Positions 1 through 28,708 of a stretch of DNA of 28,708 nt are shown one piece after another. This DNA is from Promethearchaeota archaeon (GTDB taxonomy: Archaea > Asgardarchaeota > Lokiarchaeia > Sigyniarchaeales > SOKP01). Under the pieces are notes generated by a model. The model was not told the DNA's origin. It did not search any database and saw only the letters and a program-made list of their open reading frames with translations. The first letter of the stretch is position 1; every line of letters begins with the position of its first letter. The translations under genes were made by a program, and so were the position numbers. The stretch is taken from assembly GCA_008080735.1 (NCBI GenBank), contig SHMW01000054.1:1-28708 (forward strand). The letters run 5' to 3'.

Positions 1-1873
1 CGAAAAACTTCGAATCTATAAATTGGAATCTATAATAAGAATTATCAAAGATGAGTATCTAATAAATCAAATATTTCTTACGAAAGAAGAAAAACTAGAA
101 ACAACATATCAGAAAAATATTATGTTAGATATTAGCAAAGAGAATCTTCAGAAAAAATTGGAGGGATTTATAAATAGTGATCCTCCCTTAATAAAACCAA
201 TGCTGATATCCACCATTAGCGTAGGAACTTTTGCAAAATATTATTTGCAAATTATAACAAAAAAAAATAAAGAAACCATTAAGATATGGGATTACATTAA
301 AAGTTATTTTCCTAGAATTTTTCATAATTTTGGAGAGTATTACAATTCGAATGCTGAAATTATTAGTACACATCTTTGGCTTTATAATTTTACTTCTTAC
401 GAGAAACATCTGCTTATTTCAACCATTTATAATCTTTTTAATGAAAATCTTATAAGTCTGAGACGTTTCTTTTTCGATGGTTTTTTCCAGCCATATTCAA
501 GGAAAGACTTTTATGATTTTGAGAAGAAAAAATTCTTCTATACTCAAGATTTGTTTGACCAATTCTTCAAATATACTAAAGCGATATTTGGAAAGAAACT
601 TTTAGATTATGAAAACGTTAAAAATGAAAGAGAAAGAATTTTTTGGAAAGGAAATGATAAGGATTTTAATAATTTGACTAACAAGATCAAAGATAGAATC
701 TCACGAGAAAAAATTTCATTTGATCTTAGTAGATTTGAAAAACTGAAAAACTTCCACCAACAAATAACAGCAAATCTGCTCGATAATGAAAAATTTAATA
801 TTATAAATAAGAAAGATTTTTTCCAACAATATGTAGACCATATCTATTTTATACCAAATTACCAAAAATTCGGATTCGCTTCTTATTTTCTATATTTGGC
901 TCCGTCCGATCTTAATGAAATTGATTTTAAATTATTATTCATTAATACCTTTGACCAAGTAAACTATCCCGGATACATTGACAACTCTAAATCCTTATTT
1001 ATTAGATATATCTTTCCTTATAGAAATCCAAATATTTCATATTTAAATTGGTTAACTAAGTCGAAGAAGATTATTAACGAATATTATCTATTTTTTCTCA
1101 AAAAGGTGTATCAGCTCTTTCATTTTGATTATAATATTGGCCCAGAAGGTTGGGATCTAAATCCTAACCGATTTACATCATTTTATCAAAGTATTATGTT
1201 TGATTCTAATTATAATCTTAAATCCTCACCTATTAAAACATATCAAATTGGTAATCTCCGAACTAGCGAGAAATATCCTCCGCATTCCGAAGAATATAAA
1301 ATTCTAAGAGATTTATACACTTATCAAAAACAGGACCTTAAAACAATATTATCCCTAAGAAATGTATCGGACATTACGAGAATAGAACGACTACTCAAGC
1401 AGGATTTGATTTTTCCATATATCGACCTTCGAAACTTAGGGTTAATTGAAACACTCATAATGGTTTTACCCAGTGTAAGTGAGGTGATAATACCTCAAAT
1501 TATTAAGATATTCAGTTTTTTCAATTTCGGATTTATATATGAGACGGAAGGTTCATATTATATTAAGGGGGATAAAGATTCAAAAAAATTCAAGAAAGGA
1601 TTAGTCATTCAATTGGAACTTCCAGATACCGATTTAGGAGAATTCATACAGAGGTTTCACCAGATATTTCAATATTTCGATATAGAAAACTATTTGATAC
1701 TGAATGATTTATTAGATGGAAAAACATTATTAGAAAATGTATATGGGAATTTGGATTTTCTTAAACAATATAATCCACTTAATAATTTAGAATGGAACGA
1801 AAAAGATAAAATCTGGATGAATTCGAAGCTTTTTGACGAAGAATTTAATTTTCTCTATCCCGAATTAGTTTAA
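1..1873 (+). CDS. Large hypothetical protein, 5'-truncated by the window; possible tandem Lrp/AsnC-like repeats
   Basis: The frame is open from base 2 (EKLRIYKL...) through the TTG at 23, so the gene probably starts upstream of the window. Two similar segments, FIPNYQKFGFASYFLYL and FPYIDLRNLGLIETLIMVL, recall the Lrp/AsnC 'id..klG' linker. Confidence 0.7.
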   Translation, partial: EKLRIYKLESIIRIIKDEYLINQIFLTKEEKLETTYQKNIMLDISKENLQKKLEGFINSDPPLIKPMLISTISVGTFAKYYLQIITKKNKETIKIWDYIKSYFPRIFHNFGEYYNSNAEIISTHLWLYNFTSYEKHLLISTIYNLFNENLISLRRFFFDGFFQPYSRKDFYDFEKKKFFYTQDLFDQFFKYTKAIFGKKLLDYENVKNERERIFWKGNDKDFNNLTNKIKDRISREKISFDLSRFEKLKNFHQQITANLLDNEKFNIINKKDFFQQYVDHIYFIPNYQKFGFASYFLYLAPSDLNEIDFKLLFINTFDQVNYPGYIDNSKSLFIRYIFPYRNPNISYLNWLTKSKKIINEYYLFFLKKVYQLFHFDYNIGPEGWDLNPNRFTSFYQSIMFDSNYNLKSSPIKTYQIGNLRTSEKYPPHSEEYKILRDLYTYQKQDLKTILSLRNVSDITRIERLLKQDLIFPYIDLRNLGLIETLIMVLPSVSEVIIPQIIKIFSFFNFGFIYETEGSYYIKGDKDSKKFKKGLVIQLELPDTDLGEFIQRFHQIFQYFDIENYLILNDLLDGKTLLENVYGNLDFLKQYNPLNNLEWNEKDKIWMNSKLFDEEFNFLYPELV

Positions 1874-2182
1874 AGATAGAAACATCTACAAATTATTATG
1901 TTAATATTGTTAATCTATATTTACTAACATCTATAAGAAGTTCAGATTCTCCAAATTCTCTGATAAAAAATTTACCCTAAGTTTTTATGGTACCCAAATC
2001 AATATAAAATATTCTATCTCGTTTTTAAAGGGTATCACTTTGATTTTACTGATCTGTCCAAATCTTTTTTCTGAGTTTTGGATAAAAATTTTTTAATAAT
2101 TTCTCGAATTCCTATATGTTTTTAGGAGTAATCTCAGTAACACTTATAAACAAATGAAAGAATTTTAATAATCGATACATTT

Positions 2183-2375
2183 AAAAGGCACACTCCCTCT
2201 CTTATCTATTTATAAATAATTTGTAAAAATGCATAAAATAAGAATATTTTTACTATAGAACACTAAATACTTCTAAAAACTCTAAAGACAAACGAGGAAG
2301 GGCTTAAGACTTGAGGGTGTGAATATGGGTCACTTTCCCCCCAAACTGGCGAATTTGGGGGGATAAACCTTTTTT
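2183..2375 (+). ncRNA. Candidate structured non-coding element ending in a GC-rich hairpin and T-tract
   Basis: Perfect 10-bp stem TCCCCCCAAA (2336-2345) / TTTGGGGGGA (2354-2363) with an 8-nt loop, followed by TAAACC and T6. Possible long-range pairings are CACACTC (2189-2195) / GGGTGTG (2315-2321) and AAAAGG (2183-2188) / CCTTTT (2368-2373). A TATA-like CTTATAAA lies at 2143-2150. Confidence 0.35.
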
Positions 2376-2465
2376 AAACGTAGCATTTTAATTTATGGTT
2401 CAACCCTTTTGGAAAATTAAGCATTTATAAAGTTTTAACGCGATATAATAACTAGATTCGGAGCT

Positions 2466-3902
2466 ATGAACGAAAATAATACCATTAAATATGAAGAACT
2501 TAAATCTCTTTTTTATCCAGAACATATAGCCTTCGTCGGGGCGTCTGAAAATTCTGCCTTTGGAGCCATGCTCTATCTCCCCGATTTTAGGGATTCAAGA
2601 TGGTCTGACACTTTCTATCCGATAAATCCTAAATATGAGGAAATTTTGGGATGGAAGTGTTATTCTTCTGTACTAGATGTCCCATATCCCATTGATACCG
2701 CATATATCTCTCTTAAAACCGAGATAATTCCAATGGTTTTAAAAGAATGTGTGGAGAAAAAGATTAAGTGGGTAATTATATTTGCTTCTGGATTCTCAGA
2801 GACTGGCGAAGAAAAGGGCAAAAAGTTAGAAAACCAATTGCTTAATATAATAAAAGACTCGAAGACGCGAATAATAGGCCCTAACTGTTTGGGTCCGTAT
2901 AATGGAACGACAGGTATGGCCTTTTCCTTTGCATCTTCACCAAAAGCCGGTTCAATTTCATTTATGTCGCAATCAGGAGGGCATTTGAGCCAACTACTGG
3001 ATATTGGAGAAAAACGAGATATGCGATTTAGATTTGGCGTCTCATTTGGCAATCAGATCGATGTAAATTGTGTTGATTTTTTGCGCTTTTTTCGACAAGA
3101 TCCGAAGACAAAGGTTATTGCCGCATATCTAGAATCCTTTGGATCTGCAGAGGGGTATGAATTTTTTAAGGAATTAAAGAGGACCGCGGATAAAAAGCCA
3201 ATAATTATTTGGAAAGGGGGTTACACATCGATGGGTGCTCACGCTGCCTTTTCCCATACTGGGGCTCTCGCGACTAAATATGAGATGTGGGAAACTATGT
3301 CTAAGCAAACGGGAGCAATATTGGTTCATGATAATGAAGAGTTTTGGAATGTCTTGAAAACCTTTGAATTAATAGAAGAAGGAATATTACCTAAGGGTAG
3401 AAATGTTGCCATCATCACGCCTGGAGGTGGTTCCTCCGTGAATATGACAGACCTTTTTATATCCCACAACCTTAAAGTACCCATATTATCAGAAACAACG
3501 CAAAGAGAATTAGGACGTATCCTCCCAAAAGAAAATGTTATTATTCATAATCCAATTGATATGGGTGCTGCGGGTTTTATCATAGACGTCTATATTAAGT
3601 GCATTACGATAATTCTTGATGATCCTATCATTGATATTGTTGTTTTACCCTTGTGGCCTCATCATATCTTCCGTTATGTATTTAAGCGTATGGTTAATTT
3701 ACAAAAAAAAACGGAGAAACCCTTAGTTTTTTGTTTACCCAGTTTGGCAGATTCAATGGAACTTGTTAAAAAGTTTGCAAAAGCTAAGAAAATTCTACAC
3801 GGGCAAAGAGCTCTCTATTATTTTTCCCTCAAGGAAGCAGCAAATAGCCTAAATCTGTTATGTTCATTTGCAAAATTTTGTAATGTCAAAAAAAGGTTCT
3901 AA
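2466..3902 (+). CDS. ADP-forming acyl-CoA synthetase (acetate--CoA ligase family) alpha subunit / CoA-binding protein
   Basis: CoA-binding N-terminus (IAFVGAS, YPINPK), ASGFSE, IIGPNCLG, SQSGG, VSFGNQID, phospho-His motif SHTGALA, and NPIDM. No ATP-grasp (beta) domain is present. Confidence 0.9.
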   Translation: MNENNTIKYEELKSLFYPEHIAFVGASENSAFGAMLYLPDFRDSRWSDTFYPINPKYEEILGWKCYSSVLDVPYPIDTAYISLKTEIIPMVLKECVEKKIKWVIIFASGFSETGEEKGKKLENQLLNIIKDSKTRIIGPNCLGPYNGTTGMAFSFASSPKAGSISFMSQSGGHLSQLLDIGEKRDMRFRFGVSFGNQIDVNCVDFLRFFRQDPKTKVIAAYLESFGSAEGYEFFKELKRTADKKPIIIWKGGYTSMGAHAAFSHTGALATKYEMWETMSKQTGAILVHDNEEFWNVLKTFELIEEGILPKGRNVAIITPGGGSSVNMTDLFISHNLKVPILSETTQRELGRILPKENVIIHNPIDMGAAGFIIDVYIKCITIILDDPIIDIVVLPLWPHHIFRYVFKRMVNLQKKTEKPLVFCLPSLADSMELVKKFAKAKKILHGQRALYYFSLKEAANSLNLLCSFAKFCNVKKRF

Positions 3903-4018
3903 TTTTTTTTATATAATTAGAAACTCAGAGAGTGCCAAATAATAAAAATGGATTTTCATAGAATTGAGATTGGAAAAATAAGAAAGTTAAAAAAAATATA
4001 ATTGGATTTTTAAAACTT

Positions 4019-4516
4019 TTAGTAAAACTCGCTTTCACTCACAAGCATACCAAAAGTGGCATAAAAAACTCCATTAATGACTCCAGGGATAAATGTTAAG
4101 AAAATTACCCCTCCAATTGCTAATAGACTAGTCGAAGTTAAGTTTAAAAATTCAGGAATTAATAATAATCCCGCTGTTAATATTGCAATCAAAAACCATG
4201 CAAGCGCCGCAAATCTCTTCCCTCCTGCTAGCCTTCCGGCTATTATAGCTGCAATCAATGGAGAAACAATGTTAAATGTATATGTTAATATACCAGCAAT
4301 CGAACCTGCACCACCCGAGGACCATAGACCAAGAATATTAGTATAAGGTTCTGTTGCTATAGGACCAAATAATAAACTAAAAATTGATCCCAAATCGGTA
4401 AGTCCACTAAAAAATAAATCTATTATTCCACTCGCAGCAGCGACAATCAACGTAAAGACGAAGTTTAATGCCACAAAAACTACCAGACCAATTCCAAATC
4501 CTTTTATAAAGCTCAT
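4019..4516 (-). CDS. Hypothetical multi-pass membrane protein
   Basis: 165 aa with about 4 hydrophobic Gly/Ala-rich segments. Strong AGGAGG ribosome-binding site about 10 nt upstream of the ATG. Confidence 0.85.
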   Translation of the reverse strand: MSFIKGFGIGLVVFVALNFVFTLIVAAASGIIDLFFSGLTDLGSIFSLLFGPIATEPYTNILGLWSSGGAGSIAGILTYTFNIVSPLIAAIIAGRLAGGKRFAALAWFLIAILTAGLLLIPEFLNLTSTSLLAIGGVIFLTFIPGVINGVFYATFGMLVSESEFY

Positions 4517-4712
4517 ATCAACTTAAACCTCCTAAGTGTATAGATTTCTAATAATGTGATATTTAATATTAAATTAGAAAGATATATAAATGTATATGAA
4601 AAAAATAATAGATTTATCTATTCTTAACTATAGTGAATTTCGAATATTAAGTTCAATTTTAAGAATAGAAATTCAAACTTTAAATAATTTTTAGGGTTAT
4701 AATAATCAATCG

Positions 4713-5759
4713 ATGAAGAACAATAAATACAACCGATTCTCTGTTGGTAAACTAAGTCATAAATTTTTGGGGGATTTAATAGAACATTTTGTTTCTGATC
4801 TGGGAATCTTGGATAAAAGAATTATTATGGGCTCCAAAATAGGTGAGGATGCCGCGGTGATAGATATCCCGGGGGAAAATTATTTAGTTGTCAAAACTGA
4901 TCCTATAACTTTTACGACTAACCAGATAGGATACTATGTTGTTAATGTGAACGTTAATGATATTGTATGTACAGGAGCAACTCCAAAATGGTTCCAAACT
5001 ACTATACTTCTTCCCGAAAAGGGAACTAATAAGAAGCTGATTCAATCCATATTTCAAGATATCCACGACACTTGTCGATCCTTAGATATCGTCGTAATAG
5101 GGGGCCATACGGAAGTAACTGGAGGAATAAAACGTCCCATAATTATCGGGAACCTTATTGGAGAAGTCAAAAAAGAAAATTTGGTAAATACTTCTGGAGC
5201 AGAACCTGGAGATAATTTAATTCTGACTAAGGGAATATTTATAGAGGGAACTTCGATAATCGCTCGCGAAAAGGAAGATTTATTGAGAAAGAAGGGATAT
5301 AAATCCGAGTTTATCCAAAAATGTAAAAATTATCTATTCGAGCCGGGTATCAGCGTATATAAAGAAGCATTATTAGCAAATCAAAATTTTACTATAAAGG
5401 CAATGCACGACCCCACAGAAGGGGGTTTGGCCTGTGGTGTAGCCGAAATGGCAATAGCATCTGATACCGGGATTTTTATCAACATGGAAAACATTAATAT
5501 ATTATCCGAACCAAAAAAATTAAGTCAGATTTTTGATTTAAATCCTCTTGGAACAATTTCTTCTGGATCTTTATTAATTGCTATAGAACGAGAAAAGGAT
5601 GCAGATAAACTCATAAATTTACTTCAAAAGAATGAGATTTATGCTGTAAAAATCGGAGAGTTCCAAGAAAAAGAGAACGGATTACAAATCAAGAAAGAGA
5701 ATGGAAAAATTGAGACCTTATATTATTCTGAAAAGGATGAGATCGCAAAAATCTTTTAA
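4713..5759 (+). CDS. AIR synthase-related (PurM-like/HypE-like superfamily) protein
   Basis: GEDAAVI, KTDPITF, NVNDIVCTGA, GGHTEVT and MHDPTEGGL motifs. Lacks the C-terminal PRIC of true HypE. Confidence 0.85.
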   Translation: MKNNKYNRFSVGKLSHKFLGDLIEHFVSDLGILDKRIIMGSKIGEDAAVIDIPGENYLVVKTDPITFTTNQIGYYVVNVNVNDIVCTGATPKWFQTTILLPEKGTNKKLIQSIFQDIHDTCRSLDIVVIGGHTEVTGGIKRPIIIGNLIGEVKKENLVNTSGAEPGDNLILTKGIFIEGTSIIAREKEDLLRKKGYKSEFIQKCKNYLFEPGISVYKEALLANQNFTIKAMHDPTEGGLACGVAEMAIASDTGIFINMENINILSEPKKLSQIFDLNPLGTISSGSLLIAIEREKDADKLINLLQKNEIYAVKIGEFQEKENGLQIKKENGKIETLYYSEKDEIAKIF

Positions 5760-5788
5760 TTCGATAATTAGATTTAATCATTCAATTT

Positions 5789-6319
5789 TTAATATAAGCT
5801 CTTTCCATTAATTTGAGAGACAATTAGAGGTCCGAGCTTTTCTACTTTTAAGAACCATACTGCTTCACATAAACCTAAATCTTTCCATTCAACATCAAGA
5901 ACTTCTTTCACTTTCTCATTAATGATTGCTCCGCACCCACCCGTCAAACTTAAATACACAACACGGTAATTTTGGGTGTCTAAATTTCGCATCCCTCCCT
6001 TTCCAATGATAAATTTAACTTTTACTATATCGACCACTTCATTTTCCAAGGAATCCATTCTCTGACTAGTTGTTGGTCCTCCCGAAATTATTTCATAATA
6101 GCCCTCACATTCCTTAACAATTGGTCCACAATGGTAAATAGCAGTACCATCTAATCCCTTGAGAGAGTTGGGCAGCTTTCCTTTTTGACTATATTCAATA
6201 ATTCTTTTATGGGCTTGATCTCTGGCAGTAATTATTAATCCATCAAGATGCACTACATCTCCAAGATGTAAATCCTTTAACACTGAATCTTTAATGGGTA
6301 AATCTATTTTAAACCGCAT
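5789..6319 (-). CDS. Fe-S hydro-lyase beta subunit (class I fumarate hydratase C-terminal / TtdB family)
   Basis: TARDQAH, IYHCGP, GPTTSQRM, IIGKGGM and DLGLCEAVW motifs. Overlaps the alpha-subunit gene by 11 bp. Confidence 0.92.
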   Translation of the reverse strand: MRFKIDLPIKDSVLKDLHLGDVVHLDGLIITARDQAHKRIIEYSQKGKLPNSLKGLDGTAIYHCGPIVKECEGYYEIISGGPTTSQRMDSLENEVVDIVKVKFIIGKGGMRNLDTQNYRVVYLSLTGGCGAIINEKVKEVLDVEWKDLGLCEAVWFLKVEKLGPLIVSQINGKSLY

Positions 6320-7184
6320 CGATCACTTCTCCTTTTTTGTTAATCTTAAAGTAACAATACCTATGTGAATAACATTGAACTATTAAGCCAACGGGAAAAG
6401 AAGCAGGATGGCGCATTGCGATCTCAATGTGGACATCTAGAGCAGTGGTCTTTCCTCCTAATCCCATCGGTCCAATCTGAAGAGAATTGATTTTTTCTAA
6501 TATTTCTAACTCCATTTTAGCAACATCTTCTCGCTTATGGCGATCATTTAATGGCCTTAAAAGTGCCTTTTTAGCAAGTTTCATGCATATGGTTGCATCT
6601 CCTCCTATCCCAATCCCTAAAATTATAGGGGGACACGGCATACCACCCGCCTCTTTAATGCTCTCTATTATTTTATTCTGAAATGTTTGCAAACCTTCAG
6701 AGGGATTCAGCATAAAAAGTTTCGAAATATTTTCCGCCCCACCTCCTTTCGCTAAAACTGTTATCTTTAAGTGTTCATCATTTTCAATAATCTCTAAATA
6801 TATCGGAGGAACATTGATCCCAAGATTATTTTCTGGGTTTTCATTGGTAATGGGATCAACACTATTACCTCTCAGGGGGATTGAATTAGTGGCGTTTCTT
6901 ACACATTTATTTATTATATTTTTAAAATTAGATATTATAGGAAAATTCGCGCCAAGTTCGATAAAAAAATTCAACACTCCAGTGTCTTGACATATAGGTA
7001 TCTCATTTTCTGCTCCATAGGCAAAATTTTCTAACATCATTTCCAATTGGGCAATTGCCACATCGGAATTCTCTCGATCTAAGGATGATTTTAGAGAATC
7101 AATAATTTCTTTGGGTGCTTGAGTAATTGTCTTTTTAATCGTTTTTAATAATTCCCTTTCGATTATGATTTCTAAATTCTTCAA
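6309..7184 (-). CDS. Fe-S hydro-lyase alpha subunit (class I fumarate hydratase N-terminal / TtdA family)
   Basis: PICQDTG, KGGGAEN, GGMPCPP, GIGIGG, GPMGLGG and HPASFPV...QCYSHR, which supply three Fe-S Cys ligands. TTG start. Confidence 0.92.
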   Translation of the reverse strand: MKNLEIIIERELLKTIKKTITQAPKEIIDSLKSSLDRENSDVAIAQLEMMLENFAYGAENEIPICQDTGVLNFFIELGANFPIISNFKNIINKCVRNATNSIPLRGNSVDPITNENPENNLGINVPPIYLEIIENDEHLKITVLAKGGGAENISKLFMLNPSEGLQTFQNKIIESIKEAGGMPCPPIILGIGIGGDATICMKLAKKALLRPLNDRHKREDVAKMELEILEKINSLQIGPMGLGGKTTALDVHIEIAMRHPASFPVGLIVQCYSHRYCYFKINKKGEVIDAV

Positions 7185-7295
7185 TATTATTACCTAATTA
7201 ATGTTAAATTTTTTAAAACCAATCTAATAAATATAAAAAGGTTCATTAACCAATATTAGATAATATTGAAAGTTAAATAAAAGTTAAATAATTGT

Positions 7296-9242
7296 TTGGT
7301 CGAATTGGTTGTCGCTGAAGAGTTAGAAAAAATTCTGGACTATCTCGCGAAAAATGTCAAGGATATTGGTGGGTTTAATTTAGAAACGAAGAAAAAAGTT
7401 TTTTTTGATATCATATATCGGAATGATTCAATATTTGAATGTTTTAAGGAGGCAATACGAGAAAAATGGGTACAGTTCACTGAATCTAATAAAAACACAA
7501 TCATAAAAAGGACATATACTAGCTTTCTTTATAGGGAATTTTATGATTTTTTTTCCTTTTTTTTACAAACTTTTTTCGGATTAAATTCCCGAGAATCTTT
7601 GGATTTGGTTATAAAGGAAAAGATTTCCTATACCGATTTATTATTTGAATTCAATTATTATTTATCAGAAAAAGAAAAACAATTATTTGAAGAATTTTCA
7701 CAATCCCTCGATAACAATATAAAGGGATTATTTTATCCCACTGCCTATATTTTTTTCATTATTGAGACTCTTGGCATTATAATTAAAGGCATAACAGAAC
7801 AGAATTTCAAAATTTCACTGGAAGGCGCAACATATAGCTCTGAAAATGAAAGAAATTGTGTTAACTTCTTGGTAATTGTGAAGGATAGTAGAAAAGAGCT
7901 TTATGAATATTATTACAAAATGGTTTTATATTATTTTTTGAAACAATTCGGGACGATCCCGGAAAGCGCTTATAATTCAGTTTTAAAAGGTAAAGAGAAA
8001 CTCTATGAATTCGCTTTAGAATCTTATTCTCCTAAACAAAATAAAGAGAGGTTGGTTGATCTATTATACTATTTTTATCGAAAATGCGAATTATTGAACA
8101 ACTTTTGTCCAATTTTGGATTTTTTTAGCTTTATATGTTCTCGTGTAGAAGACTCTATTTTTTCCAAAAAGGATATTATCAAAAAAGACTATTTAAGCAA
8201 ATTTAATTTTAGTGTTGCAAAGAAAAATTCTCTTCTTAGGATATTTGATTATTTAGACAGAAGATCTACCCTCAGTTCGACCTTTTTGGCAAATAATCTT
8301 CCTTCAATCAAATCGCAGCTTAATTTATTTCTATTATACAAAAAGTATTATTTTGGAAGCGGATTAGAAACGTTAGAAATCGGAAATGTACTTTTTCTCC
8401 CAGATCGATTCAAGAAAAATTTAAACCAATCGAATAAAGACCTTCAATACGTAATAAACGCTAATTCTATTTTAAATATAAACTCATTCCTAGATTTTTT
8501 TGCATTATTATCGAATAAAAATAACATAAATTTGATCTTTGAAAATATTTTGGGTCTGAATGTTACAGAAATCAATTATGAATTCTTCAAGTGCTTTTTC
8601 AAAAGTCTAAATGAAAAATTAAATCTTATCTTAGCAGAGGAAAATAAATCCCTCACAAATAATCAAAAAGAAGAACCGATGAGTTTTAGTTTCATAATCC
8701 ATCACATCTGTCGAATGTTATATGTATTAATTGATAAAATATTTTTGAGTGATAATCTCGAAGAAGCATCCAAAAATTTCATCGATCCGCGCGGACGCTA
8801 TATTAGCCGAAATATTGCCTTGAGAGTTTTAGAATTATTTATTTTTCAAGATTATAACTTTAGTGATGATTTATGGCCAGATTTTCTGCTCAGCTTAAAT
8901 CAAGAAAATATTTCAAAAAGAATTAAGAAATATGACATAGAACTCTCCAGCAAACATTTCTATAATCAAACCGAAATAAACCGTTTTATGATCACCTACA
9001 ATTTCCAAACATTCTCAGATGAAGAATTTCTTGAGAGTTGGCTTCTTAAAACTCTAATTATTCCTTTAAATGATTTTATTATGGAAATTACTAATTCAGT
9101 ATCAGAAAGGAAAAATACTGATGAGATCTATGGAATATTATCTCAAAAACTGTTAAGCTCTAGCTCAAAGCCAGATAATCCAGAGGATATAAAAGATTTT
9201 TGCCGTAAATTAGCAAGATTTTGGGAAACAATTAGGTTATAA
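7296..9242 (+). CDS. Hypothetical protein (648 aa, predicted helical, no recognised motif)
   Basis: Long ORF filling the space between the fumarase and mobB genes. The start (TTG) is uncertain. Confidence 0.8.
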   Translation: MVELVVAEELEKILDYLAKNVKDIGGFNLETKKKVFFDIIYRNDSIFECFKEAIREKWVQFTESNKNTIIKRTYTSFLYREFYDFFSFFLQTFFGLNSRESLDLVIKEKISYTDLLFEFNYYLSEKEKQLFEEFSQSLDNNIKGLFYPTAYIFFIIETLGIIIKGITEQNFKISLEGATYSSENERNCVNFLVIVKDSRKELYEYYYKMVLYYFLKQFGTIPESAYNSVLKGKEKLYEFALESYSPKQNKERLVDLLYYFYRKCELLNNFCPILDFFSFICSRVEDSIFSKKDIIKKDYLSKFNFSVAKKNSLLRIFDYLDRRSTLSSTFLANNLPSIKSQLNLFLLYKKYYFGSGLETLEIGNVLFLPDRFKKNLNQSNKDLQYVINANSILNINSFLDFFALLSNKNNINLIFENILGLNVTEINYEFFKCFFKSLNEKLNLILAEENKSLTNNQKEEPMSFSFIIHHICRMLYVLIDKIFLSDNLEEASKNFIDPRGRYISRNIALRVLELFIFQDYNFSDDLWPDFLLSLNQENISKRIKKYDIELSSKHFYNQTEINRFMITYNFQTFSDEEFLESWLLKTLIIPLNDFIMEITNSVSERKNTDEIYGILSQKLLSSSSKPDNPEDIKDFCRKLARFWETIRL

Positions 9243-9247
9243 AATGA

Positions 9248-9748
9248 TTATCTTAAACCAAAAATTCTTGTGAATTTTTCAAACTCTTTTTCGATATTTA
9301 TTACTGGAATATTCTCTAATTCCTTTAAATCCGACTTAGATGTAAATATACCGGAAATCATAACTACATTTCTATTGTATTGCTCTTGAAAATTATCAAT
9401 ATCCTCTAAACACAAAATAGTAGGTTTCTCCACATCTCTAAATCCTTCTATAAATACCACATCAATATTAAAAGGTCCTTTTTCAAGCCATTTAATGAGC
9501 GTTTCTATTTTAATAGGCTTTTTAGTAAAAATTGTTGTTTCATCATATATATTCTTTGTAATTGCATAATTTGCCCCAGTTTGGGTGTATATGAATGAAT
9601 CCTTTCCTTTCTTGTCTATTTGATGTTCATGAATATTTTTTATGACCGCGCTGTCCATCTCTAGCTCATTTTTCAGACGCCCTATAGCATTTTTGATTAG
9701 ATAAGTCTTTCCGCTTCCAGAATATCCGATTAAGTTAATTATGTTCAT
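9248..9748 (-). CDS. mobB: Molybdopterin-guanine dinucleotide biosynthesis protein B
   Basis: N-terminal P-loop GYSGSGKT, IKNIHEHQIDKKGKDS and DVVFIEGFR. Typical length. Confidence 0.88.
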   Translation of the reverse strand: MNIINLIGYSGSGKTYLIKNAIGRLKNELEMDSAVIKNIHEHQIDKKGKDSFIYTQTGANYAITKNIYDETTIFTKKPIKIETLIKWLEKGPFNIDVVFIEGFRDVEKPTILCLEDIDNFQEQYNRNVVMISGIFTSKSDLKELENIPVINIEKEFEKFTRIFGLR

Positions 9749-9936
9749 TTATCTCTTCCCACTTTGACATTTTATGTATATCTCCCATTATATATTAGGT
9801 ATTCTTTTATGATTTTGCAATTTAAATCTTAAAAAAAACTAAAATAAAAAATCTCAGTTAGTAATTTAAAAAAATGTTAAAAATTATAAGTCTTTTTTTT
9901 ATAACAAACCACAATTTTTAAAAAAAGTTTTGTATT

Positions 9937-11919
9937 ATGTCTAAAAATGAAAGCATCATCTTCGACGCTAATTTTTTCATATGCATGCTCAGCATAGAAG
10001 TCAGAGATATTATCAAGAATCTCCAGAAAGCTGCTGAGGATTTGAAATTAAATTTCTATACTACCCAATGTGTATTTGATGAGGTTAAAGCACCTGCCGA
10101 ATTTAAAAAAGGGTTGGAAAAAATAATTACTATAAAAGAAATAGATGAGAAAGCTATCAATGATATTAAGAATAATTTAGATAAGCGGAATATCCGTTTT
10201 CCCGCACAAGATAATGATCTGTCGCTCATAAAGTTAGCCATAAACCTCATAGAAGAAGATAATCTTGATCAAATCCACCTTGTCACAGATGATTTTAAGC
10301 TCGCTAAAAACACCGCAATTCTTTATTCCAAAGAAATTAATGTTCTTTCCCTCTCAAGCTTTTTATTGAAACTGCATAGAGAAATTCCTAAATCCCAAAT
10401 GCGGAACTATTTCAAGAACGTATGGCAGCAAAGTTTGAATTATACATTAGGATATATTATCGAACGTTCAAAAATTTATCCTGCAGAATCGAAAATCACG
10501 TGGTTAATAGAGAGAGCGGTGAGTGTCACAGAGAGCTCTATTGTTACCCGAGATTCTTACTTAGATGAGAATAAAATTGAATTTGGTATCGGCTCCTCGA
10601 AATATAGCGAAGAACTTAAAATTGCTGAAAAATATATCGAAGGAAAAAGCCTTACTCAACAAGAAGAAGAAAATATTGAAAAAATCGCTAAATTTTTAGA
10701 GAATTTGAAAATTTCTCGTGAATATGTGAAGCGTTCTCGTGATGCTATCGTTAAAAATGATTCTAAGCAAGCAGTCAAATTTTTAAAAAAGGGGAATGGT
10801 TTTTTAGTCTCTCTTCTTCAATTAGCTTTAGGACAGCTTAAAAAATTAGACGATTATGAGATTGTTGAAAATTTAATATGTTCAGAAATATCCAAGATGG
10901 AATTTTTGCGGGCCTTTTTACTTGTATCATTAGGACATATCAATTCCGCTATTGATTCATTGGAAAGAGCAGCCTTATTCTCTACAATAATTCATAATTA
11001 TACCACATGCCTAACATTAAATTATGTAAAAGCCCTCATATTATTGTTTCATGGACTTTATGAAAATTCCATAATGGCATATAATTTCACTGAAGAATTA
11101 GCTGAAGTATATAAAGATGAGAATTTGAAACTCAAATGTGTCATCGGGAAAGCAATTGCGCTCTATATCCAAGGAGATACTGAAGATAAGAGCAGAGCGA
11201 TGGATATTATGAGTGAGATTTCTGCTATTGACTTTGAGAAAAGGATTATTGATGCAATAATCGTCTTTTCTGAACTCGGAGATTATTTCCTCGCACTCGG
11301 TCACTCACAACTTGCGACCAATCTATATAATGAAGCATTGGAAATGACTATTGATGCGGAACAAAATTATAAAATCGATATATTAGTAGAGAAATTGAAA
11401 CGAGCTTATATAGCAACCGTTATTAATGGTTTTTACGATGAGGAAATTGTTGATCATATTGACATTCTTCTCGATAAAGCCTATAAAGTGAAAAATATTG
11501 AAAAATATAACGAACAGATAAAAAAGATTGCTAGCTTCAATAAGCTTTTTTATACTCCCTTTCAATATTTCACTGGGAAAAAGAAAACAATATCATATTC
11601 TAAATTACCTAAAGAACTTAAGGATATTTATCTGGAAGTCGTGCATTTCATCAAGGAAGAAAATGACCAGATAATGTTTATTATTTCTCATTATGATTTG
11701 GGTCTTTTAGGAATAAGACTTAAGACTGACCAAAATATTACTGGGATAGCAGAAAATTATAGCCTGAAAATAAAACCAACCACAAAGTTTAAAATCTATG
11801 AACCTGATGAGAATTTAAGAGAATTGTATCTTATTCGTGCAATTATAGAGATAACAGAAAAGGATAAGTGTGAGATCCATTATACATTACCGAGTTTTTT
11901 CAAACAATTGAATATTTGA
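9937..11919 (+). CDS. PIN-domain ribonuclease fused to a TPR-like helical repeat region
   Basis: PIN acidic residues in IIFDANFF, VFDEV, DNDLSLI and LVTDDFKL. The C-terminal half has TPR-like repeats (LGHINSAIDSLERA, LGDYFLALGHSQLATNLYNEALEM). Confidence 0.8.
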   Translation: MSKNESIIFDANFFICMLSIEVRDIIKNLQKAAEDLKLNFYTTQCVFDEVKAPAEFKKGLEKIITIKEIDEKAINDIKNNLDKRNIRFPAQDNDLSLIKLAINLIEEDNLDQIHLVTDDFKLAKNTAILYSKEINVLSLSSFLLKLHREIPKSQMRNYFKNVWQQSLNYTLGYIIERSKIYPAESKITWLIERAVSVTESSIVTRDSYLDENKIEFGIGSSKYSEELKIAEKYIEGKSLTQQEEENIEKIAKFLENLKISREYVKRSRDAIVKNDSKQAVKFLKKGNGFLVSLLQLALGQLKKLDDYEIVENLICSEISKMEFLRAFLLVSLGHINSAIDSLERAALFSTIIHNYTTCLTLNYVKALILLFHGLYENSIMAYNFTEELAEVYKDENLKLKCVIGKAIALYIQGDTEDKSRAMDIMSEISAIDFEKRIIDAIIVFSELGDYFLALGHSQLATNLYNEALEMTIDAEQNYKIDILVEKLKRAYIATVINGFYDEEIVDHIDILLDKAYKVKNIEKYNEQIKKIASFNKLFYTPFQYFTGKKKTISYSKLPKELKDIYLEVVHFIKEENDQIMFIISHYDLGLLGIRLKTDQNITGIAENYSLKIKPTTKFKIYEPDENLRELYLIRAIIEITEKDKCEIHYTLPSFFKQLNI

Positions 11920-11967
11920 TGCAAAAAGTTAGAACAAGTTTTTAATAAAATCAAAAAAGGAGAAAGA

Positions 11968-12237
11968 TCATTTCCTTTCTTCTTCAGCACGTTGAGATAC
12001 GACGCCACTATGTACAGCACAGCTGATACATAAATACTTTCGATGGGAGCCGCCTAAAATAATGGTTCCTTCCTTTTTCAGCTCTTTATGCATACGGGAA
12101 TCAACTAATCGCGTCCTTGTAGTGACTACCTTCGCTTTACTCCTGGGAACAGAGCGCCCACATTTACTGCATTGTACTCGTTTATATCTTCCCTTGCTGG
12201 ATCCCGTTTTTCCACCGCTTTTTCTTTTTCGAGCCAT
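11968..12237 (-). CDS. rps26e: Small-subunit ribosomal protein eS26
   Basis: Basic N-terminus and Zn-finger motifs VQCSKCGRSVPRSKA and YLCISCAVHSGVV. GAGGTG ribosome-binding site upstream. Confidence 0.96.
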   Translation of the reverse strand: MARKRKSGGKTGSSKGRYKRVQCSKCGRSVPRSKAKVVTTRTRLVDSRMHKELKKEGTIILGGSHRKYLCISCAVHSGVVSQRAEEERK

Positions 12238-12388
12238 TCAATTCACCTCGTTTTTTTATATTTCAATCTTATTATACAAAATAATTTTAAGATTATAATT
12301 TTTCTTCTTTTAAGAAAAACCGAAATGAATTTTACATAAAAAGCCGCGGTAAAGAAATTGTAAACTAATGGAAAAATAAGCAAGTTTA

Positions 12389-13057
12389 CTAATCATTTTG
12401 ACTCAAGATTTTATAGGTATGGTAAAATCTCTGCGCTACTGTGAAAATAAGTAGGAAGCTAAATATTGGGATGAAATAAGTCTTAAATATGGACAAGGGA
12501 GTGCCGGAAATCCAATAGGAGATTTTATAAACCCAAATTTCTATACTGAGTCCAATGATTAGTAATATTAATCTTTCTGCCCGTTCCATAATTCCGACAC
12601 CTTTCATATTAACTTCTAATGCTTCAGCTCGAGAACGGGAATAAGAAATCATTAAACTTAAAAATAATATTAAACTGCCCCAAATATAATCCAAAAAATT
12701 ACTGTAAATTAACCCTAAAAGAATAATCGCATCTGAAATTCTGTCAACATTTGAATCGAGGTATGCACCTTCCAGACCTGCCCGATTTGTACGGCGTGCG
12801 ACCTCCCCGTCAAATACATCAAAGACTCCTGCAAGAAATATAAAAGCAGGAGGGATCCAAGCGAGAAATATACATCCGTGAATGAAATTCAAATATATAA
12901 ACACACTCCCAATAATAATTGAGACGATTCCCAAAAAAGAAAGCATATTAGGAGAGATATCCATTCGAATCAAAAATTCCACGGGAGAGTCAATTAATTT
13001 ATCAACAAGATTCCTCTGTTTGATCCGTTTCTCTGTTGGTTGATTATTCTCATTCAA
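12389..13057 (-). CDS. CDP-alcohol phosphatidyltransferase (probable archaetidylinositol-phosphate synthase type)
   Basis: Signature DVFDGEVARR...GAYLDSNVDRISD, plus ISPNMLS, SYSRSRAE and GIMERAER. Multiple transmembrane segments. Confidence 0.9.
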   Translation of the reverse strand: MNENNQPTEKRIKQRNLVDKLIDSPVEFLIRMDISPNMLSFLGIVSIIIGSVFIYLNFIHGCIFLAWIPPAFIFLAGVFDVFDGEVARRTNRAGLEGAYLDSNVDRISDAIILLGLIYSNFLDYIWGSLILFLSLMISYSRSRAEALEVNMKGVGIMERAERLILLIIGLSIEIWVYKISYWISGTPLSIFKTYFIPIFSFLLIFTVAQRFYHTYKILSQND

Positions 13058-13086
13058 TTTATTTCATACAATATAATTATATACTA

Positions 13087-13701
13087 TTATAAGATCTTCT
13101 GTATGTTTAACTTTACTAGTCTCACAACTTGGGAGGCGAGATAAGATTTAGTTCCTAAACTCAATTCGGGAATATTTAGGTTTAAAAATGCTTCAGAATT
13201 GATGAAATCCTCGCACTGGTTTCCAATTATAAAATAAAGATCCGAAATAGATGTTAGCTCTTCAATCGCCTTAGAGAATGGTGACCCAGTTTCTTTTAAT
13301 ACATATAGATTTCTCTTTTTTTTTCGATTAATATATCTTAGAGTCTCCAAAATTGAACTATCTCCTTCCCCAATGGAGTCAATTGAATTCTCATATGGCT
13401 TGTTTTCACAATTCTCTCGGGATTTCAAAAGGTTCACGATATAATCCGATAATAATAATTCGGTCTTTGGGAATCCTTCATAATTTAATTTATGAGGATC
13501 AAATTGAAGATTCTTATAATTTTTAAAATAAACCCAGATTTGGCTATTATTGTCAAAACCATTTTCATTTAACAGAGCTGAGAGAATACATCGAGAAATT
13601 ACATCCAATCTGCCGGAAGATCCAGGGATATCCTTAATTGTATAATGGTCTAAATTTACTGTATCTGATTTTATTAGAAATGTAATACTATAATTTTTCA
13701 A
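13087..13701 (-). CDS. trmY: tRNA (pseudouridine54-N1)-methyltransferase, SPOUT fold
   Basis: DIPGSSGRLDVISRCI N-terminal signature, YVLKETG, FIIG and SPOUT knot LSLGTKSYLASQVV. Confidence 0.75.
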   Translation of the reverse strand: MKNYSITFLIKSDTVNLDHYTIKDIPGSSGRLDVISRCILSALLNENGFDNNSQIWVYFKNYKNLQFDPHKLNYEGFPKTELLLSDYIVNLLKSRENCENKPYENSIDSIGEGDSSILETLRYINRKKKRNLYVLKETGSPFSKAIEELTSISDLYFIIGNQCEDFINSEAFLNLNIPELSLGTKSYLASQVVRLVKLNIQKIL

Positions 13702-13824
13702 TAATTTCTCGCTCTTGGAAAGCAGATATCTATATAGCTATATAGAATTAGGAGATTAAAATTTAAAAAAACTTTTAATTTGCTATATTTATCAGAGCTT
13801 AATAAAAATATCTTAAAATAGTAC

Positions 13825-14400
13825 TTGAAAATCATGTATGATCCCTATATTAAAAAAAACGTTATTAAATTGGTAATTGGAGGACCAGGTGCGGTGGGAA
13901 AGACGGTTATTGCCAAAAAGCTTGCAGGTGATTTAAAAAAAATTGATAATATTGCCATGACGAAAGGCTTAGATGTGCATACAATTCACATAAATCAAAA
14001 TGGAAAGAGAACGAATAGTTTGCCTTTAAAAATCCAAGTATGGGATTGTGCAGGTCAAGAGCAATTTTATTTCTTTCAAAACATATTCTTTGCAAAGGCT
14101 AAAATAGTTATGTTAGTCTTTTCAGTTGATAATTACTCTACTTTTTTCGAGCTTGTTCATTGGACGAATTTGGTTAAAGATGCTTCCATAATCAAAATGT
14201 ACTTAGTGGGAAATAAAATTGATATAGAAAATAGAGCAGTACCCAAAGAAATCTCGCTAGAAATGGCAAAAGCTTATGAAATGGCATATTTTGAAATTTC
14301 TGCTCTAACAAACAAAGGTTTTGAAGCACTGCGCGATGATTTGTTAGATAGGATTAATCAATCATATCAAAAAGAAAAAGAAATTTCTGGGGATAAATGA
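13825..14400 (+). CDS. Rab-like small GTPase (Ras superfamily)
   Basis: G1 GPGAVGKT, G2 MTKG, G3 WDCAGQE, G4 NKID and G5 EISAL. No C-terminal Cys motif. The ATG at 13834 is an alternative start. Confidence 0.93.
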   Translation: MKIMYDPYIKKNVIKLVIGGPGAVGKTVIAKKLAGDLKKIDNIAMTKGLDVHTIHINQNGKRTNSLPLKIQVWDCAGQEQFYFFQNIFFAKAKIVMLVFSVDNYSTFFELVHWTNLVKDASIIKMYLVGNKIDIENRAVPKEISLEMAKAYEMAYFEISALTNKGFEALRDDLLDRINQSYQKEKEISGDK

Positions 14401-14775
14401 AATGATTAACTAATTCCTTATTTATTGTCCAATGTTGAGAAAAATATTCGAAAATTGTTCTAATTTTTTAGTTTAGCGAATTAAAAAACAATATTATAAT
14501 GCATAACAGATTTTACATAAGTCAAAAATGGTTTTTCTCAAGTGTTTTCTCATATTAAAACTTTTACAGATTAGCCTTCTAAATAGGAAATACGAAAGAT
14601 ATGAATATACTGTTATATATTTTCACTATATAAACCCTGATTTACACTCCAGAATTTGCATATAAAAATCGGTCTATTATTTGTTTTTTAGAGTTAAAAT
14701 AATGGATCTATATAGAAAACTTTAATATCAGATAAAAAACGACTATTTAAAGAAATCTAATAAAAAACCAAGAAA

Positions 14776-15759
14776 ATGACCATCACAGATATAAAAACAC
14801 AAAAAAATGATATCGCATTTGAAGTGAATGATCTTAAGAAACATTTTGAGGATGTAAAAGCCGTGGATGGAATATCTTTCAAAGTGAAGCGGGGAGAATG
14901 TTTCGGATTTCTCGGACCGAATGGTGCGGGAAAAACAACCACCATCAACGTTTTAGCATGTTTTATGACACCAACAGGTGGGAAAGCCAAAGTTGCGGGG
15001 TATGATGTAGTAAAAGAGACAGACTTGGTCAAACAACATATTGGGATGTGCCCTCAAGAGAATATATTTTACGAAGAATTAAGTCCCTATGAAAACCTAA
15101 TGTTTTTTGGCAGAATGTATGAAGTAGATAAGAATTTATTAGTTGAACGAGCTAATCTTCTAATAAAAAAGGTTGGACTCGAAGAAAAACGAAAAACTCG
15201 TTCTGAAAAGCTTTCAGGCGGGATGAAGAGGCGATTAAATTTAATAATTGGTTTGGTGCATGACCCTAATATTCTTTTTCTCGATGAACCAACAGCAGGT
15301 TTAGATCCACAGAGCAGGAGAATGATTTGGGATTATATATTCGAGCTTAAAGAAAGAAATAAATCCATCTTTCTCACCACTCATTATATGGATGAGGCTG
15401 ATATTCTCTCAGATAGGCTTGCGATTATTGACCATGGAAAGATTATCGTACAAGGTACACCCGAACATCTTAAGGAGACAATTGGAAAAGGAGATGTACT
15501 TAATTTTAGGATTGAAGGTCCCAGCGAAAAAATCAGAGACACTACCCAACAAATAAGAAATCTCGACTATGTGTTGGATACTTCATATATAGAGGAAGAA
15601 TTGATATCAAGAATTACCGCGATGGATGGAATAGGGAAAATAGGAAACTTCGTAAATCAATTTAATGAGAAAGGTTTACAGATAGTTGACGTCGAGGTAC
15701 AGAGGAACAGTTTGGAAAATGTATTTTTAGCATTGACTGGGAGGTCCTTACGGGAATAG
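14776..15759 (+). CDS. ABC-2 type exporter ATP-binding subunit (DrrA/NodI-like)
   Basis: Walker A GPNGAGKTT, signature LSGGMKRR, Walker B LFLDEPTAGLDP and H-loop TTHYMDEAD. Confidence 0.95.
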   Translation: MTITDIKTQKNDIAFEVNDLKKHFEDVKAVDGISFKVKRGECFGFLGPNGAGKTTTINVLACFMTPTGGKAKVAGYDVVKETDLVKQHIGMCPQENIFYEELSPYENLMFFGRMYEVDKNLLVERANLLIKKVGLEEKRKTRSEKLSGGMKRRLNLIIGLVHDPNILFLDEPTAGLDPQSRRMIWDYIFELKERNKSIFLTTHYMDEADILSDRLAIIDHGKIIVQGTPEHLKETIGKGDVLNFRIEGPSEKIRDTTQQIRNLDYVLDTSYIEEELISRITAMDGIGKIGNFVNQFNEKGLQIVDVEVQRNSLENVFLALTGRSLRE

Positions 15760-15770
15760 GTGGTAAAAAA

Positions 15771-17315
15771 ATGTCAAGACTCGCTGTATTGACCAAAAAA
15801 AATTTATTGCGATTCGTCAAGAATCCCAAAACCCTCGGATTTATAGTTCTAATTCCTATTCTCTACTATTTAATCCTCGGCTTAGTTTTTGGCGCTGTGG
15901 GAACAGGAAATACGACCACAACGTATAATGTGGGATGGGTTGATTTAGATACTACTAATGCTACGCAGCCGAACTATCAATTAGATAATATTTACGATAT
16001 ATTCAATGATAATATTTCTGCGATAAACTTAAAAAAATACTCCACATTAAATTCCGCTTTTAAAGCGGCTGAGTCCGGTGATATAATTTCTTATGTAGTT
16101 TTTCCAGAAGGTTTTGAAGAGGGGCTTGAAAACCGTTCAAAGACGAACTTAGCGTTCTATAATAACGATTCGACAACATCTACTAACTATTCAATAGCAT
16201 CATTTTATAACAACTTAACCAGTTATTTTTACGAGCAATTTAGTATCACCAATGTCACAGATGCTGGTGATGCTAATGATATTCTCGCGAATTTTAGTCA
16301 GTATTATTATGATGCTATGTTAGTGATTAATAATGGATTTTTAGAAGGATTAGATGACGCGAATCCCATAAATATGACTTATTACTACAGGAATAGCACA
16401 TCACATCAAACAACGCAAGCAAAACTAAACTATGCTTTATCATATCTAAATTCATCAATATTGGCAACATACCAAGAATCATCTAACCTTATAACACTTT
16501 TAAATGCCTCAATTGTAAATGCCGACCCCATAAGCATTTTAGAATATGATATCTATTACAGGGGAGATGTTTCCCCCGCCACCAAGGCTACTTTGACTAA
16601 CACAATTAACCAAATCATTAAGGAATTTATCAATTACAATCCCTCAGATATCGAGTTAAACTTGGATGAGGAACCATTTAAAGGAAAGGTGATAAATCAA
16701 ATCACATTTTCAGCGCCCGGTTATTTGTTATATGGACCAATGTCTATCTTATCGTTTGTATTAGTTGTTCTCACCGGAGAAAAGAAGGATGGCATCTTTA
16801 AACGACTCTCGAGTACTCAAGTGAAAAACTGGGAGATTATTCTCTCTAACATATTCTCCAGCATCCTATTGATCTTTATGCAATTTGCAATTGGAGCGGG
16901 AATCTTAGCTATCTTTGGATGGAATCCCAATTTTGCAAGTATAATAGATCTAATCTTTGGAATTGGGATAACGATGTTCCTATTTTCTTTCTTTCTGCTG
17001 GCATTATCCTTCGCTTTAGCTCCTGTTTTTAAGGATCCTGATACAGCTGGAGGAGGAGTATGGATAATTATCATTCCGCTTGCTATGGTATCGGGAATTT
17101 TCGTCCCCATAGAATTATTTGGGGAGAGTATGCAAGTAATTGCGTCCGTGCTTCCCACAAGATTCGCGGTTGTCGCGCTGCAAAATATCTTGCTTAATGG
17201 AAATTCGTTCCTCACTTCCGAAGTTCTTCTTAATTGGGGATTGCTTATACTTTACTCGGTGATTATATTTGCAATCGGGATTAAACTTTTTAACAAGTTC
17301 GTAAGAGATTCGTAA
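15771..17315 (+). CDS. ABC-2 type exporter permease with a large extracellular domain
   Basis: One N-terminal TM segment, an Asn/Thr-rich loop, then about 5 TM segments with EKKDGIFKRL and SGIFVPIE. Starts 11 bp after the ATPase gene with a GGTGG RBS. Confidence 0.92.
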   Translation: MSRLAVLTKKNLLRFVKNPKTLGFIVLIPILYYLILGLVFGAVGTGNTTTTYNVGWVDLDTTNATQPNYQLDNIYDIFNDNISAINLKKYSTLNSAFKAAESGDIISYVVFPEGFEEGLENRSKTNLAFYNNDSTTSTNYSIASFYNNLTSYFYEQFSITNVTDAGDANDILANFSQYYYDAMLVINNGFLEGLDDANPINMTYYYRNSTSHQTTQAKLNYALSYLNSSILATYQESSNLITLLNASIVNADPISILEYDIYYRGDVSPATKATLTNTINQIIKEFINYNPSDIELNLDEEPFKGKVINQITFSAPGYLLYGPMSILSFVLVVLTGEKKDGIFKRLSSTQVKNWEIILSNIFSSILLIFMQFAIGAGILAIFGWNPNFASIIDLIFGIGITMFLFSFFLLALSFALAPVFKDPDTAGGGVWIIIIPLAMVSGIFVPIELFGESMQVIASVLPTRFAVVALQNILLNGNSFLTSEVLLNWGLLILYSVIIFAIGIKLFNKFVRDS

Positions 17316-17424
17316 ATTCAGAATAATTATTTAATTTTAATTCATTTTTCTTTTTTTATACAAATCATTCTAAATGTAATATCAAATTAGATATGTTATT
17401 CTAATTCCTCTCACTTATTATGAT

Positions 17425-17862
17425 ATGGACGATGAAAGAATTACTTACTTAAAGAAGGACTTCAGTCAAGGGTTTCCCTCTTATTGCGGGTGTAAAGCGG
17501 ATTATGTGGGTAAAGGTGTGTTTCATTCTATTCTTACGATACAAGAAAGACATAAACAACAAGATGGATTTGTCCATGCCGGAGTCATTGCCACGATGGC
17601 AGATCACACAGCAGGATATTCTGCCTATACTCTTGTTCCCAACAATGTTCGAATCTTAACTATCGAATTTAAAATTAATTATTTCAAACCTGCAATCGGT
17701 GAAACAGTACTCTGTAAGTCCCAAGTAATTAATGCTGGAAAAACTATCATCACTTCTGAATCGAATGTCTTTTTATTGTCTGAGGGAGACGAAACTCTCA
17801 TATCTAAAGCACTCGTGACTCTAATGGCGGTTCCCATAGAGAACTTTCAAGATAAAAAATAA
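17425..17862 (+). CDS. PaaI-family (hotdog fold) thioesterase
   Basis: HKQQDGFVHAGVIATMADHTAG and TIEFKINYFKPA motifs. Confidence 0.92.
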   Translation: MDDERITYLKKDFSQGFPSYCGCKADYVGKGVFHSILTIQERHKQQDGFVHAGVIATMADHTAGYSAYTLVPNNVRILTIEFKINYFKPAIGETVLCKSQVINAGKTIITSESNVFLLSEGDETLISKALVTLMAVPIENFQDKK

Positions 17863-18003
17863 ATAAGCCAATATGTCTAACAAATTTATTCTAAGTCTTT
17901 TTCACGATTAAGCCATTAACATTTTTCTATATATTACTCAATAGTCTTAAATAGTCTTTATTGACAAGCTTTTTAGATATCAGAACGCTATTATTGATAA
18001 TAC

Positions 18004-18321
18004 ATGATGACAGAGACCGAAAAGAAGAAAAAATATGTGACGATGGTGCCTTGCTCAGAATGTAAAAGAGTGTTTAAAACTGTAATAGAAAAGCAGGTTG
18101 TGGAAAATGTTGAGCGATTTCCGTTTCCTATCGTCTTGATGCACTACGCATCCAAAGATGATACTCGGGAAGTTCACACAATGATCGCCTATATAGATAA
18201 AGATATGCAATGTCGTCATTGTACCGTTTTAGACGGAAAAAGGGTATATATCACTCCGTATATACTTTACAATCCGAATTTAATTGCTCTAAGCTGCAAT
18301 AAGAGTTTAGGTGGAATTTAA
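18004..18321 (+). CDS. Small putative zinc-binding protein
   Basis: 105 aa with CSEC, FPFPIVLMH, VHTMIAYID and CRHC. Lies directly upstream of a GTPase gene on the same strand. Confidence 0.75.
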   Translation: MMTETEKKKKYVTMVPCSECKRVFKTVIEKQVVENVERFPFPIVLMHYASKDDTREVHTMIAYIDKDMQCRHCTVLDGKRVYITPYILYNPNLIALSCNKSLGGI

Positions 18322-18383
18322 ACAATTGGATCGGAAATTTGGGGTATAATGTTTGATTTGTATAAAAATTTGGAATTATATTT

Positions 18384-18920
18384 ATGATGGTTGAAGAATT
18401 GTCTGATAAAAAGGTTTTGAAGATCGTTATCGCCGGTGACGGCGCTACAGGTAAAACCACTATTTCGAAGAGACTTAATGGCACATTTAGATCGGATGAA
18501 GAATTAAGCATGACCACGGGTTTGGATTTCCATACACTAGAAATTACAGAAAAAGATGGGAAAGCAGTTATCTGGGATCTCGCAGGTCAAGAACAGTTCA
18601 GAAGTTTTCAAGATACGTTTTTCAATGATGCCGATATAGTTATTTTAGTCTATTCAGTGGAATGGTTTTCCAGCTATATGAATATCGATTCTTGGCTCTC
18701 GATGATTGACAGAGAAAATATTTCAAAAATATACCTTATCGCGAATAAGATAGATATAGAAAATCGCGCAATACATTCAGATGAAGCTCAACAATACGCA
18801 AAATCAAAGGGTCTTCACTATTATGAGCTCTCAGCACTTACAGGAGAAGGTTTAGATGAATTTGAACAAGATTTATTGATTACGGCACGAAAAATGACTA
18901 ATGGAGTGAATGATGATTGA
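18384..18920 (+). CDS. Rab-like small GTPase (Ras superfamily)
   Basis: G1 GDGATGKT, G2 MTTG, G3 WDLAGQE, G4 NKID and G5 ELSAL. No prenylation motif. Confidence 0.94.
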   Translation: MMVEELSDKKVLKIVIAGDGATGKTTISKRLNGTFRSDEELSMTTGLDFHTLEITEKDGKAVIWDLAGQEQFRSFQDTFFNDADIVILVYSVEWFSSYMNIDSWLSMIDRENISKIYLIANKIDIENRAIHSDEAQQYAKSKGLHYYELSALTGEGLDEFEQDLLITARKMTNGVNDD

Positions 18921-18962
18921 ATTTTAATAATAAAAGATAATAGAATTTTAATAATAAAAGAT
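18919..18962. repeat. Tandem direct repeat, 2 x 20 bp (period 24)
   Basis: GAATTTTAATAATAAAAGAT at 18919-18938 and 18943-18962, filling the gap between two convergent stop codons. Confidence 0.9.
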
Positions 18963-21900
18963 TTAATATGTTTTTTCAACCCAATTTTCTAATTCTAAAT
19001 ATAGCTTCTTTAAATTTTCGATATTCTCCTCAGAGGCATTCCAATATCCACGTTGCTCTGCTTGAAGCATATTTTTGACGATATCCATCATTGCAAATCG
19101 ATTATTCTCGGTTAATGCGTTGCGAATCTCCTCGTTTTCGATATATTGATGGTATGCCTTATCCCAAATCCAGTTATCTACTTTGTGCGTAGTAGCAGCA
19201 AGCCCTAACACATTTTCAACTCGTTCCGCGACCTTTTGTCCCCCATGATATTTATGTTTCAGTAGTCCTTTAATCCATTCTGGATTTAACGTACGCGTTA
19301 TCGTCCCTTCTTTTATACTCTTTTCCAAGGTATCTACTCGTATATCTTTAGTTGAAGAGTCAGCAATATAGACGTTAGCATTTTCACCCGTCAGTTCTTC
19401 AAAACTACGAGCTAAGCCACCAGTAAATTCATAATAATGGTCTAAATCGGTAATATGATATTCACTTGAATCTCTTATTTGACTCATCAGATTGATTTTT
19501 CCCACTGATTTAGAAAAGGATTCAAAACTTCGGCATACTTTTTGGTTTTTCATATATGCAAAGCACATATTATTTAGATAATCATTCGCTAATTCTTTTT
19601 CTTCTCCCCATTCTCCACCAGAGATAATATCTGTTATGTTTGTATTATACTTTCCTGGTGGGGGTCCATATACACGAGCCTCAGGAAATTCTATATTTTC
19701 AGCTTTTAATTCTTCTATGGATTTTTTAACATAATTCTGATTATTTGGCTCATTTAAATTCGAAACAAGATCAACTGCTTTATTTATCAACTCTAATATG
19801 TACGGAAAGGTATCTCTGAAAATACCTCCGATCGTGGTGATAACGTTTATTCTGGGATGTTCCATCTCATCTAAAGGGATCACCTCGAGTTCGGTTGTCC
19901 ATATGGATTTGTTTTTAACTGCTCGGACACCAAGATAATTGAAAATTTGTCCAATTGTTTCTCCTCCTGTTTTCATCGTCTCAAAGGCCCATAATACAAC
20001 ACTTACAGACTCAGGGAATTCTCCTTTTTCCTTCTTATAATCTTCGAGTAAAGATTCTGCAATCTCGCCCCCTCTTCTATATGCTGTTGAATTCGGTATT
20101 AATCTGGGATCAAAACCATAAGAATTTCGGCCCGTAGGAAAAATATGTGGAGATCTAATCGGATCCCCCCCTAAACCAGGTTTAATATACCCGCCTTCAA
20201 GTGCGTGAATAATATTTTCCGTTTCTCGAGAACTTTCTATGTCAATATCTAAATTAAACACCCATTCAGTTAATTTTTCAATATCATCCTCAGATATATT
20301 CAATTCATCAGCCATATCTTTATCAAGCTGATCAATAATATCATCTAAATCGAAAAGTTTCTCTTTATATTCGTAAAACTTAGTTAGAAATAATCGAATT
20401 CTCTCTGATGTTTGAGCTGAACCTGTGTCCAAATTTTCTAGGATTTCATCTAATTGAGGGATTTCACCAGAATTCAACAAGATCATCTCAATAAGATCGA
20501 TTTTCTCATCTGTGCTATATGATTCTCCAAGGATATGCAACCCCATAGGAATTATAGATGTCTTGTATCGATATAATAAATCCTCTAATTCCGTGATATT
20601 TTCATACTCTAATTCCAGAATTTTTGCGAGCTCATGAATATCTTGTTTGAGATCCAATAATCGTTCAGATTGAACTGAATTTTGAGATTCTTTTATATTA
20701 AGATCGGTTTTTGAATGATATTCTTCTAGTAGTAATTCCAATTGTTCAATTTCCTCATATAAATCCGTATTTTTAAAAGAAGGTCCCGCATGATTGATAA
20801 TTAAGGAATTAGCGCGTCTTTTGGCAATTGCGGATTCGCTAGTGTTTGTCACGTGATAATAATAAATATTGGGAAGTTTTCCAATAAGATTGATATTATA
20901 ATCATCCCAACCACCCGCACATTCTCTTCCGGGAAGAAATTCTTCTGTACCGTGAGTACCGATATGAATAATTGCATCAACATCCAATTCTCGTTCGATA
21001 TATCTATAAAAAGCTAAATATTGGTGGTGTGGGGGAAGATTACGGTCATGATATTCATTTGGATCACCAGAAACTGTGCTTCGTGCGGGTTGTAAACAGA
21101 GATAAATATTCCCATATTGAATTATAGGTAATTTGATACTGGAGTTTTCGATCATAATTTTACCAATTGGCTCTCCCCAAAATTCAATGACTTCTTCTTG
21201 TAATTCTTCCGGAAGTTGATTGAAAAATTGGATATATTCTTTTTTATTAAAAAGGATTCCGTTAAATTGATCAACATTAGTAAATTTCGGACAATTAGCT
21301 GCTCCTCCCTCGATAAAAATATCTCCTAAGGTCTTCTCCTCTGGGAAACCGTCGGCTTGGTATCCTTCACGTTTTAATGAGGTCAAAAGATTCCGAATGG
21401 ATTCAGTCACATCTAAGTATGCAGCATTTCCTATTTTATCTTCTCCCGGAGGATAGTTATACACAATTATTGCTACCCTCTTCTCTGAATTTAATTTTTT
21501 CCGGAGACCAAGCCATTTTTTAACACGTTCGGTGGTGAGTTGAATATTTTGTTCTAATGGGACAACTTCCATTACATCAGAGTCAATAACTTCCGAGTAA
21601 CCTAAACTTCGCATACATCCTACCGTCATCATCTCAAACCGACCATCTAATTCAGGCATTACCACCGCAATGATTTGATTTATGGGTATAATACCCTCTT
21701 GAGAAGTTCTATAATCCTCTATAGGATTATCAAATTGTATTACAGGATTGAATTGAGGTACATTTAATTTCTGATATAAATCTAAGGTTTTTGAAGAATC
21801 TCCCCCAAAGGGTCCTCCATTGAGTTGGAAATATTGTAAATTTATTATAGCACTTACTAAACTTTTCCCATTCTTGAAAAAGAATTCTTGGTGTGCTTCT

Positions 21901-22775
21901 ACATTAGTAAGCACATCGGAAAAAACGGGAAGCACGTTATAATCGTTTAAATATTCCATAAATCGTTCTATAATTGGAAGAGATTGTTCAAAATATAGTC
22001 CACCATAAAAAAATAGCCCAATTGTTTGCTTACTTGGATCATAATTGATATCTACTAAGTAATCATCCAAATCTTCATAGTATTTATTTTTCTGAATATC
22101 ATATATTCCATAGGACGGAATTTTTTGTGGTTTGGGTACGTCTAAATCCTCAAATCCTAAGTAATTTTTAAGAAGGAATAAGATCATATTTTTATGATTT
22201 TCCGCAATTCCCCCGAGTCCATATACCCAATAATCCATCATTAAACCCCAGTATCTGGCGTGTTTCAACGCTTTAAATGGAAATATCTTTCCCATGAATT
22301 TAATTAGCTTTGTCATTCGTTGTCCAAACCTAACAGCATCAGTGAGATCGGGAATCTCATCCGTGCCATAGTCATCTGGGCCTGAAGAAGGAATTTTCTT
22401 GGCCATAAAGGAACCCATCTTCGTAAGCTTTCTTATTTCGCTGTTTCCACCGACAAGGGCAATGATTGCTTTATCTTTAAATAGATTTGGATTCTTTTCT
22501 TCCATTTCGTTATACGTATTTACTAAGATCTCCGCTGTGGGACAATTTCCTCTAATATCCAGAAGCATTATTTCTGAGTCATAAATATCCTCGATAAACT
22601 CCTCTTTAGGAATCTTACCGGAATCTACATCATTCAAAAAATATAATTTAAAATTAAAAACTTGTCCCAATTCTTTATAGATTTTTTGTATCCCTTCTGT
22701 CAACCATTTCACAAAAACAGAAGCAGAAACCAAGGTGATTTTTGGGATATCATTTTCTGAGTTTTTATCAACCAT
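18963..22775 (-). CDS. Class I chelatase large subunit (CobN / magnesium chelatase BchH-ChlH family)
   Basis: 1270 aa with VVMPELDG, YNYPPG, PPHHQYLAFY, HIGTHGTEEFLPG, SESAIAKRR, GGDPIRSP...PTGRN, ITDLDHYYEFTGG and TRTLNPEWIKG. Confidence 0.93.
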   Translation of the reverse strand: MVDKNSENDIPKITLVSASVFVKWLTEGIQKIYKELGQVFNFKLYFLNDVDSGKIPKEEFIEDIYDSEIMLLDIRGNCPTAEILVNTYNEMEEKNPNLFKDKAIIALVGGNSEIRKLTKMGSFMAKKIPSSGPDDYGTDEIPDLTDAVRFGQRMTKLIKFMGKIFPFKALKHARYWGLMMDYWVYGLGGIAENHKNMILFLLKNYLGFEDLDVPKPQKIPSYGIYDIQKNKYYEDLDDYLVDINYDPSKQTIGLFFYGGLYFEQSLPIIERFMEYLNDYNVLPVFSDVLTNVEAHQEFFFKNGKSLVSAIINLQYFQLNGGPFGGDSSKTLDLYQKLNVPQFNPVIQFDNPIEDYRTSQEGIIPINQIIAVVMPELDGRFEMMTVGCMRSLGYSEVIDSDVMEVVPLEQNIQLTTERVKKWLGLRKKLNSEKRVAIIVYNYPPGEDKIGNAAYLDVTESIRNLLTSLKREGYQADGFPEEKTLGDIFIEGGAANCPKFTNVDQFNGILFNKKEYIQFFNQLPEELQEEVIEFWGEPIGKIMIENSSIKLPIIQYGNIYLCLQPARSTVSGDPNEYHDRNLPPHHQYLAFYRYIERELDVDAIIHIGTHGTEEFLPGRECAGGWDDYNINLIGKLPNIYYYHVTNTSESAIAKRRANSLIINHAGPSFKNTDLYEEIEQLELLLEEYHSKTDLNIKESQNSVQSERLLDLKQDIHELAKILELEYENITELEDLLYRYKTSIIPMGLHILGESYSTDEKIDLIEMILLNSGEIPQLDEILENLDTGSAQTSERIRLFLTKFYEYKEKLFDLDDIIDQLDKDMADELNISEDDIEKLTEWVFNLDIDIESSRETENIIHALEGGYIKPGLGGDPIRSPHIFPTGRNSYGFDPRLIPNSTAYRRGGEIAESLLEDYKKEKGEFPESVSVVLWAFETMKTGGETIGQIFNYLGVRAVKNKSIWTTELEVIPLDEMEHPRINVITTIGGIFRDTFPYILELINKAVDLVSNLNEPNNQNYVKKSIEELKAENIEFPEARVYGPPPGKYNTNITDIISGGEWGEEKELANDYLNNMCFAYMKNQKVCRSFESFSKSVGKINLMSQIRDSSEYHITDLDHYYEFTGGLARSFEELTGENANVYIADSSTKDIRVDTLEKSIKEGTITRTLNPEWIKGLLKHKYHGGQKVAERVENVLGLAATTHKVDNWIWDKAYHQYIENEEIRNALTENNRFAMMDIVKNMLQAEQRGYWNASEENIENLKKLYLELENWVEKTY

Positions 22776-22787
22776 TTTTCTTTCTCT

Positions 22788-24758
22788 TTATGAGTTTTCA
22801 ATAAGGCCTTGCTTTTTTAGAATATTATTAAGTTCTTGCTCGTTCAGATTATCTATATGATAATAAACCGCATTGGAGGCTTCAGAAAGTTTCTTGTTAA
22901 TTCCCAATGGAACATCTGAGTTTTCAGTATCAATAATAATCATTTCTAACTCATTTTTGGCAATACAAGTGCCCGTGTTTATAAGATCTTCTATTGCATC
23001 CTTGTAATAGACATTACCCCGAGCATCCGATAATAAAACTATAAGCGGGATATAACCCGTATTTTTTCTTTTTTCTTCCATTGCTAATTCAATTGCTTTT
23101 GACAAGCCCTCCACCAAAGGTGTCGTTCCCCCCGTAGGAATCTCTTTTAATAACTTGTATGCTAAATCTGTACTTCTTGTTGGTGGCAATATAACCTCTG
23201 CCTTATCTTTTCTGAATACTACTAACGCTACTTTATCGCGATGAATATAATTTGTTTGTAAGATCGAAAAAATCGCACCTTTCACGGCTTCCATTCGGTT
23301 TTTAACGCCCATAGAGCCAGACGCGTCGACACAAAAGATTATTAGATAACTTGACTTGCCCATTCTCCGTTTTAAATGTATATGATCTTCTAATATAGTT
23401 AAAGCATCACCATTTTTTAAGGCATCTCGATTTTCTTTTTCTAATGCGGCTTTATTTAATGTTTCATTAAGCGCAATATCATGGGATGTCGTAAAATTAA
23501 AATTTCGAGGTTTATCCCCTCCAACATACTTTCCTCTAGAACTGCTTGTCGGATGGAGTATTCGTTTCCCTGACGTATTCATTTTTTCTCTAATTCGCTT
23601 GTCTTCAATTATCTTATCGGCATTTGTGTCTTTTCCAACTTTGAATACCTCTTCTCTCATATTTAAGATTTCTTCTGAAAGCATATCTTGATTAATTTCT
23701 TGTTCCTCCGCTGGTTCTTGATCGTAATTCTCTTCAATCATCTCATCAATTTTCTCCTCATCTAAAATTTGGTCTTCGAAGGGTAATCGTCGCATGCGAT
23801 GGCTGAGCGCTAGTCTCGCAGCAATTTTGATATCTTCTTCATTAACGTCCCTTCGTTCATTAAAAGCCGCAATAGTTTTTGAAGTCCGTGCGATCGTTAT
23901 ATCTGCTCGATGTCCATCTGTTTGGAATTCGATGCATAATGCAGCGATTTTTTTAAGTTGCTCTTCTGTAAGCGAAACCTCATTAAGTAACTCTTGGGCA
24001 TTTGTGATGCGTTCTCGTAATTTATCCTGCTCCACCTCGTAATCTTTACAAAATTGTTTTGGATTAGTCTGAAATTGTTCCACTCGTTTCACGATTTCTA
24101 CTCTTTCTTCAATATCTTGAATTCGTTCGACATTCACGCTCAATCCAAAACGGTCCAATAACTGCGGACGTAGGTTTCCCTCTTCTGGATTCATCGTTCC
24201 GACAAGAATGAAATTCGCAGGATGATGGAAACTGATTCCTTCTCTTTCAATAATATTAACACCCATCGCAGCACTGTCTAATAACACATCCGCGACATTA
24301 TCTGCCAATAAATTAACCTCGTCAATATAGAGTATGTTTCGATTCGCTTCCGCTAAGATCCCGGGCTCTAGTGCTTTAATGCCCTCTACAAGAGCTTTTT
24401 TTATATCGATAGTACCGACCACACGATCTTCTGTGGCATTAATGGGAAGAGTAATAACGCTCATCTTTTTTTCTGTGATATCCTCCTTTCCAATATGATG
24501 GTCAACATAATGTTCTTGGCATTTAACACACATTTCTTGCTCATCGTGAGGATTGCAATTAAATCGGCATTCTTGGATTATTTCAATCTTTGGTAATATA
24601 TCCGCTAAAGCTCTAACGGCGGTTGATTTCGCAGTTCCTTTCATCCCTTGGATTAACACACCGCCTATTTTCGGGTTGATGGCATTAAGAATAAGTGCCA
24701 ATTTCATCATCTCCTGCCCGACAATGGCTGTAAACGGATATATCTCATGACATGTCAT
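22788..24758 (-). CDS. chlD: Chelatase AAA+ subunit, ChlI/ChlD fusion with C-terminal vWA domain
   Basis: YPFTAIVGQ, Walker [17 protein letters not shown], Walker [29 protein letters not shown], an acidic linker, and MIDAS DASGSMG...GGTTPL...LSD. Ends 12 bp upstream of the large-subunit gene. Confidence 0.92.
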
Positions 24759-24842
24759 TTTATTCTATCATCAATATTCTATTTCTATTTGAATTTGCTC
24801 TGAATATTCGATTGAATATTTTTATTTGAATATTATTTCTTT

Positions 24843-24870
24843 GTAATATTACATTTAATTTCAATACTAC
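24843..24870. promoter_or_regulatory. Putative NikR-type operator upstream of the chelatase operon
   Basis: GTAATA-ttacatttaatttcaa(16)-TACTAC, a 6-16-6 dyad 85 bp upstream of the chlD start. Confidence 0.5.
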
Positions 24871-24993
24871 TAGTGTTGGAGAAAATATGATCCCAAAGCA
24901 TATAACATTAAAGGATTAGAAACTCGATAAAATTGATCATATTTATCATTCCGTATCTAAGATATTCCACTAAATCAAAAAAGCGTCTTTTAT

Positions 24994-25059
24994 AAAGATA
25001 AGTGTGAAATCCATCTATAAGAGTAACAACAGTTTTTTCACACTTTCTTTCGTTTTTTT
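24994..25059 (+). other. Inverted repeat / hairpin followed by a T-tract (terminator-like or operator)
   Basis: AAGTGTGAAA (25000-25009) / TTTCACACTT (25036-25045), extendable by AAAGA/TCTTT with a 1-nt bulge, followed by CG and a T-run. Confidence 0.4.
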
Positions 25060-25320
25060 ATGAAATATAAGAACTTATTGATCTTTGAAAAAGCTGGTTC
25101 TATTTGAATGAAAGTGACTATTTTGTACAGAATTATATATAAAAATGAAAAAATCCTACAGATTCAATTCTAAAAATAGAAGTTTTAAATATAATGAAGA
25201 TCTTAGATATAATTCATAGTAATTAGGTGTGTATTTTGTACAATCGTGGTAAATAACACTTAGAAAACGTTTTATAAAAATACATTTAATTATTCAAAAA
25301 TTTATAAGAAAATTGATTCT

Positions 25321-27351
25321 ATGAGAAAAAACAAATATTATCTACTTTTATCGATAGCTATTGGGTTTTTACTTATCCCATCGGGTTTTATAGCATTTAG
25401 CTATTCTCCAAATGGTGAGATGGAAAACCCAAATTCTACTATAGATTTAAAAACAGCTTACAATTCGGAATATCCCATTGTTCTCTGTCCCGGATGGCTT
25501 GGTCAAGGCATTAGTATGATTAAAGTGTGGAATATTTTAGATGAGGCGGGATTTAATATGATAAATTTTAATGGCGCGTATAGTCCGACTGCAGATAAAA
25601 CTGTAAGTACAAAAGCAATTACTTATAGTCCGACTTATAATGGATGGAGCTTCAATGATAGAGATACAGATGGTATTCCAGAGTCCTCCGGGTATACTCA
25701 AATTAAGGGAGATAAATATAAGGACACCTACAATAATAATGAACTTGTAGTAAAAGGAGACGGAATTTGGTGGATTGCTGAACAGATACGTGATTATGTG
25801 TTTGACAAAGTTACCTTTACGGCACCTGGTTCTGCAGTGCTCTCTCCTTCCGAAACTGGAGATGGTACTTGGCATACCCCAAAAATTAACTTAATTACTC
25901 ATAGTATGGGGGGATTATTAAGCCGAACTCTATTAAAGAGAAATCTACTTTCTGGAAACAAATTTGAGCATATCATAAATATTCAAGCACCTCACTGGGG
26001 TGTACCTGTAGCAGATTGGGGCGCTGGAATGCCTGGAATTATTCAAGATATTGAACTCGGTATTATTAACAGTTTCGGACCATGGGCAGCAAGCGCGTGG
26101 GATATGCAAACCGATTCTCAATTTATGAAATGGTTAAGTGATTATGATTTTATTCATGAAGTGACCGATGTCGCTATTCAACCAGACAGCTGGTCTACCA
26201 TCGCGGGACATCCATGGCCGGATATATTCTTTTCCAATTTTCCAGGAAATGATATGAATAAGCCGGAAGATTTCCAAAATACGGGAACAACTGGTCCAGC
26301 ATTAACCACTGATTTAACCGGATTTGATGCGCTAGTCCCACAGGATGGGTCTTGGTTAATAGGATCCAATACCTATATTTGTGAGGATAACCATGGAACG
26401 GCACTGATGGGAGAATCTACTCTAAATATTCTCTTAGATATTCTCGGAAGCGGATATCATTTTGAAGGCGATAACATTCCATTAGTCGGAAACGCTTTTG
26501 TAAATATTATGGGCTTTTCGACCACAGAAAATATGGATGGTTGGCCTGATTATGGGGGAGAACCTTATTATAAAATATGGATCGATGCCGATGGAGATGC
26601 CTATACGAATGACTATATCTCCATTAGTGATAATCTTGATTCTGGCATTGGAGACCTTGATGCTGGGGAAGCATACCGAGAAACAGGTGATATATGTCAG
26701 AGCGATATGTTTAGCTTGGATGATTATGAGACTCCGTTCATAAATATTAAAATTGAAGTATGGGACGATGATTCATTAAACGCTGACGATCTCTGGGCAA
26801 CCTTTGAAGTAAAAGGAATCACTTTATCTTCAGATATCGACCAAGATGATTTTGAGTTTGTCGCGGAAGATGCTGATGGGAATAAGATCTGGTTCGAAGT
26901 GAACGGATTTACCAATGATGTAGCAAAAAGTAATGTCGCTCATCTACAAGTTCATCTGGATCATATAAAATACAATGATAATTATGAATCTGGCGGTGCT
27001 GAGATGTTCATTAAAACTTGGGCGGGAGATGGAAACCATCCAAAGTATTACGATAGAGATGATTTAGGTACGGTTGATGGAGTTGATGATGGAGAAACGG
27101 TGTATTGGGATGTAGAAATGTTTAAGGGCTATATTAAGAAAGATGCTCCACTGAAGATTCGTTGCGAGGCATGGGAAGATGACAGTTGGTCTAGTGATGA
27201 TGATTATCCTGCCTTCAATTGGTGGTCAGAAGATTGGGATGGATATATTGATGGAAGTCAGTGGGGTTGGTTCCCTTGGGACGCGAACGATTGTGAATAT
27301 CAAATTTGGTTCACCCTTCAAAATCCCGAATATGCCTTCAGTTTAAGCTGA
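25321..27351 (+). CDS. Secreted alpha/beta-hydrolase (lipase/esterase-like) with two acidic C2-like C-terminal domains
   Basis: Signal peptide MRKNKYYLLLSIAIGFLLIP, oxyanion region PIVLCPGWLG, nucleophile elbow LITHSMGG (Ser195), IQAPHWG, FDALVP (Asp) and DNHG (His). The C-terminus carries KIEVWDDDSLNADD and RCEAWEDDSWSSDD. Confidence 0.85.
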   Translation: MRKNKYYLLLSIAIGFLLIPSGFIAFSYSPNGEMENPNSTIDLKTAYNSEYPIVLCPGWLGQGISMIKVWNILDEAGFNMINFNGAYSPTADKTVSTKAITYSPTYNGWSFNDRDTDGIPESSGYTQIKGDKYKDTYNNNELVVKGDGIWWIAEQIRDYVFDKVTFTAPGSAVLSPSETGDGTWHTPKINLITHSMGGLLSRTLLKRNLLSGNKFEHIINIQAPHWGVPVADWGAGMPGIIQDIELGIINSFGPWAASAWDMQTDSQFMKWLSDYDFIHEVTDVAIQPDSWSTIAGHPWPDIFFSNFPGNDMNKPEDFQNTGTTGPALTTDLTGFDALVPQDGSWLIGSNTYICEDNHGTALMGESTLNILLDILGSGYHFEGDNIPLVGNAFVNIMGFSTTENMDGWPDYGGEPYYKIWIDADGDAYTNDYISISDNLDSGIGDLDAGEAYRETGDICQSDMFSLDDYETPFINIKIEVWDDDSLNADDLWATFEVKGITLSSDIDQDDFEFVAEDADGNKIWFEVNGFTNDVAKSNVAHLQVHLDHIKYNDNYESGGAEMFIKTWAGDGNHPKYYDRDDLGTVDGVDDGETVYWDVEMFKGYIKKDAPLKIRCEAWEDDSWSSDDDYPAFNWWSEDWDGYIDGSQWGWFPWDANDCEYQIWFTLQNPEYAFSLS

Positions 27352-27531
27352 GCTTAAAAATTTTTTATAATTCAATCTTTTTTTTATTTTATTAAAATAC
27401 TAGTTTTAACAGATGTTTTGTTTGCTAATTTAGTTATATTAATGTTTTAATTCCATTATTCTGAATAAAAATAATGATAAAAAAAAAGAAATAAAAGAGC
27501 AAGCATTGATGAAATATGGCAGTATTTTTAA

Positions 27532-27828
27532 TTACTTCGCTCTTTTATTCTTGAAATAGGTTATGAGGTAAAATACTCCTCCAATTATTATTGCTGCTAA
27601 TATCAAACCAATTAATCCAGCTACGTATTCATTTGTTATAAAGGAAAGAAAAGGAGTCCAAAGGGATTCGGGTTCTCCTACTCCACTATCCTCTAAAACG
27701 CGCTCTAGGCCGTCTGGATCCTCTGATAATATCCCTACAGTAAATCCGACCGAAAGCATGATCGCCAGCACCCCAAAAATGATAATAATCGAGATAATGG
27801 GCCATTTGTAGCGTTGCCAGTTCACCAT
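27532..27828 (-). CDS. nikN: PDGLE-domain membrane protein (NikN-like component of a metal ECF transporter)
   Basis: Two TM segments flanking SEDPDGLERV. Starts 3 bp downstream of the nikM stop. Confidence 0.85.
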   Translation of the reverse strand: MVNWQRYKWPIISIIIIFGVLAIMLSVGFTVGILSEDPDGLERVLEDSGVGEPESLWTPFLSFITNEYVAGLIGLILAAIIIGGVFYLITYFKNKRAK

Positions 27829-27831
27829 TTC

Positions 27832-28503
27832 TTATTGCACCCCCATTATGTTCTGCGTTATGATTAATGTGGGTTTAACTCTTAAAATATAATAGATAAT
27901 TAGTGCTGATATTATAGCCTCCCCTATCCCTATCAATAAATGCCAATAGACCATCGCGGGGATTGCTACGTTGTATGGAACCACATTTGAGATACCCAAT
28001 TCTATTCCGCATACGAAAGCTGCGAGTACGATGCTTACATAAGATCCAATTGCGGTGGAAATGGTAATTTTTACGGTTTTATCCATCGAGGTTTTATTAA
28101 ATACCTTAATAATACCTACAACGATATAAAATCCAATTATCCCACCGATGATTCCCATATTGAACGTATTAGCTCCTAAAGCTGTTATGCCTCCATCACC
28201 GAACAGACTTTGTACTAATAACACCAAAAATAGAATGATTACCGATGCCCAAGGTCCTAAGATTACCGCTACTAATGTACCTCCGACCAAGTGCCCTGAG
28301 GTGCCGCCAGGAACGGGATAATTTACGAATTGAAAGGCAAAAATGACCGCCGCTAAAACACCAATATACGGAACAAGCTTTTCCGAATCCTCTCGCTCGA
28401 ACATCTTACCCATTCGAAAATATCCCAGTACCATAATGAGAACTGTTACAATCCATAGGACAACAATACTCACCAAATCTAAAAGACCATCTGGTATATG
28501 CAA
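27832..28503 (-). CDS. nikM: ECF metal transporter S component, CbiM/NikM family (nickel-type)
   Basis: N-terminus MHIPDGLL (TTG start, AGGTGA RBS at 28511-28516), FAFQFVNYPVPGGTSGHLVGG, QSLFGDGGITALGANTFNM and HLLIGIGEAIIS. Confidence 0.9.
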   Translation of the reverse strand: MHIPDGLLDLVSIVVLWIVTVLIMVLGYFRMGKMFEREDSEKLVPYIGVLAAVIFAFQFVNYPVPGGTSGHLVGGTLVAVILGPWASVIILFLVLLVQSLFGDGGITALGANTFNMGIIGGIIGFYIVVGIIKVFNKTSMDKTVKITISTAIGSYVSIVLAAFVCGIELGISNVVPYNVAIPAMVYWHLLIGIGEAIISALIIYYILRVKPTLIITQNIMGVQ

Positions 28504-28572
28504 ATATTTATCACCTATAAGTTGATTTCAAATTGTGATTTTTTTTAATTCGAATTTAAATGTTACGGTCAT

Positions 28573-28600
28573 CTAATATAATATTACTAATAAGTATTAC
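28573..28600. promoter_or_regulatory. Putative NikR-type operator upstream of nikMN
   Basis: CTAATA-N16-TATTAC on the + strand (GTAATA-N16-TATTAG on the coding strand), 70 bp upstream of the nikM start. Confidence 0.5.
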
Positions 28601-28708
28601 TGTCTTCAAATATAGTATGAAGCCATAATAAAAACCCAAGAAAGATCCTTAAGTATAATATACACTTATTATCATTAAAAAAAATAAATATAATTTCCCA
28701 AAATACTG

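Follow-up and report, generated by a model that had tools for sequence, protein, structure and literature searches.

The window analysed here, a stretch of 28,708 nucleotides from a non-phototrophic Lokiarchaeon (Asgard; genome of 4.1 Mb, 93% complete), carries on its minus strand two closely spaced genes that together would provide every subunit of an ATP-driven class I chelatase. The upstream gene, chlID (22788-24758), encodes a fused ChlI-ChlD motor of 656 aa with AAA_lid_2, Mg_chelatase and VWA domains, and is followed after 12 nt by a chlH-like gene (18963-22775) for a CobN/ChlH-family large subunit of 1270 aa (PF02514, 1002 bits). On the same strand, 2.77 kb away, lies nikM (27832-28503), an ECF S-component of the CbiM family (PF01891, 185 bits) with a TTG start and the N-terminus MHIPDG, together with a nikN-like gene (27532-27828) for a small membrane partner of 98 aa that bears a PDGLE motif but matches Pfam only weakly (22.3 bits against a cut-off of 27). 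An opposite-strand ORF (25321-27351) separates the two pairs, and nikQ/nikO lie just beyond the window end, divergent from nikM. The original prediction had described a two-gene class I chelatase operon about 2.8 kb from a same-strand ECF S-component pair of the NikM/NikN type, in a window without cobalamin or chlorophyll genes. Domain matches for both chelatase ORFs, the measured distance and strand, the two signature motifs and the lack of any such biosynthetic gene among the remaining ORFs of the window bear this out. Taken as a whole, the observation is real and partly confirmed, and the interpretation placed on it is partly supported.

In the motor subunit a linker joins an AAA+ module to a VWA/MIDAS domain, and there is an insert of four cysteines (C64, C68, C77, C80). 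Its Walker A (G38, K44), Walker B (D146, E147) and MIDAS (D478, S480, S482) residues, like the four cysteines, are kept nearly throughout an alignment of 36 Asgard orthologues, where the Walker A serine is Ser in 33 and Thr in two. The nearest TIGRFAM model is the 'putative cobaltochelatase' TIGR02442, which it matches below threshold (713 bits against a cut-off of 779).

The large subunit belongs to a separate branch of its superfamily. Both FastTree and IQ-TREE place it in a group that we call clade D, sister to BchH/ChlH and apart from CobN and HmuS; support is 99 for clade D and for D plus BchH in FastTree (168 rows), and 96 and 98, respectively, in IQ-TREE (45 rows), where CobN, HmuS and BchH each receive 100. 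Clade D is widespread and uncharacterised, with members in anaerobes that make no chlorophyll. Grouping with true CobN, an outcome that the original prediction had taken into account, thus appears in neither tree, and a CobN identity was rejected on this ground and on a score below the TIGR02257 cut-off (619 bits against 822); an HmuS identity was rejected on the protein's position outside the HmuS clade in both trees. The likeness to Mg-chelatase (ChlH/BchH with ChlI and ChlD) is closer: the best PDB sequence match is Synechocystis ChlH (4zhj/6ysg, 503 bits), the motor has the same AAA+ plus VWA/MIDAS design, and all ChlH catalytic residues are kept (H608, E612, Y638, Y640, E647, H1113). At the position of ChlH-H1174 the large subunit has His, as do 17 of 19 BchH and 70 of 72 clade D sequences, whereas CobN has Asp or Cys (51 of 58) and HmuS has Asp (17 of 19). 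Unlike Mg-chelatase, however, the protein lies outside the BchH/ChlH clade and slightly under the BchH model cut-off (TIGR02025, 812 bits against 829), I and D are fused in one gene with no stand-alone ChlI found in the genome, and there are no bch/chl neighbours.

No means of building a macrocycle was found in the genome (93% complete): TP_methylase, CbiX and CbiB all went undetected, as did corrin, siroheme and F430 ring pathways, including the corrin route that the original prediction had singled out for checking; Peripla_BP_2 was not found either. Since no ring-synthesis gene was found, the single CobN-family gene product would have to use an imported macrocycle. Such a substrate could be a metal-free corrinoid. 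Cobaltochelatases of the CobN plus ChlID type occur in Haloferax and mycobacteria, and an enzyme of this kind would insert cobalt in the course of corrinoid salvage, with the adjacent CbiM-family transporter supplying cobalt instead of, or besides, nickel. The two-gene pairing of large subunit and ChlID-like motor, seen within the cbi cluster of Haloferax volcanii pHV3, favours this alternative, as do a motor closest to TIGR02442, the database name 'cobaltochelatase CobN' of close relatives, at least 16 B12-binding domains in a genome with no ring pathway, and the fact that nickel versus cobalt specificity of CbiM/NikM proteins is not certain from sequence (PMC2667541). We nevertheless regard it as distinctly unlikely, given a large subunit off the CobN clade, below the CobN model cut-off and with His where CobN carries Asp or Cys. 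Moreover, cbi/cob genes were found neither at the locus nor in the genome, and with CbiB, CbiX and the methylases not found, hydrogenobyrinic acid diamide could be neither made nor processed further. The transporter, for its part, pairs MHIPDG with a PDGLE partner and not with CbiN, and none of the 41 Asgard loci has a B12-related neighbour, barring three divergent genes of the CobN clade itself.

Alternatively, the imported ring might be haem, from which an enzyme like HmuS/BtuS of Bacteroidota (PDB 9d26; PMC12583661; PMC6460266) would release iron or protoporphyrin, the nickel importer being a mere neighbour. HmuS is likewise of the CobN family (336 bits between the large subunit and 9d26), the lack of ring synthesis recalls haem-auxotrophic Bacteroidota, and salvage under metal-starvation control is plausible here too. 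Of three bacterial clade-D members examined, all cultivated or named, two lie in TonB-receptor and/or Peripla_BP_2-FecCD-ABC import cassettes, of a kind used for haem, which fits a salvage role, and 'BtuS' paralogues of Methanosarcina were reportedly raised when Fe/S supply was altered (PMC10846266). Yet the one de-chelatase that is proven, HmuS, works without an ATPase, being ATP-independent, NADH-dependent and membrane-anchored (PMC12583661), and its reference locus is a hmuYRSTUV operon, whereas the Lokiarchaeal protein is of soluble type, falls in a separate clade and comes with an obligatory motor: ChlID accompanies the large subunit at 38 of 41 Asgard loci, and hmu partners are missing. 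The promoter box described below, furthermore, ties the operon to nikM and not to recognisable iron genes. We therefore hold haem de-chelation to be very unlikely. The operon neighbours vary by genus, from an HD protein with a CDF efflux protein to an ABC-2 exporter or Fer4/V4R proteins.

The nickel importer is itself well marked. Orthologues of nikM in 22 relatives start with MH[IL]PDG, the nikN-like gene adjoins nikM in L004 as well (62% identity), and the genome encodes NikR, present in 119 of 121 family genomes, and a [NiFe] hydrogenase. Physical linkage of chelatase and nikMN is another matter. In one same-genus genome nikM-nikN-chlID-chlH run contiguously on one strand, but this congener and the present genome are the only two of 41 chelatase-bearing Asgard genomes with linked loci, and nikM had no match in 10 of 20 such genomes of the family. 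Synteny across the Asgard archaea, which the original prediction had looked to, is thus not conserved.

Co-regulation had been proposed from matching dyads, one ahead of each gene pair. The word GTAATATTA does occur in both upstream regions, at 24843-24852, within the perfect 12-bp palindrome TGTAATATTACA upstream of chlID (24842-24853, no strand assigned), and at 28579-28587; the window holds four matches against 0.86 expected in whole-window shuffles, the local expectation being raised by AT-rich spacers. The nikM copy sits within a conserved operator region. At the one locus of the same genus that was inspected, the spacer between nikN and chlID lacks the chlID copy; the two upstream regions have no common word of 11 nt or longer, and TGTAATATTACA looks like single family-operator units set at the wrong spacing. 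The dyad alone is therefore weak evidence.

The better case for co-regulation comes from footprinting across the family, which yielded a 28-bp box of two half-sites, TMATACT-N14-TMATAYT. It stands upstream of nikM in 17 of 21 family genomes (81%) and upstream of chlID at 14 of 20 loci (70%; about 8 of 14 lineages, genomes without nikM included), as against 12 of 151 intergenic control windows (8%), although these counts are inflated by related sequences. In five other genomes the exact N14 form has only 8-13 sites each, one or two of them on nikM or chlID. In the window, two adjacent operator-like sites, located by model, regular expression and conservation, occupy the nikM/nikQ divergent promoter (28560-28624, minus strand): TCATACT-N14-GTAATAC at 28593-28620 and GTAATAT-N14-GTAACAT at 28560-28587, the latter ending immediately before a TATA-like element, TTTAAAT. 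An operator model trained without the window has its top score in the whole genome at this promoter (23.9 bits). The window's own chlID promoter (24759-25320), by contrast, holds only a degenerate copy (best score 7.6 bits, units spaced N9-N11). Co-regulation of the chelatase with nickel uptake is thus supported by the box that nikM and chlID promoters have in common across the family, and neither by the dyad nor by the local chlID promoter.

In its layout the box resembles NikR operators, and NikR is the putative binder. Published signals of nikMNQO-type importers, GTATGAT-[N13/14]-ATCATAC and GTGTTAC-[N13/14]-GTAACAC (Rodionov et al. 2004, PMC545781), likewise combine two 7-nt half-sites with a spacer of 13-14 nt (27-28 bp in all), and the half-sites TCATAC and GTAA[CT]A[CT] resemble ATCATAC and GTAACAC. 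Unlike those operators, the box has direct rather than inverted halves and an AT-richer consensus. It also occurs in the genome before a Cys-rich peptide, at the end of a ZnuABC-like operon (a ZnuA-like gene) and at two loci without an obvious metal gene; the regulator may therefore respond to a different metal or to more than one. Because the box is NikR-operator-like and frames a TATA-like spacer, repression by Ni-NikR seems the likeliest mode of control.

We accordingly propose, with a probability of roughly 45%, that the pair acts as a (de)chelatase of the salvage type and belongs to a nickel-responsive regulon. When nickel is plentiful, Ni-NikR would repress the operon through the box that it has in common with nikMN-QO in this archaeal family; when nickel is scarce, the chelatase would be expressed together with nickel uptake, beside whose genes it lies in the present genus. 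The most economical role would be metal salvage, the motor driving distortion of a scavenged metallo-tetrapyrrole, possibly F430 or a derivative, or a Ni-porphyrin, whose metal would be removed or exchanged much as HmuS extracts iron from haem. The import cassettes around bacterial clade-D members agree with such a role. On the evidence of sequence, a long-unexplained archaeal enzyme family would thereby gain a testable link to nickel. Several observations count against this reading: the low-scoring local chlID promoter, the genus-specific nikMN linkage, the missing nikM match in half of the chelatase-bearing family genomes, the direct half-sites, the non-nickel genes at other box sites, the contrast between ATPase-free HmuS and a motor strictly conserved here, and the failure to identify a tetrapyrrole importer in the genome.

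Some of these observations also feed the principal alternative, that the operon has no functional tie to nickel: adjacency to nikMN would be a chance rearrangement in one genus, the enzyme would serve another substrate and metal, and the AT-rich box would either be a promoter element peculiar to the lineage or bind a regulator that answers more broadly to metals or stress. The rarity of the linkage, the opposite-strand gene that splits the cluster, the poor local chlID box, the changing operon neighbours and the non-nickel genes among further top matches agree with this. Across the genome, moreover, the raw box pattern shows no excess, with 64 sites where local shuffles give 93, and in five genomes the reversed control outnumbers it. 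We place this alternative on the unlikely side, though well within consideration, since the box is far commoner upstream of nikM and chlID than in intergenic controls, its geometry and half-sites are NikR-like, its best match in the genome is nikM itself, and it is retained before chlID even in genomes with separate loci or without a nikM match.

The genes at issue all lie on the minus strand. A ChlH-like large subunit (positions 18963–22775; 1270 aa), which matches PF02514 with 1002 bits across 1087 of 1090 positions, has 12 nt upstream of its gene a second one, chlID (22788–24758), for a fused ChlI-ChlD protein of 656 aa. Further along are a nikN-like gene (27532–27828), with a PDGLE motif and a weak Pfam match (22.3 bits; cut-off 27), and nikM (27832–28503), whose CbiM-family S-component product begins MHIPDG from a TTG start. 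The original prediction of a chelatase pair and a nikMN pair is thus borne out by the domain matches, the start and the PDGLE partner. On an identical 167-kb metagenome contig, CbiQ and ABC-ATPase (ABC_tran) genes follow just past the end of the window, divergent from nikM, so that the importer is a complete NikMN-QO system; its NikM/NikN signature suggests that it carries nickel. No other tetrapyrrole-related genes were found in the window, which spans a whole contig (28.7 kb) from a genome of 4.1 Mb at 93% completeness. Ribosomal protein S26e and two GTPases of the Ras family are also encoded in the window, and the closest relatives of its genes bear Lokiarchaeota or Promethearchaeota labels, which places the organism among the Asgard archaea. 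Between chlID and nikN lies an unannotated 676-aa ORF on the plus strand (25321–27351) with a sub-threshold match to a PGAP1-like hydrolase; the identical public contig has it as two gene calls, of 201 and 440 aa, and a second nikMN-chelatase locus of the same genus lacks it. An ABC-2 type exporter (ATPase and 514-aa permease; 14776–17315) occupies the strand opposite to the chlH-like gene, about 1.6 kb past its 3′ end (17315 to 18963). Several genomes of the family keep this exporter in synteny with the chelatase operon (loci L005, L006, L018, L019 and L025), some of them with it immediately upstream and on the same strand.

The affiliation of the large subunit was addressed with pathway-anchored references from annotated plasmids, namely BchH from photosynthesis clusters and CobN encoded beside cobW, cobG and cbi genes, together with the Haloferax pHV3 CobN that accompanies a ChlID-like gene and the HmuS of an intact hmuYRSTUV operon. 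To these we added Asgard homologues and representatives retrieved by searching the full library. Both FastTree (168 sequences) and IQ-TREE (45 sequences) recovered four groups: CobN, HmuS, BchH/ChlH and a fourth, here called clade D, which holds the window protein and is sister to BchH/ChlH rather than nested within it (IQ-TREE support 96 for clade D, 98 for D plus BchH, and 100 each for CobN, HmuS and BchH). Clade D also includes most Asgard copies, a Methanopyrus kandleri protein annotated as 'CobN/Mg-chelatase family', and sequences from Desulfothermus, Chloroflexota, Chitinivibrionales, Thermoplasmata and Pacearchaeota; Lokiarchaeum ossiferum, too, has a homologue belonging to this clade. 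The window protein therefore did not group with true CobN in either tree. Three divergent Asgard genes did fall in the CobN clade (loci L043, L044 and L045; genomes G014, G002 and G026); these copies show 32–33% identity, and their neighbours are Peripla_BP_2, FecCD and ABC-ATPase genes.

Profile scores set the protein apart from each named family. Against solved structures it scored highest with ChlH (503 bits), followed by CobN (388 and 365) and HmuS (336), and it fell far under the cut-offs of all PRK05989 models. We rejected a ChlH/BchH identity on its sister-clade position, its score below the TIGR02025 BchH cut-off (811.7 bits against 829) and the want of bch/chl context: neither the window nor any of 41 related loci yielded a bch or chl gene, whereas the reference loci carry bchBNLM alongside. 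A CobN identity was set aside given the separate clade, a score of 619 bits against the TIGR02257 cut-off of 822, and no detected late-insertion corrin pathway. An HmuS/BtuS identity was likewise discarded, the clade being separate and the window lacking the hmuY/R/T/U/V partners that the reference operon has. In HmuS, haem is liganded by Met-79 and His-254 at a head-neck site, and the N-terminal domains align poorly. We regard a role in haem or iron handling, of the kind served by the HmuS branch of the same superfamily, as less likely than metal salvage within a nickel-responsive regulon.

Published ChlH catalytic residues (H621, E625, Y651, Y653, E660 and H1174 in Synechocystis numbering; PMC13297055) were located by aligning the window protein with HMMER to 4zhj, a chain numbered with an offset of 20, and correspond to H608, E612, Y638, Y640, E647 and H1113 of the window protein. 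Essentially every sequence of the four clades keeps the first five positions (H621 to E660). A His in CobN at the E660 position, considered as a metal discriminator, was dismissed, the alignment having Glu there in all four clades. The position that does discriminate is H1174, which is His in 17 of 19 BchH and 70 of 72 clade D sequences; CobN carries Asp or Cys at this site, and HmuS carries Asp. With the catalytic set retained, this His included, the active site is ChlH-like.

The motor is similarly well preserved. Among 36 aligned Asgard orthologues, ChlID residues G38 and K44 (Walker A), D146 and E147 (Walker B) and the MIDAS D478-x-S480-x-S482 are conserved in essentially all. Just past Walker A, the AAA+ module contains a C-x3-C-x8-C-x2-C insert (residues 64–80; window 24519–24569) with four Cys invariant in the same orthologues, which suggests a bound metal, or an Fe-S or Zn site, in the motor. 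ChlID adjoins the large subunit in 38 of the 41 Asgard loci, and no stand-alone ChlI was found in the genome. As in class I ATP-dependent chelatases, then, a subunit of the CobN/Mg-chelatase family accompanies a motor with AAA+ Walker A/B and VWA MIDAS motifs, and the pair is predicted to be an intact ATP-driven machine.

What such a machine might act upon is constrained by the genome that encodes it. The window's large subunit is its one CobN-family gene, and a corrin pathway that would need CobN was not detected: TP_methylase, CbiX, CobD/CbiB and Peripla_BP_2 were not found in the 93%-complete genome, an absence that at this completeness falls short of proof. Without a TP_methylase family gene, diphthine synthase is lacking as well; a Diphthami_syn_2 gene is nonetheless present on the longer contig (L011:1-430). 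The genome does encode at least 16 B12-binding domains, NikR (RHH and NikR_C domains) and a [NiFe]-hydrogenase large subunit, which indicates that the organism uses corrinoids and nickel. No BtuF-type binding protein was found despite those B12-binding domains. The organism appears incapable of building any tetrapyrrole ring, a biosynthetic role for the chelatase is unlikely, and ordinary users of the imported nickel are already present. From its gene content, the locus is predicted to encode a complete class I chelatase of an unassigned ChlH-like clade in an organism without detectable ring synthesis; the most plausible reading of the enzyme is a salvage-type (de)chelatase with an imported macrocycle as its substrate. 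Such a macrocycle could be a corrinoid, given the B12-binding domains; with the protein outside the CobN clade, this cobalt reading is also less likely than the nickel one.

Bacterial relatives offer some guidance to the salvage reading. In Desulfothermus, the clade D gene has a TonB-dependent receptor on one side and a Peripla_BP_2-FecCD-ABC importer on the other, after which come another receptor and another CobN-family gene. A Chloroflexota genome groups its clade D gene in a single block with ChlID, a binding protein, FecCD and an ATPase. Judged by gene order, both are import-and-process arrangements, and they bring to mind the proposal 'BtuS, metalloporphyrin salvage', which PMC6460266 quotes from Rodionov et al. 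(2003). The Methanopyrus neighbourhood, with almost no annotated families, gave no functional hint.

Linkage to nikMN, on which the original prediction had partly relied, proved not to be conserved across Asgard genomes. A close-locus search gave nine loci, and a broader genome-level survey placed the chelatase in 41 of 301 Asgard genomes and nikM in 179 of 301. The two are together in only 2 of the 41 chelatase-bearing genomes, the present one and a congener in which nikM-nikN-chlID-chlH are contiguous on a single strand; elsewhere they lie on separate contigs or 50–83 kb apart, and no nikM was found in 10 of the 20 chelatase-bearing genomes of the family, including all four of one genus. Operon neighbours differ by genus, comprising an HD protein with CDF efflux, an ABC-2 exporter, a TrmB regulator, or Fer4/V4R proteins. 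In one genus (L020–L023), the genes just upstream of chlID, on its strand, encode an HD protein and a CDF cation-efflux protein whose N-terminus bears a winged helix, with a divergent TrmB-family regulator downstream. In another Asgard family (L038–L041), two Fer4 genes separate the ChlH-like gene from ChlID and two V4R-domain proteins follow, an arrangement that may point to a need for redox chemistry or to the handling of small molecules.

The matching dyad previously noted ahead of chlID and nikM fared in part: a common GTAATATTA unit does precede both genes, but it is weak taken alone. The two upstream regions share no exact word of 11 nt or more, only two AT-rich 10-mers, and generic inverted repeats in the two spacers have nothing in common past that unit. 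Across the family, we set 21 nikM upstream regions (19 usable of 20 family genomes, plus the window and the congeneric locus) against the upstream regions of 20 chlID genes and against 151 intergenic control windows taken at the same loci. TAATACT and TCATACT were enriched 15–20-fold ahead of nikM, within a composite box, [TAG]MATAY[TC]-N12-16-[TAG]MATAY[TC], whose typical form is TMATACT-N14-TMATAYT with a AAATTATAA-like spacer. The box precedes nikM in 17 of 21 genomes and chlID at 14 of 20 loci (about 8 of 14 lineages), against 12 of 151 controls, counts that are inflated by kinship of the sequences; it stands ahead of chlID also in genomes that have nikM at a separate place or gave no nikM hit, and ahead of chlID in the genus-4 genomes it reads TAATACT-N14-TCATACT. 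Published NikR signals are GTATGAT-[N13/14]-ATCATAC and GTGTTAC-[N13/14]-GTAACAC (PMC545781). Like these, the box is a 28-bp 7-N14-7 element with matching half-sites upstream of a nickel importer; unlike them, its half-sites are direct rather than inverted, and each unit is near-palindromic (e.g., AGTAATACT). Its resemblance to the published signals makes it a candidate NikR operator. NikR itself was found in 119 of 121 family genomes, chelatase or not, and was rejected as a marker of chelatase-bearing genomes; in the present genome, an assembly gap falls at the nikR promoter.

The tie to nickel thus rests neither on the dyad nor on conserved synteny, and comes instead from the NikR-operator-like box shared with nikM family-wide and from clustering with nikMN-QO within the genus. 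On these grounds we give a probability of roughly 45% to a metal-salvage chelatase in a nickel-responsive regulon. The bolder proposal, that clade D chelatases at large use ATP to remove or exchange nickel and are controlled by NikR, strikes us as improbable. Under it, tetrapyrrole-auxotrophic anaerobes, Asgard archaea included, would mine nickel from F430 or Ni-porphyrins supplied by methanogenic or methanotrophic neighbours. To our knowledge, neither nickel de-chelation by such an enzyme nor this route of nickel acquisition has ever been demonstrated; if true, class I chelatases would gain a new reaction, and nickel in sediments would be acquired in a new way. Annotation has long been puzzled by CobN/ChlH homologues in anaerobes, archaea among them, that have neither chlorophyll nor aerobic B12 synthesis: in 2011, Thauer's group ventured that these are nickel chelatases (PMC3087415), and a 2025 paper on HmuS called their use in Archaea unclear (PMC12583661). 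The present locus adds a clean case, a genome in which no ring pathway was found, along with assignment to a defined clade whose active site is of the ChlH type and a promoter box in common with a nickel importer in one archaeal family. Together, these three additions open the puzzle to direct experiment.

The distribution of the box across genomes bears on whether nickel is involved at all. With a weight matrix built without the window's own sites, the window nikM promoter, whose boxes lie at 28560–28624, ranks first genome-wide (23.9 bits); the chlID promoter scores 7.6 bits, with similar units at N9–N11 spacing. In five other genomes the exact N14 box occurs at 8–13 sites each, one or two of them on nikM or chlID. 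Remaining matches in the present genome are mixed, with sites at a gene for a Cys-rich peptide, close to ZnuABC, at an FAD-oxidase/CCG locus and at a wHTH regulator; two of the high-scoring loci are without an obvious metal gene. That the chelatase serves something other than nickel is a reading we hold to be rather unlikely, set between this mixed company and the top-ranking nikM promoter. At the peptide locus (contig C75:5335-5620), two tandem nikM-type boxes lie upstream of a gene for a 39-aa product with three CKCGGGC-like repeats, metallothionein-like in appearance, situated just 3′ of an HTH_34 winged-helix regulator and 5′ of a cytochrome-b561-like membrane protein. At the ZnuA-ZnuC-ZnuB-like ABC importer (contig C3:57299-60888), TAATACT-N14-GTAATACT is found at the znuA start and a further high-scoring box past the end of the operon, whose ZnuB-like permease is fused to a SAM-methyltransferase domain.
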